From Candidatus Poribacteria bacterium (lineage in GTDB: Bacteria > Poribacteria > WGA-4E > WGA-3G): a stretch of 64,000 nt of DNA. Each line of letters starts with the position of its first letter. Within the stretch, counting starts at the first letter, position 1. A program made the position numbers and the translations under genes. The stretch spans positions 192,001 through 256,000 of the forward strand of contig OZ219752.1 in NCBI GenBank assembly GCA_964291315.2. The letters run 5' to 3'. Under the pieces are notes generated by a model. The model searched no databases, was not told the DNA's origin, and saw nothing but the letters and a program-made list of their open reading frames with translations. Of this stretch, positions 1-64,000 are shown one piece after another.

Positions 1-124
1 AAAGAATGAGACTTTGATGTATTTTACCAAGACTTGAACTTCATGTCAACGCTTTTTTCATAGTAACTCATCTCCCTAAACACATTCTAGCAAGGTCTGA
101 GCATCAGCGGGGACACACAGCGAA

Positions 125-541
125 TCAATAGCGAGGTTCAAAACCGGCCTCCAAGAGCTGATTGACAAACAATTCGACACTTTTATCTAAAATCTCCAGA
201 TTTGTTTCACCATGCTCTAATGCCACAGCACGTAATGTTGCTTTCACCTGTTTAAAAAACGCATGCTGTTCATCGGCTGACAACGAATTCAAATAGTCTA
301 CAATGTGAGGGATATGTAGCATTACAGCCGCAGAGTGTTCTGCCAGAAATTTCTCGTGTTCTGCTGGTAACCCTTCCTTTTCTAGTACTCCCTCTTGTAC
401 CTTTGATTCCGATTCTTCTTCAACTATATCAAATAACTCTTGAATCGCTCTAGTTGTCCGGTACCAGTTAGCAGCTTGCCACGCCGTAATTGTTATAACA
501 AAAATGGAAAAAATAATGGTTACACGCCATCGTTTTGACAT
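125..541 (-). CDS. Hypothetical N-terminally membrane-anchored protein
   Basis: 138-aa ORF with a basic N-terminus and one TM helix (VTIIFSIFVITITAW); AAGGA RBS upstream. Confidence 0.7.
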   Translation of the reverse strand: MSKRWRVTIIFSIFVITITAWQAANWYRTTRAIQELFDIVEEESESKVQEGVLEKEGLPAEHEKFLAEHSAAVMLHIPHIVDYLNSLSADEQHAFFKQVKATLRAVALEHGETNLEILDKSVELFVNQLLEAGFEPRY

Positions 542-738
542 TTTCTATTTCCTTTGCTAAATTGCTATAAAAAAACTCAAGATGCCCGGACAGTTGGTTC
601 CACTGTGTTCCTCCGAAAATCACTCTTTCGGATAGACCTTAAAAGTATATTCCACGCCAATTTCTCGTGTCTTTTCGCTTTCTGTGTGGTGCATCAGCTC
701 ATATTGGAATTTCAGAAAGCCCATCAGTGCTGCACGAT

Positions 739-873
739 TCATATGATCATTAAGATGAGGAACACAAAGGCACACAAAAGTGTTGTTATTATAGTGAGGA
801 GCACAAAGGCACACAAAAGTGCTTTTATTATTCGTCTCAATTTTGAGGAGAGTTTTTTTTGATCGGAAAACAT
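739..873 (-). CDS. Small hydrophobic peptide (44 aa) with internal duplication; possibly a pseudogene fragment
   Basis: AAGGAG RBS then MFSDQKKLSSKLRRIIKALLCAFVLLTIITTLLCAFVFLILMII*; below the ORF-track cutoff. Confidence 0.4.
   Translation of the reverse strand: MFSDQKKLSSKLRRIIKALLCAFVLLTIITTLLCAFVFLILMII
756..821. repeat. 27-bp direct repeat with 39-bp period
   Basis: TGAGGAACACAAAGGCACACAAAAGTG (756-782) and TGAGGAGCACAAAGGCACACAAAAGTG (795-821). Confidence 0.85.
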
Positions 874-1031
874 AAAATGCTCCTTTATTAGATTATGGAG
901 GGGTGCTTTGAAAAACGTGAAAGACGGGTTATATTCTTAGCTGCCCTCAGTATGTACCTCATTGTGAAGTGGATGAGGTGTTTTTCGGCAGGTTTAGACA
1001 ATAGTGGGAATCCCGGGAAACAGGTGGCCGG

Positions 1032-1724
1032 CTAACGCACTTGAACACGACGCTCTCTGTTATATTCCCAGACAGGTTCTTTCATTTTTCCAGCTCTGAC
1101 ATCCGCTCTGATTTTCCGAAGACGTTGGAGATATCTCCGGGTGCCTTCGCGCGGAAAAAGGTAGAGCGCAGCCTCAATGCCCGCTATCCGCTCATCTAAT
1201 GTGAGAGGGATATGTTTCGCCATTTTCCGATTCATGTCCGTAAACAGATAAACTTCCGGGATGTCCCCAAACTGTTCAATCAGCTGGTTGTGTACAGCGT
1301 TCCATAAGGCATCAGGGTCCATCGTCTCAGGATTCGTTATGAGCGTGTCCTCATTTGCTGTTTTTTCCACATGTTCTTGATTCTGCCAGGGGTTAGTTTG
1401 TTCTCTGAGCTCGTTCGGGACAGGCTCTGTATCCTGTCGCCAATCGTAATTGTCCGGTGCACCTTGTTTTTTTTGCGCGATAGGTTTCCTTACTTCAAAA
1501 GAGCTCTCTTGGAGTTTCTCCGGGGTGAGTTTTGTTTCGGTTTGCTCATCAGCGGAAGAAGAGATAGTGATGTGCTGCTGCACTTTTGATGGATCCCGGA
1601 GAGGTTGTTTGGCCACGGGCGACAAATTGTTGGTAAAGTTATTTTTATTAACTTCGGAAAAGATAACCCATCCGATACATAATAACACAAGGACACCTAT
1701 AAGGAGTAAAGGCACTATACGCAT
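1032..1724 (-). CDS. Membrane-anchored hypothetical protein, FGDIPEV-motif family
   Basis: N-terminal TM helix, low-complexity linker, C-terminal helical domain QLIEQFGDIPEV...LFP shared with 8146..8832. Confidence 0.8.
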   Translation of the reverse strand: MRIVPLLLIGVLVLLCIGWVIFSEVNKNNFTNNLSPVAKQPLRDPSKVQQHITISSSADEQTETKLTPEKLQESSFEVRKPIAQKKQGAPDNYDWRQDTEPVPNELREQTNPWQNQEHVEKTANEDTLITNPETMDPDALWNAVHNQLIEQFGDIPEVYLFTDMNRKMAKHIPLTLDERIAGIEAALYLFPREGTRRYLQRLRKIRADVRAGKMKEPVWEYNRERRVQVR

Positions 1725-1802
1725 TTTAATCTCCTATTTTTCCTTCACGCTTGTGTGGAGGCCACCTCTACGGAGACCTCCACATAAGAAGTGTTGAAAT
1801 GA

Positions 1803-2005
1803 TTAACAGGAACAATTCCCACTTGTATAGGCAACTTCATTGCAATCTTTGTACTTTGTGGCTGGATGGTCATGGCAGGATCCTCCGCGGCGATGGGTGA
1901 TTATAATACCCTCGGCGCGCCTCACAAACTTTAGCTGCTGCCAATTACAAAACCACTTTATCAAAATAGACAAACATTGTCAATAAAAAACAACACTGTT
2001 TTCAC
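1803..2005 (-). pseudogene. Frameshifted small secreted Cys-containing peptide
   Basis: GAGGTG RBS and GTG start (MKTVLF...) are out of frame with the open C-terminal frame ...GGSCHDHPATKYKDCNEVAYTSGNCSC*. Confidence 0.4.
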
Positions 2006-2392
2006 GTTAGCACCTCAATATTACACAAATGTGCATTCTTTGTCAATTAAAAAAAATCTCAATTATAGAATTTAGACAGAAATTAGCAGATTTAGGGAAA
2101 TTTTTCAAAAAATGAATTGCTCATGTTTTCCGGAGTAGCAGATTCCCAACCTAGACATTCCAATCTCTCATGGTCTTAAGGCAGCCCAAAGAACTTTTCT
2201 AACGCCAGCTGGTTTTGGTTCGGAGACCGTCGGTAAGGTATTTATGAGCTAGTGAGGATTTCGCCAATGGCTTTTGGGGTTGCAGTGTGAGGAGAGTGCA
2301 TTGTAGGTTTGACGCTTGAACTCATCTTAACTGTTATTTCTACTATAGTTTCGTATTTATGTTAACGGATTGTGGAAGAATTTCGAGTATAT

Positions 2393-3028
2393 TTAGGTCC
2401 CGTCAAGAATCTGATCATAGACAAAATCCAACCATTCGTTCTGTGGTGATATAATATTGGGTTTCGGTGAAAGCGGGGTCCAATACGGATTGAAAATATG
2501 TCCCCTATCGCTCACTAATTCCCATGCGTTCTTTGTCTTGTCCTGTGTGGTTAAATGGAAAAAATGTCTTTTCTTCCGTGTACTCACTTTTTCATTCGGT
2601 ACCCATCCGGTGATGTTATAGCAAATACATGTAGGGTTAGGATGCTTGTCGTATTGGATATATGAGAGATAGGTGAAGTCGTCTTGTGTAGCATGGTAAT
2701 CAACGGTCAGTCCTCTGTTCAGCTTCTTTGCGTAGGGTATTGCGTTTAAATTGGGCTCGATGTAAACTTGGGTTGTCTCTGCTATTATTCTTTCAGCGCT
2801 TTCCAATTCATTCTCAATACAACCGAGATATCCTTCAATGTCTATAAAACGTAGACCTGTTTCTTCGTATACTTCTCGCCTCACAGCAGTTTCAACGTCT
2901 TCACAGTCCTCAACTGTCCCAGCGGGGATTTGGATGCCCGCAGTCGGATGCTTAAAGACAAGTAATTCCCTGACTCCACTGTCTTCACGTATTATAAACG
3001 CTGTAACTTTTTGGACAACATTATTCAT
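2393..3028 (-). CDS. NUDIX hydrolase
   Basis: Nudix box PAGTVEDCEDVETAVRREVYEETGL. Confidence 0.9.
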   Translation of the reverse strand: MNNVVQKVTAFIIREDSGVRELLVFKHPTAGIQIPAGTVEDCEDVETAVRREVYEETGLRFIDIEGYLGCIENELESAERIIAETTQVYIEPNLNAIPYAKKLNRGLTVDYHATQDDFTYLSYIQYDKHPNPTCICYNITGWVPNEKVSTRKKRHFFHLTTQDKTKNAWELVSDRGHIFNPYWTPLSPKPNIISPQNEWLDFVYDQILDGT

Positions 3029-3256
3029 ATATATTTTTCTCTGAATTTTTATAGCAAAACTTTATTGGTCGAAAGCGTTTGCGATCTGTTTTTGATGAGC
3101 TGGACATGCCCACATACGTAAGTTGATTTACAAAATCATCTGAGGCAATTTTGCTGTAGAATCTCTCATTACCTTCATAATCTACCCAATAATAGATGAT
3201 CTCCGGTTATCTTCAGGAGAACTGCGTAGAAGTTTCAAGAACACTTAGGAACTGTT

Positions 3257-4234
3257 TCATCTTAATTCTCGGAATAGGAGTAACTGAACGGAATCGTGTT
3301 GGGCTGGGCTCGAAGGATTTCTCTTTTCCCAAACGTAGGTATCAATGCAACGTGCGACGTACTCAGCTTGTTTTACAGGAACAGCGTTTCCAATCATTTG
3401 CTCTAAATCAGTTTTCGAGCCAGTAAAACGAAAGTTTTTTGGAAACGTTTGGAGATAACTTCGTTCTAAAGTTGTAAGCGGCCGTACCCCTGCTGCAATC
3501 GGGGCGGTGTCCTTTGGATGCACTTTGTAAGTCTTCGGGATTGGACGGTTAACCCCTCTCACCGTTGGACTCGGTTCATCAATACTAAAAACAGCGCGGC
3601 GACTATAGTTACGGGGGTGTCGATAATAGTGCGTGATGCCAAGGCTATCTCCGAAGTAATCGCGGACTGTTATCGGGTCGTTGATCAGGTTGTTATCCAA
3701 GTAGCTTGCAAGGGATCTGCTATCTACAGAGATAGATAATCCTAACTCACCGATAAGAAAAAGTCGTTTCCGTTTTTGGGGAACACCACATTGATTTGCT
3801 TCCAAAATCCGCTGGGTTAGCGAATAGCCCGCCTCTATGAAAATCTCACTTGCCTGCCTATATCGCTGGCTTTTCACAGCCCTATCCACATTTTCCATCA
3901 CAAACCATTGAGGTTTTGTATGCGCGACAATCTGCGCAAAATTTACAGTCAGATCCGCCCTTCCTAAGCTCTCATCCCGTTTACCTGCTTGCGAAAAATC
4001 CTGACATGGAGGACCTCCAATAATCATGTCAAACTGATGTCCGTTTAATATCGTTAGACTTTCCCGCCAATTGCTGAGATCAAGTCTGTGTATATCATGC
4101 GCAAAATTGGTACGATAAACCTGAACTGCTGGTTCCCAATCATCAAAAGCGGCAACCGCTTCAAAACCAGCGTTTTGAAATCCGAGTGTCATGCCGCCAC
4201 ATCCGGCAAAGAGATCAACAAATTTCAGAGACAT
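3257..4234 (-). CDS. DNA (cytosine-5)-methyltransferase of a type II R-M system
   Basis: Motifs DLFAGCGG, GGPPCQDFS, MENV, Q-R-R and IGNAVP. Confidence 0.95.
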   Translation of the reverse strand: MSLKFVDLFAGCGGMTLGFQNAGFEAVAAFDDWEPAVQVYRTNFAHDIHRLDLSNWRESLTILNGHQFDMIIGGPPCQDFSQAGKRDESLGRADLTVNFAQIVAHTKPQWFVMENVDRAVKSQRYRQASEIFIEAGYSLTQRILEANQCGVPQKRKRLFLIGELGLSISVDSRSLASYLDNNLINDPITVRDYFGDSLGITHYYRHPRNYSRRAVFSIDEPSPTVRGVNRPIPKTYKVHPKDTAPIAAGVRPLTTLERSYLQTFPKNFRFTGSKTDLEQMIGNAVPVKQAEYVARCIDTYVWEKRNPSSPAQHDSVQLLLFRELR

Positions 4235-4249
4235 TTATACTCCTATTTT

Positions 4250-5344
4250 CTATCTGAAAAGATCTGGAGAATTGGCAAGAATAGCATCAAATCGCCTCTC
4301 TGGACTCAGGAACTTCTCGCCTTCTCCCAAGATAATATTTTTGATTTCAGTTTTCTTGATTCTTGGATGTAGAAGTTCATTGCAGAACATATAAGAGTGA
4401 GTTTTCCTTCCACTCAAAGCAAAGGCTTTGTCTGTTTGTCTGGCAAACCCGACACTAACAGTCTGTGGGTCAATTCTCCCATCCACGGCAAAGTCCGAAA
4501 GCATTTTCACAATCCACAAAACCGCCCGCTTTGCCCTTGAGAATTCATTAGAACGCCCCTGTTCAACCGAATCCAGAAGCAACTTTGCAAAAGCGAACGT
4601 ACTCCAGATGAAAACATCTAAGCAGTTTTCATGAAGTTGAGAGGATTTTCCAATAGTTTTCCAAATAGGTTGTATAACCAGTGGAATTTGATTGTCCATT
4701 TTCGTAAGTAATAAAGATTGGATAATATGGATAATATGAGGCATTTTTTTTAATATGCTGTCTTCTGATTTCCAATCAAAGTCGCTTCGAAAAATAGGTT
4801 GTAGAATCTCTGAAAGTTCGTTCTGATGCTCGGCGTATTCAGTCACAATCTCAAGTGTAAAATGAATAATGGTGTTCGGGCGCACTACAAGTTCACAGCC
4901 GTACTGCTCTTCAGAAAGGTTGCAAGTTGAATTATCAGGTAAGGCTGTCAACTTAATCTCCAACGCACGTAACCAAGGATTTTCAGAATTAGAATTATCC
5001 ATCACTACTAAGTCAATGCGTGGTAAGGTCCCTTTGACAAATTGCTGCTTCTGTCCATAAGTATACTCAAAAGCAAAGTAAACGTTTTCAGCATCATACG
5101 CCCCACCAAAGATTGAATTGACACTAATCTTCTTAGCAACAACATCTGAATTTTTATCTAAAACCAAGTAAACAGGGGCAATATTTTGGCTTTGCATGTA
5201 ACATAATAGTGAGATAGGGAAACAGTTATTAAAGCTATTTTTTCCCCATGCTTTTGCCTGCCTAAAGTCCTTATTTGTATTAGATTGGTTTAGCCCAAAC
5301 AAAGTGGGGGTATTAATTGATGCAGACTTCATTGAGTTGACCAT
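4250..5344 (-). CDS. Type II restriction endonuclease, HindVP-like family
   Basis: WGKNSFNNCFP, IDLVV...LEIKLTALPD (PD-(D/E)XK) and LSPERRFDA; adjacent to the C5 MTase. Confidence 0.85.
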   Translation of the reverse strand: MVNSMKSASINTPTLFGLNQSNTNKDFRQAKAWGKNSFNNCFPISLLCYMQSQNIAPVYLVLDKNSDVVAKKISVNSIFGGAYDAENVYFAFEYTYGQKQQFVKGTLPRIDLVVMDNSNSENPWLRALEIKLTALPDNSTCNLSEEQYGCELVVRPNTIIHFTLEIVTEYAEHQNELSEILQPIFRSDFDWKSEDSILKKMPHIIHIIQSLLLTKMDNQIPLVIQPIWKTIGKSSQLHENCLDVFIWSTFAFAKLLLDSVEQGRSNEFSRAKRAVLWIVKMLSDFAVDGRIDPQTVSVGFARQTDKAFALSGRKTHSYMFCNELLHPRIKKTEIKNIILGEGEKFLSPERRFDAILANSPDLFR

Positions 5345-5737
5345 TATTCTCGGTAGAAAATCAATAAAAGCGACTTACTCGGTTATTCCGTGATTGTAGA
5401 TATCTATTGTGAAAGTACTAATGTCCTTCACCAGACTTTAGCCAGGTGGAACTGATCTGCCGCACATTCATAGAAAAACTCTTCACCTCTTCACTGATTG
5501 AAAGAAATAAAATACTATTATAGATGCAGGCAACGGCGTACTGCCGCGAGGACATTGGGTGGAAAGAGATAGATCTTCGCCTGCATCCCAGAACGACGGA
5601 GAACTTACCGCGGCTATTTGGAAGAAAATTAGTGTGGTAAGAAACTACTTGGGCACAGCTGCTGTCTATAATCATGAATCGACTGTGCAGTATAAATACC
5701 TGCTGCATATTGGGCGGTAGTGTTCGGCTCTGCCCTT

Positions 5738-7297
5738 CTATTCATAGATATTCTTCATCTGCCAAGCGTCTAGCGATTTGAGCTCACAAGCTTGTCCTTG
5801 TGAACGCAACGACACTCCCACGCTATCTTCTCTTTCCGGATAAACGCGCACGGCAACGCACTGCTTTCCATTAGCAAAAACTTCCACGACGCTCTTGTCA
5901 ACAAAAACCCGCAATTTGAGGGTTTCGCCTTGGGCGATAGAGACCGGTCCAGTCTCAGGGGCACGCGAAAGTACATCCGGTGCAATCGACGAATATGACG
6001 AATCAACTGTCAGGAGGCTATCGCGAACACGATTGGCTCTATCCGGGTTGCGCAGCCCCCGTTCTCTGAAGAAAGCGATGCGAGTGAACTCCTCTTTCTG
6101 TGGTGAACGGAGAACGTTCAGTTCAACCATAGGAGCCGACTTTGGATCGATGTCGAGTTCGAGTTCTATCGCGTTTCCGGATACACCGTCCAGTAGAACT
6201 TCCTCGTTTGCGGGTAAAACCATCGAATTGACACGCTGATGCGCATACCGCAATGACTCAATGTCCCCGGCGGGTTCAACTCCGACTTCATCTTTGGAGA
6301 GCAGCGTCAGGCGGCGCGGCAGCGTCATAATTTGGTTCCAGCCTTTGGTAGGTTTCGCTGGATTCATATTATAGATAGCGATAAGTCCGCCTTTGCCATC
6401 GGGTGTTGCTGAAGGTGCGTGGACACCAGCAGGAGATGCCGCCCCAAAATTGTTCTTCGCTCCTGTGGTCACCACGAACTTATCGCGTTCAGTGTCATAA
6501 TCACCCAGCAGGTACTGCCCCCCGCTCATGTGGCTGAAGAAGAGAAGCATGTGGCGATCACCGATGGGCCAGAAATAGGGACAGGCACCATCATCGCCAA
6601 CTAACGTGAACTGATCATCTTCAACGAACGGATGTAGATAAACCCAATTCGCGAGATCGGCTGAGCGGAGCAAGAAGTTAGCGCGGATACGTTTGCCGCC
6701 GGGTCCGTGGGGGAGCGTGCCTCCGGAAAGCGAGTAGTACATACCGTCTTTCTTCCAAATACACGGATCAAAAACACGATAAACCGGTGTTGTGCCATCC
6801 GCATGTTTCGCCGGAATGACCGCTTTGCCGGAGACCTTCTCCCAATTGAGAAGAAGTGGGTCGCTAGACACGGCTACCATGTTCCCGACGACTGTTCCAT
6901 GGTACATCGCAATCACACGATCTTCTTCTACAAGTGTTGCCCCGGAGAAGCAGCATCTTTCAGGGTTCGGATAGATCGCATAAGGGAGGTCTCGCCAATG
7001 TATGAGGTCATCGCTGATCGCGTGCCCCCAATGCTGTCGTGTATCTTCGGGCGGATATGCCTGATAAAAAAGATGCCAGCGTCCCTGCCAGAAACAGAGA
7101 CCGTTCGGGTCGTTGAGCATCGCTTCAGGATTAATATAGTGATAGATAGGACGATGCGGATCGCCTTCGTATGCCTGTCGCGAAGCAATAAGCCTCTGCA
7201 TCAGTGGATTCGTTTCCAACTGTGCTAATTGTTCTTCCAATGTCTCCGCGAATGTGTAATGTGGTACAAGCGAAGTGTAGTCTTCGTTAGCCATCAT
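5738..7297 (-). CDS. Glycoside hydrolase family 32 (beta-fructofuranosidase-like)
   Basis: NDPNG, HLFYQ, HWGHA, FSG, FDP and C-terminal LRVFVDKSVVEVF beta-sandwich. Confidence 0.9.
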   Translation of the reverse strand: MMANEDYTSLVPHYTFAETLEEQLAQLETNPLMQRLIASRQAYEGDPHRPIYHYINPEAMLNDPNGLCFWQGRWHLFYQAYPPEDTRQHWGHAISDDLIHWRDLPYAIYPNPERCCFSGATLVEEDRVIAMYHGTVVGNMVAVSSDPLLLNWEKVSGKAVIPAKHADGTTPVYRVFDPCIWKKDGMYYSLSGGTLPHGPGGKRIRANFLLRSADLANWVYLHPFVEDDQFTLVGDDGACPYFWPIGDRHMLLFFSHMSGGQYLLGDYDTERDKFVVTTGAKNNFGAASPAGVHAPSATPDGKGGLIAIYNMNPAKPTKGWNQIMTLPRRLTLLSKDEVGVEPAGDIESLRYAHQRVNSMVLPANEEVLLDGVSGNAIELELDIDPKSAPMVELNVLRSPQKEEFTRIAFFRERGLRNPDRANRVRDSLLTVDSSYSSIAPDVLSRAPETGPVSIAQGETLKLRVFVDKSVVEVFANGKQCVAVRVYPEREDSVGVSLRSQGQACELKSLDAWQMKNIYE

Positions 7298-7808
7298 AGC
7301 TCCTCTGTCATGCGGTTTCTATGAAATTCTGTGGTTTTTAGGATAGCACAATGCGGATCGCGTGTCCATACAATTCTGATGGTGCAACATCTGGTTAACA
7401 GTTAGCGATGAGGACAGGTTTTTAAGAAATTTACAATAATTTCTAATGAAAAACAAAAATTCGCAAATTAGGTGTTAACTTTTACAGTTTTATGTCTATA
7501 CTATATAATATGTTAATATCAAATGGAAGTCTGCCGCACTCAGCAAGCGCCTCCGCTTCGTCGTTAACCCTAACCCGTTACGATGCTTTGCTTGTCGAAC
7601 ACATTCAGTCCGAGCGATTGATTTTGTGTCGAGTGCAAGAAACATTTGACATTATGCATTATTTGCTATAAAATAGCGTGAGTTTGAAAAAAGGTTAGAG
7701 GCCCAAATAAAGGGATCAGTAACTCCGTTGTGTGCAAGAAGATCAAAAGGTTAGTCTTGCTTATACTCATGGTTTTTGTTCATGGAAAGATGAGCCATAT
7801 ATTTATCA

Positions 7809-7852
7809 AGCTCTCGTTAATATGTATTATAGCTCTCGTTAATATGTATTAT
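7809..7852. repeat. Perfect 22-bp tandem duplication
   Basis: AGCTCTCGTTAATATGTATTAT x2. Confidence 0.9.
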
Positions 7853-8145
7853 AATAATGATCAAATATCAAGCCTTGAAACTGCATGTTGATCACCTTGG
7901 CAAACTTCGTTTTATCTAGATAACCTAGATGAAGAAGATTCTGTTAATCCGAAGGTCGAGTATCAATATATTAGCTGAAACGATGACGCATCCGGAGTCA
8001 TTTCAGCATGGTCCGGTTGAACAGACCACGTCTTACAACTACATCTATGTGACAAGTCAGTATTATTCATCTAATTGATGTTGGTGCGGGGCGCTGCGTC
8101 AAACACCAATATCATTTGTATGTACGGGAAATTAGGAGGAAACCC

Positions 8146-8832
8146 ATGAAGAAAGTTGTTTTTACGATCCTCGCTGCGGCTTTGTTCGTCTTGGCTTGGA
8201 CGTTCTACATCAAGTATGATACACACCGCTTTCTGGCGAACCTCTCGGAGGTTCCACCTCATCAGGAATCGGTTGCTATCAGCGATGCCACTCTAATCGC
8301 TGAAGCCCCCAAACCGACACGGAAAGCGGCGAATGCTTCACCCGTTTCGCCACGTGTCGTGCAAACGCCTGCCTCGACCGATGATCTCAAGGAGATGTCC
8401 GCTGGCGCTGCACCTGTTTTGCCACTGAGAGTTTCCAAATCGACAGGCATCGATGAAACCTCTCGTAGCAAGGATGTTGAGAAGGAAGCTGCGGTGAGCA
8501 GCGTGGATTCGGGTATGCCCCCGGGTTTTAAGAAACTTTGTGAGAGCTGCTCTGCCTCACGTCAAAATTGGCGCTCGCTTTCAAAGGATCAGCTCCATGA
8601 GTACAGACGTCAGGACCTGATAAAACGTTTTGGGGATATTCCAGAAGTCCACATCTTTATGGATACCGGCAAGCGCATGCAGGAAGGATCTGTCTCTCCG
8701 GAGACAGCGCTTGAGTTTGCAGAAGCGGTTGCAACGTTGTTCCCGAATCCCGCCAATGAGATACCCGTTAAAGAACTTCGGGAGCTCCTGGCAAAACAGC
8801 GAAGAACGTCAGCAGATCCGAAAGAACATTAG
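8146..8832 (+). CDS. Membrane-anchored hypothetical protein, FGDIPEV-motif family
   Basis: AGGAGG RBS before MKKVVF; TM helix; QDLIKRFGDIPEVHIF...LFP domain. Confidence 0.8.
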   Translation: MKKVVFTILAAALFVLAWTFYIKYDTHRFLANLSEVPPHQESVAISDATLIAEAPKPTRKAANASPVSPRVVQTPASTDDLKEMSAGAAPVLPLRVSKSTGIDETSRSKDVEKEAAVSSVDSGMPPGFKKLCESCSASRQNWRSLSKDQLHEYRRQDLIKRFGDIPEVHIFMDTGKRMQEGSVSPETALEFAEAVATLFPNPANEIPVKELRELLAKQRRTSADPKEH

Positions 8833-8837
8833 AAGAG

Positions 8838-8861
8838 GCACAGACTAACAGTCTATGCTAC
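8838..8861 (-). repeat. REP-like palindrome (GTAGCATAGACT-GTT-AGTCTGTGC)
   Basis: Member of a dispersed 24-bp GTAG-led imperfect palindrome family. Confidence 0.75.
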
Positions 8862-8942
8862 GAAAGAACGAATAAATCTTTTTCAAACTTCAGTTTCTCT
8901 TATTTCCCATTTTTCCATCAACCTTATAGGAAAGGTGATCTT

Positions 8943-9713
8943 ATGTTACGGAATATTTTCTTAAATAGAATATACATTGCGGGTGTCGTTTTCTTTGGTG
9001 TACTTGTTGGGAGTAGTCTTCTTTATAGTTGGCATATCAAACGCGATGTCGGAGAGATCAAAGCAATCCGACTTCTGCGACAAATTGAAAACAGCAAGCA
9101 GGAAGGACCGTCAACAGAGACTTCCCAACTCACCGAACAAACAGGGGTTTTAGAAAACAGTGAGGTATCTGTAGAACAGCGAAATACCCCTCAATCTCCG
9201 AACGCGTTACCAGATAACGTCTCCAAACCCAACGCTGCGCCTGCAGTAGAAATTTTAGCAGAAACATCTGTGGAAATCGAGGCTGAGGCAGAAACCGCAG
9301 AGAAAGCACTCTCCATTGAAGAATTAGGGCGACAAAAACTCTTACAGCAACGGGCATCTATCCACGAACAGCTCAAAACACTTTTACCTGGCGGACGTAC
9401 CGTTCACAGTTCTGATGACCGCCAAACTGTCCTTCAGGGACTCGCCCTGATAAAACAGTTAGCTCAGATTGATGAGGCACTCAATGGATACACCGATCAC
9501 AATCGCCTCCGAGCAATTGACCGGGCGATAACTAACACGAAACGTTTAAACGCAAAGGGTCAACTACCTGTTAGTGCCGCTGAAAAGATAGCTGATTCTT
9601 TTCAAAAAGAAGGTAAATTTGAAGCAGCCAATAGAATGCGTTTAGTAATACAAAACGCACGGGAAAATGGAGACGCTGTTATAAAACCTGAGCATCTGAC
9701 GGTTTTTCAGTAA
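8943..9713 (+). CDS. Membrane-anchored hypothetical protein
   Basis: 256-aa ORF with N-terminal TM helix, P/E/Q-rich linker and helical C-terminal domain. Confidence 0.75.
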   Translation: MLRNIFLNRIYIAGVVFFGVLVGSSLLYSWHIKRDVGEIKAIRLLRQIENSKQEGPSTETSQLTEQTGVLENSEVSVEQRNTPQSPNALPDNVSKPNAAPAVEILAETSVEIEAEAETAEKALSIEELGRQKLLQQRASIHEQLKTLLPGGRTVHSSDDRQTVLQGLALIKQLAQIDEALNGYTDHNRLRAIDRAITNTKRLNAKGQLPVSAAEKIADSFQKEGKFEAANRMRLVIQNARENGDAVIKPEHLTVFQ

Positions 9714-9740
9714 AACAGTAACTCTATTGATGAGGTCAAA

Positions 9741-10037
9741 ATGAAAATGACAAAGTTGTTATACAGCATCGGTATCATTGTTGTTTTTGGTATTGTTATT
9801 GGTTTTGTCAGCTCTACGTTTCCGACACTTACACCGACACAACAAGGAATTACAGAGTGGAATACACCTTCTGAGCCGAAGACCACTCCTCAAGGAACAG
9901 ATAGAATTGCAACTGTCCAGAAACTAGAAGGTTGCGGCTGTTGTGCAGAACGTCGCGCTCGTTTAAAAAAACATCGTCGACTCGCGCGGACTCGCAAACT
10001 CACTGAAGAAAAAGTTATCAAGACTGTATCACGCTAA
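9741..10037 (+). CDS. Small anchored protein with CGCC motif and basic tail
   Basis: GAGG RBS; TM helix; EGCGCCAERRARL. Confidence 0.7.
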   Translation: MKMTKLLYSIGIIVVFGIVIGFVSSTFPTLTPTQQGITEWNTPSEPKTTPQGTDRIATVQKLEGCGCCAERRARLKKHRRLARTRKLTEEKVIKTVSR

Positions 10038-10147
10038 TTTGAATAGCATTCTTTTGAGCGTTTCTGAGTTTCAAGCGTTACGCTCAAGTCTCTAACACAC
10101 TGTTACTTTCATAATATGATAAAATCTCAAGAAAGGAGAATTTTCTT

Positions 10148-10372
10148 ATGTTCAACCACAACACTTTCGTCGTCATTTTGACGATCCTTGCACTCTGCGT
10201 TGTAGTTTTCGTCCCAACTTCCACGAGCCACATTAAGATAACTGGGAGCACATGCTTTTGCCTTCCTCCTGGAGCATCACTTACATACGATGAGGGATGT
10301 TGGACGCTTTCTGATTGTGAAATCTTCTACTGTATTACTATCTCAACCTGTCATACACATTCTTCATCCTAA
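10148..10372 (+). CDS. Secreted Cys-rich peptide
   Basis: AAGGAG RBS; signal peptide; 6 Cys in the ~47-aa mature part. Confidence 0.65.
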   Translation: MFNHNTFVVILTILALCVVVFVPTSTSHIKITGSTCFCLPPGASLTYDEGCWTLSDCEIFYCITISTCHTHSSS

Positions 10373-10467
10373 AGATCATCCAAGTTTCTAAATTTGCCTA
10401 ACAAGTAGGGAAACTTGCAAAAAACGCTGTGCCTTTTGAAGGCGCAGCGTCGCTGCACTTATCATTT

Positions 10468-12168
10468 ATGAAAACCCCTATACTTCTATTGATTTTCTGC
10501 TTCTTTTTAATTCTTGCTGCAATGCCACGTATTCTCGCTTTAGACAAACATTGGTCTAGTGATGAAACGCTTTGGTTAAATAGAAGCAAGACCTTCATGT
10601 TTGCTATCAAGCAAGGTGAGTTTTCGGAAACTATCATAGCATATCATCCGGGTGTGATAACTATGTGGGCCGCCGGGCTTCGTGTCTTTTTTACAGATCT
10701 GGATATCGATGTCAAAAACCTGGCGGTAGCCCGATGGATCCTTGGTATAATTGTTTCAATAGGAATTACCGTTTCCTTCCTTTTATTACACAGACTCTTT
10801 GGGGTATGGATATCTCTTGTAGGTGTAATCGGTTTAGCGTTTTCTCCAATGTTTATAGCACAGACACGCCGTGTTCACACCGACGCACTTGCCGCCACTT
10901 TCATCCTACTGACAGTGCTGCTGTTCTTATGTTATTGCCAAAAACGGCAACACCACCGCTATCTTACCTTCTCAGGTATTACTTTTGGCCTTGCACTCCT
11001 GAGCAAAAGTTACTCTCTTATATTACTGCCGTGGATACCGTTTTGTCTTTTCCTCTTTCGGAACTCCAGTGAAAATACAGCATGGTTGAAACGAAGCACT
11101 ACTACAACTCTTTACTTTTTGAATTGCAGCTTGCTAACTGTGATTATCGGGTGGCCGGTTTTCTGGACACTCCCCTTTGGTATCCTTGGCGGATGCTTGT
11201 TGGGAACAACATTTGTATTAATCGGAGAACTAAAAAAGAAAACGCCTTCCTTGAGTAGCTTGGTCTTTTGGACATCAATCCTAGTGCTAGGAGCCACTTG
11301 TATACGTACACTCCAAATCATCCCGGTTGTCCTAGAAAAGGTTAACTGGGCCATCACAACACCTCATAATGTTGCTCATTTGTTTTTAGGAAAAGTAATT
11401 AACGATCCCGGATGGCTTTTCTACCTGTTTGCTCTTACCATTAAAAGCACCCCATTAATGCTGCCTTTAGCAATTTGCGGGGTGCTCTTATCGTGGAAAC
11501 GCCGAAAATGTTGTAAAGCGGGGTTCCACCAATTCCAGGTAGTAATCGCTCTGGGTACCGCGGTTACTCTATTCATTGTGTGCCTATCAGCAACAAGCAA
11601 AAAGTTCCCTCGGTATCTTCTACCTGTCTTTGTCATGCTAGAAGTGATCGCAGCAGTTGGGTTTGTGGAGCTTTTCCTATGGAGCTACTCATGGCTGAAC
11701 ATACGTTCCCGACAACTTGCAAGGGATCTGAAAAAGGCGTTCATCGTTATAACATGTCTCGGAGGCCTCCTCATTGAAGTCATCCCCGTTCTGGCACTGC
11801 ATCCCTATTATGGCACCTATTACAATCCATGCTGGAAGGTGACAGACATCACAAAAATTATCACTGTTGGAGATGCATCGGGACTAGATATGGCGGCGAA
11901 ATATCTGAATGAAAAAGACAACCCGACACAGATGAACATACAAGCTTCGTTCATTGCCGCTGAATTCTTGAGATATTATTTTCTCGGGAACATACACTTT
12001 TCAAAACCGATTTCAGACACACATATTCAGTATGAAGTTGTCTATATCCGCGATTCGCAAATTGGGTGGCCCCCAAAACAAGGCATCTATAATGGTCAAT
12101 TAGAACACGTTATTAACCTTAATGGAATTGAACTTGTCTGGATTTATCGACTCGAAAAACCTGATTAA
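10468..12168 (+). CDS. GT-C fold (ArnT/PMT-like, GT39/83) membrane glycosyltransferase
   Basis: N-terminal SSDE acidic motif, HPG, ALLSK, many TM helices and RYLLP. Confidence 0.8.
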   Translation: MKTPILLLIFCFFLILAAMPRILALDKHWSSDETLWLNRSKTFMFAIKQGEFSETIIAYHPGVITMWAAGLRVFFTDLDIDVKNLAVARWILGIIVSIGITVSFLLLHRLFGVWISLVGVIGLAFSPMFIAQTRRVHTDALAATFILLTVLLFLCYCQKRQHHRYLTFSGITFGLALLSKSYSLILLPWIPFCLFLFRNSSENTAWLKRSTTTTLYFLNCSLLTVIIGWPVFWTLPFGILGGCLLGTTFVLIGELKKKTPSLSSLVFWTSILVLGATCIRTLQIIPVVLEKVNWAITTPHNVAHLFLGKVINDPGWLFYLFALTIKSTPLMLPLAICGVLLSWKRRKCCKAGFHQFQVVIALGTAVTLFIVCLSATSKKFPRYLLPVFVMLEVIAAVGFVELFLWSYSWLNIRSRQLARDLKKAFIVITCLGGLLIEVIPVLALHPYYGTYYNPCWKVTDITKIITVGDASGLDMAAKYLNEKDNPTQMNIQASFIAAEFLRYYFLGNIHFSKPISDTHIQYEVVYIRDSQIGWPPKQGIYNGQLEHVINLNGIELVWIYRLEKPD

Positions 12169-12306
12169 CACACTTCAAGTTTTTTGACAAATCTCGTTAT
12201 TTCTTCTCCATTCACTGGCGTTGATCAGATATGCACATGCAAGGCATGTTCCGGAGCACAGCCTAAAATCTACACGGGCATGTGCCAGTCTCAGAAAGGA
12301 AATACA

Positions 12307-13119
12307 ATGCACTTGATAAAGACTATGCTCTGTCTCGCGTTACTCATCACTAGCACCTCTTTCAGCGAAACGCAACAAGTTTCTCCGCCATTCTATACGC
12401 GTGCTCACCTAGTCAGCACGACACTTTGGGCAGAGCACATAGAGGTATTTAAGAAACATCTCCTTAATGACCCAGAAACTGCACACACCGAACTTCAGAA
12501 CGTCGCAAAAAAATTGTTCAACCGACATATCCTAGCTGAAGAATGGGTCCCCCTCTATTTCCGAATCAGTCTAAACGGAACTGAATATATTTCGGATGTT
12601 CGGCGTCTGTCTGAATTGGAAATAAGGATGTTAACTGCTATTGACGCTCAAAAGTACTTTGAACACATCCGCCAACATCAAGCCGTACTTACAGATTCAG
12701 TGGATGCCTCCAAAAACGAAAATCACCTGCCAGATACTGCCCAAGAGATGAAAAAGAAAAAGAATTTGCGCGCCGAGAAAATCAGTGAATACGCCGCATC
12801 TTATCAGAAACTTCTCCCCGAGCGGCCGGAAGCAGCGCACGCTGAACTTGTAAAATACGCCGATGTCACGTTCGGCGAACATGCCCTCAGGGAAAAATGG
12901 ATAGCACTCTATTTCAGATTATCGCGCGAGAAGGAAGCAACCGTCTTTGAGTTCATTCAGATTCTTGCATTGGCACAAAACATGCTAAAAGACAACCTCC
13001 CGAAAATCGCAGCGGAGGCGATTCTACTGCTTGATTCGACACTGAGAGCAATACCCGAACAGCACCGCGAAAATGCGCAGAAACTCCCGTTCAAGTTTTC
13101 TCTAGGGGCCCTCAAATAG
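12307..13119 (+). CDS. Secreted hypothetical protein with two-fold internal helical repeat
   Basis: AAGGA RBS, signal peptide; DPETAHTEL...EEWVPLYFRIS and RPEAAHAEL...EKWIALYFRLS. Confidence 0.75.
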   Translation: MHLIKTMLCLALLITSTSFSETQQVSPPFYTRAHLVSTTLWAEHIEVFKKHLLNDPETAHTELQNVAKKLFNRHILAEEWVPLYFRISLNGTEYISDVRRLSELEIRMLTAIDAQKYFEHIRQHQAVLTDSVDASKNENHLPDTAQEMKKKKNLRAEKISEYAASYQKLLPERPEAAHAELVKYADVTFGEHALREKWIALYFRLSREKEATVFEFIQILALAQNMLKDNLPKIAAEAILLLDSTLRAIPEQHRENAQKLPFKFSLGALK

Positions 13120-13348
13120 TACTAATGACAGACATTGCTCCACGAAAGGCTTATCTGTTTTTAACTATGAAGAGGATCAAGGGATTAGGGACATACTTCA
13201 ATACCGGCTTTTTCGGCAGAATATGCCGTTACTCTACTCAATTTGCATACGCTCTATTTTTAAGGTTTGGACGTTTAGCCAAAATAGTGTATAATCTATG
13301 ACAATCTTAAGGTTTAAAAACCTTTTTTCAAAAATGGAGGATACATTC

Positions 13349-13984
13349 ATGAAACTGAGATGTGAATTGAAAGGGATAACATGCCCGCGATATGAGCATC
13401 ACGGAATATTTCACCCAGATGATCTGACAGTGAGAAAATTGTTGCCAGATCTGAACAGATGTGCGGATTGCATGGCAAATGCTTATCCAAAACGCCTTGA
13501 TGTCCGCGACGACTTGCTGCAAGTCGCCTGTCTTGTGTTGCTCGAAAAAGGGCCCCATTTCAATCCGGAACACGCCAGCGGTGCAAACTTCGGAACATTC
13601 ATCCGACCACGAATCTGTGGAGCTTTGATGGATGCCAAAAGTAAAGAAGTCAGACACGGCGCGCGGGAGCTACCGTATAGCAGTAAGGTAGGAGACGACC
13701 CTGAAGCCGGCCAAACCGCTTCTCAATTGTGGGAACCACTAGATCCACACGCTGAGTTCGAAGATGAACTCATCGATAATTTGACGTTTGTATCCGCGCT
13801 GCCAGTTCTCTTAAAAACGCTGACACCACGCCAACGAGAAGTTTATACCTTCCTCTGCGAAAATCAAAAAAATTGTGAAATCGCTAATAAACTAGGTATC
13901 TCTGAAGCCCGCGTCAGCCTACTCGTCAAAGAGACAAGACGAAAAATTGTAACCACGGCACACAAGCTCGGTTTAGTCCAATAA
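13349..13984 (+). CDS. Divergent sigma-70 family sigma factor
   Basis: Region 2-like DDLLQVACLVLLE...FNPEH...FGTFIRPRI; region 4 LTPRQREV...EIANKLGISEARVS; GGAGG RBS. Confidence 0.8.
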   Translation: MKLRCELKGITCPRYEHHGIFHPDDLTVRKLLPDLNRCADCMANAYPKRLDVRDDLLQVACLVLLEKGPHFNPEHASGANFGTFIRPRICGALMDAKSKEVRHGARELPYSSKVGDDPEAGQTASQLWEPLDPHAEFEDELIDNLTFVSALPVLLKTLTPRQREVYTFLCENQKNCEIANKLGISEARVSLLVKETRRKIVTTAHKLGLVQ

Positions 13985-14355
13985 TCTAAAATTTTTAGGA
14001 ATATGACTTTGCGAAATACTAATCTTCAATATTGAGGCGATTGTGGTTAGCCTTGCAACCGGATATGAAAACACAATCGTCTCTCTGCTCTTTAATCAAA
14101 TCTCGCCCTTTTTCAGAATAGCTGCCCCCATAGCTAACTCCCAGAATTTTGCTAACTCATCAATGATCAGAAACCAATAACCGATTCAAATTGACCTAAC
14201 TCATAAAGTTTGCTATAATGCACAGGCGCGAGGTCATTTGTGGTGAATTACCCAAATCTGACAAAATCTTAAAACCAAACAGCTCTGTGTATAGGTGTTC
14301 TCTTATGGCAAAACGTTGATTAGGACATCCGATCGTCCTACTATAAGGAGATACT

Positions 14356-15636
14356 ATGGCAAACACCCCGAACATCCTTCTCATTCTTGCTGATGACCAC
14401 GGTTACGGTGATATTTCAGCACACAACGGGCCGTCAATCCAGACCCCAAACATTGACCGAATTGCTGCAGGCGGAACACGGTTTACCCAATTTTACGCGA
14501 ACTCCTCTGTCTGTTCTCCGAGTAGAGCTGCCCTCATGACTGGGTGCTATCCTGATCGCGTTGGTGTACCGGGGGTGATCCGTACCCATGCTGAAAACAG
14601 TTGGGGCTATTTTCGACAGGATGCGATTACACTCCCCTCAGCATTGAAGCAAAAGGCCTATCGTACGGCACTCATCGGCAAGTGGCATCTCGGACTTGAA
14701 CCAGAGAACCACCCTTGCAAACGAGGTTTCGACCATTTCCGTGGCTTTCTCGGTGATATGATGGACGACTATTACACACATCTTCGGCACGATATAAACT
14801 ACATGCGACACGGATTTGAAACGGTTGATCCAAGAGGTCACGCCACAGACATTTTCACAGAATGGAGCATGGAGTTCATTCGATCACAAGCCCAGTCTGC
14901 CGATCCTTTTTTCCTCTATCTCGCCTATAATGCCCCACACACACCGATACAGCCGCCAGACGATTGGGTGAGACGGGTTCGTGAACGCGAACCGGACATT
15001 TCGCCGCAACGTGCTAAATACATTGCCCTTGTTGAACACATGGATGCCGGCATAGGACAGTTGCTTGATACACTTATTGAAACCGACCAGTTCGCTAATA
15101 CACTTGTTATCTATACCTCTGACAACGGCGGGGATATGAGGGTCGGGGCACACAACGGTCCATTGCGCGGGCAGAAGGGTGATATGTACGAGGGCGGGAT
15201 CCAAGTTCCAACTTGTGCAATGTGGCCAGGACATATTCCTGAAGGGCATATCACCGATCAAGTCTCCGTACTCATGGACATCTTCCCCACGGTATGTGAG
15301 GTAGTAGGGATACCACTCACATATCAAATTGATGGACGTTCAATCTGGCAAACACTTCAAGGGGAACAGCAGGATTTGTCAGAGCGTGCCCTTTACTGGT
15401 TGCGAAGGGAGGGCGGAGGACAGTTTCTCGGTCAAGCCCAACATGCTGTCCGACAGGGTGACATCAAGTTGCTCCATAATAGACCTTTCGAACAGTTGGA
15501 ACTCTACGATTTATCTAGTGATCCCCTGGAAACGACAAACCTTGTCGAAACACGAGAACAACTCTTCCGGGAAATGAGCCGTCTGTTTCAATCAGAAACG
15601 CAGAAAGCAGGGAATGTCCCGTGGCAGCGGGCGTAA
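14356..15636 (+). CDS. Sulfatase (Cys-type, formylglycine-dependent)
   Basis: PNILLILADD, CSPSRAALMTG, GKWHLG, SDNG and YEGG. Confidence 0.95.
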   Translation: MANTPNILLILADDHGYGDISAHNGPSIQTPNIDRIAAGGTRFTQFYANSSVCSPSRAALMTGCYPDRVGVPGVIRTHAENSWGYFRQDAITLPSALKQKAYRTALIGKWHLGLEPENHPCKRGFDHFRGFLGDMMDDYYTHLRHDINYMRHGFETVDPRGHATDIFTEWSMEFIRSQAQSADPFFLYLAYNAPHTPIQPPDDWVRRVREREPDISPQRAKYIALVEHMDAGIGQLLDTLIETDQFANTLVIYTSDNGGDMRVGAHNGPLRGQKGDMYEGGIQVPTCAMWPGHIPEGHITDQVSVLMDIFPTVCEVVGIPLTYQIDGRSIWQTLQGEQQDLSERALYWLRREGGGQFLGQAQHAVRQGDIKLLHNRPFEQLELYDLSSDPLETTNLVETREQLFREMSRLFQSETQKAGNVPWQRA

Positions 15637-15752
15637 AATTCTACAATATCTCGAAGAAATGGACTCAATATTCTTTACAAGCCATGATACACGTGTCCGT
15701 TAACAGAGGTTCGAGAGGTCCGAACTTTCCGCTGTAACCTGCCAGATGCCTC

Positions 15753-17108
15753 ATGCACAACAATGTCTCTCCAACTGAGGCCTCCATTTTCAAAAATGTC
15801 CTTATTGTTGCGCCGCTCAGCTTAATGGGACGAGCTGGCACATTTTTCATCTATGTTGTTCTGGCTAACTGGTTTGGCGATACAGCAGAGATGGATTTCA
15901 TCTATTACTATTGGAGTATTGCTGTATTCCTGATTGAGTTGCTCAGTGCAGCTTCTGCGTATTCTGTCCTTGTTCCATTATTAGCTGGAGCCCGCGCAAA
16001 AGGTGAGGCTGAAGCGCAACGTTGCGTACAATCCATATTTTCTCGCTATATCACTGTAATGCCCGGACTCTGTTGCGTTTTGGTCGGCATTTCATGGACG
16101 GTGTCTCAACTCTTTTTTCCGAAAGTTGGACTCACACTTTTCAGCACTGTTGGTATCGTTTGCGGTTTTCTTATCTTTGCGATAGTTTCTGCGGTCCGCT
16201 GGATGCTCAAGGCTGTTTTAGATACCTACCAAACCTTTCAACCTCCGGTTATTGCCCAGGGACTCCGGGCTGTTTTTGTGATTGGTGTTATCTATCTGCT
16301 CAAGTCTTCTTTGACATGGCTTAGCATACCGATCGCGCTGATCCTTGGTGAGATCTTCCAAATCCTTATTTTGTTCCCCCGGTGCTGCGCTGTTTTAAAT
16401 CTACGTGCCCAGGACCTAAACATCGATTGGCAAGAGACACAATATACCCAATCGTTCTTACGCCAGTGTCTACTTATGATGGGTGCAGCGATCGCAGACG
16501 GGTTAAACCCTGTCGTTGACAGGGGAATGGGAAGCACATTAGGGGCGCGCTCGGTATCGCAACTCGATTACGCTCTCCGGTTGTGTGCAATTCCTGAAAC
16601 GCTCACTGGTGTCACCTTACCGATTTTGCTGTCGCACTGGGCGAAAATTTCGGCATCGGAATCTCACTCGGAAGATGCGCAGCTGCGGGATTCAAATCGC
16701 CCCGTATCTGAGGTAAAGCAGAGCGTCTGGCGCGGTGTTCTGGCCTTGTTAGTGTTGATGGCCCCATTTCTTGTGCTGTTTTATCTGTTTCGATTAAATA
16801 TTGTTGCTTTGTTGTATGGGCGCGGAAAATTATCGGAGACCGGACAGGCGCATATCGCCTCATTACTCGGTATCTATCTCATCGGGATGCTCCCGCGTTT
16901 AATCAGTAGATTGCTAATCCGAGCGCAGCTGTCATGTCAAGCACACCGAACGGTTCTCACCGCAACACTTATCAGGCTTATCTTGAACCCGTTTCTCAAT
17001 TGGGTTTTCATGCAATATTGGGGATTAGAGGGCATTGCTTGGTCAACTGCTTTGTTGTCTTACCCAATTCTTGTGTACATTGCAATTACATTTTGGTGCA
17101 AGAGATAA
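15753..17108 (+). CDS. MurJ/MviN-like MOP-superfamily flippase
   Basis: About 12 TM helices; VDRGMGSTLG..SVSQLDYA.RL..IP motif. Confidence 0.75.
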   Translation: MHNNVSPTEASIFKNVLIVAPLSLMGRAGTFFIYVVLANWFGDTAEMDFIYYYWSIAVFLIELLSAASAYSVLVPLLAGARAKGEAEAQRCVQSIFSRYITVMPGLCCVLVGISWTVSQLFFPKVGLTLFSTVGIVCGFLIFAIVSAVRWMLKAVLDTYQTFQPPVIAQGLRAVFVIGVIYLLKSSLTWLSIPIALILGEIFQILILFPRCCAVLNLRAQDLNIDWQETQYTQSFLRQCLLMMGAAIADGLNPVVDRGMGSTLGARSVSQLDYALRLCAIPETLTGVTLPILLSHWAKISASESHSEDAQLRDSNRPVSEVKQSVWRGVLALLVLMAPFLVLFYLFRLNIVALLYGRGKLSETGQAHIASLLGIYLIGMLPRLISRLLIRAQLSCQAHRTVLTATLIRLILNPFLNWVFMQYWGLEGIAWSTALLSYPILVYIAITFWCKR

Positions 17109-17144
17109 ACAAGCGAGCGGGATAAATCTTGTTTTTGACTAGAA

Positions 17145-17861
17145 TTACACCTCGACGAAACGCTCAGGATAGTTTGAGGTGATGCCTTGTATCCCAAAAG
17201 CCTCCATTTCACGCATACGGATGACCTCATCGACTGTCCAACACCACAAGGCGATCCCGCGGCGGCGGACTTCATAAGCGAACTCTGCCGTGATTAGGTG
17301 ATGATTGACGTTCAAAAAACTGCTGCCGAGTTCAGCTAACTGTTGACACAGCTGCTCAGGAAGGGCATGATTGTTATGACTTCCGATGAGCCAACCCGTT
17401 GGAATACTTGGCTCTAATGCGCGGACAGCCTGTAAAACGGCAGTGTGAAAGGAGATAATAACGGTTAGGTTTAAAGATTGGGTCTCATGTATCTTTGCTA
17501 CCACTGCTTCGGCTATCAGAGGATCCTTGATCTCCAAAACGGCCAGGGTTTCTTCGGCAATACATGCCAATGCCTCCGCGAGTGTCGGGACTGGTTCGCC
17601 GGCAAATTCGGGAGCAAACCAGCTGCCAGCATCCGCTTGTTTGATTGTTTCTAAGGGGGTTTGGTTAATGGCCCCGCCGTGGTCAGTTGTTCGATCCAGA
17701 GACGAGTCGTGTATGACCACAATTTCCCCATCGGCGCTCCCGTGGAGGTCGAGCTCAACGGCATCCACGCCAATTTCAATTGCTTTCTTGAAGGCTGCGA
17801 GCGTATTTTCTGGGGCGCTGCCTGATGCCCCGCGATGTGCGATCCGGATCCATGAACCCAC
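17145..17861 (-). CDS. Glycerophosphodiester phosphodiesterase
   Basis: IAHRGASG.APENTL, ELDLH, VIHD, WTVD and ITSNYP. Confidence 0.95.
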   Translation of the reverse strand: MGSWIRIAHRGASGSAPENTLAAFKKAIEIGVDAVELDLHGSADGEIVVIHDSSLDRTTDHGGAINQTPLETIKQADAGSWFAPEFAGEPVPTLAEALACIAEETLAVLEIKDPLIAEAVVAKIHETQSLNLTVIISFHTAVLQAVRALEPSIPTGWLIGSHNNHALPEQLCQQLAELGSSFLNVNHHLITAEFAYEVRRRGIALWCWTVDEVIRMREMEAFGIQGITSNYPERFVEV

Positions 17862-17886
17862 GATGCTTGCCTCCCGGAGTGTTCTG

Positions 17887-19362
17887 CTACTGGGTGCCGC
17901 CTTGCTTAATTTTCTTTAAAAGGGTCGTTCGACTCATGCCGAGCAAGGTGGCAGTCTTGCTATGATTGCCTGAGAACTCCGCTAATACCAATTCGATGAG
18001 TGCTTTATCCAATGTAGCGACGACTTCCTCATAAAGCCCGGATTTTTCTGCAGCGATGGCCTCTTTCGCGACATCGTGCAAAACAGATTTAAAAGAGGCG
18101 ACGAGTTGGGTTGGTTCCGTAGGATCTACAAGGGGGCGTGTACGAATTTCTGTGGGCAGATCGTCTGGCAGAATCACGTCTGATCGGCAAAGTGCTGCTG
18201 CACCCCTGAGACAATTCTCTAATTCCCGAACGTTCCCTGGCCAGGCGTAATCTTGTAGCAATTTCATTCCGTCTTCAGAGATACCGTGAATTGGTTTAGC
18301 AAGTTCCTCTTGGACCAGCTGCAGGAAGTGTGTAACGAGTAAAGGGATATCCTCACTGCGTTGCCGCAAGGGCGGGAGATAGAGTGCGACGCGTTTGAAA
18401 CGGTAATAGAGATCTTCACGAAACCGCCCCTGCTTCACCATGTCACCGAGTTCTTGGTTGGTAGCGGCAATGACACGGACATCTACTTTGAGCGTGTGAG
18501 TCCCGCCTAATCGTTCGATTTCTTGTGTTTGCAGTGCGCGGAGGAGTTTGACTTGTAACGCTGGGGTCATATTTCCAACTTCATCAAGGAAAAGGGTTCC
18601 TCCATCAGCTAATTCAAATCGTCCGGGCTTACCTTCTATTTTCGCGCCGGTAAATGCCCCCTCTTCGTAACCAAACAGCTCACTTTCCAATAGTTCGTCG
18701 GGCAGTGCACCACAGTCAACCGGAATAAATGGTTGCGTGTTTCGTTCACTACCGGCGTGGATGGCGCGGGCGACAAGGTCTTTTCCTGTTCCTGTTTCTC
18801 CTTCAATCAGGACGGTTACCGTATTGCTCGCCATAACGCCAATAAGTTTGTAAATTTCGCGCATCTGGCTGCTTTTTCCAATGAGCCGGTGTTCAACGGG
18901 TACCGGAGGCGAGTCATCAGCAGCGGCTGCAGGCAAGGTACTACGGACAGATTGTGTACGGAAGGCCCGCTCCAATACACTTTTAACGATGTCCAAATCA
19001 ATGGGTTTTGGAACGAAATCGAACGCTTGTAGGCGCATTGCTTCTATTGTTGTGGCTACGTCGTCATAGGCGGTGATAATAATTACAATTACCTGCGGGT
19101 GGCGGGCTTTAATTTCGCCTAATGCCTCTAAGCCACTCATTCCTGGTAGTCTCACATCAAGCAAGACGACCTCTGGCTTATCGGATTCGATGCGGATCAA
19201 ACCTTCTTCAGCGCTGTTTGCAATGCTGGGGCGGTAGTCTTCGCCCTCCAGAAATTGCTCAAATGCCCAACATATTTTTTCATCGTCGTCGATGACCAAC
19301 ACATTTTTGACATTCCCACAGCTAGAGTGATGGGACCCTTTGTTCGTCATAGGGAATTCCAC
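17887..19362 (-). CDS. Sigma-54-dependent response regulator (NtrC family)
   Basis: Receiver domain, [21 protein letters not shown] and Fis-type HTH. Confidence 0.95.
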
Positions 19363-19623
19363 TTTTTGATATGTAGCGTGCTTACTTCTGTTTTTGACAT
19401 CTCACAAAGGAGATTTTCCTCAGACTCTACAAGCGTTTAAATTCTCCATCTGCCCGATGCTTCAACACAGGTAGTATCCGCATTATTGGAATCTCTGTCA
19501 GCTATTATGGATACACTTACTACCTTAAACTAACGCCTCTTCGTTTGTGTAGGGTTGATGCTTACGAATCTTTTTAAAATTCAGGCATCTATTTTGTTGC
19601 TCCATCTATTAAAAGCGCTATAT

Positions 19624-20913
19624 TTAACCTTTTCCTATTTTTCGTTTCCCGCCTTCTATAGATAATAAAAACTTTTTACCGTCCTCGCTCATTTTGGTAT
19701 GACTGGGTGCTGCCTTTTCCTCTTGCAGTTTCTGTCTAAGAACGGGATAAGAATCAACAACGGGAACTTCCCTGAGAGAAGTCAGCTGGGGTGTACGTTT
19801 TTCCGCCTTCTCGATTATTCCGGCGAGTCGTTCGCTTTTTCTTTGCGTTATTGTACCGTCTCGTTCCTTGAAGTCTGGAAGTACACGTTTCGCGAATAGT
19901 TCTAAGGATTCACAAATATCTTCATGGCGGTTTGTCCCTGCTTGTTGAATAAAAACGACCTGATCTACCCCGGCCTCCTCCATCGTTTCAAGGTGTTCAC
20001 GTATTTGATCCGGTGTGCCGATTCCTGCTCTGCTTTCAGGTGGATCCTGCGGTGTCTGTCTATAAAGCTGCGAAATGTTGGTTTCCCCGGGGATCTGTGA
20101 ACCGTTGTGGTAGTAGTGAGCAAGGGCGAATCGAAAGAATCGTAAGCCGTCTAAGCCACGTGCGATCGCGGTTTTTTCATTTTCGTGACATGAAAAACCT
20201 GAGATCATGGCGATATTTGGGTTCACCCGCTGTGTCAATGGGTGGCACTCTTTTTCGAAGATGTCATAATATTCTTCAACCCAAAATTTAGCTTCGTTTG
20301 TATCAACGAAAGCGAAGGTTAAGGCGCCGAGTCCGTATCGAGCGGCCTGGCGCAAACTCTGACGACTCGAACATGCGACCCAAGGAGGTGGATGCGGATT
20401 TTGCAACGGCTTCGGAACCACGTTTCGCGGTGGCATCGAGAAATATTGACCGGCATACCCAGCATAAGGTGTTTGCGTCATCATCTTCGCTGTTTCGCGT
20501 GTGCATTCTATCCACATTTCGCGTTTGTGGTTTGGATCGATATTGAAGCCTCCAAGTTCCATATGTGAAGCAGACTCGCCGGTCCCCCACTCCACGCGCC
20601 CATTTGATACGAGGTCGAGCGTTGCGATCCGTTCGGCAACCCGTGCCGGATGGTTATAGCCTGGTGGCATCAGTACGATTCCATGTCCTAACCGAATCTG
20701 GCGGGTCCGTTGGCTGCAAGCGGCAAGGAACACCTCCGGGGCAGAGGAGTGTGAGTATTCCTCGAGAAAATGGTGCTCAACTTCCCAAATATAGTCGAAT
20801 CCGAGTCTGTCAGCAAGTTCGACTTGTGCTAACGCATCTTGAAAAAGTTTATGCTCTGTCCCGTCGTGCCAGGGGCGGGGGGTCTGATGTTCATAAAACA
20901 GTCCAAATTTCAT
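19624..20913 (-). CDS. LLM-class (luciferase-like) flavin-dependent oxidoreductase
   Basis: MKFGLF, WEVEHHF and VAERIATLDLVSNGRVEWGTG. Confidence 0.92.
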   Translation of the reverse strand: MKFGLFYEHQTPRPWHDGTEHKLFQDALAQVELADRLGFDYIWEVEHHFLEEYSHSSAPEVFLAACSQRTRQIRLGHGIVLMPPGYNHPARVAERIATLDLVSNGRVEWGTGESASHMELGGFNIDPNHKREMWIECTRETAKMMTQTPYAGYAGQYFSMPPRNVVPKPLQNPHPPPWVACSSRQSLRQAARYGLGALTFAFVDTNEAKFWVEEYYDIFEKECHPLTQRVNPNIAMISGFSCHENEKTAIARGLDGLRFFRFALAHYYHNGSQIPGETNISQLYRQTPQDPPESRAGIGTPDQIREHLETMEEAGVDQVVFIQQAGTNRHEDICESLELFAKRVLPDFKERDGTITQRKSERLAGIIEKAEKRTPQLTSLREVPVVDSYPVLRQKLQEEKAAPSHTKMSEDGKKFLLSIEGGKRKIGKG

Positions 20914-21013
20914 AAATTTCTATCGTCTTCTAACTTAGGTTCGTAGTGGGTTAAATCATCGCTTGTCGAAAGCAGAGGCTCATAATATATTGCGCGACTG
21001 CAAGGTTTCTAGT

Positions 21014-21811
21014 TTACGCCTCAAGCGTATCAAGTATTTGCATTTCTGAATCGGTCAACTGCCATGTGAAAACATCTAAATTCTCGCGTAAATGCGGCAC
21101 TGAACCAGATTTCGGAATCGTGATAATGTCCTGCTGGACCAGCCATCTGAGAGCCACCTGTGCAGCTGTTTTTCCATGATTTTTGCCGATGTCGCGCAAT
21201 GTTGCATCGCCAACGAGGTTCCCCACAGCCAGTGGACGGTGCGCCGTCATCACAATATCTTGAGCGTGGCAGTAATCTCGCAATTCCGAACGGTTCGTGT
21301 GAACATTATATTCGACCTGATTTGTGCAAATTGGGATTTTAGAAGCTTTGCACGCCTCCGCAACTTGATCAATGCTAAAATTACTGATACCGATGCTTTT
21401 TACCTTCCCTGCTTCATAGAGCTGGTGGAAAGCTTCAAAAGTTTCAGCAAACGGGGTTGAATCATTGGGATGGTGAATCAACAACAGGTCCACATAGTCC
21501 ATCTGTAGATCGCTCAAACACTCTTCAAATTGGGAGAGGGCGTCAGCATACTTAAGATGCGTTCCCCAAATCTTGGTGGTAAGAAAGAGGTCATCACGGT
21601 TAATACGAACGTCGCGGAGTGCTTTTCCGATCTCACGTTGATTTTGGTACATCCACGCTGTGTCAATGTGAGTGTAGCCGAAGGCGATAGCTTCTTTGAC
21701 AATGCGTTGGCATTCTCTGCCTCTTAATTGCCATGTCCCCAATCCCAATATCGGTATTTCATGACCTGATGCAAGTTTAACGTTGTTCATAATACTAACA
21801 TAATATGCCAT
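21014..21811 (-). CDS. Aldo/keto reductase
   Basis: GLGTW, IDTAWMY, DLLLIH, IGISNF and IPKS; true start may be 21790. Confidence 0.95.
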   Translation of the reverse strand: MAYYVSIMNNVKLASGHEIPILGLGTWQLRGRECQRIVKEAIAFGYTHIDTAWMYQNQREIGKALRDVRINRDDLFLTTKIWGTHLKYADALSQFEECLSDLQMDYVDLLLIHHPNDSTPFAETFEAFHQLYEAGKVKSIGISNFSIDQVAEACKASKIPICTNQVEYNVHTNRSELRDYCHAQDIVMTAHRPLAVGNLVGDATLRDIGKNHGKTAAQVALRWLVQQDIITIPKSGSVPHLRENLDVFTWQLTDSEMQILDTLEA

Positions 21812-21993
21812 TGAGAGAAAAAAGTCAAGTGTGCAGAAAGAATGTCCTGATTTTTTTACTAGGCCTTGACATTTTCCATGAAATATCGTAGAATTCTCCT
21901 AGATATAGGGATATTTGCAATTTTCTGTGAGAAAAGTGAAAAAAAGTTGACAAACGCCTCATGTATAGTATATACTATATAGTAGCATCTTCG

Positions 21994-22079
21994 GGTCGAG
22001 TGGTGGAATCGGTAGACACAACGGACTTAAAATCCGTCGCCCTTAAACAGGTGTGAGGGTTCAAGTCCCTCCTCGACCA
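21994..22079 (+). tRNA. tRNA-Leu(TAA)
   Basis: Acceptor GGTCGAG/CTCGACC; anticodon arm ACGGA-CTTAAAA-TCCGT; long variable arm. Confidence 0.95.
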
Positions 22080-22102
22080 TGATTTGCTTTGATAGTTCTT
22101 AT

Positions 22103-22176
22103 CGCAGGGTAGAGCAGTCAGGTAGCTCGTCGGGCTCATAACCCGGAGGACGCGGGTTCAAATCCCGCCCCTGCAA
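22103..22176 (+). tRNA. Initiator tRNA-fMet(CAT)
   Basis: C1:A72 mismatch; GGG/CCC in the anticodon stem; CAT anticodon. Confidence 0.95.
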
Positions 22177-22500
22177 TTCTCCTTTCTCTCTTGCAATCTT
22201 CCTGAATTTCTTTGCGTGTTTCGGTAAGGTATCAAATGGTATCTAGAAAACACAGTTGGAAGTGCCTGTTTTTCAAACACACGCTTAGTTCTTATGAATG
22301 TCTCATCGAATTAACGATTGCATAAACTATCCTTCAACAATGGGTATCAACGCATCAACAGATTAACGGAAGCAATGCGTTCTTCAAATACACGCTCCCC
22401 AATGTGCGTGATCAGATAAAAACATTTGACTTTTTGTGTAATATATGTTACACTTAATAGTGTTTTTTACGGTGTAATTTTAAGACCTATCTGAAAAAGT

Positions 22501-22572
22501 GCCGGTGTAGCTCAGTGGTAGAGCACACGACTCATAATCGTGTTGTCCGGAGTTCAACTCTCCGCACCGGCA
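22501..22572 (+). tRNA. tRNA with CAT anticodon (Ile2 or elongator Met)
   Basis: GCCGGTG/CACCGGC acceptor; CACGA-CTCATAA-TCGTG; lies 22 bp upstream of tilS. Confidence 0.9.
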
Positions 22573-22594
22573 TCGTTCTTTTAAGGCGCACCTC

Positions 22595-24061
22595 ATGATA
22601 ACCGCCTTTATCCAACAGATGCATCGCCTTATTTTGCAGCATGCAATGATCGAGAAGGGTGAGATTGTCCTTGTTGCTGTCTCAGGGGGTGCGGACTCAC
22701 TTGCGCTTCTCTACGGTTTGCATGCCTTACGGTCGCAACTTGATTGTCTATTACACGTAGCACACTTAAATCATCGCCTTCGTTCGGACGCAGACATCGA
22801 TGCGGATTTTGTACTACATCATGCATCGCTCTTGGATTTGCCGTGTACTGTTCGATGTTCGGAGGTGCCTTGTTTGGTAAAAGAGTGGAAACTTTCAACA
22901 GAGGCAGCGGGACGCAGGGCGCGATATCAATTTTATGAGGCTGTTTGCAGGGAAGTTGGTGCTACTAAGATAGCTTTGGGACATCATCGGGACGATATCG
23001 CAGAGACAGTTTTGATGAACCTCATTCGCGGGAGCGGTGCTACCGGTTTGAAAGGTATCGCTCCAATTAGAGACGTTAAGATCATTCGGCCCCTCGTAGG
23101 ATTTACACGCGAACACATTGAAACATTTCTTACCGCTATAAGTGTGAAACCGCTGTACGACTCAACCAACACAGACAAACGCTACCTACGCAACCGTATC
23201 CGTCATGAATTGATACCGCTGCTTGAAACGTCCTACAATCCAAATATCAAAGCCGGATTAAGGCGTACTGCTGAGGTGCTAAGTGCTGAGTCGGAGTACC
23301 TTAAGATAGTCACACAGACCGCTTTTGAGACTTGTCGTATATCGGATACAGCTAAAACTAGCATGCCGGATAGCATCATCTTGGATAGGGCCAGATTTCG
23401 TGGGTACCACATGGCGTTACAGAGGCGCATGCTTCGGCAGAGCATCTTTGAGATGTTGGGTGACCTGAGCGATCTCTATTTCGTGCACGCTGAGGCAATG
23501 CTGAATCTTATCGAATCGGACACACCGCATGCTGTATTGGCGCTCCCGAACGGTTTAGAGTTCCGGAGGGTGTATCAGCAGCTCATTTTTGAGATACGTG
23601 CAACTTCAGGCTCCAAGCCGGCTATCGGGGCGGGAAGCTTCAGTTATCCGATCTGTGTTCCCGGCAACACCTTTGTCCCGGTTTTAAAAGCGGAACTCGC
23701 TGCGGAAGTAGGTGAGGTATCCTCTTATGAAACACTAGTGATACCTAATGGAAAATTCGAGGCGATATTTGATTATGAAAAATTGAGGAGTGTATTTGCA
23801 GATACATGTTCATTCACGGTGCGTAATAGACGACAAGGTGATCGGTTTCAACCGTACGGTATGCGCGGAACGAAAAAAATTAAGGATTTTTTGATAGATG
23901 TCAAGGTGCCTCGCCACGAACGCGATAGAATCCCGCTGTTGGTCTGTGGAGATACTATTCTCTGGCTGATAGGTTACACAAGCAGCGAGCTTTTCAAGCT
24001 TAAACCTAGTACGCGACAATATCTTTACTTGCGTTATGTCAGTGTCCAACCCCTTTCCTGA
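22595..24061 (+). CDS. tilS: tRNA(Ile)-lysidine synthase
   Basis: AVSGGADS PP-loop, HHRDD.AET, RNRIRH and C-terminal TilS domain. Confidence 0.97.
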   Translation: MITAFIQQMHRLILQHAMIEKGEIVLVAVSGGADSLALLYGLHALRSQLDCLLHVAHLNHRLRSDADIDADFVLHHASLLDLPCTVRCSEVPCLVKEWKLSTEAAGRRARYQFYEAVCREVGATKIALGHHRDDIAETVLMNLIRGSGATGLKGIAPIRDVKIIRPLVGFTREHIETFLTAISVKPLYDSTNTDKRYLRNRIRHELIPLLETSYNPNIKAGLRRTAEVLSAESEYLKIVTQTAFETCRISDTAKTSMPDSIILDRARFRGYHMALQRRMLRQSIFEMLGDLSDLYFVHAEAMLNLIESDTPHAVLALPNGLEFRRVYQQLIFEIRATSGSKPAIGAGSFSYPICVPGNTFVPVLKAELAAEVGEVSSYETLVIPNGKFEAIFDYEKLRSVFADTCSFTVRNRRQGDRFQPYGMRGTKKIKDFLIDVKVPRHERDRIPLLVCGDTILWLIGYTSSELFKLKPSTRQYLYLRYVSVQPLS

Positions 24062-24599
24062 ATCTGTTCTAATTTCTGAATCAAATCTTCAGAATCGTAT
24101 TCTTGAGCTCGGTGCAGAGATAGCTATGGATTACGAAAACGAGGAGCTCGTTTTGCTCTGTGTACTTAGAGGAAGTGTATTGTTTTTTGCGGATCTCGCG
24201 CGTGCTATCTTTAGAGCACAGCTTGAGAATACAATTAGAGATGTCCCGATCCGGTTCGAATTTGTGCAACTTATGAGTTATCACAACGGCAGGAGGCCTT
24301 CAAGAGTGGAACTTGTTCGTGGTGGCAGCGATTACCTCAAACAGCGACACATCTTAATTGTAGAAGATATTGTTGACACTGGACACACCTTGAAGTTTCT
24401 TTCTGAACACTTGTGGTCTCTGGACCCGAAAACCCTTAAAGTTTGCACGCTTCTTGACAAACCTTCTCGCCGTCAAGTTTCTGTCGCTATTGATTACATC
24501 GGTTTTGAGGTTCCACATGCTTTCGTTGTTGGTTATGGACTTGATTACGCGCAGCGGTATAGGAATTTGCCTTATATTGCTGTCCTGCACCCAACTTAA
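24036..24599 (+). CDS. hpt: Hypoxanthine phosphoribosyltransferase
   Basis: LIVEDIVDTGHTL and FVVGYGLDYAQRYRNLP; canonical tilS-hpt order. Confidence 0.95.
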   Translation: MSVSNPFPESVLISESNLQNRILELGAEIAMDYENEELVLLCVLRGSVLFFADLARAIFRAQLENTIRDVPIRFEFVQLMSYHNGRRPSRVELVRGGSDYLKQRHILIVEDIVDTGHTLKFLSEHLWSLDPKTLKVCTLLDKPSRRQVSVAIDYIGFEVPHAFVVGYGLDYAQRYRNLPYIAVLHPT

Positions 24600-24726
24600 A
24601 TGCTTTTAATAATGTGGGTGTAAGGCTTTTGGGTTCTTAATACCGGATAAAGTCACTTTATCGGTTGACAACAAACGTAAAATTTTGATAGAATGTTATA
24701 GAAATTCACTTTAAAAAAAGGAGTTT

Positions 24727-25500
24727 ATGATGCGTAAATTTATTTCTCTTTGCCTCTGTGGCGTTTTAATTATGGCATTTATCGTTTTCACACAAGCTCA
24801 AATGTCAGATAAAGCGCAACTGGGGCGAGAGCTTTTCCACGATCCAACCTTTAAAGGTACTATTGACCCATCAAAAGCAACGGGGCTTACTTGTGCAAAC
24901 TGCCATGCGGATTTCGATGAGACGGCAAACCCGGATGGTATAATTCGTTCAGGACACAGCGTAGTTGGAGTTCCTCATCGTGGAGAAGCCAAAAACGGGA
25001 TGATTAAAGCAGCGGATTTTGCGCGTGCAGCAGGGGGCGGAGGTTTCTGTTATGAGCACTTCTTGCAGAGAGTACCACACGCGAAAGTTAATCCTACCGC
25101 AATTCCAGCAGAACATGCCGAAGCGCTTATGGCTTACTTTCAAGTTATTTCCGGGGATAATAAAGGTCCCGAATTTGAGCTTGTGATGCTCGATAAAGAT
25201 GCAGTAAAGAAAATAGGTGCGGAAATCGCTGCTATGGATGGCGATGCTAGCAACGGTTGGCAACTTTTCGGACGCGCCTGCGTCACTTGTCATCCAACGG
25301 TTAAAAAAGCTGGGATTGGGCCTCAATTGGTCCGGTCTAGGGCACCGCGTAATATTGACGCGACGATGGCGCGCTGGGCTGGAAAAATCCGCGGAGGTGG
25401 ATCTCTCATGCCATTTTATGCCCCGGACATCCTCAGTGACCAAGACATCGCTGACATTATTACCTTCCTACGCGAAGAAATAGAAAGCATAGCAAAATAA
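24727..25500 (+). CDS. Periplasmic diheme cytochrome c
   Basis: Signal peptide; CANCH and CVTCH heme-binding motifs. Confidence 0.9.
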   Translation: MMRKFISLCLCGVLIMAFIVFTQAQMSDKAQLGRELFHDPTFKGTIDPSKATGLTCANCHADFDETANPDGIIRSGHSVVGVPHRGEAKNGMIKAADFARAAGGGGFCYEHFLQRVPHAKVNPTAIPAEHAEALMAYFQVISGDNKGPEFELVMLDKDAVKKIGAEIAAMDGDASNGWQLFGRACVTCHPTVKKAGIGPQLVRSRAPRNIDATMARWAGKIRGGGSLMPFYAPDILSDQDIADIITFLREEIESIAK

Positions 25501-25510
25501 CCATAGTTCA

Positions 25511-25534
25511 GGCTGAGAGGCACCTCTCTCAGCC
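25511..25534 (+). terminator. Hairpin downstream of the cytochrome gene
   Basis: GGCTGAGAG-gcacct-CTCTCAGCC. Confidence 0.55.
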
Positions 25535-25554
25535 CACCCCTCTATTCTACAATA

Positions 25555-25664
25555 ATGTGAGTTTGATGAATTATTTGGCTTATCTTTGGATAAAGAGGGA
25601 CCTTACAGAACCTAACAGTCTATGCTATAAAAGAACCCTCCTAAATCTTTTTTCGAACTCACGT
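25555..25664. mobile_element. MITE (110 bp) with TIRs and target-site duplication
   Basis: TIR ATGTGAGTTTGA / TCGAACTCACGT; flanked by TACAATA direct repeats (25548-25554 and 25665-25671). Confidence 0.75.
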
Positions 25665-25952
25665 TACAATATCTTTGATTATCCGTAACCAACTCTTTTC
25701 ATACTCGTTTGTTTTAGCAAGGCTTTTCAAACGGTAATAGGCTTAATTTCTGAGTCCATCTTGGTAAAGTGAATTTCACCCTTCAAGATGCATTGGACTT
25801 TCAGAAAAGAGACATCAGATCATAGAGCGACGAACAAAATCTCTGTTTTTCTCTATATGTTATGCCTATTTGCTTGATAAAGACAAGCAGTCCGTTAATT
25901 TTAGATAATATATAAACGCTTGTAGGCTTAACTATGAAGAGAGGATAGTGTT

Positions 25953-26492
25953 ATGAGAACAACTGAATTTCTTAGAGGATCTTTCTACATTCTTCTAATG
26001 GGTTTGGTATTAAACTTAGCAAGCTGTGGCGGTAGTAACGTAAACAACCCCGTATCAGCTGTAGAGACAACCGAAGAGAAGGCCAAAACTAACGATGATG
26101 TCGTTGAGCTTGCAGAAAACAAAGACGCGTCAGAGCCAACACAGAGTACCGATCTCGACATAAAAATCACTGTCACAAAGAAAACAATGGAACCCGGCAC
26201 AGAAGCGGAACTCACGGCTTCGGTGAAAGGCGTTAGAGGAACCAGTGTTTCGTTGAATTGGCTGAATATTACGAAACACGGCAAACTCTCTAACGCCAAC
26301 GAAAATGTAGTCGTCTGGACTGCTCCTGATAGCCTAAATGGGTTAAATGTTCAAGTTGAAGTTATCCAACTCGTTGTAACCGTGATCAGCGAAGTAGTTT
26401 CAGTCGAATCCGATGGAATCGATACCGATACGCAAATTTTTTCAGAAACCAAAACTGTTTTACTAACAGTTAAAAATAAAATTGGGGAATAA
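25953..26492 (+). CDS. Lipoprotein with Ig-like beta domain
   Basis: Lipobox LASC; beta-rich C-terminus. Confidence 0.8.
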   Translation: MRTTEFLRGSFYILLMGLVLNLASCGGSNVNNPVSAVETTEEKAKTNDDVVELAENKDASEPTQSTDLDIKITVTKKTMEPGTEAELTASVKGVRGTSVSLNWLNITKHGKLSNANENVVVWTAPDSLNGLNVQVEVIQLVVTVISEVVSVESDGIDTDTQIFSETKTVLLTVKNKIGE

Positions 26493-26588
26493 CAGTGCAT
26501 TTCGTAAAGATTTGCTATCTCCAATCCTGTTGACCTTGAAAAAGAAGGTCTAATCTATTTTATCTGTTAATTCATCAAATAAAATGAA

Positions 26589-27374
26589 ATGAAGAAAAAT
26601 TTAGTTCGCTTTTTTATACCTATTTTGCTCATGACCACGTTCCCTGGGATAGAGTTAGGTGCTGATGTTCAGCAACACTTGATTCAAAAAGGCGATACCT
26701 TGTGGGACCTTTCTCGGAAATATAAAGTACCCCTCAAATCGATCGCCCAAGCCAATAGGATTAAGCTGTCCACACGGCTACAAATTGGGAAAAAGCTGCT
26801 GATTCCTGGAAAATTTACTCGGGACACTTGGCATTTTGTCAAAGCAGGCGATACCTTGTGGGATATCTCGCGCGATTATAACGTGGAACTAAAGGCCTTG
26901 CAGAGAGTCAACGGTATCTCTTCGCCCCGGCAACTGCAAATTGGTACAAGAATCCGGATTCCGAATGGTGAAGCGGGTTCGCTTTTCGCAAACCCGCTCC
27001 GGGTTCCTTTGGTCGTGACTTCAAAATATGGTTACCGCACTCACCCTGTAACAGGTCGCTACCAGCTTCATGAGGGTATCGACTTCCGCGCTGCTACAGG
27101 GACCCGGGTATATGCCGCCAGAGCAGGTAAGGTAATTTTTGCCAAACGGAAAGGCGGTTACGGGAAAATGATCGGCATACAGCATGAGGACAACTTCACA
27201 ACATGGTACGGACATTTACATCGCATCAGAGTGAAAGTTGGAGAATGGGTGCCTCAGGGAAAAGTGATCGGACTCTCAGGCAACACCGGGAGTTCAACAG
27301 CACCTCACTTACATTTCGAAATCAGGCACAAAGGCAGAAGTGAAAAACCGAATCAGTATCTTACTATACAGTAG
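26589..27374 (+). CDS. LysM-LysM-M23 peptidoglycan peptidase
   Basis: Two GDTLW LysM repeats; HEGID and HLHFE zinc motifs. Confidence 0.95.
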   Translation: MKKNLVRFFIPILLMTTFPGIELGADVQQHLIQKGDTLWDLSRKYKVPLKSIAQANRIKLSTRLQIGKKLLIPGKFTRDTWHFVKAGDTLWDISRDYNVELKALQRVNGISSPRQLQIGTRIRIPNGEAGSLFANPLRVPLVVTSKYGYRTHPVTGRYQLHEGIDFRAATGTRVYAARAGKVIFAKRKGGYGKMIGIQHEDNFTTWYGHLHRIRVKVGEWVPQGKVIGLSGNTGSSTAPHLHFEIRHKGRSEKPNQYLTIQ

Positions 27375-28755
27375 CCGGGGCCGGTTATTTTTAATCTCTA
27401 TTTTTCTCTTATTGTTCTACTTTTTTTGTGGGAAAAATGCGCCCTCCGATTCGCTCAATCTAAGGCCTGAGGTTGGCACACGGGGTCTTGGATTGAGCGG
27501 TGCCTTTATTGGCAGTGCGGATGATGCAACGAGCCCGCTCTGGAATCCGGCCGGCCTCGCCACGCTGCAACGCGGCAACCTGATTTACGATCTATCCCAA
27601 GGTGCGTTCTCTATTGCATACCCGATAAAATCTATCGGCACTTTCGGTATAAACGTTCTCGATTTAAACGACAGCGACCGGTTTCTAATAAAACACACCT
27701 CTAACCCCATCGGCAGTTTTGAACTCGGTAATAATCAGGCGCTCTTCTCTTACGCAAGGAAATTCGGATTCTTGCAATTGGGTGGCAGCACTGGATATAG
27801 CCGTGCGCCTTACTACGGGAGCCTCTGGGCGCAAAATTATGACATCGGCATACTCGCGAGCCTCAACCCTTACGTTACGCTTGGGCTGCGGCTCCGGGAT
27901 ATTTCGGGGGTAACCATTCAAGATCAGAATGGAGCGGTCTTGCAGACTTTCGATCAACAGCTCGCCCTCGGGGCATCGCTTACCCCGCACCCAATCATTC
28001 GGTGGCATAACCGTGTGAACATTACTGACCCGGGTTTCGGGACGAGCTTAGAAATCGGAAACGAAAACATCGCTGCCCGGATCGGCTCAATGTTCTCTTT
28101 TACTACTGATGCACCGGTACCCGCATGGAGCATAGGGGTCTCACTCAATCAGCTCGGCAAGCAGCTACATTACACCTACCTCAACCACGAAGCCGTTGAA
28201 CATAAACACCTTATTTCCATAGGTATGTTTTTTGGAAAACAGCAAGGAGCTTCAAAGAAACCCGAAAACGGAGCACATTCCCAAAACAAACCGCTCCAGA
28301 TTGCAAAAGAATACGGCATTGATATAGAGCTCCTCCTTGCTATTGTTCACACTGAGTCCAATTTTAATCCGGTTGCTGTCTCTAAAAGCGGGGCATCAGG
28401 GCTCATGCAGCTCATGCCAGACACGGCTCGAGAACTTGGGCTTAAGGTGCCAAATTATAAGAATAAACGGAAGCCGAAGCATGATGCGAAAGTAGATGAA
28501 CGTTTTAACCCGACTAAGAACTTGCACGCCGGTTTAACATATTTCAATAAGCTCTTTAAGAAATACGGGGGGAATTTGACGTTGGCGCTCGGCGCCTACA
28601 ACGTTGGCCCCGGCAGGGTAAGGGTTCGCGGCCCCCTCATCAGCACAGGTAAGCGCTATGCCAAAAAGGTGCAAACCCGCTCTGAGCTCTATCGTGACAA
28701 AGCCGGACAGATGGAAAGTGATCTCAAGCGCTTGGAAGCGGTACTTAGCAATTAA
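27340..28755 (+). CDS. PorV/FadL-like beta-barrel domain fused to an SLT lytic transglycosylase
   Basis: GTRGLGLSGAF...DDATSPLWNPAGLA N-terminus; C-terminal HTESNFNP.AVS.SGASGLMQLMP and AYNVG. Confidence 0.8.
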   Translation: MKNRISILLYSSRGRLFLISIFLLLFYFFCGKNAPSDSLNLRPEVGTRGLGLSGAFIGSADDATSPLWNPAGLATLQRGNLIYDLSQGAFSIAYPIKSIGTFGINVLDLNDSDRFLIKHTSNPIGSFELGNNQALFSYARKFGFLQLGGSTGYSRAPYYGSLWAQNYDIGILASLNPYVTLGLRLRDISGVTIQDQNGAVLQTFDQQLALGASLTPHPIIRWHNRVNITDPGFGTSLEIGNENIAARIGSMFSFTTDAPVPAWSIGVSLNQLGKQLHYTYLNHEAVEHKHLISIGMFFGKQQGASKKPENGAHSQNKPLQIAKEYGIDIELLLAIVHTESNFNPVAVSKSGASGLMQLMPDTARELGLKVPNYKNKRKPKHDAKVDERFNPTKNLHAGLTYFNKLFKKYGGNLTLALGAYNVGPGRVRVRGPLISTGKRYAKKVQTRSELYRDKAGQMESDLKRLEAVLSN

Positions 28756-28830
28756 AGTGGGTGACGTACAGCATCTCCCAGCTACGAGGCGGGTTTGGAG
28801 TACATTCTGTTAAACTGTGCAATAGCTTTT

Positions 28831-28915
28831 GTAGCATCATTTCCTGTTAGGCTGTGCTTGTGTCCGCAAACTGACGTTTTGCGATATAGGTGTGGCATAG
28901 TCTGCTAGGCTGTGC
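28831..28915 (+). repeat. Two REP-like palindromes
   Basis: GTAGCATCATTTCCTGTTAGGCTGTGC and GTGGCATAGTCTGCTAGGCTGTGC. Confidence 0.6.
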
Positions 28916-28960
28916 AAGGTGGGGTTTGAAGCACGCCCCAACTAAGAAAGAGGAGCAAAA

Positions 28961-30223
28961 ATGAATAATATCAGATTGGCGATCGTTGGATGTGGCGGTA
29001 TGGGACACCGACACATGTATGGATTAGCGGAACTGCATCGTGCAGGATGGACACAATTTAATCTTGTTGCAGCATGTGATCCGGTCTCCGACAATGCAGA
29101 ATCTCTCGCAGCACAGGCTGAAGAACGTTTCGGTCAAAAACCCGCTGTCGTCAAGACTCTGGAAGAGCTTGCCGCGGTCGGCGTAGATGCTGTTGATGTA
29201 ACGACGACACCGCCGTACCATCACACTGTTGCTATAGAGACCCTGGCGCGCGGTTGGCACACTATGGTAGAAAAACCGATGGGACTGACAGTCCGAGCGT
29301 GCAATCTCATCCGCCGCGCCGCCGAGGCCTCGGGGGCGGTCCTCAGCGTTGCAGAAAATTACCGGCGCGACCCAATCAACCGCCTTGCAAGAGCCCTTCT
29401 CGATGCTGAGATCATCGGGCCGCCGCGACTGCTCATTCATCACGCAATCGGCGGCACAAACCGGATGACCATATCTGTGTGGCGCCACCAGAAAGATCAG
29501 AGTGGACTGCTCCTAGATGTGGGTGTCCATTTTGCGGATATGATCGAGTATCTGCTTGGTGACATTGATACGGTCTATGCGCAAACACGACTTCACGAAC
29601 CCATCCGCTACAATTCCGCAGCAGTGACGGGTGAGTCCAGCTCTAACCCCTCTGGTGTCTACACAAAATGGCAACGCCAGATGCCTGCAGAATTTCAGGC
29701 AACGGCAGAAGATGCGGCTTATGCAACCTTGACCTTCAAAAGCGGCGCTGTGGGACAATACATTGAAGACCACGGGGCATGGGGGCAAGGCGGTTGGCTC
29801 CGCAAAATCCACGGATCCCGAGGTTCCATGACGCTTCCCGGAGACCGAAGTGGTGGTCCTATTACCCTTAATATTGATGGAGAGGCGCCGCTTAGCGACG
29901 AAAAGCTCCTGAATCTCGTGCCAGAGTTTCGCTTGGATGCTGTCACAACAGAGATGTTCGGAGGCGACAGGCTCTGGAAATACGAACTGCCGTTCACACA
30001 GGTAGACGCGAAAATTATCGCCATTGAGTACGGTGACTTCGCTGAAGCCATCGCAGGAAACAGCGACGTTGAAGTCGATGCATATCAAGGGACCCGATCC
30101 GTCGCAGTCTCCTATGCCCTGCTTGAGTCGGGCGCAACCGGAGAGGTTGTTCAAATAGATGACATGCTGGACGAGTCAATTAATACATACCAACGCGAAA
30201 TTGACGAAGGATTAGGGATTTAA
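28961..30223 (+). CDS. Gfo/Idh/MocA oxidoreductase
   Basis: IVGCGGMG, VEKP and DVGVH. Confidence 0.93.
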   Translation: MNNIRLAIVGCGGMGHRHMYGLAELHRAGWTQFNLVAACDPVSDNAESLAAQAEERFGQKPAVVKTLEELAAVGVDAVDVTTTPPYHHTVAIETLARGWHTMVEKPMGLTVRACNLIRRAAEASGAVLSVAENYRRDPINRLARALLDAEIIGPPRLLIHHAIGGTNRMTISVWRHQKDQSGLLLDVGVHFADMIEYLLGDIDTVYAQTRLHEPIRYNSAAVTGESSSNPSGVYTKWQRQMPAEFQATAEDAAYATLTFKSGAVGQYIEDHGAWGQGGWLRKIHGSRGSMTLPGDRSGGPITLNIDGEAPLSDEKLLNLVPEFRLDAVTTEMFGGDRLWKYELPFTQVDAKIIAIEYGDFAEAIAGNSDVEVDAYQGTRSVAVSYALLESGATGEVVQIDDMLDESINTYQREIDEGLGI

Positions 30224-30257
30224 ACCTCTCAATCTGCCTTATAGCTCAGTCTCTCTT

Positions 30258-30281
30258 GTAGCATAGACTGTGAGTCTGTGC
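30258..30281 (+). repeat. REP-like palindrome
   Basis: GTAGCATAGACTGTGAGTCTGTGC. Confidence 0.7.
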
Positions 30282-30403
30282 AACTGTGCTTGTAGGCTGC
30301 TTTTTTGTAAAGTGTCTGCAAATCTGAAAGAAGTTGACCCCCAATCAAATTGCCGATATAATATTTGCTATTCTATCGATAGGCGGTTCGGCTTTTTTTA
30401 AAG

Positions 30404-30432
30404 TTGACAAAAGATTAAAATAGGCGTATAAT
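30404..30432 (+). promoter_or_regulatory. Sigma-70 promoter
   Basis: TTGACA-17 nt-TATAAT; homologous to the minus-strand promoter at 63716-63746. Confidence 0.7.
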
Positions 30433-30604
30433 TTAATTTGACAGAACATCGAAATAGGTGTAAAAATTAATATTGTATTAAAACGCGGGCTTGATAATTA
30501 TTGAGATGTTCTTTGTTGGACAGAGAGCTTTTGCATAGTCGAACGGCTTATACTGCAAGCGTTGCAGAGGCACAGGTAACCAAAAATATTCGTGAGAGGG
30601 GTGC

Positions 30605-31042
30605 GTGATGAAACAGGTATTTGTAATCTGTGTATTCTTTTTTGTGCTTGCCTCGCCTGTGTTCTGTGAGTTAACGGATGCCGATCTGAATAAGATCCGG
30701 TTGATCATCAACGAGGAGCTGAAGCCGATAAGAGCCGACATCGTGACCTTAAAGACTCAAGTCGCTGCCCTCAATGGGCGCATCGACGGCATAAATGGGC
30801 GCATCGACGGTGTAGAAGGACGCATCGACGCTGTAAACGGGCGCATCGACGGTGTAGAAAGACGCATTGGCGGTATAGAAAAAATGATGACGTGGTTGAT
30901 GGTAATAATAGGGGTCGTCATCGGGCTGCCGCAGGTGATCATGATGTGGCGCATGAGAAAAGAACGTATCTTCGAAAAGCAGATTGAGGCGCTGGCAGCA
31001 GATATAGAGACCCTCAAGCAACAACGGATCGTCCAACCATAA
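30605..31042 (+). CDS. Coiled-coil heptad-repeat membrane protein
   Basis: Signal peptide; about five (N/E)GRIDG(I/V) 21-bp tandem repeats; C-terminal TM helix. Confidence 0.8.
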   Translation: MMKQVFVICVFFFVLASPVFCELTDADLNKIRLIINEELKPIRADIVTLKTQVAALNGRIDGINGRIDGVEGRIDAVNGRIDGVERRIGGIEKMMTWLMVIIGVVIGLPQVIMMWRMRKERIFEKQIEALAADIETLKQQRIVQP

Positions 31043-31085
31043 CCGGCAGAGGCAGCGGCTCGGTATTTGATATAGGGTAGAAACG

Positions 31086-31244
31086 ATGGGAAGCTTTCAT
31101 ATAGACATGGATATGAGTAGATGCTCGTCAGTTGTTCTTCTGCGGCATGCGTGCTGTGTTAGTTCTGTGTGCTGCGTGCGTTCCGTTGATCTGTGTTGTG
31201 ATGTTAACATGCATTTACCCCCTTCCTGTATCCACATAAGTTGA
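31086..31244 (+). CDS. Putative Cys-rich leader peptide (uORF, 52 aa)
   Basis: MGSFHIDMDMSRCSSVVLLRHACCVSSVCCVRSVDLCCDVNMHLPPSCIHIS*; paralog at 63511..63660. Confidence 0.5.
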   Translation: MGSFHIDMDMSRCSSVVLLRHACCVSSVCCVRSVDLCCDVNMHLPPSCIHIS

Positions 31245-31455
31245 GCGTTTTGGTTTATATATTTTTCACCGAACTGCGTCGGCGTTTGCGTCTGTCGCGG
31301 TTTTTTTGCGCCTGCGCGTGCCTTAGCCTATGCTACGGAAGAGGTAGCATAGACTCATAACCTATATTACAGATAGATATAATAACAAACCCTCTTGTCC
31401 ACGCTTGTGTTGGAAGAGAGGGACCTTAAACCCTATAACAGAGGAGTATTTACCA

Positions 31456-32016
31456 ATGAAAATGTATGTGACGATCCCGAAACTGATGATTGCCCTGCTC
31501 GCTATCGGGGCTTGCGGGTATGCCCTGCACGCCTGGAGCAAGGCACAATCGCCGGCTGAGATCCCCGCGTCTACACTCCAGCAGATAGACCTGCGGCTTA
31601 TTATTGAACCTGATGAGATGCCGACTGAACCGGGCGAGGTGGAACCCGCCCTTGTGCGCGCCAGACAAGCGGCATTGGGAACGGACGCACTTTTGCCGTC
31701 TGAGAAAAGTATAGGGGTGCCGCGGCAATCGGCATTGCTGCCGAACTACCCGAACCCGTTCAATCCAGAGACGTGGATACCGTATGAGTTGTCCGAGGCT
31801 GCTGAGGTCAGGTTGACCATCTATTCAGCGGATGGCAGTTTGGTGCGGACGGTGGGCTTAGGGCATCAGGTGCCCGGTGTCTACCGTTGCAAGTCTCGAT
31901 CGGTGTATTGGGACGGTCGTAACGATGCGGGCGAGCGGGTTTCGAGCGGTGTCTATTTCTATACGCTTGAGGCGGGTTCTTTCCGTGCGACGCGTAAAAT
32001 GTTGATAGTGAAGTAA
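31456..32016 (+). CDS. Secreted protein with C-terminal FlgD-Ig / T9SS type-A-like sorting domain
   Basis: GAGGAG RBS; signal peptide; LLPNYPNPFNPETWIPY...WDGRN..GE.VSSGVYFY...RKMLIVK. Confidence 0.85.
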   Translation: MKMYVTIPKLMIALLAIGACGYALHAWSKAQSPAEIPASTLQQIDLRLIIEPDEMPTEPGEVEPALVRARQAALGTDALLPSEKSIGVPRQSALLPNYPNPFNPETWIPYELSEAAEVRLTIYSADGSLVRTVGLGHQVPGVYRCKSRSVYWDGRNDAGERVSSGVYFYTLEAGSFRATRKMLIVK

Positions 32017-32022
32017 TCGGCT

Positions 32023-32102
32023 GTAGCATAACCTGTTAGGTTGTGCATTGTGTCACGGTTGCTTGTAAGGATTTACTTGTGGCATAACCTGTTAGGTTGT
32101 GC
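32023..32102 (+). repeat. Two REP-like palindromes
   Basis: GT(A/G)GCATAACCT-GTT-AGGTTGTGC at 32023 and 32079. Confidence 0.8.
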
Positions 32103-32127
32103 GTTGTATCAAAAATATTAAATATAA

Positions 32128-33357
32128 ATGAAAAGACGGAGAAATGGTGTGAGAAGGACAGTGTTTGTTCTGTCAACTGTTGCGGTGCTGATGTTTTCGG
32201 TTGTTCAGTTAGCAGCGGCACAATGGAAGGCGAACCATGTAACGAATCAGACAGATGAGAGTTTGTATGTGATCCATTCGACGTGGCGTCCTGCAAAGGA
32301 CAATATTCCGAGCGGATTTCGGACGCGCGGATATTATCATCTGTTGGCGGGTGAGACTCGGAAGTTTTATGCGTGGTCAGACAATAGCATCTATTTCCGC
32401 ATCCTTCGTTCGGACCAGGCGATAAAACCGAACGTTAATGAGGTGACGTTTGGGTTTTGGGTTCATCCGTCTCGCGCGTTTATGATAGTCTCGGACGAGC
32501 TGAGTGCTGCTGTGAAGTTGTCTGATTTGAGTTATGTGAATCGTCCTCGCGATGGTTTTGTTCGCGAGGATGGTTTTATGAAGTATTCGAATGGTTCTGT
32601 TGTGAATATCACGTCGGGTTGGGTGTCCGTGGTTCCGGATGCGCCAGTCCCGGATGCGCCGGACGCTGGCGGCGTTGTAGATCTGCCGGGTGCTCCGCCC
32701 GAGGGCATGGTATTGATTCCAGCGGGTACATTTCAGATGGGTAGCAACAGTGGTAGAGGCCATGAAAAACCCGTTCATTCTGTGTCTATAGATGCGTTTT
32801 ATATGGATACACATGAAGTAACAAACGCAGAATACACGGTGTTTCTCAATGCGAAGGGCAAACATGCCGATGCGGGTCAGATATGGTTGGATATCGGCGG
32901 TTTCGGCACGCGCATTGAGCTTGTAGCGGGTGCGTACCGTTCTATGTCGGAGTATACGAATCATCCTGTCGTTAACGTAAGTTGGTATGGTGCGATGGCG
33001 TATGCTGCGTGGGCAGGCAAACGGCTGCCGACGGAAGCGGAGTGGGAGTATGCGGCTCGCGGCGGTTTAGCCGGTAAGAAGTATCCATGGGGCAACACGA
33101 TAGACTCCAGTCGTGCCAATTATGATGATCATAAAAAATTTTTTGAAACAACAGAAGTGGGTTCATATCCAGCGAATGGGTATGGTTTGCACGATATGAC
33201 GGGGAATGTCTGGGAATGGTGCTTAGATGAGTATGACAGGGGGTTCTACGCCAGTTCTCCTGCTCAGAATCCCCTATCGGGTTCCCCCGATATTCAGACG
33301 TTATTAGATACCTACACCTCAATTAAATGGTTTGGTGTCTTGCGTGGCGGCTCCTAG
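32128..33357 (+). CDS. FGE-sulfatase (SUMF1, CLec-fold) domain protein, C-terminally truncated
   Basis: Signal peptide, N-terminal beta domain, FQMGS, RLPTEAEWEYAARGG and GNVWEW; ends at LRGGS*. Confidence 0.85.
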   Translation: MKRRRNGVRRTVFVLSTVAVLMFSVVQLAAAQWKANHVTNQTDESLYVIHSTWRPAKDNIPSGFRTRGYYHLLAGETRKFYAWSDNSIYFRILRSDQAIKPNVNEVTFGFWVHPSRAFMIVSDELSAAVKLSDLSYVNRPRDGFVREDGFMKYSNGSVVNITSGWVSVVPDAPVPDAPDAGGVVDLPGAPPEGMVLIPAGTFQMGSNSGRGHEKPVHSVSIDAFYMDTHEVTNAEYTVFLNAKGKHADAGQIWLDIGGFGTRIELVAGAYRSMSEYTNHPVVNVSWYGAMAYAAWAGKRLPTEAEWEYAARGGLAGKKYPWGNTIDSSRANYDDHKKFFETTEVGSYPANGYGLHDMTGNVWEWCLDEYDRGFYASSPAQNPLSGSPDIQTLLDTYTSIKWFGVLRGGS

Positions 33358-34077
33358 ATGGGCAGCAACGACGCAGATTCTCTTGAGCACGAGCAGCCCG
33401 TTCATACTGTCTACGTAGATGCGTTTTATATGGACACGCATGAAGTGACGAACGCAGATTTCCAGCGATTTGTGTTGGCGAACCCGCAGTGGCAGAAGAG
33501 CCGTATTCCGCGCAACTTACACACTGGGTACTACCTATCTCATTGGGATGATGATAACAACTACCCTGCGGACAAGGCGAACCATCCTGTCGTTGAAGTG
33601 AGTTGGTATGCTGCGGTGGCTTATGCTGCGTGGGCAGGCAAACGGCTGCCGACGGAAGCGGAGTGGGAGTATGCGGCTCGCGGCGGACTCGCCGGGAAGA
33701 AATATCCATGGGGAGATACGATTGACATAAGTCATGCGAACTACGGCAATGAGGTCCGTGGGACGACACCGGTAGGGCATTATGCGCCGAATGGGTATGG
33801 TCTCTATGATATGGCCGGGAATGTCGATGAATGGTGCTTAGATGAGTATGACGAGGGGTTTTACGCCAGTTCTCCTGCTCAGAATCCCCTATCGGGTTCC
33901 CCCGATATTCAGACGTTATTAGATAACTATACATCAGCTGGACTGTTCCACGTCTTGCGTGGCGGCTCCTGGGACATCGCAGCTGAGGGCGTGCGGGTCT
34001 CCGAGCGCTACTCCCTTCCACCGTCGTACACGAACGGCGGTGCCGGATTTCGTTGCGCATGGTCTGTATCCCCTTGA
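33358..34077 (+). CDS. FGE-sulfatase domain protein lacking its N-terminus
   Basis: Starts at the internal MGSN motif directly after the previous stop; ends RGGSW...GFRCA. Confidence 0.8.
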   Translation: MGSNDADSLEHEQPVHTVYVDAFYMDTHEVTNADFQRFVLANPQWQKSRIPRNLHTGYYLSHWDDDNNYPADKANHPVVEVSWYAAVAYAAWAGKRLPTEAEWEYAARGGLAGKKYPWGDTIDISHANYGNEVRGTTPVGHYAPNGYGLYDMAGNVDEWCLDEYDEGFYASSPAQNPLSGSPDIQTLLDNYTSAGLFHVLRGGSWDIAAEGVRVSERYSLPPSYTNGGAGFRCAWSVSP

Positions 34078-34122
34078 ATCTTTTATTCATTAACATCTGA
34101 TATGAGATAAAATATACCCTCA

Positions 34123-34217
34123 GGGCGTGATAGCAGGTAGGTTTCTGCTGACAGCTATCATGCCCCTTTTATTGCTGCCTGGAGGAGGAAACTCCGATTT
34201 CCGATGACACAATAGAT
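34123..34217 (+). repeat. 95-bp structured repeat downstream of an FGE gene (terminator-like hairpin)
   Basis: GGGCGTGATAGC...GCTATCATGCCC-CTTTT; second copy at 35433-35527. Confidence 0.75.
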
Positions 34218-34265
34218 ACTAAGTGTGCTATAATAGTCATAACGGGAAGGCGACGGCAGTGCCTT

Positions 34266-34289
34266 GTTGCATAACCTGTCAGGTTGTGC
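34266..34289 (+). repeat. REP-like palindrome
   Basis: GTTGCATAACCTGTCAGGTTGTGC. Confidence 0.7.
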
Positions 34290-34368
34290 AACTTAACCCC
34301 GATTTTACACCGATCCCGCTATGCAGGTGTGGGCAATCCAACAATCAACGCATGAAACGAGGTGAAAC

Positions 34369-35238
34369 ATGTCTAAATGGAAATTGACAACCGTTGTTTT
34401 AATAAGTGTCACTCTCTGTAGCTGCCCCCAATCAAAAGAGATAAATAACAGAACTCAGGAGGACACCGCTCCTATGGGCATGGTGTTGATCCCTGCGGGC
34501 GATTTTCAGATGGGCAGCAACGATGCAGACTCTGACTCGGATGAGCAGCCCATTCATACCGTCTACGTGGATGCGTTCTATATAGATACGCATGAAGTGA
34601 CAAATTTGGACTTCAAGCGTTTTGTGTTGGCGAACCCGCAGTGGCAGAAGAGCCGGATTCCAAGCAGTTTACACACTGGAAACTACCTATCTCAGTGGGA
34701 TGATGATAACAACTACCCTGCGGGCAAGGCGAACCATCCGGTGGTGTATGTGAGTTGGTATGCTGCTGTGGCGTATGCGAAGTGGGCAGGCAAACGGCTG
34801 CCGACGGAGGCGGAGTGGGAGAGAGCTGCGCGCGGTGGCAAGTCTGGGCTGAAGTATCCCTGGGGAAACACGATTAGCAGCACACAAGCGAACTACGTCT
34901 TTAATGTCGGTGGGACGACGGCAGTGGGTGTGTATCCCGCGAATGGGTATGGTCTGTATGATATGGTGGGGAATGTCTGGGAGTGGTGTCTGGATGCGTA
35001 TAACAAGGACTACTATTTTAGTTCGCCGTCTCGTAATCCGCTGTCAGACGTAAATACGTTATCCAATGCAGACCTGATATTAGATAACTATACACAAATA
35101 AAGTCATCCCGCGTCTTGCGTGGCGGCTCCTGGTACTATGCAGCACGGGACGTGCGGGTCGCCGACCGCTACGACGATGCGCCAACGAGCACGTTCAACG
35201 ACTTCGGTTTTCGTTGTGCGAGGTCTGTATCGCCCTGA
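34369..35238 (+). CDS. FGE-sulfatase domain (lipo)protein
   Basis: GAGGTG RBS; lipobox-like LCSC; complete FGE domain ending GFRCA. Confidence 0.9.
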   Translation: MSKWKLTTVVLISVTLCSCPQSKEINNRTQEDTAPMGMVLIPAGDFQMGSNDADSDSDEQPIHTVYVDAFYIDTHEVTNLDFKRFVLANPQWQKSRIPSSLHTGNYLSQWDDDNNYPAGKANHPVVYVSWYAAVAYAKWAGKRLPTEAEWERAARGGKSGLKYPWGNTISSTQANYVFNVGGTTAVGVYPANGYGLYDMVGNVWEWCLDAYNKDYYFSSPSRNPLSDVNTLSNADLILDNYTQIKSSRVLRGGSWYYAARDVRVADRYDDAPTSTFNDFGFRCARSVSP

Positions 35239-35432
35239 GTCTTAAATACTTAACATATTTTACTCTACGCCTGCAATGCAGGCGTTTGCGGCCCAAAATC
35301 AGTGTTTTACTTAACTGATGATTACTGATTGAATAGATTCTCAAAATGCCAGCTTCCACAGTTCAAGCCGTTCCTCTCTCCTAAGGGCTTAGAAGTTTCC
35401 GCTCGGTGGAGTTGAGCCAAAGATACAATCCG

Positions 35433-35527
35433 GGGCGTGGTGGCAGGTAGGCTTCTGCTGACAGCTAGCACGTCCCTTTTATTGCTGCCTGCAGGAGGAA
35501 ACTCCAACTTCCGACGACACAATAGAT
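35433..35527 (+). repeat. 95-bp structured repeat, copy 2
   Basis: Homologous to 34123-34217. Confidence 0.75.
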
Positions 35528-35614
35528 GCCAACTGTGTAAACAGGAAGCCTACATCCGGTTTAGGAGAGAGTCCTCTGCACAACATAAACAGGCACCAAA
35601 CTTTATACCGACAC

Positions 35615-37003
35615 TCAACCCTGCACCGGCAACCACATCAAGACCGTCGTCCCTTCACCCTGAACGCTCTCAATTTCAACGCGTCCGCCGTGTTCATCGA
35701 ATATCCGTTTCACGTTTGCCAATCCGAGGCCGGTGCCTTTCGTTTTTCGAGTAAAAAACGGCTCAAAGAGATGTTCTAAATCCGCTTCTGGTATTCCTGC
35801 TCCTGTATCCTCTACCTTTATGCAGACGCTGTCATTTTCTGTAAAGGTAGTCACTTTCAGTACCCCTCCTTGTGGCATCGCCTCTATTGCATTCAGGACA
35901 ACGTTCATAAACGCCTGCTTCAATTTATCTGAATCAAATTTAGCCTCTGGGGTTTCGGGTGACAACCGTAGCATCAACTGAATCTGATGGTGTGCCAAGT
36001 TGGCTGCCATCACGTCTAAAATGCCCTGCAGGAGCGGCGCGATAGGTTGTCGCTTGAGGGTAAGGGCTGTCGGACGCGAAAAGTCCATCAACCCTTTGAC
36101 GATGGCATCGATTCGCTCAATCTCTTCAAGAATAAAGCGGAGCGATTGTTGATGTTTTTCCGTTGCCATATCGGGTTTCTTCATCAACATTTGTGCTAGC
36201 ATCCGCATAGATGAGAGTGGGTTTCGAATCTCGTGTGCAAACGAAGCGGACATTTTTCCGGCTGTCGCCAAACGTTCGGCTTGAATTAGTTGGTCCCTTG
36301 ACTGTTTTAGGTCTAGGGTCATCTGATTGAACGCAGCAGCGAGGTCTCCGATCTCGTCGTGTGTTTTAAGTTCACACTGTTCATCTAAGTTGCCTGCGGC
36401 GACGCGCGCAGTGGAATCGACTAGCACCTTGATTGGAGTTGTCAGATTTTTTCCAATCTGTTGACTCATAAACGCGACCAAGACAAGAACGAGAATGGCG
36501 ATGCTGAACATATACCATGTGAACGTCTGTTTTGCTTCGGCGATTGCTTCTAGCGGACGCAGCAAGCAGTAGAAACGCCCGAAGTCGAGCAGCAGATAAA
36601 AAACTTTATACGGTTTTCCCGCAAGCGTAACGTCCTGTGTAACGGATGTCTCGTCTGGGTTCTCGAAACGCTGCTTGACCTGATGGAGCCGCATTTTATC
36701 CGCCAAATTCGCCCAGTCCTGCTCTGCATCGGAGAGTTTGTCAAACGTATGATAGTTTAGCGTGTAATCGGAACCGAAGATCATAATTTCAACGCTGTAG
36801 GCGCGTTTAAGTTTTTCCTGATCTTGCTCAATATATCCTGTTTCCACGATGGTATCAAGCCATCCCTCTGTTTCGCGCGTAAATTGCTCGCTGTACTTCC
36901 AGGCAAAGATTTCAATGGCTACCCAAGGTAGTACAACAACGACCACGGCAAAAAGAAGCAGGAACGGAAGAACGATTTTCGTTTGAATGCTATATCGACG
37001 CAT
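35615..37003 (-). CDS. HAMP sensor histidine kinase
   Basis: Two TM helices, HAMP, AHEIRNPL, NAIEA, DTGAG and GTGLGL. Confidence 0.95.
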   Translation of the reverse strand: MRRYSIQTKIVLPFLLLFAVVVVVLPWVAIEIFAWKYSEQFTRETEGWLDTIVETGYIEQDQEKLKRAYSVEIMIFGSDYTLNYHTFDKLSDAEQDWANLADKMRLHQVKQRFENPDETSVTQDVTLAGKPYKVFYLLLDFGRFYCLLRPLEAIAEAKQTFTWYMFSIAILVLVLVAFMSQQIGKNLTTPIKVLVDSTARVAAGNLDEQCELKTHDEIGDLAAAFNQMTLDLKQSRDQLIQAERLATAGKMSASFAHEIRNPLSSMRMLAQMLMKKPDMATEKHQQSLRFILEEIERIDAIVKGLMDFSRPTALTLKRQPIAPLLQGILDVMAANLAHHQIQLMLRLSPETPEAKFDSDKLKQAFMNVVLNAIEAMPQGGVLKVTTFTENDSVCIKVEDTGAGIPEADLEHLFEPFFTRKTKGTGLGLANVKRIFDEHGGRVEIESVQGEGTTVLMWLPVQG

Positions 37004-37281
37004 CAGAATACCTTCTTTTGCTCACAACCAGGGACGACTTCTATAAGTTTCAACGCTGTTGTCAGTATACCCTAAGATGGTTAACGCGTCAATTTCGCAT
37101 TTGACGTCGCCCGTTCTTTGCACAACACCGACAAAAAGCAGTTGAATTTTAAATTGAACGAAAACTGCACTGAGTATGTCTAATAGGGAAAAAAAGGAAC
37201 TTTTTAGCAGTTAGGGTGTATAAATTTTGCCTCGTTGTTTCTATTTGATACTATGAAACGAAGGTTTTCAAACTTTAAATA

Positions 37282-37965
37282 TTGTTCCCCATGGAGAAAA
37301 CACAAATGACAAATAGGATAGAATTCCGTACTTCGCCTACGGACCTAGAACATGCAGACACAGATCTTGATCAGGCGTGTGAGGATGAACTGATTGAGCG
37401 TTTCCAGCGAGGTGACAGAGAAGCCCTCAATCCGCTTGTTCTGAAGTACCAAAAAAAGATATACAATTTCTTGTATCGGCGCATTCGCGATAGAGAAGCG
37501 GCAGAAGATCTCTGCCAAGAGGTGTTTTTGAAGGCATTTAAAGCGCTCCCTAATTTCAAGGGCGACTCCACGTTTTATAGTTGGATCTATAGGATCGCTA
37601 TCAATTGCAGTATAGATTTTCAACGTCAGCGAAACCGGGCCAAAGTTCTCACATTTGAAGAATTATCATTTGATGCCGATGAGGTGCTGAGAATGGTGGA
37701 TTCGGATCCGTCCCCGGAGACAATCACTGAAATGGAGGAGCTCGGGCACATCATTCGCAAGGCTGTGGAGAAACTTCCACCTGGCCAGCGGCGTGTCTTT
37801 AATCTGCGTCACCGGAGCGATCTTGCTATTAAAGAGATTGCGGCTTTGTTAAATAGGTCGGAGGGGACGGTTAAAGCGCACCTGCATCATGCACACCAGC
37901 GGTTGCGGAGCATGCTGCTTCCCTATTTGCAAAATCAATCGATCGAATGGCACACGGAAACTTAA
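37282..37965 (+). CDS. ECF sigma factor (RpoE-like)
   Basis: AEDLCQEVFLKAF, FYSWIYRIAIN and region 4 EIAALL..SEGTVK. Confidence 0.93.
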   Translation: MFPMEKTQMTNRIEFRTSPTDLEHADTDLDQACEDELIERFQRGDREALNPLVLKYQKKIYNFLYRRIRDREAAEDLCQEVFLKAFKALPNFKGDSTFYSWIYRIAINCSIDFQRQRNRAKVLTFEELSFDADEVLRMVDSDPSPETITEMEELGHIIRKAVEKLPPGQRRVFNLRHRSDLAIKEIAALLNRSEGTVKAHLHHAHQRLRSMLLPYLQNQSIEWHTET

Positions 37966-38167
37966 TAAAGAGCTTCCTAAGAGGTCGGTGGGATTTCCAA
38001 ACCTCGACGTTTACGCTATGATTTTAATAAAAATAGATAGGTAGGTATACTGCTAGGCGGGAATTCGGCAGAAGTGTTCCCGTCTTTGCTTGTAGGACTT
38101 AGAGGTGTGTATCTACAACGTTGTCAGGTTTTCGTCTTCCGGAAAAACAGGGTGTATTTGATTTAAC

Positions 38168-38196
38168 TTGACAATTTTCCTGAAATATAGTATAAT
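38168..38196 (+). promoter_or_regulatory. Consensus sigma-70 promoter of the tRNA operon
   Basis: TTGACA-17 nt-TATAAT, 23 bp upstream of tRNA-Ser. Confidence 0.85.
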
Positions 38197-38219
38197 AATA
38201 TATAAACTTCAGAGCGTCA

Positions 38220-38304
38220 GGTGGGATGGCTGAGTGGACGAAAGCGGCGGTCTTGAAAACCGTTATGGCGTAAGCCATCGTGGGTTCGAATCCTACTCCC
38301 ACCG
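38220..38304 (+). tRNA. tRNA-Ser(TGA)
   Basis: GCGGT-CTTGAAA-ACCGT; long variable arm; G73. Confidence 0.95.
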
Positions 38305-38311
38305 CTGTTAA

Positions 38312-38396
38312 GGAGAGGTGCAGGAGTGGTTGAACTGGACTGCCTGCTAAGCAGTTATGGCGTAAGCCATCGTGGGTTCGAATCCCACCCTCTCCG
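38312..38396 (+). tRNA. tRNA-Ser(GCT)
   Basis: ACTGC-CTGCTAA-GCAGT; long variable arm. Confidence 0.95.
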
Positions 38397-38407
38397 TTCT
38401 ACAATAT

Positions 38408-38481
38408 GCGCCTGTAGCTCAGTGGATTAGAGCATCTGACTACGGATCAGAAGGCCGGGGGTTCGAATCCTCTCAGGCGCT
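38408..38481 (+). tRNA. tRNA-Arg(ACG)
   Basis: TCTGA-CTACGGA-TCAGA; acceptor GCGCCTG/CAGGCGC. Confidence 0.95.
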
Positions 38482-38505
38482 TTCAAATCTTATATTGGAC
38501 AAAAT

Positions 38506-38961
38506 TTGGATCGCGATGTCTTTTGGATGCAGCAAGCAGTTGAATTAGCGCAACAAGCGGCAGAAAAGAGCGAAGTTCCAGTCGCCGCAATTCTAATTAA
38601 AGAGGACAGTTTAATTGCGCAAGCTCACAATTTGCGTGAGTCCTGTGGCAGCCCCATCGCTCATGCAGAAATATTGGTGATGCAAGCGGCGGCTGAAAAA
38701 ATTAGGAATTGGCGTTTTACTGACACAACTTTGTATGTGACCTTGGAGCCTTGCCCGATGTGTGCTGGAGCTATTGTGTTAGCTCGAATTCCAAAGGTTG
38801 TTTATGCTGCAGCAGATCCGAAATCCGGGGCAGCCGGAACGCTCTATAACATTCTACAAGATGACCGTTTGAATCATCGGGTTGAATTAGTGAGTGGTGT
38901 ATTAGCAGAGGAGAGTAGTGCACTTCTGAAGTCCTTCTTCCAAAAACGTCGCCGGAGATAA
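38506..38961 (+). CDS. tadA: tRNA adenosine(34) deaminase
   Basis: EVPVAA, HAE, YVTLEPCPMC and AADPKSGA. Confidence 0.95.
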   Translation: MDRDVFWMQQAVELAQQAAEKSEVPVAAILIKEDSLIAQAHNLRESCGSPIAHAEILVMQAAAEKIRNWRFTDTTLYVTLEPCPMCAGAIVLARIPKVVYAAADPKSGAAGTLYNILQDDRLNHRVELVSGVLAEESSALLKSFFQKRRRR

Positions 38962-39103
38962 AAATGAATAATAGGCGGAAGCGGGAGTCTAAACGAGGTT
39001 TACTGTGCTGCCAGGACATCTCATCATAGCACCTCTAGTAATCTCATAAATCATGTTTCAGATATTCATCGGTGGGCGACAATCGAAGGTCCATAGTCAA
39101 TGC

Positions 39104-39188
39104 GGAGAGATGCAGGAGTGGTTGAACTGGACAGTCTCGAAAACTGTTGTGGCGCAAGTCACCGTGGGTTCGAATCCCACTCTCTCCG
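39104..39188 (+). tRNA. tRNA-Ser(CGA)
   Basis: ACAGT-CTCGAAA-ACTGT; long variable arm. Confidence 0.95.
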
Positions 39189-39264
39189 TTTTTAAGTATT
39201 TGTTACGTGAATCGTAGTGTTCGAAGAGTTAATTGCTGTCAGATGATTAAGTCTTTCAGTCTGT

Positions 39265-39337
39265 GGGGCAGTAGCTCAGTTGGGAGAGCGCATCCCTCGC
39301 ACGGATGAGGTCACGGGTTCAAATCCCGTCTGCTCCA
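39265..39337 (+). tRNA. tRNA-Ala(CGC)
   Basis: G3:U70 pair; CATCC-CTCGCAC-GGATG. Confidence 0.95.
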
Positions 39338-39476
39338 TTTTTCTTTAGATCGTCTATTTCATGTTGTTTAAGAAGTGTTGATAAGAAGTGATTTGTAGCG
39401 TGAAACTTACCGCAATTCTCATAAGTCGTACTAATCGCTGTCCGCCTCTGTGCTTCATGAGATAAATATATTTTAT

Positions 39477-39568
39477 GGAGAGATGCAGGAGTTGGTTGAA
39501 CTGGCATGACTGGAAATCATGTGTGCTGTTTTGCAGTACCGTGGGTTCGAATCCCACTCTCTCCGCCA
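39477..39568 (+). tRNA. tRNA-Ser(GGA)
   Basis: CATGA-CTGGAAA-TCATG; encoded CCA. Confidence 0.95.
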
Positions 39569-39682
39569 CTTTTAATGCAGAATTCTTGTAGCTATTAGCG
39601 TGTGGGCGTAGCAAGCTTAGATGTCCACCGGTTAGGCAGCAGGGAGCAGACTCGCTTTTTAACTATTCAGATAATTAACGTC

Positions 39683-39955
39683 TTGACTATGCTAGGTGGG
39701 GAGGTAGCGGTGCCCTGTATCTGCAATCCGCTAAAGCAGGACTGAATCCCTAGCATGCGGCCTGTTTCTGTGGGGCCTGTCCTATGCACGTGGTGTTGAT
39801 AGTTGGGTCTTGAGCAACGAGTGCTTGTTGAACCCCGTCAGGTCCGGAAGGAAGCAGCGGTAGGTAGGTTACTCGTGTGACGCAAGGGTGCCTGACTTGA
39901 GCTAACGACGTAGGCAACGCTCGGAGAAGCTTGTCAACTCTGGGTGCATAGTCAA
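39683..39955 (+). ncRNA. ffs: Large-type bacterial SRP RNA (with Alu domain)
   Basis: Helix 8 TCAGGTCCGGAAGGAAGCAGC; 5' GGGGAGGTAGCGGTGCCCTGTA; terminal helix TTGACTATGC/GCATAGTCAA; upstream of dnaX. Confidence 0.92.
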
Positions 39956-40026
39956 CTTTGAGGCGTGTTAATCGGACTGGCAACCCCCAATTCCGGAGTT
40001 CATGTCGTTTAAGGAAGGATTGTGCG

Positions 40027-41796
40027 ATGTCTTACGAGGTTCTCGCCCAAAAATGGCGTCCCCAAAAGTTCAGTGATGTTGTCGGGCAAGAGCACGTTAC
40101 GACTACCCTGAAGAATCAGATTTTGTCGGAGCGCGTTGGACATGCATACCTCTTCTGGGGGCCACGGGGCACTGGTAAGACGACTGTTGCCCGGATTTTT
40201 GCTAAGGCTGTCAACTGTCCTAACCGCCTTCAAGAAACCCAGTTTGATGAGACCCTAACCCCGGAACCCTGCAACGAATGTGGATTTTGTGATGAGATTT
40301 CGCACGGTAGGTCCCTGGATGTGTTTGAGATGGATGCTGCTTCCAACCGTGGCATCGATACTATTCGGGATCTCCGCGAAAACGTTAAGCTCTCTCCGGC
40401 TGCCTGTCGCTATAAAATCTATATCATAGATGAAGCACACATGCTGTCTTCGGAAGCTTTTAACGCCTTACTTAAAACGCTTGAAGAGCCGCCCCCACAT
40501 GTTATCTTCATCATGGCGACAACTGAGCATGCCAAGATTCCTAAAACCATCAGTTCTCGCTGCCAAGATTTCGATTTCCGACATCTAGAAGACGAAAAGA
40601 TAATAGAACGTTTGCAGCTGATTGTCAAAGACGAAGAGGTTTCGGTAGATTTGGACGTGCTCACACTCATCACTCGTCAGTCTGAAGGATGCCTCCGAGA
40701 CGCGGAGAACCTGTTAGAGCGCCTCATTGCCTCAGCAGGAAAAGATTTGACGATCGAGGCTGTTGAGCAAACTATTGGACTCGGCTCGTCTTCTCTGCTG
40801 CGTGACCTTGCTGTAGCAATTATAAAAAGGCATCTTGCGAAGGGATTGAAAACCCTAAATGACTTGACAAAGCAAGGAACTGATCTGTCGAAATGTCTCG
40901 ATCAACTCATCAGCTATTTCCGAGATCTCCGACTCTTGGCAATCGACAGCAACCTAAGCGAACTTATTCAGAGTCCTAAGTCAGATCTCCCTGAACTTAA
41001 ACAACAGGCTGAACAGATGTCGGTGAGGCGCCTATCTCGGATTGTTAGAATCTTGATGTATACGAGTCATGAGATCAGACAGTACGGATACCCGCAACTC
41101 CAATTAGAAACTGCATTCATTCAACTTAATTCACTTGAAGAAGGCATTTACCTCGGAAAGATTGTCGATAAATTATCGGCATTAGAGCGGAAATTTGATA
41201 CGGTAGGGGTTCCAACAACAGCGGAGATACCGCCGCGACAGGTTGCCGTACCTTCATCTGAAAACCCGAAAAATATACAAACTGCATTCCGGGGGCCTCC
41301 TTTAACCACATCCGGCAACGGTGCAGCGAGGGCATATGATGGCAAGCAACCTGCAACGCCGGCTTCACCCGCCTCGGGCGTATCGATTGCTTCACCGACC
41401 TCGCCGCCTATATGTTCACTATCAGAATTACCTGAATTTTGGGAGGAGATAAAATCGGGACTCCCTACAAGGATTTGTCATGGTCTACTTGCAGACTCCG
41501 TTCTATCTGTCAACGCTACCGATGTGGTTGAAATCGGGTGTTTGCCTTCATCTTTCCCTGTAATTATGGATCGCGACAAAGCAGCTATAATTGAGGCGCT
41601 GACGGAGGCTGTCGGTCAGCCTGTAAAGATTCGTCTAGTTGTTTTAGAAACTGTTCCTGGAGCCGCAGGAGCTAGGAACATGCCCGAACAGAAGAATCGG
41701 AAAACGCCACATATGCGGAAAGTAGAGGCTGAGGACGATCCACAACTTAAAACAGCGCTGACGCTCTTTAGGGCCACAGTTATAGGGACCGAATAA
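40027..41796 (+). CDS. dnaX: DNA polymerase III subunit gamma/tau
   Basis: MSYEVLAQKWRPQ, GPRGTGKT, IIDEAHML and SRC. Confidence 0.97.
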   Translation: MSYEVLAQKWRPQKFSDVVGQEHVTTTLKNQILSERVGHAYLFWGPRGTGKTTVARIFAKAVNCPNRLQETQFDETLTPEPCNECGFCDEISHGRSLDVFEMDAASNRGIDTIRDLRENVKLSPAACRYKIYIIDEAHMLSSEAFNALLKTLEEPPPHVIFIMATTEHAKIPKTISSRCQDFDFRHLEDEKIIERLQLIVKDEEVSVDLDVLTLITRQSEGCLRDAENLLERLIASAGKDLTIEAVEQTIGLGSSSLLRDLAVAIIKRHLAKGLKTLNDLTKQGTDLSKCLDQLISYFRDLRLLAIDSNLSELIQSPKSDLPELKQQAEQMSVRRLSRIVRILMYTSHEIRQYGYPQLQLETAFIQLNSLEEGIYLGKIVDKLSALERKFDTVGVPTTAEIPPRQVAVPSSENPKNIQTAFRGPPLTTSGNGAARAYDGKQPATPASPASGVSIASPTSPPICSLSELPEFWEEIKSGLPTRICHGLLADSVLSVNATDVVEIGCLPSSFPVIMDRDKAAIIEALTEAVGQPVKIRLVVLETVPGAAGARNMPEQKNRKTPHMRKVEAEDDPQLKTALTLFRATVIGTE

Positions 41797-41915
41797 CCGC
41801 GTCCGAATATGAAAGACATATTCTTATAAGGAAATTTCTATTGTACTAAGCATTTTTGTAAGGCGTCAACCGCTTATACGTATACGATATAAAATTGTTT
41901 GGAGGCAGAAAAACT

Positions 41916-42224
41916 ATGAAAATGAATGACCTGATGAAGCAGGCGCAACAGATGCAAAAGCGGATGCTTGAGATCCGTGAGGAACTTGCAAATAGAACAG
42001 TTGAAGCAACTGTCGGAGGCGGGATGGTAACAGCTATCGTCAATGGACAGCAGGAAATTGTTTCGCTCCATATTACCCCTGAAGTCGTTGATCCGGATGA
42101 TACTGAAATGCTTGAAGACTTGGTTGTCGCTGCTATTAATGAAGCACTGCAACAATCGCAAGAATTGATGTCCTCGGAAATGAATAAATTAACCGGTGGA
42201 CTTAAGATTCCAGGACTCCCCTAA
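41916..42224 (+). CDS. ybaB: YbaB/EbfC nucleoid-associated protein
   Basis: MKQAQQMQ, GGGMV and LEDLVVAAINEA; dnaX-ybaB-recR synteny. Confidence 0.95.
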   Translation: MKMNDLMKQAQQMQKRMLEIREELANRTVEATVGGGMVTAIVNGQQEIVSLHITPEVVDPDDTEMLEDLVVAAINEALQQSQELMSSEMNKLTGGLKIPGLP

Positions 42225-42282
42225 CCGGAATTGGGGCAAGGTTTAGATAACGCCTGCCTCTCGGGCTGCCCATCGTAAAAAA

Positions 42283-42897
42283 ATGCAAGAATACCCGAAA
42301 CCGCTAGCGAGACTTATTTCTGAGCTTCAGAAACTGCCAACAATTGGGCAAAAGACAGCGCAGCGCTTAGCATTTTTTATGCTAAAATTACCTGATAGCG
42401 AGACTGCCCAAATCGCAGATGCGATTGCACAAGTAAAGAATCTCTTAGGTTACTGCGGTATTTGTAGTGCTATTACAGATGCCAATCCGTGCTATATCTG
42501 TACAAACCCACGCCGCGACCAACAGATCGTCTGCGTTGTTGAAGAGTCTGATGACCTATGGGCAATTGAGCGAACGAATGGCTATAAGGGTCTTTACCAT
42601 GTCCTCGGAGGCGTTTTATCCCCATTAGATGGAACTGGGCCCGATGAACTCGGCATTAATAAACTTTTTCAACGGATTCGGCAACCTGCTGTAGCAACAG
42701 AGCCTATTCAGGAGGTAATACTCGCCACAAATTGGACCACTGAAGGCCAAGCGACGGCTCTCTACCTTACGCAGCACTTGGAAATGTTTGATGTCGCTGT
42801 TACTCGAATTGCTTACGGTATTCCGGTTGGTGGGGATCTAGAGTATATTGACGAGGTAACCCTTGCAAAGGCATTAGAGGGTAGGCGAAGAGCTTAA
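42283..42897 (+). CDS. recR: Recombination mediator RecR
   Basis: HhH LPTIGQKTAQR, C4 zinc finger, YHVLGG and RIAYGIPVG. Confidence 0.97.
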   Translation: MQEYPKPLARLISELQKLPTIGQKTAQRLAFFMLKLPDSETAQIADAIAQVKNLLGYCGICSAITDANPCYICTNPRRDQQIVCVVEESDDLWAIERTNGYKGLYHVLGGVLSPLDGTGPDELGINKLFQRIRQPAVATEPIQEVILATNWTTEGQATALYLTQHLEMFDVAVTRIAYGIPVGGDLEYIDEVTLAKALEGRRRA

Positions 42898-43890
42898 ATG
42901 AAAAAACAAACGTTCGTACTCATAGCACTCTTTATAGTGGTTAGTGGCCAGCTGTCAGCTGTTGGTAAAGAGGACGTTCTATCAGGAACCCGTGCAGGTG
43001 CTGCCACAAATGAGTTGCCGATAACTGGTAACCGACAACCAACAGCCGTCTTTGATGCACAACGTGCTTTTGCAATATTAGAAAAACAGTGTGAATTCGG
43101 ACCGCGCCCGCCCGGTTCGCCAGCACACCTTCAAACGCAGCAGTATTTGTTCACTGAGCTAGAAAAATATGCGAATAACGTAACATTCCAGCCGCATCAG
43201 CACAAAACACAGGGGGGCACACTTCAACTAAATAATATCTTAGCGGAATTTAATCCTGCTGCCTCAACCGTTCTGGGGAATGCCTCGAGTGCGGATACGC
43301 TCCTACTCGCTGCGCATTGGGATACGCGCCCCGTTGCTGACCGAGATCCAAAGCCCGAGAATCGAGATAAACCGATTCTCGGGGCCAATGATGGTGCTTC
43401 AGGGGTCGCTGTCCTTCTTGAGATTGCTAGGGTGTTAAAGCAACGACCACCGCCCCGTCGAGTGATTATCGTTCTTTTTGATGGGGAGGACTACGGTCTA
43501 TCGACGGATGACATGTTTATTGGTTCTCGTTACTTTGCCCAAAATCTGGGAAACTGGCGACCAGACTACGGCATACTGCTAGACATGGTTGGGGATAAAG
43601 ATTTGAGCATTCCAATAGAGGGTTACTCTTGGAGTGCAAATCGCGAATTCACCCAGGCAATCTGGGATCGGGCAGCAGCGCTCGCGTTGTCTCCGTTCCA
43701 ACAACGCTTAGGGGCGGCGATCTTGGACGATCATGTTCCACTCATCAAAGTAGGTATTCCAATGGTTAATATTATTGATTTCACGTATCCATATTGGCAT
43801 ACGGTTGAAGACACAGTTGACAAGTGTAGTCCAAAAAGCCTTGAAGTTGTCGGTACCCTGGTCATGAGTATTATTTATGATGGACTTTAA
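42898..43890 (+). CDS. M28 family peptidase / glutaminyl-cyclase-like secreted protein
   Basis: AHWDTRP, GANDGASG, FDGED, DDH and WHT.ED. Confidence 0.9.
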   Translation: MKKQTFVLIALFIVVSGQLSAVGKEDVLSGTRAGAATNELPITGNRQPTAVFDAQRAFAILEKQCEFGPRPPGSPAHLQTQQYLFTELEKYANNVTFQPHQHKTQGGTLQLNNILAEFNPAASTVLGNASSADTLLLAAHWDTRPVADRDPKPENRDKPILGANDGASGVAVLLEIARVLKQRPPPRRVIIVLFDGEDYGLSTDDMFIGSRYFAQNLGNWRPDYGILLDMVGDKDLSIPIEGYSWSANREFTQAIWDRAAALALSPFQQRLGAAILDDHVPLIKVGIPMVNIIDFTYPYWHTVEDTVDKCSPKSLEVVGTLVMSIIYDGL

Positions 43891-43928
43891 TCAAATTTTG
43901 TGGTCTTCTTTGCTAACAGGGAAGAGAT

Positions 43929-45833
43929 ATGAATACGTATCAGAAACATTACGATGTTATTGTAGTTGGAGCAGGACACGCGGGGTGTGAGGCTGGGCTT
44001 GCCGCTGCGCGGATGGGATGTGAAACACTCATTCTCACTATCAATCTTGATACAATCGCAAAAATGTCTTGTAACCCGGCTATCGGCGGTCTTGCGAAGG
44101 GACATCTTGTTAAAGAAATTGATGCCCTCGGGGGCGAGATGGCGAAGAACATTGATAAAACAGGCATTCAATTCCGGCGTCTAAATACCAAAAAGGGGCC
44201 AGCGGTTAGGTCGAGTCGGGCGCAAGCGGATAAGAAGGCGTACCAAGATGAAATGAAACGCGTCTTAGAGGCGCAAGAACGACTTGACATCAAACAGGTA
44301 CTCGTGGAAGAGCTCCTCGTTGAAAACGGCAAATGCGTTGGAATTCTCAGTCAGACGCGGACTGCCTATTTGGGTGAAGCTGTAATTCTTACGACCGGAA
44401 CTTTCTTGCAAGGCATAATTCATATCGGTGATGTTTCGTATAAGGCGGGTAGAGCGGGGGAATCCTCTGCGGAGAAGCTGTCGGAGAGTTTTTTGAACCT
44501 CGGCTTTGAAATTGGTAGACTCAAAACAGGTACTCCCCCTCGCGTCAATGCGCACACAATTGACTTCAGCCAGATGGAAATTCAACCTGGTGATGAAGAA
44601 CCACTCCCTTTCTCCTTCACAACCGAACGGATTACGCAGCCCCAACTGCCCTGTTATCTGACTTACACGAATGAAAAAACCCATGCCATTATCCGTGAAA
44701 ATCTTCATCGGTCTGCAATGTACAGTGGTCGTATTGTTGGCATCGGCCCCCGGTATTGTCCGTCGATTGAGGACAAAATTGTTCGCTTCGCCGAAAAAAC
44801 TGGGCATCAAGTTTTCGTCGAACCGGAGGGTAGAGCTACAGAGGAAGTCTACCTAAACGGAATTTCTGCAAGTTTACCTGAAGATGTGCAGGTGAAGATG
44901 GTGCACAGTATCAAGGGGCTAGAGAGCGCTGAAATCATGCGCTTCGGATACGCTGTTGAATACGATTTTGCTCCGGCGACCCAGCTGCGGTCAACCCTTG
45001 AGACGAAGCTCGTCTCTGGTCTCTATTTCGCGGGACAACTCAATGGCACGACCGGCTATGAGGAAGCCGCTGCGCAGGGGCTTATGGCAGGGATCAATGC
45101 AGCTTTAAAGGTGAAAGGTGAAAAACCGCTTGTTCTTGACAGGGCACAAGCCTACATAGCCGTGCTGTTGGACGACCTTGTCACCTTGGACATTCGTGAA
45201 CCTTACCGGATGTTCACATCTCGTGCTGAATATAGACTCACATTGCGAGAGGACAATGCTGATCTAAGGCTTACTGAAGTAGGGAGACAGATTGGACTCG
45301 TCGAAGACAATAGATATCGCCAATTTCAGAAGAAATCCGAAAATATCCAAACAGAATTGAGGCGGTTGCAGAAGACCGTTCTCAGACCGGGACACCCACC
45401 GTTTACTAGAGATGGGGAGGGCGTGCCTATTGAGATCTGGACGAATATAGCTAAAACGGGTGAATTAAAACAACCTACCTCCTTGGCAGAACTGCTGAGA
45501 CGTCCTGAGCTTCATTATGGAGAAATAAGCCAGCTTGCACCATCACCGGAAATTCTGTCAGAAGTCGTAAAGGAGCAAGTAGAGATTCAAATTAAATACG
45601 ACGGCTACATTCAACGACAGCAGCGACAAATTCACCAATTCAAAAAGATGGAGAACTTCCTAATACCCGAGTCATTTGACTACATGGATGTTCCTGGGTT
45701 AAAGGCGGAAGCCCGTGAGAAACTCATGCAGATCAGGCCTACTTCTATCGGACAAGCCTCGCGCCTGCCTGGGGTTTCGCCTGCTGATGTCTCAATATTA
45801 ACAGTTGTTCTTCATAGATACAACGCAACATAA
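43929..45833 (+). CDS. mnmG: tRNA uridine-34 modification enzyme MnmG (GidA)
   Basis: [26 protein letters not shown] and [12 protein letters not shown]. Confidence 0.98.
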
Positions 45834-45925
45834 TTGTCGGCAGAAGGGCGTGTGGACGCTATCTATGTCGCCGGCACCTATCACACATTCTCCTACTGGC
45901 TGAAAGCTGATGGTCATAAAAATAA

Positions 45926-46594
45926 TTGGTAAATTATAGACAGCACTTAAAAGAAGCGTTTAATGATTACGGATTTCCCTTGAAGACACATCAAGTCGCA
46001 CAACTTGCCCGATACCGGGATGAGTTACTGCGTTGGAATGCATGTATGAATTTAACCGCAATCACGAATGATGAGGAGATTATTCATAAACATTTTCTTG
46101 ACTCACTGAGTATCTTGAAATACATTACTTTGGAAGATGGTGATGCCGTTATTGATGTCGGGACAGGTGCTGGATTTCCAGGAGTTGTACTCAAAATCTA
46201 TGTGCCTGGGATCCGGCTAACACTCGTCGAATCTTCAGAAAAGAAAGCAAGTTTTCTAAAGTTTCTTGTTCCACAATTGCAGTTGCATCAAATGGGGAGC
46301 GTTGCAATACTCGCTGAGCGCGCGGAAGTTTCTATACAGAACCAAGTCCACCTTGCGGCATACGATTGGCTTTTTACTCGTTATGTTGCTACCATTGCAG
46401 ATTCAGCAAATTATTGTCTGCCCTTGCTAAAGGTGGGCGGCAAGTGGATAGCTTACAAGTCTATCGAGAATAACATTAGAGCTGAAGTCGACAAAAGTAC
46501 GACGCGTCTCAATAGCCTCGGCGGAACAGTTGAAACCGTCATTACGAGCCCGAAATTTAACCGGAGTTATGTTGTGATGTGCCGTGTTAGATAG
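45926..46594 (+). CDS. rsmG: 16S rRNA m7G527 methyltransferase RsmG (GidB)
   Basis: NLTAI, HFLDSL and DVGTGAGFPG. Confidence 0.95.
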   Translation: MVNYRQHLKEAFNDYGFPLKTHQVAQLARYRDELLRWNACMNLTAITNDEEIIHKHFLDSLSILKYITLEDGDAVIDVGTGAGFPGVVLKIYVPGIRLTLVESSEKKASFLKFLVPQLQLHQMGSVAILAERAEVSIQNQVHLAAYDWLFTRYVATIADSANYCLPLLKVGGKWIAYKSIENNIRAEVDKSTTRLNSLGGTVETVITSPKFNRSYVVMCRVR

Positions 46595-46739
46595 TGTGTC
46601 TAACAGCGGAGAATAAAGATTTTCGTATGCAAGGCGTCGTATAAGCAGGGCATGAAGCCTAAAAGATTCGCGTTGTAGGAAACTAGAACGGCATTTTCAA
46701 AAGTATAATTTGGCTAAATAAGATACTGAGGAAAAATCT

Positions 46740-47078
46740 ATGAATTTCGATACAACAATTGGGGAAAAAAATATTCCTATTCTTCATGTAGAGGGAAAAA
46801 TTCTCGGAAATGCAGCTGATATATTTCGCACGGAAATGAAACAGCAACTTCAAATAGCGAGCGGTAAGCTAGTTGTTGATTTGATGAATGTGCCCTTAAT
46901 TGACAGCAATGCGTTAGGGGCGATTGTACTCATAGTGAAATATTGTCAGGAATCGGGCGGTAAATTAGTTTTGCTCAATCCACAGAAAGCTGTCCGCGAT
47001 GTTTTAGAGGTAACCCAGCTTGCAACCGTTGTTGAAATTTATGACACAGAGGAGAGCGCTAGTGCCGCTTTAATGTAA
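46740..47078 (+). CDS. STAS anti-sigma-factor antagonist
   Basis: VVDLMNVPLIDSNALG. Confidence 0.9.
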   Translation: MNFDTTIGEKNIPILHVEGKILGNAADIFRTEMKQQLQIASGKLVVDLMNVPLIDSNALGAIVLIVKYCQESGGKLVLLNPQKAVRDVLEVTQLATVVEIYDTEESASAALM

Positions 47079-47134
47079 CAAAACAGAACCTGCCCGCAAA
47101 AATTGCCGTGATGAAGACGGGAGGTAAGGATCCT

Positions 47135-49522
47135 ATGGAGCGTTCTCGATTTAAGGTCGGGTTGCGAGGTCAACAGATTGTCCTCTTTCTGTTAGTTGCC
47201 CTGATGCCGTTGTTTGCTGTTTCATTAGTCATAAAAATTCTTGGGGAGAATGCTCTCAAGGACAATGTTGGAGAAAGCCTCGTACTCCTTGCCGAAGAAA
47301 AACTTGCACGCGCAGATGATGCTATCTTCCAACGGATCGCAAACATTCAAGCGGAGCTGCCGAACATCAAAGCAGCGGTTGTGCGATCGAATAGTGCGCA
47401 AGGCCAGCAAGCAGTATTTTTGAGCGTATGGGCGCGACTAGAAGACAGTGTTCGTTTGCTTGAGACTTATGCTGGCTATAAAACTGAGGTAACGATCACA
47501 AATGCTTCGGGCTACGTCCTACGCTCGAACAACCGACAGTTGGATTACGACACAACAAAGAAACGTCCGTATACCATAAAAGACAAGAAGTGGTGGAAAA
47601 GAGCTTACAATAATGGAATAGGCTACCAATTTGTGGAAGATGTCATTTATGATAGGGTGCGCGGGATATACATTCTGCCAATCGCGTTCCCTATACGCAC
47701 AGATGTTAAGATTTCTAGTTCGCGACAGGAAAAGAATACAGTCGGGGTGCTCAGAACAATTTTGTTGCTGCCTGAGCTTGCCAGTTTAGTCAAGGCGCGA
47801 GGTGAGCTAGCGGGAACATATACCGTTTTAACGAATGATTCTGGTAAAATCATAGCAGCTTCGGCTGAAAGCGGATATCGTATAGATAATTACATGGAGA
47901 TGAATAATGCTGTAGAAGAAGCAATTATTGAGGGGAAAAAGGGCAGTAGTGGGAAGTATTATGACTATGAATCGGACGGTGAAACGGACGCCCTCGGTGA
48001 AGAGCGTGTCTACGGTTGGGCGCGGACTCGGGCTTCGACTGCCGAACCCTGGAAGGTACAACAGAATTTTAGCAATTGGATACTCTTTATTTCTCGTCCT
48101 ACCTCTTCGGCTTACGCCGGGGTCGTTAAGCTAAGTAGGTACATTTTTTATGTTACCATTGCATCAAGCGGTATCGTTGTAATTATTGCCTGCTGGGCTG
48201 CCCAAAGGATAGCAAGACCGATATTGGAAGTGGCGGCGGCAGCGGACAGCATTGGACAAGGAGAATTTGACAGTCAAATTCGCGTTCAGAGCGATGATGA
48301 AGTCGGAGTACTCGCCGAAAAATTTAATGAAATGCGACACAACCTCAAAATTGCGGTTGAGAAACTAAGGCAAGAAGAGAAAAAGCTTACCGCTATTGTT
48401 GAGAACCTCGGTGAAGGGCTTGTTGTTGTTGAACTCGATGGACAAGTGTTATATGTTAATCCTGTAGCTGAGCGCCTTTTGGATATTGGAAGAACTGCTG
48501 GCTATCAAAATTTTATCGATGTTGATACGGAAATCGGCACGATCACTTGGAGGAAGCGATTAATCGGCGCAGCAGATGTGACTGCACATACAAAAACGGT
48601 TGATCTAAAAATCTTGTCCTCTGCACCGCACCGGATAGAGCGTCACCAAGCAATGATTGCCGAGATGGAAGTCAATCGGAATCACTCAGATACTGAAAAG
48701 CGGGTGCTTCGGATTATAGCTAGTCATTTTTCTGATGAGGCTAATAATGTGGCAGGAACTGTTTATGTCTTTGATGACATCACACATCAGCACGAAATAG
48801 AGCAGATGAAATCGGAATTCGTTTCATTGGTGTCCCATGAATTGCGGACGCCCTTAACCTCTATTATCGGATTTATTTCGCTGATACTTGATGGAAAAAC
48901 AGGGAGAATAAATCAGAAACAGTATGAAAGTTTGACTCGAGCACACCGCCAGTCAAAGCGCCTCGCTGACCTTATCAACGATTTGCTTGATATCTCCCGC
49001 ATTGAGGCGGGACGTATTGAGATGAAGCGGGAGCAGGTCCAAGTAGACCGGATCGCTAGACGGAGGATTGAAGAACTCCGCCCGCAAGCGGATGAAAAAG
49101 CTATCGCTTTGTTATTGGATGCTAAACCGGGCCTGCCGGTATTGATTTCCGATGCAGATCGGATTGGACAAGTCTTTATTAATCTCATCGGAAACGCGAT
49201 TAAGTTTACCCCCTATGGTGGGAAAGTGACGGTGAGAATATCAACATCTCCGCGGAATGTAAGCCCTGCCGAGGGGATTCATGTTGAAATCATTGACACG
49301 GGCCCCGGCATCCCGCCTGAAGACCGCGAAAAAGTTTTTGATAAATTCCAGCAACTCAGGAACGATCGAACGCAACAGCAGGGCGGCACCGGATTAGGGC
49401 TCTCAATTGCCTCTAGGATAGTTGAAGCGCACCGAGGAAGACTATGGGTCGATACCGGTGATAACGGTCAAGGCTGCAACTTCCAATTTTTTATCCCGAG
49501 AGGACAAGAGGAAAATGGCTGA
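47135..49522 (+). CDS. Cache-HAMP-PAS sensor histidine kinase
   Basis: Two TM helices around a periplasmic domain, HAMP, PAS, SHELRTPL, NAIKFT and GTGLGL. Confidence 0.93.
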   Translation: MERSRFKVGLRGQQIVLFLLVALMPLFAVSLVIKILGENALKDNVGESLVLLAEEKLARADDAIFQRIANIQAELPNIKAAVVRSNSAQGQQAVFLSVWARLEDSVRLLETYAGYKTEVTITNASGYVLRSNNRQLDYDTTKKRPYTIKDKKWWKRAYNNGIGYQFVEDVIYDRVRGIYILPIAFPIRTDVKISSSRQEKNTVGVLRTILLLPELASLVKARGELAGTYTVLTNDSGKIIAASAESGYRIDNYMEMNNAVEEAIIEGKKGSSGKYYDYESDGETDALGEERVYGWARTRASTAEPWKVQQNFSNWILFISRPTSSAYAGVVKLSRYIFYVTIASSGIVVIIACWAAQRIARPILEVAAAADSIGQGEFDSQIRVQSDDEVGVLAEKFNEMRHNLKIAVEKLRQEEKKLTAIVENLGEGLVVVELDGQVLYVNPVAERLLDIGRTAGYQNFIDVDTEIGTITWRKRLIGAADVTAHTKTVDLKILSSAPHRIERHQAMIAEMEVNRNHSDTEKRVLRIIASHFSDEANNVAGTVYVFDDITHQHEIEQMKSEFVSLVSHELRTPLTSIIGFISLILDGKTGRINQKQYESLTRAHRQSKRLADLINDLLDISRIEAGRIEMKREQVQVDRIARRRIEELRPQADEKAIALLLDAKPGLPVLISDADRIGQVFINLIGNAIKFTPYGGKVTVRISTSPRNVSPAEGIHVEIIDTGPGIPPEDREKVFDKFQQLRNDRTQQQGGTGLGLSIASRIVEAHRGRLWVDTGDNGQGCNFQFFIPRGQEENG

Positions 49523-50759
49523 AACAATTTTAGTTGTTGATGATGATCTAGACATTCTTGAGCTGCTCAGGATGAACTTGGAACCTGAGGGATACGATGT
49601 ACGGACCGCGAGTGACGGCAAGCAGGCAGTGGAAGTCGCCTTCGTGAACCCACCGGATCTTATTCTTCTTGATGTCATGATGCCGCATAAAGATGGCTTC
49701 CAAGTCATTGAAGAACTGAAAACCAGGGAGGAGACTAAAACTGTTCCCGTTATTCTCCTCACGGCGCGTGGCCAAACGGAGGACAAGGTTCAAGGATTAG
49801 ATGCCGGTGCAGATGATTACATTACTAAACCGTTTGATCTCCCCGAGGTGACAGCGCGGGTTAAGGCGGTTCTCGGAAGAACACAGCCCATCAAATATAT
49901 CAATCCGCTTATGCGTGCAATGGGGGCTGGATTCAACGAGGCAGGCATTCAACAGCTCGCTGGACATCTGCAAGCTGCCGCTGCTATTCAGAAAAAGCTG
50001 TTACCAGAGCGAGCCCCTGATTTTCAAGGGTTTGACATCGGTATCCTTCTTCAGAGTTCTATGTCAGTTTCTGGAGATTTCTACGATTTCATTCCGTTAA
50101 GTGATACACGCCTCGGGGTCGTCCTTGCTGATGTCAAGGGAAGCGGAATCCCCGCAGCACTTTTGATGGTGATGATTCGTACAGCGCTGCGTCTACTCTG
50201 TCGGGAAGAGGAAGATCCTGCTTTAATTCTCAAACGGATTAATGATTTGGTTGTCCGGGACACTGAGGCGACCCTCTTTGCAACAATGATTTATGGGGTA
50301 CTGGACACGGCGACTTCCACCTTCGCCTATGCTAACGGTGGACACTGCCACCCGTTGCACCGGAAAAGTACGGGGATAATAGATGTTTTAAAAACGAGCA
50401 GCATGTTGGTTGGTGCATTTGAAGAAGCGGTGTTTGCAAGTAATACCTGCCGCTTAGCCCCGGGGGATATTGTTGTTTTCTACACAGACGGTATTACTGA
50501 AACTAACGGTGGCGATGCCCCGAGGCTTCATCAAGATAAGGGAGCATTGGAAAATTCAGAGGAAGCTAACGTATGTCAGGCAGCAACCCCGGCGGATATG
50601 TTTTATGGTCAGCATCAACTTGCTGCCTGCGTTTCTAAAAACGCTGAATTGTCTGCATCGGCATTATGTGAGGCAATTGTCGAAGACTTATCCGTGTTTT
50701 CTGGAAGCACAGAACCTCATGACGACAGAGCTTTAGTTGTGATCAAACGCAACGTTTGA
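49515..50759 (+). CDS. Receiver-PP2C (RsbU/SpoIIE-type) phosphatase
   Basis: Receiver domain followed by SGDFYD, DVKGSG, YTDG and DD; start overlaps the kinase stop. Confidence 0.93.
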   Translation: MAETILVVDDDLDILELLRMNLEPEGYDVRTASDGKQAVEVAFVNPPDLILLDVMMPHKDGFQVIEELKTREETKTVPVILLTARGQTEDKVQGLDAGADDYITKPFDLPEVTARVKAVLGRTQPIKYINPLMRAMGAGFNEAGIQQLAGHLQAAAAIQKKLLPERAPDFQGFDIGILLQSSMSVSGDFYDFIPLSDTRLGVVLADVKGSGIPAALLMVMIRTALRLLCREEEDPALILKRINDLVVRDTEATLFATMIYGVLDTATSTFAYANGGHCHPLHRKSTGIIDVLKTSSMLVGAFEEAVFASNTCRLAPGDIVVFYTDGITETNGGDAPRLHQDKGALENSEEANVCQAATPADMFYGQHQLAACVSKNAELSASALCEAIVEDLSVFSGSTEPHDDRALVVIKRNV

Positions 50760-50997
50760 ATTAAAACGGGCATTCGTTATGGTTTTGCTTGTATAGCATG
50801 CTTTTAACGTGATGAATATTATTCAGTTATTTTCTGGATTCGCTTTTCGGGTCTAAGATCTCGGCAGATTAACCGTATTTTCAGCTGTAGTCGAGAAAAT
50901 TACTGAATTAAATTTCTCAACGTCATCAAGCTAAAACTTAAACTAAAATTACAAAAGACGGGCTTACTCTCAAAACCCGTAAAGAAGGAGCTTCAAC

Positions 50998-51411
50998 GTG
51001 GGCGAGAGAACTGAACAGGTTATTACGCTTTCTCTCCCAAGCTCAATGCAACATGTTTACCTCCTCGATGTTGTCGTCACTGAGATATTAAAAGAGATGA
51101 GTTTCAGTGAGGATATCCAAGAGCAGATTAACCTTGCTGTCATTGAAGCGGGTACAAATGCAATCAAGCACGGCAATAAAGAGGACCTCGGCAAAAAAGC
51201 CGCTTTTGACTTCATTCTTGCTGAGGATAGACTAACCATTGTCATTGAGGACGAGGGAGACGGATTCACGCGTCAAGAGGTCGCAGATCCACTGCACCCA
51301 GAGAATTTACTCAAAAGCAGTGGGAGGGGTCTATTTTTGATGGAGTCTTGTATGGACTCTGTAACTTATGAAGCCAAAGGCACGATTATTAAAATGGTGA
51401 AATATAAATAG
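50998..51411 (+). CDS. RsbW-type anti-sigma factor / Ser kinase
   Basis: EAGTNAIKHG, DEGDGF and GRGLFLM. Confidence 0.92.
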   Translation: MGERTEQVITLSLPSSMQHVYLLDVVVTEILKEMSFSEDIQEQINLAVIEAGTNAIKHGNKEDLGKKAAFDFILAEDRLTIVIEDEGDGFTRQEVADPLHPENLLKSSGRGLFLMESCMDSVTYEAKGTIIKMVKYK

Positions 51412-51636
51412 ACACCAGAACTATAACCTTATCCAATTTTAAATCCGTGCAAATTTGTGAACATCACCTGGGTTGAAAACCGCTTACGAGATGGCTTACA
51501 GGTTGTATCCAAACCGCTGCGTTTGTACGTTTCAATTTGTCAAAATGGAAATTCATTTTCCAGACGAAGGCGCGCAGATTCACACACGGATTAATCCCTA
51601 ACACTTATAGACATTTCAAATCTTCAAGGAATTTTT

Positions 51637-52002
51637 ATGCAAGTCAACATTCGACACAAAGGCAGTATTACAATTCTTGATATTGAAGGGAAAATTATTG
51701 GAACAGATGCCTTAGCTCTTAAATCTATCATTGATGAACGGATTCAAATTGCTGATAGCCAAAGCGATCAGTCCGGATGTCTCAATTTGATTTTGAACAT
51801 GGAACGCGTCCAGATGATGGATAGTTCGGGCTTAGGATCCCTCATTGCTGCCTATACCGCTATCCGACGAAATGGTGGGCGGATTGTTCTCCTTAATCTC
51901 GGTGGGAACATCAAGAGTCTGATTGTTATGGCAAAACTGATGACTATTTTCGACTGTTATGATTCGGAAGCAGAAGCAATAGTAGGAATTGTGCGGTCTT
52001 AA
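51637..52002 (+). CDS. STAS anti-sigma-factor antagonist (RsbV-like)
   Basis: MMDSSGLG. Confidence 0.92.
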   Translation: MQVNIRHKGSITILDIEGKIIGTDALALKSIIDERIQIADSQSDQSGCLNLILNMERVQMMDSSGLGSLIAAYTAIRRNGGRIVLLNLGGNIKSLIVMAKLMTIFDCYDSEAEAIVGIVRS

Positions 52003-52042
52003 ATGTGCATTCCTAAAAATAAATCTCGGAGTAAGATAAAAG

Positions 52043-52765
52043 ATGAAAGCACGTATTGCTACCGATACAGAACAGAACAGCAACTTATGGTATAAATGTA
52101 CCAGCTGCCGGGAGTTTGCTTTCACAGGTCAACTTGAACGGAATCTTTATACTTGCACGTATTGTGGGGCTCTATTCCCGTTACTTGCTGAAAAACGGAT
52201 CCAGTATTTGCTAGATGATGCGCCGACAAGAGAAATTATATCTGTTGATGCCGCAGGGGTTGCTGTTGAGGGGACAATTTCAGGCTATCCCGCTTCTCTT
52301 TTCGTTGTGGATAGCGACGTGATTTCCGTAGACATCGACATAGCCCGCCTGCTTACTGCTATGGAGAGAGGATTACAGCAGCGGATGCCCTTAATTAATG
52401 TTGTAGCATGTCAACCGGAGAATCCAGAGTTTAATCCTCTTGAGCTCACCTACTTGACAATGCAAATGGAACGATTCACAGACGCATCGCTCCCTTATAT
52501 TACTGTTTTAACTGAAACGGAGGTATATCCACTTGCAACATATCTTCCTATCGGAGAATTGGTTATCGCCGAGGGAAGCGGACCCAGTCAGAAACGGACA
52601 GTCCCAAATATGCAACCTGCATTGCATGCCCCCGAAGAACAGCTTTTGGCGCAACCCCCAGTGTCAGATATAGATATAGAAACTGATATAAGCGTTGATT
52701 GTTATGTTCCGCGCGCTGAGTTACCTGAAACATTAGGACGATTCCTAAAATTCTTTTATCCATGA
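52043..52765 (+). CDS. Degenerate AccD-like (carboxyltransferase beta) protein
   Basis: LWYKCTSC...CTYCG zinc ribbon, LPYITVLT and VD..VPR.EL; catalytic glycine motifs absent. Confidence 0.6.
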   Translation: MKARIATDTEQNSNLWYKCTSCREFAFTGQLERNLYTCTYCGALFPLLAEKRIQYLLDDAPTREIISVDAAGVAVEGTISGYPASLFVVDSDVISVDIDIARLLTAMERGLQQRMPLINVVACQPENPEFNPLELTYLTMQMERFTDASLPYITVLTETEVYPLATYLPIGELVIAEGSGPSQKRTVPNMQPALHAPEEQLLAQPPVSDIDIETDISVDCYVPRAELPETLGRFLKFFYP

Positions 52766-52893
52766 TTGTGTGCCGGTTACCGGCCTTCAATGGGCCGTTA
52801 TCAGCAAGCGACCCCTGTGTCGTAGGCATAGAAGGGATCGGCTAAAAGCACGACTGACAAATAACGACCGATGGTTATTCTAGTGGAGATGCC

Positions 52894-54183
52894 ATGAGAC
52901 AAGGTACTTTTATTGATAGTTCAAGCACCTCAGACAGCCTCGAAAATAGACAGGTGCGTCTTGCTACTGTTAGACAAAGATTTCAGGCTATCTTTGGTGA
53001 TTCGCCAACTTTCATTGTATCTGCCCCAGGTCGGGTGAACTTAATCGGTGAACATACGGATTATAACGATGGTTATGTATTTCCTGTAGCGATTGATAAG
53101 TATATCCACATCGCTGTACGTAAGCGATCAGATCGGCGTCTCCTTCTGCATGCGTTAGATGTCAAGGGGTCCGTTGACTTGAACCTTGATGCTCTTCGAC
53201 CTATTCCCGCAAACGCACCGACTTGGAGTTATTATTTGATAGGAGTTGCGTCCCTCCTTCAAGAATCGGTTGATACAATACCCGGGATAGACGCTGTTAT
53301 CATGGGAGATGTGCCAATTGGTGCCGGCTTGAGTTCTTCAGCTGCCCTTTCGGTTGCGGCGGCCCTCGCTTTTTTCCGTAGCTCTAAGTTTGCCACATCT
53401 ATAGAAACTGAGGCAGAGAAAAAACAACTTGCAGCTTTGTGTCAACGAGTAGAACACGAATTTATAGGAGTCAATTGTGGTATCATGGATCAGACAATCT
53501 CGTTCTTGGGGCAGGCTGGTCATGGGTTATTTCTTGACTGCCGCTCGCTTGAATATGAACATGTTCCCCTCAATTTAGGGGCACACTGCATCGTGATTTG
53601 TAACACGAAAGTAGAACGAGAGCTTGCTAACTCTGAATACAACAGACGCCGCACGGAATGTGAGAGAGGCGTTAGCATATTGAAGCAGTGGCTACCCGGT
53701 ATATCTTCTCTTCGCGATGTTACACTGCCAGATTTCAAGAAACATGAAGAAAATCTCCCCGCGCTCACACAAAAAAGATGTGACTATGTCGTTAAAGAGA
53801 ACGCGCGTGTGCTGAAGGCAGTTTCTACCTTCAAAACGGAGAAATGCCAAAGATCCGGGAAGAGAGATGATCCACTGATAGAATTTGGCAAGTTAATGAA
53901 TGCCTCGCACGCCGGGCTACGCGATGATTACGAGGTTAGCTGCAGCGAATTGGATCTACTTATCGACATTGCATGCAGCATCGATGGTGTGATTGGAACT
54001 CGAATGACGGGGGCAGGTTTTGGGGGCTGTACAGTCAGCATTGTTCATAGGGATGCTTTAGTAACATTCCGTAACCGGGTAATGACCGAATACCACAAAC
54101 AGACCGGCATTGAGCCTGAAATTTATTTCTGTAATGTTAGCAATGGTGCGCAAGTTTTTCCGAACTCAGAACTATTTTCATGA
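52894..54183 (+). CDS. galK: Galactokinase
   Basis: APGRVNLIGEHTDYN, GAGLSSSAA, GIMDQ and GAGFGGC. Confidence 0.96.
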   Translation: MRQGTFIDSSSTSDSLENRQVRLATVRQRFQAIFGDSPTFIVSAPGRVNLIGEHTDYNDGYVFPVAIDKYIHIAVRKRSDRRLLLHALDVKGSVDLNLDALRPIPANAPTWSYYLIGVASLLQESVDTIPGIDAVIMGDVPIGAGLSSSAALSVAAALAFFRSSKFATSIETEAEKKQLAALCQRVEHEFIGVNCGIMDQTISFLGQAGHGLFLDCRSLEYEHVPLNLGAHCIVICNTKVERELANSEYNRRRTECERGVSILKQWLPGISSLRDVTLPDFKKHEENLPALTQKRCDYVVKENARVLKAVSTFKTEKCQRSGKRDDPLIEFGKLMNASHAGLRDDYEVSCSELDLLIDIACSIDGVIGTRMTGAGFGGCTVSIVHRDALVTFRNRVMTEYHKQTGIEPEIYFCNVSNGAQVFPNSELFS

Positions 54184-54195
54184 ATTGTAGAGAAA

Positions 54196-55266
54196 ATGGA
54201 ATATAGCATTGGCGTTGATTTAGGGGGAACCGACATCAAGGCTGGATTGGTCTCATCGGCAGGTGATATTTCTTGTGGTGTCGTCCTTCCAACGGATGTG
54301 AAAACAGGTGGTCCCAAAGTAGTAGCAGCTCGAATTGCAGAAGCTGTTCGCCAAGTTCTTGTGCAGGTTGATACTGCAGGCCCCCGTGGCAATCAACCCA
54401 TAACGGGCAACACACGCGATATCTCGGTCGGATTGGGGGTGCCAGGGCTTATCATCGCTGAAACAGGAGTCATCCACTTTTCACCTAACTTTCCGGGGTG
54501 GAGCGATATTCCAATCGTCGATTATGTCAATGAGGAGCTGTCAAAGTTAGACGTTCCAAAGAGCATTATAGAGCATAATCTGCAAGCAGATAGAAATAAA
54601 AAATATAACCCGGTCTTAAAAGGCATGGACAACGATGTGAATGCTATGACGTTTGGAGAACTTCTTCATGGGGCTGGGGTGGGGTATAAAAGTATTGTTG
54701 CGTTGGCACTTGGAACAGGTGTCGGTGGTGGTGTTGTGATTGATGGGCAGGTTTACCATGGGAGTCAGAATACTGCTGGAGAATTGGGGCATACGGTTGT
54801 TGAACCGTATGGACGTTACTGCGGTTGTGGCAATCAGGGCTGCCTTGAGGCTTACGCCGGCGCGAAAAATATTGTCGAGCGAACCCAAGAGCAGATAAAA
54901 GCCGGACGTAGCACGATTTTGGCACTTCCAACGAAAGATATTCCCACACTTACTCCGCGGAGGATAGCAGACGCAGCGCAGGCAGGTGATCGGTTGGCGA
55001 TCGAAATTTTTGCCGAAACCGGACGCTACATAGGGATCGCCTTGACCTCAATAGCACATATTCTTAACCCACAAATTGCAGTCATTGGGGGAGGGATTGC
55101 CAACGCTGGGGAAAAATTACTTCTTGAACCTATCCGATCTGAACTTTCTAAACGTGCTATGGATATCCCTGCACGAATGAAAATTGTAAAAGCGCGTCTC
55201 GGAAATCATGCTGGTATCGTCGGGGCCGCAATGCTTGCTCTCAAAAGCGAGAAGCTAGCGTTGTAG
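54196..55266 (+). CDS. ROK-family sugar kinase (glucokinase-like)
   Basis: DLGGT, NDVN, GTGVGGG, GELGH and CGCGNQGCLE. Confidence 0.93.
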   Translation: MEYSIGVDLGGTDIKAGLVSSAGDISCGVVLPTDVKTGGPKVVAARIAEAVRQVLVQVDTAGPRGNQPITGNTRDISVGLGVPGLIIAETGVIHFSPNFPGWSDIPIVDYVNEELSKLDVPKSIIEHNLQADRNKKYNPVLKGMDNDVNAMTFGELLHGAGVGYKSIVALALGTGVGGGVVIDGQVYHGSQNTAGELGHTVVEPYGRYCGCGNQGCLEAYAGAKNIVERTQEQIKAGRSTILALPTKDIPTLTPRRIADAAQAGDRLAIEIFAETGRYIGIALTSIAHILNPQIAVIGGGIANAGEKLLLEPIRSELSKRAMDIPARMKIVKARLGNHAGIVGAAMLALKSEKLAL

Positions 55267-55380
55267 GTCGGAATCCGTAGGTTTTCTACAAACGCCCGCG
55301 TTTTTGAAACCGAGGCTCCCGTAGCAACCGATATACGTGGCAAAACAGGTAAATCTTCTAAGCGGGCCCTGGAGAAAAAA

Positions 55381-56100
55381 ATGAACAATAAGACAAATTG
55401 GTTGAAAACTGTGCCATTTTTGCAAAGCCGACAGTCTGAGAATCCTAGAGAGATAAGAGATGCAGATCTTTCTCGAAGGTCGGTCTTGCAAATCTTAGGC
55501 GGCATTTGTCTCTCATTCACACCGTTGAGCTGCTCAAAGGTCCCGGATTTCATCAAAGACACTTTTCAACCTGAGATGATTGTCCCGGTGTTTGACCCAG
55601 ATGCTGTTATTATGCCACAGACAGGTACTGTCGTTTATGTAAAGAATGGTGTGACAGCAATGGCACTTCCTCTCAACAACGTGAAGGCGGTTGATGCGTT
55701 TGCTATCTTTATCTATAACGGCACAGACTATTGGATTTCCTTCAAGAAAAAGGATTGCCAGATGCTTGATGGTACGGGAAACGTGACCAAACCAATAGAC
55801 AAGTCTCAAGAATCCTTTTACCTGAAAAAGAATTTCACACCTGAACTCCCCCCTGAATTTGCAGCTGAAATATTCCGATGGGATAAGACTATCAGGATAC
55901 AGGGCGATCCTGCAATACTGCCCAGAGAAGATATTGAGAAAACAACGGTGATGCCACGGCAGCATACAAGATTTTTCCTCTACTTCCGCAAACGCAGCAT
56001 CAACTATAGCAGCCTGCGAATTATCGTTCCAAGAGTCACGAGCGATTTCAATGAACAGCAAACCACGTTCGTTTTCAGATTTAAGGTGCAACGGGGTTAA
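55381..56100 (+). CDS. Putative Tat-exported lipoprotein
   Basis: LSRRSVLQ twin-arginine motif followed by PLSC lipobox. Confidence 0.7.
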   Translation: MNNKTNWLKTVPFLQSRQSENPREIRDADLSRRSVLQILGGICLSFTPLSCSKVPDFIKDTFQPEMIVPVFDPDAVIMPQTGTVVYVKNGVTAMALPLNNVKAVDAFAIFIYNGTDYWISFKKKDCQMLDGTGNVTKPIDKSQESFYLKKNFTPELPPEFAAEIFRWDKTIRIQGDPAILPREDIEKTTVMPRQHTRFFLYFRKRSINYSSLRIIVPRVTSDFNEQQTTFVFRFKVQRG

Positions 56101-57151
56101 GCTGACGCGTATTAAACAGAAACCTCAAGTATCACTGCTGGTGCTCCTGCCATGTGCTAAAAATCTGAGTTACCTCCTTCTCGCCTTCTGTTTGAGTTGT
56201 ACCTTGCCTAAAACTGAAAAAAAAGAATCTCCGCCGCTACCTCGGTCGGCATTGATTGAAATCCTCCCCGCGAATCGTGAGCGGAAGGCAGCGCCTATAG
56301 TGGGTATCAGTTACGTTGAAACAATCGGTAGTGTTGGACAGGCGGTTGGTCAATTTCGGGCGCCATTGGGGCTCACTATGGATGAACAGCAGCGTCTCTA
56401 TGTCGCTGATGCAGGAAACAATCGCATCCAAGTGATTGGCCCCACTGGCGGTTTTATCACTGAATTTGGAGGCCGTGGATGGCAGACAGGCGAATTTGAT
56501 CACCCGACAGACGTGGCATTGGGCTTCCAAGGGAGCTACCGTCTCTATATCGCTGATACGGGCAACGATCGGGTCCAATTCTGCAATTTTGTTGATCAGA
56601 TTTTTTATCCGCTCCCTGAAATTGTAGACGACATTTTGCTTGATCGACCTGAAGGTATTGGTATCGGGCGAAATGGGCAGCTTTATGTTGTTGATACAGG
56701 GAACCATCGCTGGATCGAGTTCAATGCGACAGGGGTTCCCGTCGGCGCACATGGAAGCTTTGGGAGGGGCAGAGAGCAGCTCTGGAATCCAACCGACCTC
56801 GGTGTTGATTCACATGGAAACGTTTATGTTGTTGATGCTGGCAACCATCTCATCAAAAAATACGACTTCAGCGGCAACCCTATGAGTGCATGGGGCGGAG
56901 AAGGAGACGAGCTTGGACAGTTGCGGGATCCTAAGTGCATCGCTCTTGACGAATGGAATTATCTCTACGTGACAGATAGCGGGAATCGACGTGTCCAAGT
57001 CTTTTCACCCGATGGAAAGAGCATGATAGAATTTAGCACTTCTGGACTCATACTGCCAGCCGGTATTGCAGTATCGAAGACCGGGCGCGTTTTTGTGAGC
57101 GATGCTGAAGCAAATGATATAAAGGTATTCCAAGTTTTTCGTAAAAAGTAG
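56051..57151 (+). CDS. NHL-repeat beta-propeller (lipo)protein
   Basis: Six F..P.G.A.D...YVAD.GN.RIQ repeats; start uncertain. Confidence 0.9.
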   Translation: MNSKPRSFSDLRCNGVKLTRIKQKPQVSLLVLLPCAKNLSYLLLAFCLSCTLPKTEKKESPPLPRSALIEILPANRERKAAPIVGISYVETIGSVGQAVGQFRAPLGLTMDEQQRLYVADAGNNRIQVIGPTGGFITEFGGRGWQTGEFDHPTDVALGFQGSYRLYIADTGNDRVQFCNFVDQIFYPLPEIVDDILLDRPEGIGIGRNGQLYVVDTGNHRWIEFNATGVPVGAHGSFGRGREQLWNPTDLGVDSHGNVYVVDAGNHLIKKYDFSGNPMSAWGGEGDELGQLRDPKCIALDEWNYLYVTDSGNRRVQVFSPDGKSMIEFSTSGLILPAGIAVSKTGRVFVSDAEANDIKVFQVFRKK

Positions 57152-57239
57152 AAACCCAGAGCGACTAACATACTGAGTACAAGGCCGTTACTCTTCCCTT
57201 ACTTTCAATTCTTAAAAAACTTTTGATAATGCAGAAGCG

Positions 57240-60200
57240 GTGAAATTGACCGAAAACCGGGCCCGCTCATTACGGAGAGGCGTGAAACGAAGTGGAACGG
57301 TGATCAGATTCAATAGACTAAAAATCATTTTTCTTACCTTCTGCTTGTGCGTCCTGCCACGTTCAGGAAATACAGCGCAAGGATCCCCGGAGAATAAAAC
57401 AGGTGTTCTCGAACTACCTACCTTTTCTGTCCTTCAAAAATCTGAATCCTTTGAAGTAAAAACGGGCACGCTTGAGTTTACGGTGAAGTATCCGCCAATT
57501 CTCCCGAACAGTGAACAGATAACAGCGAAAAGCGGGAAAGTTCTCGTGCGAGGTGTAGATTACCAAATCGATGCCTATTTGGGCAAAATCACTTTAAGTG
57601 AGCCGGATACTACTCTTGAAGCAGATCTACCCTATAGACTGACGATAAATTACTGGACGTTGCCCTTTGCGATAAAACAGGTTTACAAACGCGATCTTTA
57701 CGGTATAGGGGTCGGCTTGCAGCAAGAGGGCAATCAGCAGACAGGAATTAACGATCAACAACAAGGTTTTCTTGCGGATAATCGGCAGCCGGTAGCAGGC
57801 AACCAGTTAGAAGTTTCTGGCAGTCAGACGTTTGGAATTTCACTTGGTAGTGGCCGCGGTGTGACACCGAATCAGGAGCTGCGGATCAACGTAGAAGGAA
57901 AAGCCTCTGAGAATATTAGTGTATTGGCAATGCTATCCGACCAAGATTTACCTATCCAGCCTGAAGGCACAACAGAAAATATACAAGACATCGATCAGAA
58001 ACTAATTCGTATCAGACATCCAAATATGAGAGGGACATTGGGAGATTTTGAAGGATCGCTCGGGCCGTCAGAATTTATCTTTTTCCCTCGTGCCTTAGAA
58101 GGTGTGCAAGTTGGAGGTAATTTTAATTGGATAGACTTCCATCTTATTCCGAGCGCAATTCCGAAAGGACAGTCTACTAGCTTAGTTCTCCGGGGCGAAG
58201 AAGGACGTAGCGAATATCGACTGACAGTTGATGGGCAATATGTCATTGTGAAAGCCGGCAGCGAAATCGTCTGGCTGAACGGTGAAAGAATGAGACGTGG
58301 CAAAAATAACGATTATGTTATCCGTGAATATGGAGACCCTATTGTCGAATTCAATAGCAAGCACCTGATAACAAGCAACGACGTGATTCGCATTGACTTT
58401 GAATACATTCCCGAGGAGCATGCTTATCAACAAAATCTTTACGGTCTCAGTAGCATCTTCACGTTACCTGGCGATTGGTTTTCTTTCGGGGCCTCCTATG
58501 CGGTTGAGACAGACCTGAGTCAGCCGGAGCAGGCTTTAATCACTTTCGCAGAGGAGGATTTAAAAGCGCTCCGCCAAAATATACTCGATCCCGATGGAGA
58601 CGGAGCAGCCCTCATAGCCCCTCAAAAACATAGTGTATGGGGACTCGAAAGCCGCCTGAATATCACTGAAGAAGCTCATATTCAAGGGGAACTCGCTTAT
58701 AGTGCTGTTGATAAAAACACCTATTCTACGGCTGATCGCAAAGAGGTGAGTCGGGCATGGAAACTCATCGGTTATGCAGACTGGGACTTTGCGGCCTGGA
58801 CAGACAAATTTCGTCCTAAGTTAATAGCGAACCTCGATGTTCGCTCAATGGACGCTGACTTTGTACCTGTTGGTGCTTCAAGCACCAATCGCACCCGTTC
58901 CCGGTATGAGACACAATACGCTAAAGAGGGGTTTGATGATGCGTTTCTGCTGGATATCGCCGGTTCCTCGCGAGCTCCGAGAGATGAGCAGACGATGAAC
59001 TTCGACATCCGAGTACTTCCAATCAACTGGCTCGAAGTTGATGCCGGTGTCGGTAGGAGCCAAGCGAAAGATTCTCGGCTTAATAGTCAATCAGCAACAA
59101 CGCGTGATAATTACAATTGGGGTATAAATTTTAATCGCAGTCGACAGCCGGCGGTCAGTCGCTTGTCAGCCTCGGTGCCCGGAGAAAACGTTTTTGAACG
59201 TCGCAGCGGGGTCCCGGCAAAGGACACTCGACGACCAACAACTTTAAGAAAGTGGATCCCGAACCTGCGCTGGGACGACTATAGAAGTAGCTCGCGTGTG
59301 GAGAGTATCAATTCGACCTCAAGACAATTACAGCAAAAGTCTCGGCAAGAAGGCAATCTCTCTTATCCTATTGGTCCCTTCAGGATTATGGGTACACTCG
59401 GCAAAGTGGAATCAAACGAGGCGCTCAACGCGGCACTTAACCGGAAGCGGAACCGCACAATCGGGCGCGTCACTCTCGCGAAAGATTGGGCATCCTTCGA
59501 TACCCGTTATGAGCTTGAAGAGGCTTTTAAAAAAGAACCGTTGCTTACTCTCGATACTGAACCTATCGGTTTGTCCGATTGGCAACTAAGCACTACCGCT
59601 CGAACGTGGAAAGTTGGGGCTTTCTCACAACAAGAGTCTTTCCTCAAAGGTGTTGTCAATCTAACAGCGAACGTCACACGTCGCGTGTTGAAGAGCCACA
59701 ACGCTCTCGGGGCCAAGACGACAACCCAACTCGCTGATATTAGTCTTCAGTTGACCCCCTTAAGCCGCGCAATTGACATGGAAATCACCTACGAATTGGA
59801 CAAAAAACTGACTAGCCAACGCCGTGAAGTCTACACTAACATTCATCCTCACACTGGTTTCCCAATCCGACCGGGTGAAGGATATTACGTAAAATTGGAC
59901 GACCTGCACTACATAGAAGATCCAGAAGAAGGCACCTATATCAAAATCTACCAAAACGTCGGTGATAAACCGACGACAGCAGTAGATGCAGAGTTTCGGT
60001 TGCGTTTTCAACCTCGTCAATTTTTTGCACGCCGTGCCCGTGAACGTCAAAAACAGCAGCATGCTACGATGCAGAGTCGTGATAGCTTACGTCCAAAGCC
60101 TGTGCCCGACCTACCAAGCATCAACGACCAACAATCGAAAGTTTCTGATAGTCAACAATCATCCCGCCTAGAACGGTTTCTGAGTGCGCTAAGAGGCCAA

Positions 60201-61001
60201 ACTCGATTCTGGGTGACCGAGGAACAGGAGGTAGAGGATGCGGTGTCGCTGTATCTGCTTCAAAACTTACAAGGTTCAGATACGCTTTTTGGACGGTTGA
60301 ATCAACACCACAGGCTTGAATTTTCACCCTCACCCGCTTTCAGCTGTGAATTCAACCTTCGTACTGGTGAAACACTCAATCGCCGGGTCAATAACCAAGA
60401 ACGTCAGAGGCACCATCAAACGTGGGATCTTACTGTGTCTGTTAATCCGACTCAACGAATGGCTGTCAATGTGAACTGGGAGCAAGGTTGGGAAACCGAG
60501 AAATATAGTCAATTCGATGTTGACAGACTTAATCAAGGGGCCGGTACTCTGGCAAGTGAAACGGCGTCTTTGCCAATATCTATCTCCGACCTACGCCAAT
60601 TTGAACGGATTACTGAATTGGGACTCCGATACGAGCTGAGCAAATCGGTACGATGGAGCGGCACTGCCGGATACAGATGGACAGCTGACGAAGAGCAGTT
60701 AGATGAGGAACCCGAAGCTAGAACGCGTACCCTTTTCTATGAGAACCGTGTTGTATATAGTCTTGTCGGTAAAGGCCGCATTGACATCAATTACAAACTC
60801 GGCTACGGTGAAAGTCGCGGCAGTATACCGTTTGCACAATATACTTTCTATGAAGGCATCAGTCATGAAGTTCGAAAAACTGCTGATTACAGGTTGCGGA
60901 GATTCACCGATCTCTTGTTTCGACTCAATTACCGCTTGCTTTCAACCAAACAGCGCAAGCCTGAGCACCGCTTAGAAATGAAGGTGAGTGCAGAACTTTA
61001 G
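57240..61001 (+). CDS. Large outer-membrane beta-barrel protein with SprA-like N-terminal motifs
   Basis: Signal peptide; RGVDYQIDAYLGKI and SDQDLPIQPEG; long amphipathic beta-strand region. Confidence 0.7.
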   Translation: MKLTENRARSLRRGVKRSGTVIRFNRLKIIFLTFCLCVLPRSGNTAQGSPENKTGVLELPTFSVLQKSESFEVKTGTLEFTVKYPPILPNSEQITAKSGKVLVRGVDYQIDAYLGKITLSEPDTTLEADLPYRLTINYWTLPFAIKQVYKRDLYGIGVGLQQEGNQQTGINDQQQGFLADNRQPVAGNQLEVSGSQTFGISLGSGRGVTPNQELRINVEGKASENISVLAMLSDQDLPIQPEGTTENIQDIDQKLIRIRHPNMRGTLGDFEGSLGPSEFIFFPRALEGVQVGGNFNWIDFHLIPSAIPKGQSTSLVLRGEEGRSEYRLTVDGQYVIVKAGSEIVWLNGERMRRGKNNDYVIREYGDPIVEFNSKHLITSNDVIRIDFEYIPEEHAYQQNLYGLSSIFTLPGDWFSFGASYAVETDLSQPEQALITFAEEDLKALRQNILDPDGDGAALIAPQKHSVWGLESRLNITEEAHIQGELAYSAVDKNTYSTADRKEVSRAWKLIGYADWDFAAWTDKFRPKLIANLDVRSMDADFVPVGASSTNRTRSRYETQYAKEGFDDAFLLDIAGSSRAPRDEQTMNFDIRVLPINWLEVDAGVGRSQAKDSRLNSQSATTRDNYNWGINFNRSRQPAVSRLSASVPGENVFERRSGVPAKDTRRPTTLRKWIPNLRWDDYRSSSRVESINSTSRQLQQKSRQEGNLSYPIGPFRIMGTLGKVESNEALNAALNRKRNRTIGRVTLAKDWASFDTRYELEEAFKKEPLLTLDTEPIGLSDWQLSTTARTWKVGAFSQQESFLKGVVNLTANVTRRVLKSHNALGAKTTTQLADISLQLTPLSRAIDMEITYELDKKLTSQRREVYTNIHPHTGFPIRPGEGYYVKLDDLHYIEDPEEGTYIKIYQNVGDKPTTAVDAEFRLRFQPRQFFARRARERQKQQHATMQSRDSLRPKPVPDLPSINDQQSKVSDSQQSSRLERFLSALRGQTRFWVTEEQEVEDAVSLYLLQNLQGSDTLFGRLNQHHRLEFSPSPAFSCEFNLRTGETLNRRVNNQERQRHHQTWDLTVSVNPTQRMAVNVNWEQGWETEKYSQFDVDRLNQGAGTLASETASLPISISDLRQFERITELGLRYELSKSVRWSGTAGYRWTADEEQLDEEPEARTRTLFYENRVVYSLVGKGRIDINYKLGYGESRGSIPFAQYTFYEGISHEVRKTADYRLRRFTDLLFRLNYRLLSTKQRKPEHRLEMKVSAEL

Positions 61002-61054
61002 AAACGCCTCCGAAAAACAGTAGATTAGGGGCAGTTTTAAGGGGTTTTCTGCAA

Positions 61055-61083
61055 ATTAGGCATTCCATCCGTCCTGTTAGCGC
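61055..61083. terminator. Hairpin between convergent genes
   Basis: TGTTAGCGCG-ttttgtcgg-CGCGCTAACA. Confidence 0.6.
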
Positions 61084-61114
61084 GTTTTGTCGGCGCGCTA
61101 ACAAGATACATTAA

Positions 61115-63127
61115 CTAATCTTCGTCTGGAGGCACGATATCATAAATGAACCATATACCTTCCACTTTTCGCATTTTGACAGATGCCTCTGGAGGAGATA
61201 ACATCTGTGGCAACTTCAACCGGAAATGGAATTCATCCCCTACATGTTGATGGTTCAATACCTCCACCTCGCTGAACGCCAGACTGAGCTGCTCGCGCGA
61301 CTCTTCTGGGATGTCCTGACTTGCAAGCTCTTCCATGGCACGCCCTATTACCATTGGGTGCAGCGCATCTGAGTCAAGATTCTTAAGTGCTGTCACGAAA
61401 GCGTTCATCAAATCTTCTGCAGATTTGTATGAATGGGTTGGAGCTTCTTCTTTCCAATCCTGCATCTGCCCCGGTTCAACAGAGATTTCTGCCAGAAAAC
61501 CGTTGATGTTCCGTTGCTCGTTGAACCAGCTACCGGTAACCCCCAACTTAAAGGACTGCCCCTGCGGAAAATAATACTCAATGACGCGTCTATCTTCAGA
61601 TGGAACGTCCCATGCAGAGATAAGCGCCCCTTGTGGCGCTCCTTTCGTAGGGAGTTTGCTATTGCCATCATACAGATCAAATGACCCCATGGCTCCGGCA
61701 TCTCCAACTTGGAGTGAGATAGTGAGCCAACCGCCGTTTTCAAATGCTGTCGCATCAATCTCGACAACAGTATAGTCTTGATAGCCGGGTTCTGGAGTCC
61801 GAAAGGTACTCAAGACTTTCTGCTCCGGATTGTCGTTGGTAAGTACGAGTTTCAAAACGTTGGTCTTTGGGTCATCTGCTTTAAGAACAGAATCCCAATC
61901 GATGGACAAAGGTACCGAGGTATCTTCACGGAGTCCCGGGCGTTTGCCCGCTAAAGATCTCTTAAGAAACATTCTGTAGTGTTCATTGGGCTGCAGCCTG
62001 CTTAGTTCATTGGTCGGCAGCCTGCCCATCAGTTCAAGCTTTGGTGAGATAACCATCGAATCTGACGGGGAGTGCTCCTTCCAACCTTTCATGATCACTT
62101 GGATCAGTGGGTGCGTTTTGTCAAACTGCTCGAACCCCTGATGAAATCTCTTTTCAACGTATGCTTGCTGTTCGGGTGTGCGTTCTAATGTGACATTCGA
62201 CACCCAGATGTTGATGAAATTTTCGTTCAAGAATTCAATAATTCGGTTATTGGAGAGGACACCTGCCCTCAGGCTTTTGCCGCTCCCTCAGCACGCCTCA
62301 TCCGCAAGGGGACCGTCTAAAGAGATGGCGTGAATAGGTTTCACTTGCGTCTGTGCCATCTCCAATGCCTCTTCCGGGGATGTCCAATTAATCTGTTGTG
62401 ACTTGTAGAACCGTTGTATGAGTAGACGTTCAGCTGCTTCTTGGGTAATAGATTCTACGTATTCGACATCTGGCAGGAAATCTCTCGTCCCGGCACGGAG
62501 TGCCATCTCGGAGCAAAAACCTGAATCGGTGCCGAAGTAATTTTTGTCTTTCTCTTTCTCGCGTTTAACATCAAAGTTTACTATGCCTCCGGGGACGTAC
62601 ATCTCGAAAAAAACGACTTTCTCTTCGACTCGGTCAATCACAAGATGTCCTGTAAATTGCGAAGGAGTAAACCGTCCATCTTTTAGTTTGAACTCCGCAT
62701 GAATGCGAAACACAATGTCAGCGAATCTGTCGTTGTAAGCACGCAGGCATGCCCATAAGCCAGATGAGTCTCCCGAGAGCTGTAAGTTTGGATTTGGGTG
62801 CAGTTGCCTGAGCAGGGTCATCACGCCTTCTTCTTTAACTTGCCAGAGTTCGCCAACCGCAATTGTCTTATCAGGCAGAAAATCTTGGAAAACCGAGGCT
62901 GGATACTGCTTTTCTGGTTCAGCAACGCGCAAGTTTGCCAAGGTCTCCCAATTCACGTGGAAATTGAACACGGTATGCTCGATCGGTGCAATGGACCCCT
63001 TCACTAATACCTCTGACGTGCTGTCAAGCTCAAGTTTGATTGTGTTATTAGCTGCCGAGTGGTTATCGGCATTCAGTTGTCCGTTCATCATAATCAAGGT
63101 CAGAAAACCGAAGGCTAAGATTTTCAT
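61115..63127 (-). CDS. Selenoprotein N (SELENON)-like secreted selenoprotein, 670 aa, Sec at codon 280 (TGA at 62288-62290)
   Basis: AGGAGG RBS and signal peptide; FRIHAEF, FTPSQFTGH and GPLADEAC-U-GSGKSLR...LNENFINIW match SelN FRIHAEF, FSPAQFTGH and [16 protein letters not shown]...LNESFISTW; the two track ORFs are in frame with no other stop. Confidence 0.88.
62255..62287 (-). promoter_or_regulatory. Putative bacterial SECIS element
   Basis: 17 nt after the UGA: stem GAGGGC-[AGGU]-GUCCUC with a G-containing apical loop starting after 23 nt. Confidence 0.7.
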
Positions 63128-63149
63128 TTTCAAGCCTCCTTGTAAAACG

Positions 63150-63244
63150 TTCTCGTTAAGGATCAGTGTTGGAATAATACCACGAATACCACTTCTATCG
63201 ATAGATAAAACAGTTCCTCTTATTTTCTTTCGATCATTGGTCAT
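63150..63244 (-). pseudogene. Relic 5' end of a patatin-like phospholipase
   Basis: AGGAG RBS then MTNDRKKIRGTVLSIDRSGIRGIIPTLIL, resembling the patatin (V/I)LSIDGGGIRGIIP motif. Confidence 0.6.
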
Positions 63245-63510
63245 TTTGAAACTTCTCCTATTACGTTCGGGTGCTGCTATGCACTACGCAACCTTCGGAC
63301 GACGGATGAGACAGTACAGTATTGCCCCCTATTTTAGCGCTCGGATAGGTATCCACTTATGCGCTTTGACGGCGGTAAAAGAGATTGGGGCGTGCCCCAA
63401 TATGGCAACACAGATAGCCTGCAACGTGCAAGGCACGCACAGGCGCGGAAAAACCACAACAGCAGCAAACACTGACGCTGTTTGGTGAATAAATATGTGA
63501 ATTGAAATAC

Positions 63511-63660
63511 TTATCTTATGTAAATGGGGGGTAGGTAGTCTGTTAACTTATAGATAACAGGACGCTGACTACGGAAAAGCACGCGGCGACAGCACACAGG
63601 CCGCAGAAGGACATCTGAAGCCTCTTTACTCATCCCGAAATCCATATGAAAATACAGCAT
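63511..63660 (-). CDS. Putative leader peptide (uORF, 49 aa)
   Basis: MLYFHMDFGMSKEASDVLLRPVCCRRVLFRSQRPVIYKLTDYLPPIYIR*; paralog of 31086..31244. Confidence 0.5.
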   Translation of the reverse strand: MLYFHMDFGMSKEASDVLLRPVCCRRVLFRSQRPVIYKLTDYLPPIYIR

Positions 63661-63715
63661 TGTTTCTACCTCTATATCAAAACTGAAATATTGATAAACG
63701 CTTTAGATAATGTTA

Positions 63716-63746
63716 ATTATACACCTATTTTAATTTTTTTTGTCAA
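63716..63746 (-). promoter_or_regulatory. Sigma-70-like promoter upstream of the leader / SelN-like locus
   Basis: TTGACA-19 nt-TATAAT with a TG extension; homologous to 30404-30432. Confidence 0.55.
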
Positions 63747-63827
63747 CTTTTTTCCAAAAAAATAGAAAAATTATATTGTGCTTGCGCGAATCTAAAAAAG
63801 ACTAGGGGTTACGCGTGGAGCTCTTTT

Positions 63828-63851
63828 GTAACATAACCTGTTAGGTTGTGC
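63828..63851 (+). repeat. REP-like palindrome
   Basis: GTAACATAACCTGTTAGGTTGTGC. Confidence 0.7.
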
Positions 63852-64000
63852 AATGGCTCCGCTCGTTTTTTCGCAGTTTCCGTAGTTAAAAGATCGTTCT
63901 ATGCTCAAAGATGCATAAGTGCTATTGAGAACACTTAAATACCCAATCCTTTCTGCAAATTCCGAAATAGTTAAGTAGTTTTGCGGGGAGTGTGCTACGT

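Follow-up and report, generated by a model that had tools for sequence, protein, structure and literature searches.

The minus-strand frame 61115..63127 of the window (the whole stretch of 64,000 nucleotides analysed here) is very probably one gene whose product is a bacterial protein of the selenoprotein N (SelN) family, secreted or periplasmic, and whose in-frame UGA is decoded as selenocysteine (Sec) by the SelA, SelB, tRNA-Sec and SelD of the organism itself. We found no description of a bacterial SelN in the literature. A 2026 review of prokaryotic selenoproteins does not list it among the families tabulated in its main text, and SelN is equally absent from the main text of PMC12013277. 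Supplementary lists (S9 of PMC4807772, with Planctomycetes selenoprotein candidates, and the contents of BSepDB) may already include members of the family.

Reading frame and similarity to animal SelN

The frame is uninterrupted except for one TGA (62290..62288), located immediately 3' of a Cys codon (TGC, 62293..62291), the two codons spanning 62288..62293. ORF 62288..63244 (minus strand) ends in ...SLDGPLADEAC followed by this TGA, and 19 stop-free codons (GSGKSLRAGVLSNNRIIEF) join it in the same frame to ORF 61115..62230. When TGA is translated as U the product has 709 aa from the ATG at 63244 and 670 aa from the ATG at 63127, in this case with 670 codons plus the stop at 61117..61115. An earlier note, made from the sequence alone, had read the two ORFs as one gene of 670 codons split by an in-frame UGA. 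The single frame without any other stop agrees with this, as does a Shine-Dalgarno-like AAGGAGG, read directly at 63135..63141 (minus strand), 7 nt upstream of ATG 63127. The N-terminus at this start is MKILAFGFLTLIMMNGQLNA (63068..63127, minus strand), a segment that by eye resembles a signal peptide and that AF2 models as a lone low-confidence helix. No read-contig difference fell on TGA 62288..62290 among the 40 differences listed of 95 (contigs of four runs from one study, possibly the one from which the window itself derives), which is of little weight. The note had also expected standard annotation to split the gene, and many database proteins do terminate right at the Cys (86 of 119 in one set, 112 of 113 in another).

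Homology to SelN extends over both sides of the UGA, as had been proposed. With the window protein as query, a homologous-protein search matched eukaryotic SelN at E 1e-11 to 1e-18. Pairwise BLASTP against animal SelN gave E 1e-22 with 26% identity over query residues 88-347, the UGA being inside the alignment, and a profile-profile comparison by hhalign (15 bacterial and 9 eukaryotic sequences) gave a probability of 99.9% (E 6e-36, 251 columns). The animal motifs appear in the claimed order, namely FRIHAEF, PSQFTGH, C-U-GSGKSLRAGVLS and LNENFINIW, and their animal counterparts were confirmed in the retrieved sequences (FRIHAEFQL in P0034, PAQFTGH in P0027, P0029 and P0030). The UGA falls in the Sec column of animal SelN, where the animal entries stop at ...DDQSC, and the post-Sec block GSGKSLRAGVLSNNRIIEFLNENF was aligned by BLASTP to its counterpart in P0034. 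Around the site the window protein has A-C-U-G, and most of its paralogs S-C-U-G.

The two proteins share a homologous N-domain with FRIHAEF and PxQFTGH, Cys-Sec-Gly in the same alignment column, the post-Sec block GSG(K/R)xLRxxVL...LNExF, a thioredoxin-like domain and a site outside the cytoplasm, which for the bacterial protein is predicted to be the topological equivalent of the ER lumen. They differ in several respects. Pfam finds an EF-hand in the animal hits P0027 and P0029, but none in the window protein (searched whole, at E up to 1), where the signal segment is separated from the homology region by only about 35 residues. The animal protein has a type II membrane anchor, whereas the bacterial one has a short signal-peptide-like N-terminus (20 residues, by eye) and two additional C-terminal domains. 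The SECIS of the animal gene is in the 3'-UTR, while here a candidate recoding hairpin is found within the ORF. Finally, the identity is only 24-30%, and the two stand on opposite sides of a branch with support 100 in the trees described below.

Distribution and origin of the family

One profile search gathered 1182 representative clusters of the bacterial SelN family, and some family members carry Planctomycetota names. A homologous-protein search started from a 20-row alignment gave just 3 hits. Poribacterial genomes contain up to 17 profile matches each, and 72 of the 74 related loci are titled Poribacteria, which we take to be sponge symbionts rich in eukaryote-like proteins. The guess that the host of this DNA is a sponge symbiont fits the titles of its relatives, which name a sponge-associated group. 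The gene itself is not confined to such symbionts, given the number of clusters, the Planctomycetota members and the 21 of 21 metagenome loci that carry Cys-TGA at 45-76% GC.

The Poribacteria titles also lend some appeal to a recent acquisition from the sponge host, by which the protein would be one more symbiont 'eukaryote-like protein', derived from host SelN. Sponges have one SelN according to a table in PMC3473315, and a passage of Lobanov 2007 (PMC2375036) considers SelN animal-specific. The trees speak against this origin. In both unrooted trees a branch with support 100 divided the eukaryote-like sequences (48 rows with FastTree and 20 rows with IQ-TREE quick) from every bacterial-type row, and the window protein appeared several nodes deep within the bacterial rows, its sister clade including Planctomycetota-named proteins. 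Since the window protein is nested in the bacterial clade and the eukaryote-like rows lie beyond the support-100 branch, a recent host-to-symbiont transfer of SelN appears unlikely from the sequence comparison. The low identity to animal SelN, the lack of the EF-hand and a bacterial-type recoding signal common to the metagenome members over the whole GC range point in the same direction, and altogether we give host origin very little credence.

Predicted domains and active site

As a bacterial SelN-family member, the window protein would be laid out as a signal peptide, a beta-rich SelN N-domain, a DsbH/AGR-type thioredoxin domain, a beta-sandwich and a small alpha/beta domain, all encoded on the minus strand. 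The beta-rich domain (62492..63022, P0001 residues ~75-251), with FRIHAEF and PSQFTGH, was delimited by alignment to animal SelN and is modelled with pLDDT mostly of 94-98. The thioredoxin-like domain (61940..62410, P0001 residues 279-435) bears the putative redox pair C318-U319 (709-aa numbering), recognised from the frame and its conservation, and VIA-align and Foldseek agree on its fold. It is followed by the beta-sandwich (61472..61855, residues 464-591, YQDYTVVEIDATAFENGG...), seen with AF2 and Foldseek, and by the C-terminal alpha/beta domain (61133..61420, residues 609-704), modelled at pLDDT ~64-79 and matching no Pfam family. The latter is present only in the closest orthologs, L014-L027 matching the query to residues 701-709. 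Some matches of ~3.1 kb were considered as double-length fusions and discarded, as L029, when its TGA is read as U, is an ordinary gene of single length that ends in ...EEVNDH and a stop, with out-of-frame sequence after it.

No family for the whole protein was found in Pfam or NCBIfam at E up to 1, so that the thioredoxin assignment comes from the predicted structure; no solved relative turned up when the whole protein was searched against PDB sequences. The core model is of high confidence (pLDDT 94.0, pTM 0.90), and thioredoxin folds took up its match lists in both Foldseek and VIA, which thus hardly covered model residues 10-200. For model residues 221-377, VIA-align gave Z of 13.2 with DsbH (2ju5), 12.5 with 3f9u and 11.6 with AGR3 (3ph9). 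The C-U pair is placed in this model between strand 246-251 and helix 262-269, directly before the helix, which is helix 1 of a thioredoxin fold of the DsbH/AGR type.

The similarity to the DsbH/Thioredoxin_7/AGR2-AGR3/TXNDC12 proteins (2ju5, 3f9u, 3ph9, 1sen, 3ira, 2lst) amounts to Z 10-13 and rmsd 2.4-4.8 Å over 116-132 residues, and includes a VLSxxxVxxLLNxxFV-like block past the active site. Those proteins are extracytoplasmic or ER-resident. Counting back without gaps from this block, U319 corresponds to the first Cys of the CxxC of 3ira and 2lst, the best E values of the profile against PDB sequences being only 0.006 and 0.09, respectively. Unlike these proteins, which have CxxC, the window protein has C-U-G-S-G, in which, by the ungapped register, Sec and Gly take the places of the first and second Cys, respectively. 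Their Pfam models do not match it, and a large N-terminal domain packs onto the fold in its model.

Sec insertion, export, redox chemistry and substrate of the window protein are what we infer. By register, Sec would replace the attacking Cys of CxxC in a vicinal pair at the N-terminus of helix 1. Its selenolate would attack an oxidised sulfur (disulfide or sulfenic acid) of a substrate that the N-domain holds. The adjacent Cys would resolve the adduct, leaving a selenenylsulfide, and an external reductant would then regenerate the active site. Such a cycle agrees with proposals made for animal SelN and for the GCUG terminus of thioredoxin reductase. Mammalian thioredoxin reductase has a C-terminal Gly-Cys-Sec-Gly redox centre, likewise a vicinal Cys-Sec followed by Gly for which a selenenylsulfide cycle is expected, but located on a flexible C-terminal tail of a flavoenzyme, whereas here the model puts the motif within a thioredoxin-fold active site. 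The same redox centre is used as comparison in a passage of PMC12839072.

Foldseek matched the beta-sandwich to PPC/collagen-binding and PliG-type sandwiches with E of 1e-3 to 1e-2. This domain is elsewhere fused to a peptidase and to ECF sigma factors, and the latter fusions hint at a role as extracytoplasmic redox sensor, which would echo a proposal made for animal SelN. The neighbours in the window gave no functional hint, being convergent or unrelated genes (an NHL-repeat protein, a ROK kinase, a galactokinase, a histidine kinase with response regulator and a 1253-aa protein without family). Nor did 10 flanking ORFs of 5 metagenome loci have a family in common, with ORF picking being crude in the high-GC loci.

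Decoding of the UGA

Of 157 tblastn HSPs, drawn from the window and 74 related loci, 156 have the pair TGC-TGA at the aligned codons, and the interrupting codon was always TGA, never TAA or TAG (156/156 interrupted copies). In the metagenomes, 17 loci (those neither cut by a contig end nor extended, as L122 is) have 94-115 more in-frame codons after the TGA, corresponding to the second half of the thioredoxin fold. Most of the matches listed in a phylum-wide profile search have exactly one TGA. Sense codons also occur at this position. The homologs P0068, P0075, P0085, P0119 and P0081 have Cys (C-C-G/A-S/T-G-K), P0016 has Trp (C-W), and in 9 of the 20 species of one ortholog group Sec is replaced not by Cys but by Gly (GGA/GGC), one of the nine having also changed Cys to Ser. 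The Gly replacements indicate that the fold can persist without the redox pair.

All the Sec genes that the earlier note had named were recovered from the genome: selA (515 bits), selB (329 bits, exceeding the curated cut-off), the tRNA-Sec gene selC (anticodon tca), which adjoins selB, and selD (357 bits), with one in-frame TGA of its own. In the phylum, selB is present in 167 of 176 genomes. TGA is at the same time a normal stop in this genome, terminating 237 of 1159 stop-to-stop frames of at least 400 codons (~20%), which indicates that there is no general reassignment. This ordinary use of TGA would suit a true stop at 62290..62288, with two proteins (a secreted N-domain of 279 aa and a C-terminal one that starts separately at TTG 62230) or a decaying gene; standard gene calling yields this very split, and the halves are stored as separate public protein entries. 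Against it, the 19 inter-ORF codons are conserved as protein and match animal SelN, and a stop here would sever the modelled thioredoxin fold after strand 1, ahead of helix 1. The exclusive use of TGA, in the metagenome loci as well (21/21), the uninterrupted forms with Cys, Gly or Trp sense codons and the presence of the Sec machinery likewise make termination at this codon highly improbable. The reading that we prefer is that UGA 62290..62288 would be decoded as Sec by the organism's own SelA, SelB, tRNA-Sec and SelD, directed by an in-frame hairpin at 62270..62255.

Bacterial SECIS elements are stem-loops that lie a short way downstream of the UGA and have G/U in their apical loop. The candidate hairpin GAGGGC-AGGU-GUCCUC (62255..62270, minus strand), found in the MFE structure and in the RNAalifold consensus, has these features. 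Its stem begins 18 nt past the last base of the UGA, the loop is AGGU, and it overlies the codons of L-R-A-G-V-L. The L-R-x-x-V-L codons under the window hairpin are homologous to animal SelN. Pairing was found in 97.0% of cells, against 48.6-82.5% for controls in which the 3' partner was slid, and none of 500 shuffles reached the observed pairing or covariation score. Among 20 evaluable metagenome loci, 19 have a hairpin at the same position, with 7 bp in the stem and a GGUC loop; in L119 the stem GCGAGCG...CGCUCGC replaces GAGAGCG...CGCUCUC, both arms being changed. Codon counts against background revealed rare synonymous codons fixed solely from codon -1 to +12 around the UGA (62252..62293, minus strand). 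Cys-1 is TGC in 133/133, Ser+2 is AGC/AGT in 119/119 (background 10%), Arg+7 is AGG/AGA in 133/133 (background 17%) and Leu+11 is CTC in 132/133 (background 11%).

The covariation is thin, with two-sided changes at one of six pairs (7 cells); the number of two-sided pairs was reached in 374 of 500 shuffles, and that of further pair types in 487 of 500. The 72-nt stretch by itself was not more stable than shuffles (z -0.06, with 91 of 200 at least as stable), and Rfam, which includes SECIS families, returned no hit for 60000..64000 (E up to 5). Since the hairpin lies over conserved codons and the sequences are related, pairing alone is no proof of selection on structure. Readthrough without Sec, inserting near-cognate Trp or Cys, or Gly, in a full-length protein, is hardly credible: the natural Gly (9/20) and Trp (P0016) variants indicate that these residues are tolerated at the Sec codon, but a complete and otherwise costly Sec system is kept, selD carries an in-frame TGA as well, the SECIS-like hairpin past the UGA is built from codons fixed in rare synonymous forms, and TGA terminates ~20% of long frames.

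Decoding as Sec has a parallel in the bacterial Sec-containing SelO-like proteins, which also belong to a supposedly eukaryotic selenoprotein family and have a SECIS-like structure directly 3' of the UGA, as described in PMC12013277 (deep-Sep). That protein family is unrelated to SelN. In animals the SEPN1 mRNA contains a hairpin just past the UGA, the Sec redefinition element (SRE), whose position after the UGA is given in one passage of PMC12839072. It is conceivable, though rather doubtful, that eukaryotic SelN descends from the bacterial extracytoplasmic family, through Planctomycetota- or Poribacteria-like donors, and that the SRE hairpin of SEPN1 is a remnant of a bacterial in-frame SECIS. 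If true, SelN would be a molecular fossil of the switch from bacterial to eukaryotic Sec decoding inside one gene.

SelN is the selenoprotein mutated in SEPN1-related myopathies, and to our knowledge its chemistry is poorly defined. A soluble bacterial homolog with a putative signal peptide, together with the natural CC variants, offers a practical way to study structure and redox chemistry and to trap substrates. The family has been concealed by split gene calls, and its poribacterial copies would rank among the largest expansions of a bacterial selenoprotein. Its existence overturns the statement that SelN is animal-specific and raises the question of inter-domain transfer.

The SelN-like gene and the Sec machinery of its genome

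The minus-strand gene at 61115..63127 is real and conserved and very probably codes for a selenoprotein, a bacterial variant of the animal selenoprotein N (SelN). ORF 62288..63244 (-) ends in SLDGPLADEAC followed by TGA, as the earlier note had described, agreeing letter for letter with both the six-frame ORF list and the translation with TGA=U, and the frame runs on via GSGKSLRAGVLSNNRIIEF into ORF 61115..62230 without any other stop. At the break the codons are TGC (62293..62291) and TGA (62290..62288), the pair C318-U319 in the numbering from ATG 63244. The gene likely starts at ATG 63127, which has AAGGAGG 7 nt upstream and gives a product of 670 aa with the N-terminus MKILAFGFLTLIMMNGQLNA. 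Convergent with the gene is a 1253-aa ORF (57240..61001, +) for which Pfam yielded no family up to E 0.001. The other neighbours are ordinary: at 47108..50759 (+) a Cache/HAMP/PAS histidine kinase and, after it, a response regulator carrying a SpoIIE (PP2C) phosphatase domain, then, farther downstream, genes for galactokinase, ROK-family and NHL-repeat proteins.

Pfam, NCBIfam and PDB sequence searches with the protein gave no matches. From a large protein database we retrieved full-length bacterial relatives (46-57% identity) and eukaryotic SelN (E 1e-11 to 1e-18), the latter including entries named Selenoprotein N at source and others with EF-hand Pfams; several animal entries end in WGALDDQSC, truncated at their own Sec codon. 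Homology to SelN on both sides of the UGA, as the note had proposed, was borne out by BLASTP against mammalian SelN (E 1e-22, residues 88-347, across the UGA), and a profile-profile comparison of 15 bacterial with 9 eukaryotic sequences gave a probability of 99.9% (E 6e-36). The protein shares the sequence-defined features of animal SelN but lacks the EF-hand, and its gene differs in having a candidate bacterial recoding signal.

The genome (4.40 Mb in 4 contigs, 95% completeness) contains selA, selB, selD and tRNA-Sec, the machinery that such a gene had been expected to need. The single tRNA-Sec gene (anticodon tca) immediately adjoins selB on contig C2 (61507-63538), and selD (contig C4, 721940-722863) has one in-frame TGA and is therefore a selenoprotein too. 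TGA terminates 237 of 1159 long frames, so the genetic code is standard. Across the phylum, 167 of 176 species genomes have selB.

Extent of the family and conservation of the UGA

Among 1.84 billion cluster representatives, a profile matched 1182 at E <=1e-3, 728 at <=1e-10 and 235 at <=1e-30, and 86 of the 119 stored proteins covering the N-domain end exactly at the Cys preceding the Sec column. With the divergent member P0124 as query, 258 proteins were found; the four with organism names were all from Planctomycetes/Planctomycetota, two were labelled 'selenoprotein N' by JGI automatic annotation, and 112 of 113 newly stored matches ended in Cys. A metagenome scan gave 21 loci (45-76% GC), all with a Cys codon followed by TGA and, where the contig permitted, 94-115 more in-frame codons containing GSGKxLRAGPLS...LNxxFVNxW...YPVD; in three loci the contig ended first, and one ran on much longer. 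Within the phylum, 131 of 176 species genomes matched at E <=1e-10, distributed by family as 109/111, 10/11 and 11/29, and 0/24 in eight more families. A genome gives at most 17 matches, and most of those listed have one TGA. Each of the 64 other genomes of the same genus had matches, in most cases 5-17 and never more than 17, and these often stand in tandem arrays; the genome studied here, smaller at 4.4 Mb, has a single copy.

Scanning one genome per species gave 246 related stretches, of which the best 80 were kept, yielding 74 loci (72 titled Poribacteria and 2 'uncultured bacterium'), many with 2-5 tandem paralogs. Residues 271-360 used in tblastn produced 157 HSPs in these loci and the window, and the aligned codon pair was TGC-TGA in 156 and TGT-GGC in the remaining one. 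The exchange of Sec for Cys that the earlier note had envisaged was found in five representative proteins, which have C-C-G/A-S/T-G-K at this place. Among 20 orthologs of a 557-aa type (L088-L107, same-genus genomes), 11 species have TGA at the Sec codon and 9 encode Gly there (GGA 5, GGC 4). One Gly form also has its Cys replaced by Ser, and 6 of the 8 that keep it use TGT. Another subgroup (P0016, C-W) has Trp in the Sec position. Gly and Trp codons are one base from TGA, and the loss of Sec to these residues instead of Cys suggests that the fold has descendants without a redox role. A study of Planctomycetes on Porphyra (PMC4807772) mentions homologs of a different selenoprotein, FmdB, that contain glycine, which makes two cases of Sec/Gly exchange in this broad lineage.

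Several members are fusions. The SelN-like domain stands behind an ECF sigma factor in P0109 (regions 2 and 4; cut at the Sec codon) and in the Cys-Cys form P0075, and P0133 joins it to LRR repeats. Other proteins have just the C-terminal beta-sandwich, attached to an ECF sigma factor in P0024 and P0137 and to an S9 peptidase in P0168. These partners hint at a sensor or anti-sigma-like role. P0018 (541 aa, 7 member sequences) is a database ORF that begins just past a Sec codon (MRAGVLS...) and continues through the sandwich domain directly into a second N-domain ending in DDESC, possibly a two-Sec tandem fusion. The one long match that was read through, at locus L029, was not a fusion of this kind.

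Candidate RNA element and predicted active site

In an alignment of 133 distinct stretches, each of 63 nt and spanning the UGA, both RNAalifold and single-sequence MFE drew the hairpin GAGGGC-AGGU-GUCCUC at 62270..62255. Its cells pair in 97.0% of cases, versus 48.6-82.5% with the 3' partners slid, and none of 500 shuffles reached the observed pairing or covariation score. In other respects the support is thin: two-sided changes occur at one pair only (7 cells), the numbers of pairs with two-sided changes and of additional pair types were not above shuffles, and the 72-nt window sequence alone folded no better than shuffles (z -0.06). Synonymous-site constraint is a stronger argument for an RNA element than the pairing. 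Codons -1 to +12, counted from the UGA, are fixed across the family to codons rare elsewhere, with free variation before -1 and after +13. Arg+7 is AGG/AGA in 133/133 (17% in flanks), Leu+11 is CTC in 132/133 (11%), Ser+2 is AGC/AGT in 119/119 (10%) and Cys-1 is TGC in 133/133. Of the 20 metagenome loci that could be evaluated, 19 have a 7-bp hairpin with loop GGUC at the same distance, and in L119, one of these, the stem has a two-sided A-U to C-G change; L115 differs, and L109 is cut.

The full-length structural model was mediocre (pLDDT 69), with a signal helix, a beta-rich N-domain, a thioredoxin-like domain, a beta-sandwich and a small alpha/beta domain. The core (residues 59-440, 91-row alignment) was modelled at pLDDT 94.0 and pTM 0.90. 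Its C-terminal half resembles DsbH (Z 13.2), a cytochrome-c-biogenesis-related thioredoxin domain (12.5) and AGR3 (11.6), among many thioredoxins, and Foldseek concurs on the fold. In this model C318-U319 lies in the loop entering helix 1, the classical active-site position. A PDB sequence profile search gave weak matches to 3ira (E 0.006) and 2lst (E 0.09), and an ungapped count back from the VLSxxxVxxLLNxxFV block would align Sec with the first and Gly with the second Cys of their CxxC. From this position and register we propose that Sec may attack and the adjacent Cys resolve; substrate binding would fall to the N-domain. The sandwich domain is similar to PPC/collagen-binding and PliG folds with weak E-values.

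Origin and significance

The occurrence of SelN in a possible sponge symbiont could reflect a recent transfer from sponge to symbiont. We built unrooted trees from the region up to the Cys (256 profile columns). FastTree (118 rows, one of 119 dropped for low coverage) separated, with support 100, 48 rows, all the named animal SelN among them, from 70 bacterial-type rows. IQ-TREE in 'quick' mode, with 64 rows chosen from this set plus 4 Planctomycetota-named proteins (the other 58 omitted), set the 20 eukaryote-like rows apart by a branch with SH-aLRT 100. The window's protein was nested in a clade of 28 rows (support 97), and the Planctomycetota-named rows fall in the other half of that clade. 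Rows were labelled eukaryote-like by motif and length, and only 4 rows have animal names. Its place among bacterial rows, apart from the eukaryote-like ones, argues against a recent transfer and does not fix which domain had the gene first.

SelN was called animal-specific by Lobanov 2007 (PMC2375036), and our full-text literature searches, which covered the main text of papers, found none describing a bacterial one. Neither the main text of a 2026 review of prokaryotic selenoproteomes nor, as far as its text was covered, the BSepDB paper includes SelN or a CUG-type family; deep-Sep 2025 (PMC12013277) presents a bacterial Sec-SelO as the first of its kind. As two members already carry the name in JGI's automatic annotation, software has picked up the similarity, even if it was not described. 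The interest of the finding lies mainly in the size of this hidden family, in its usefulness as a SelN model and in the evolutionary question that it raises.
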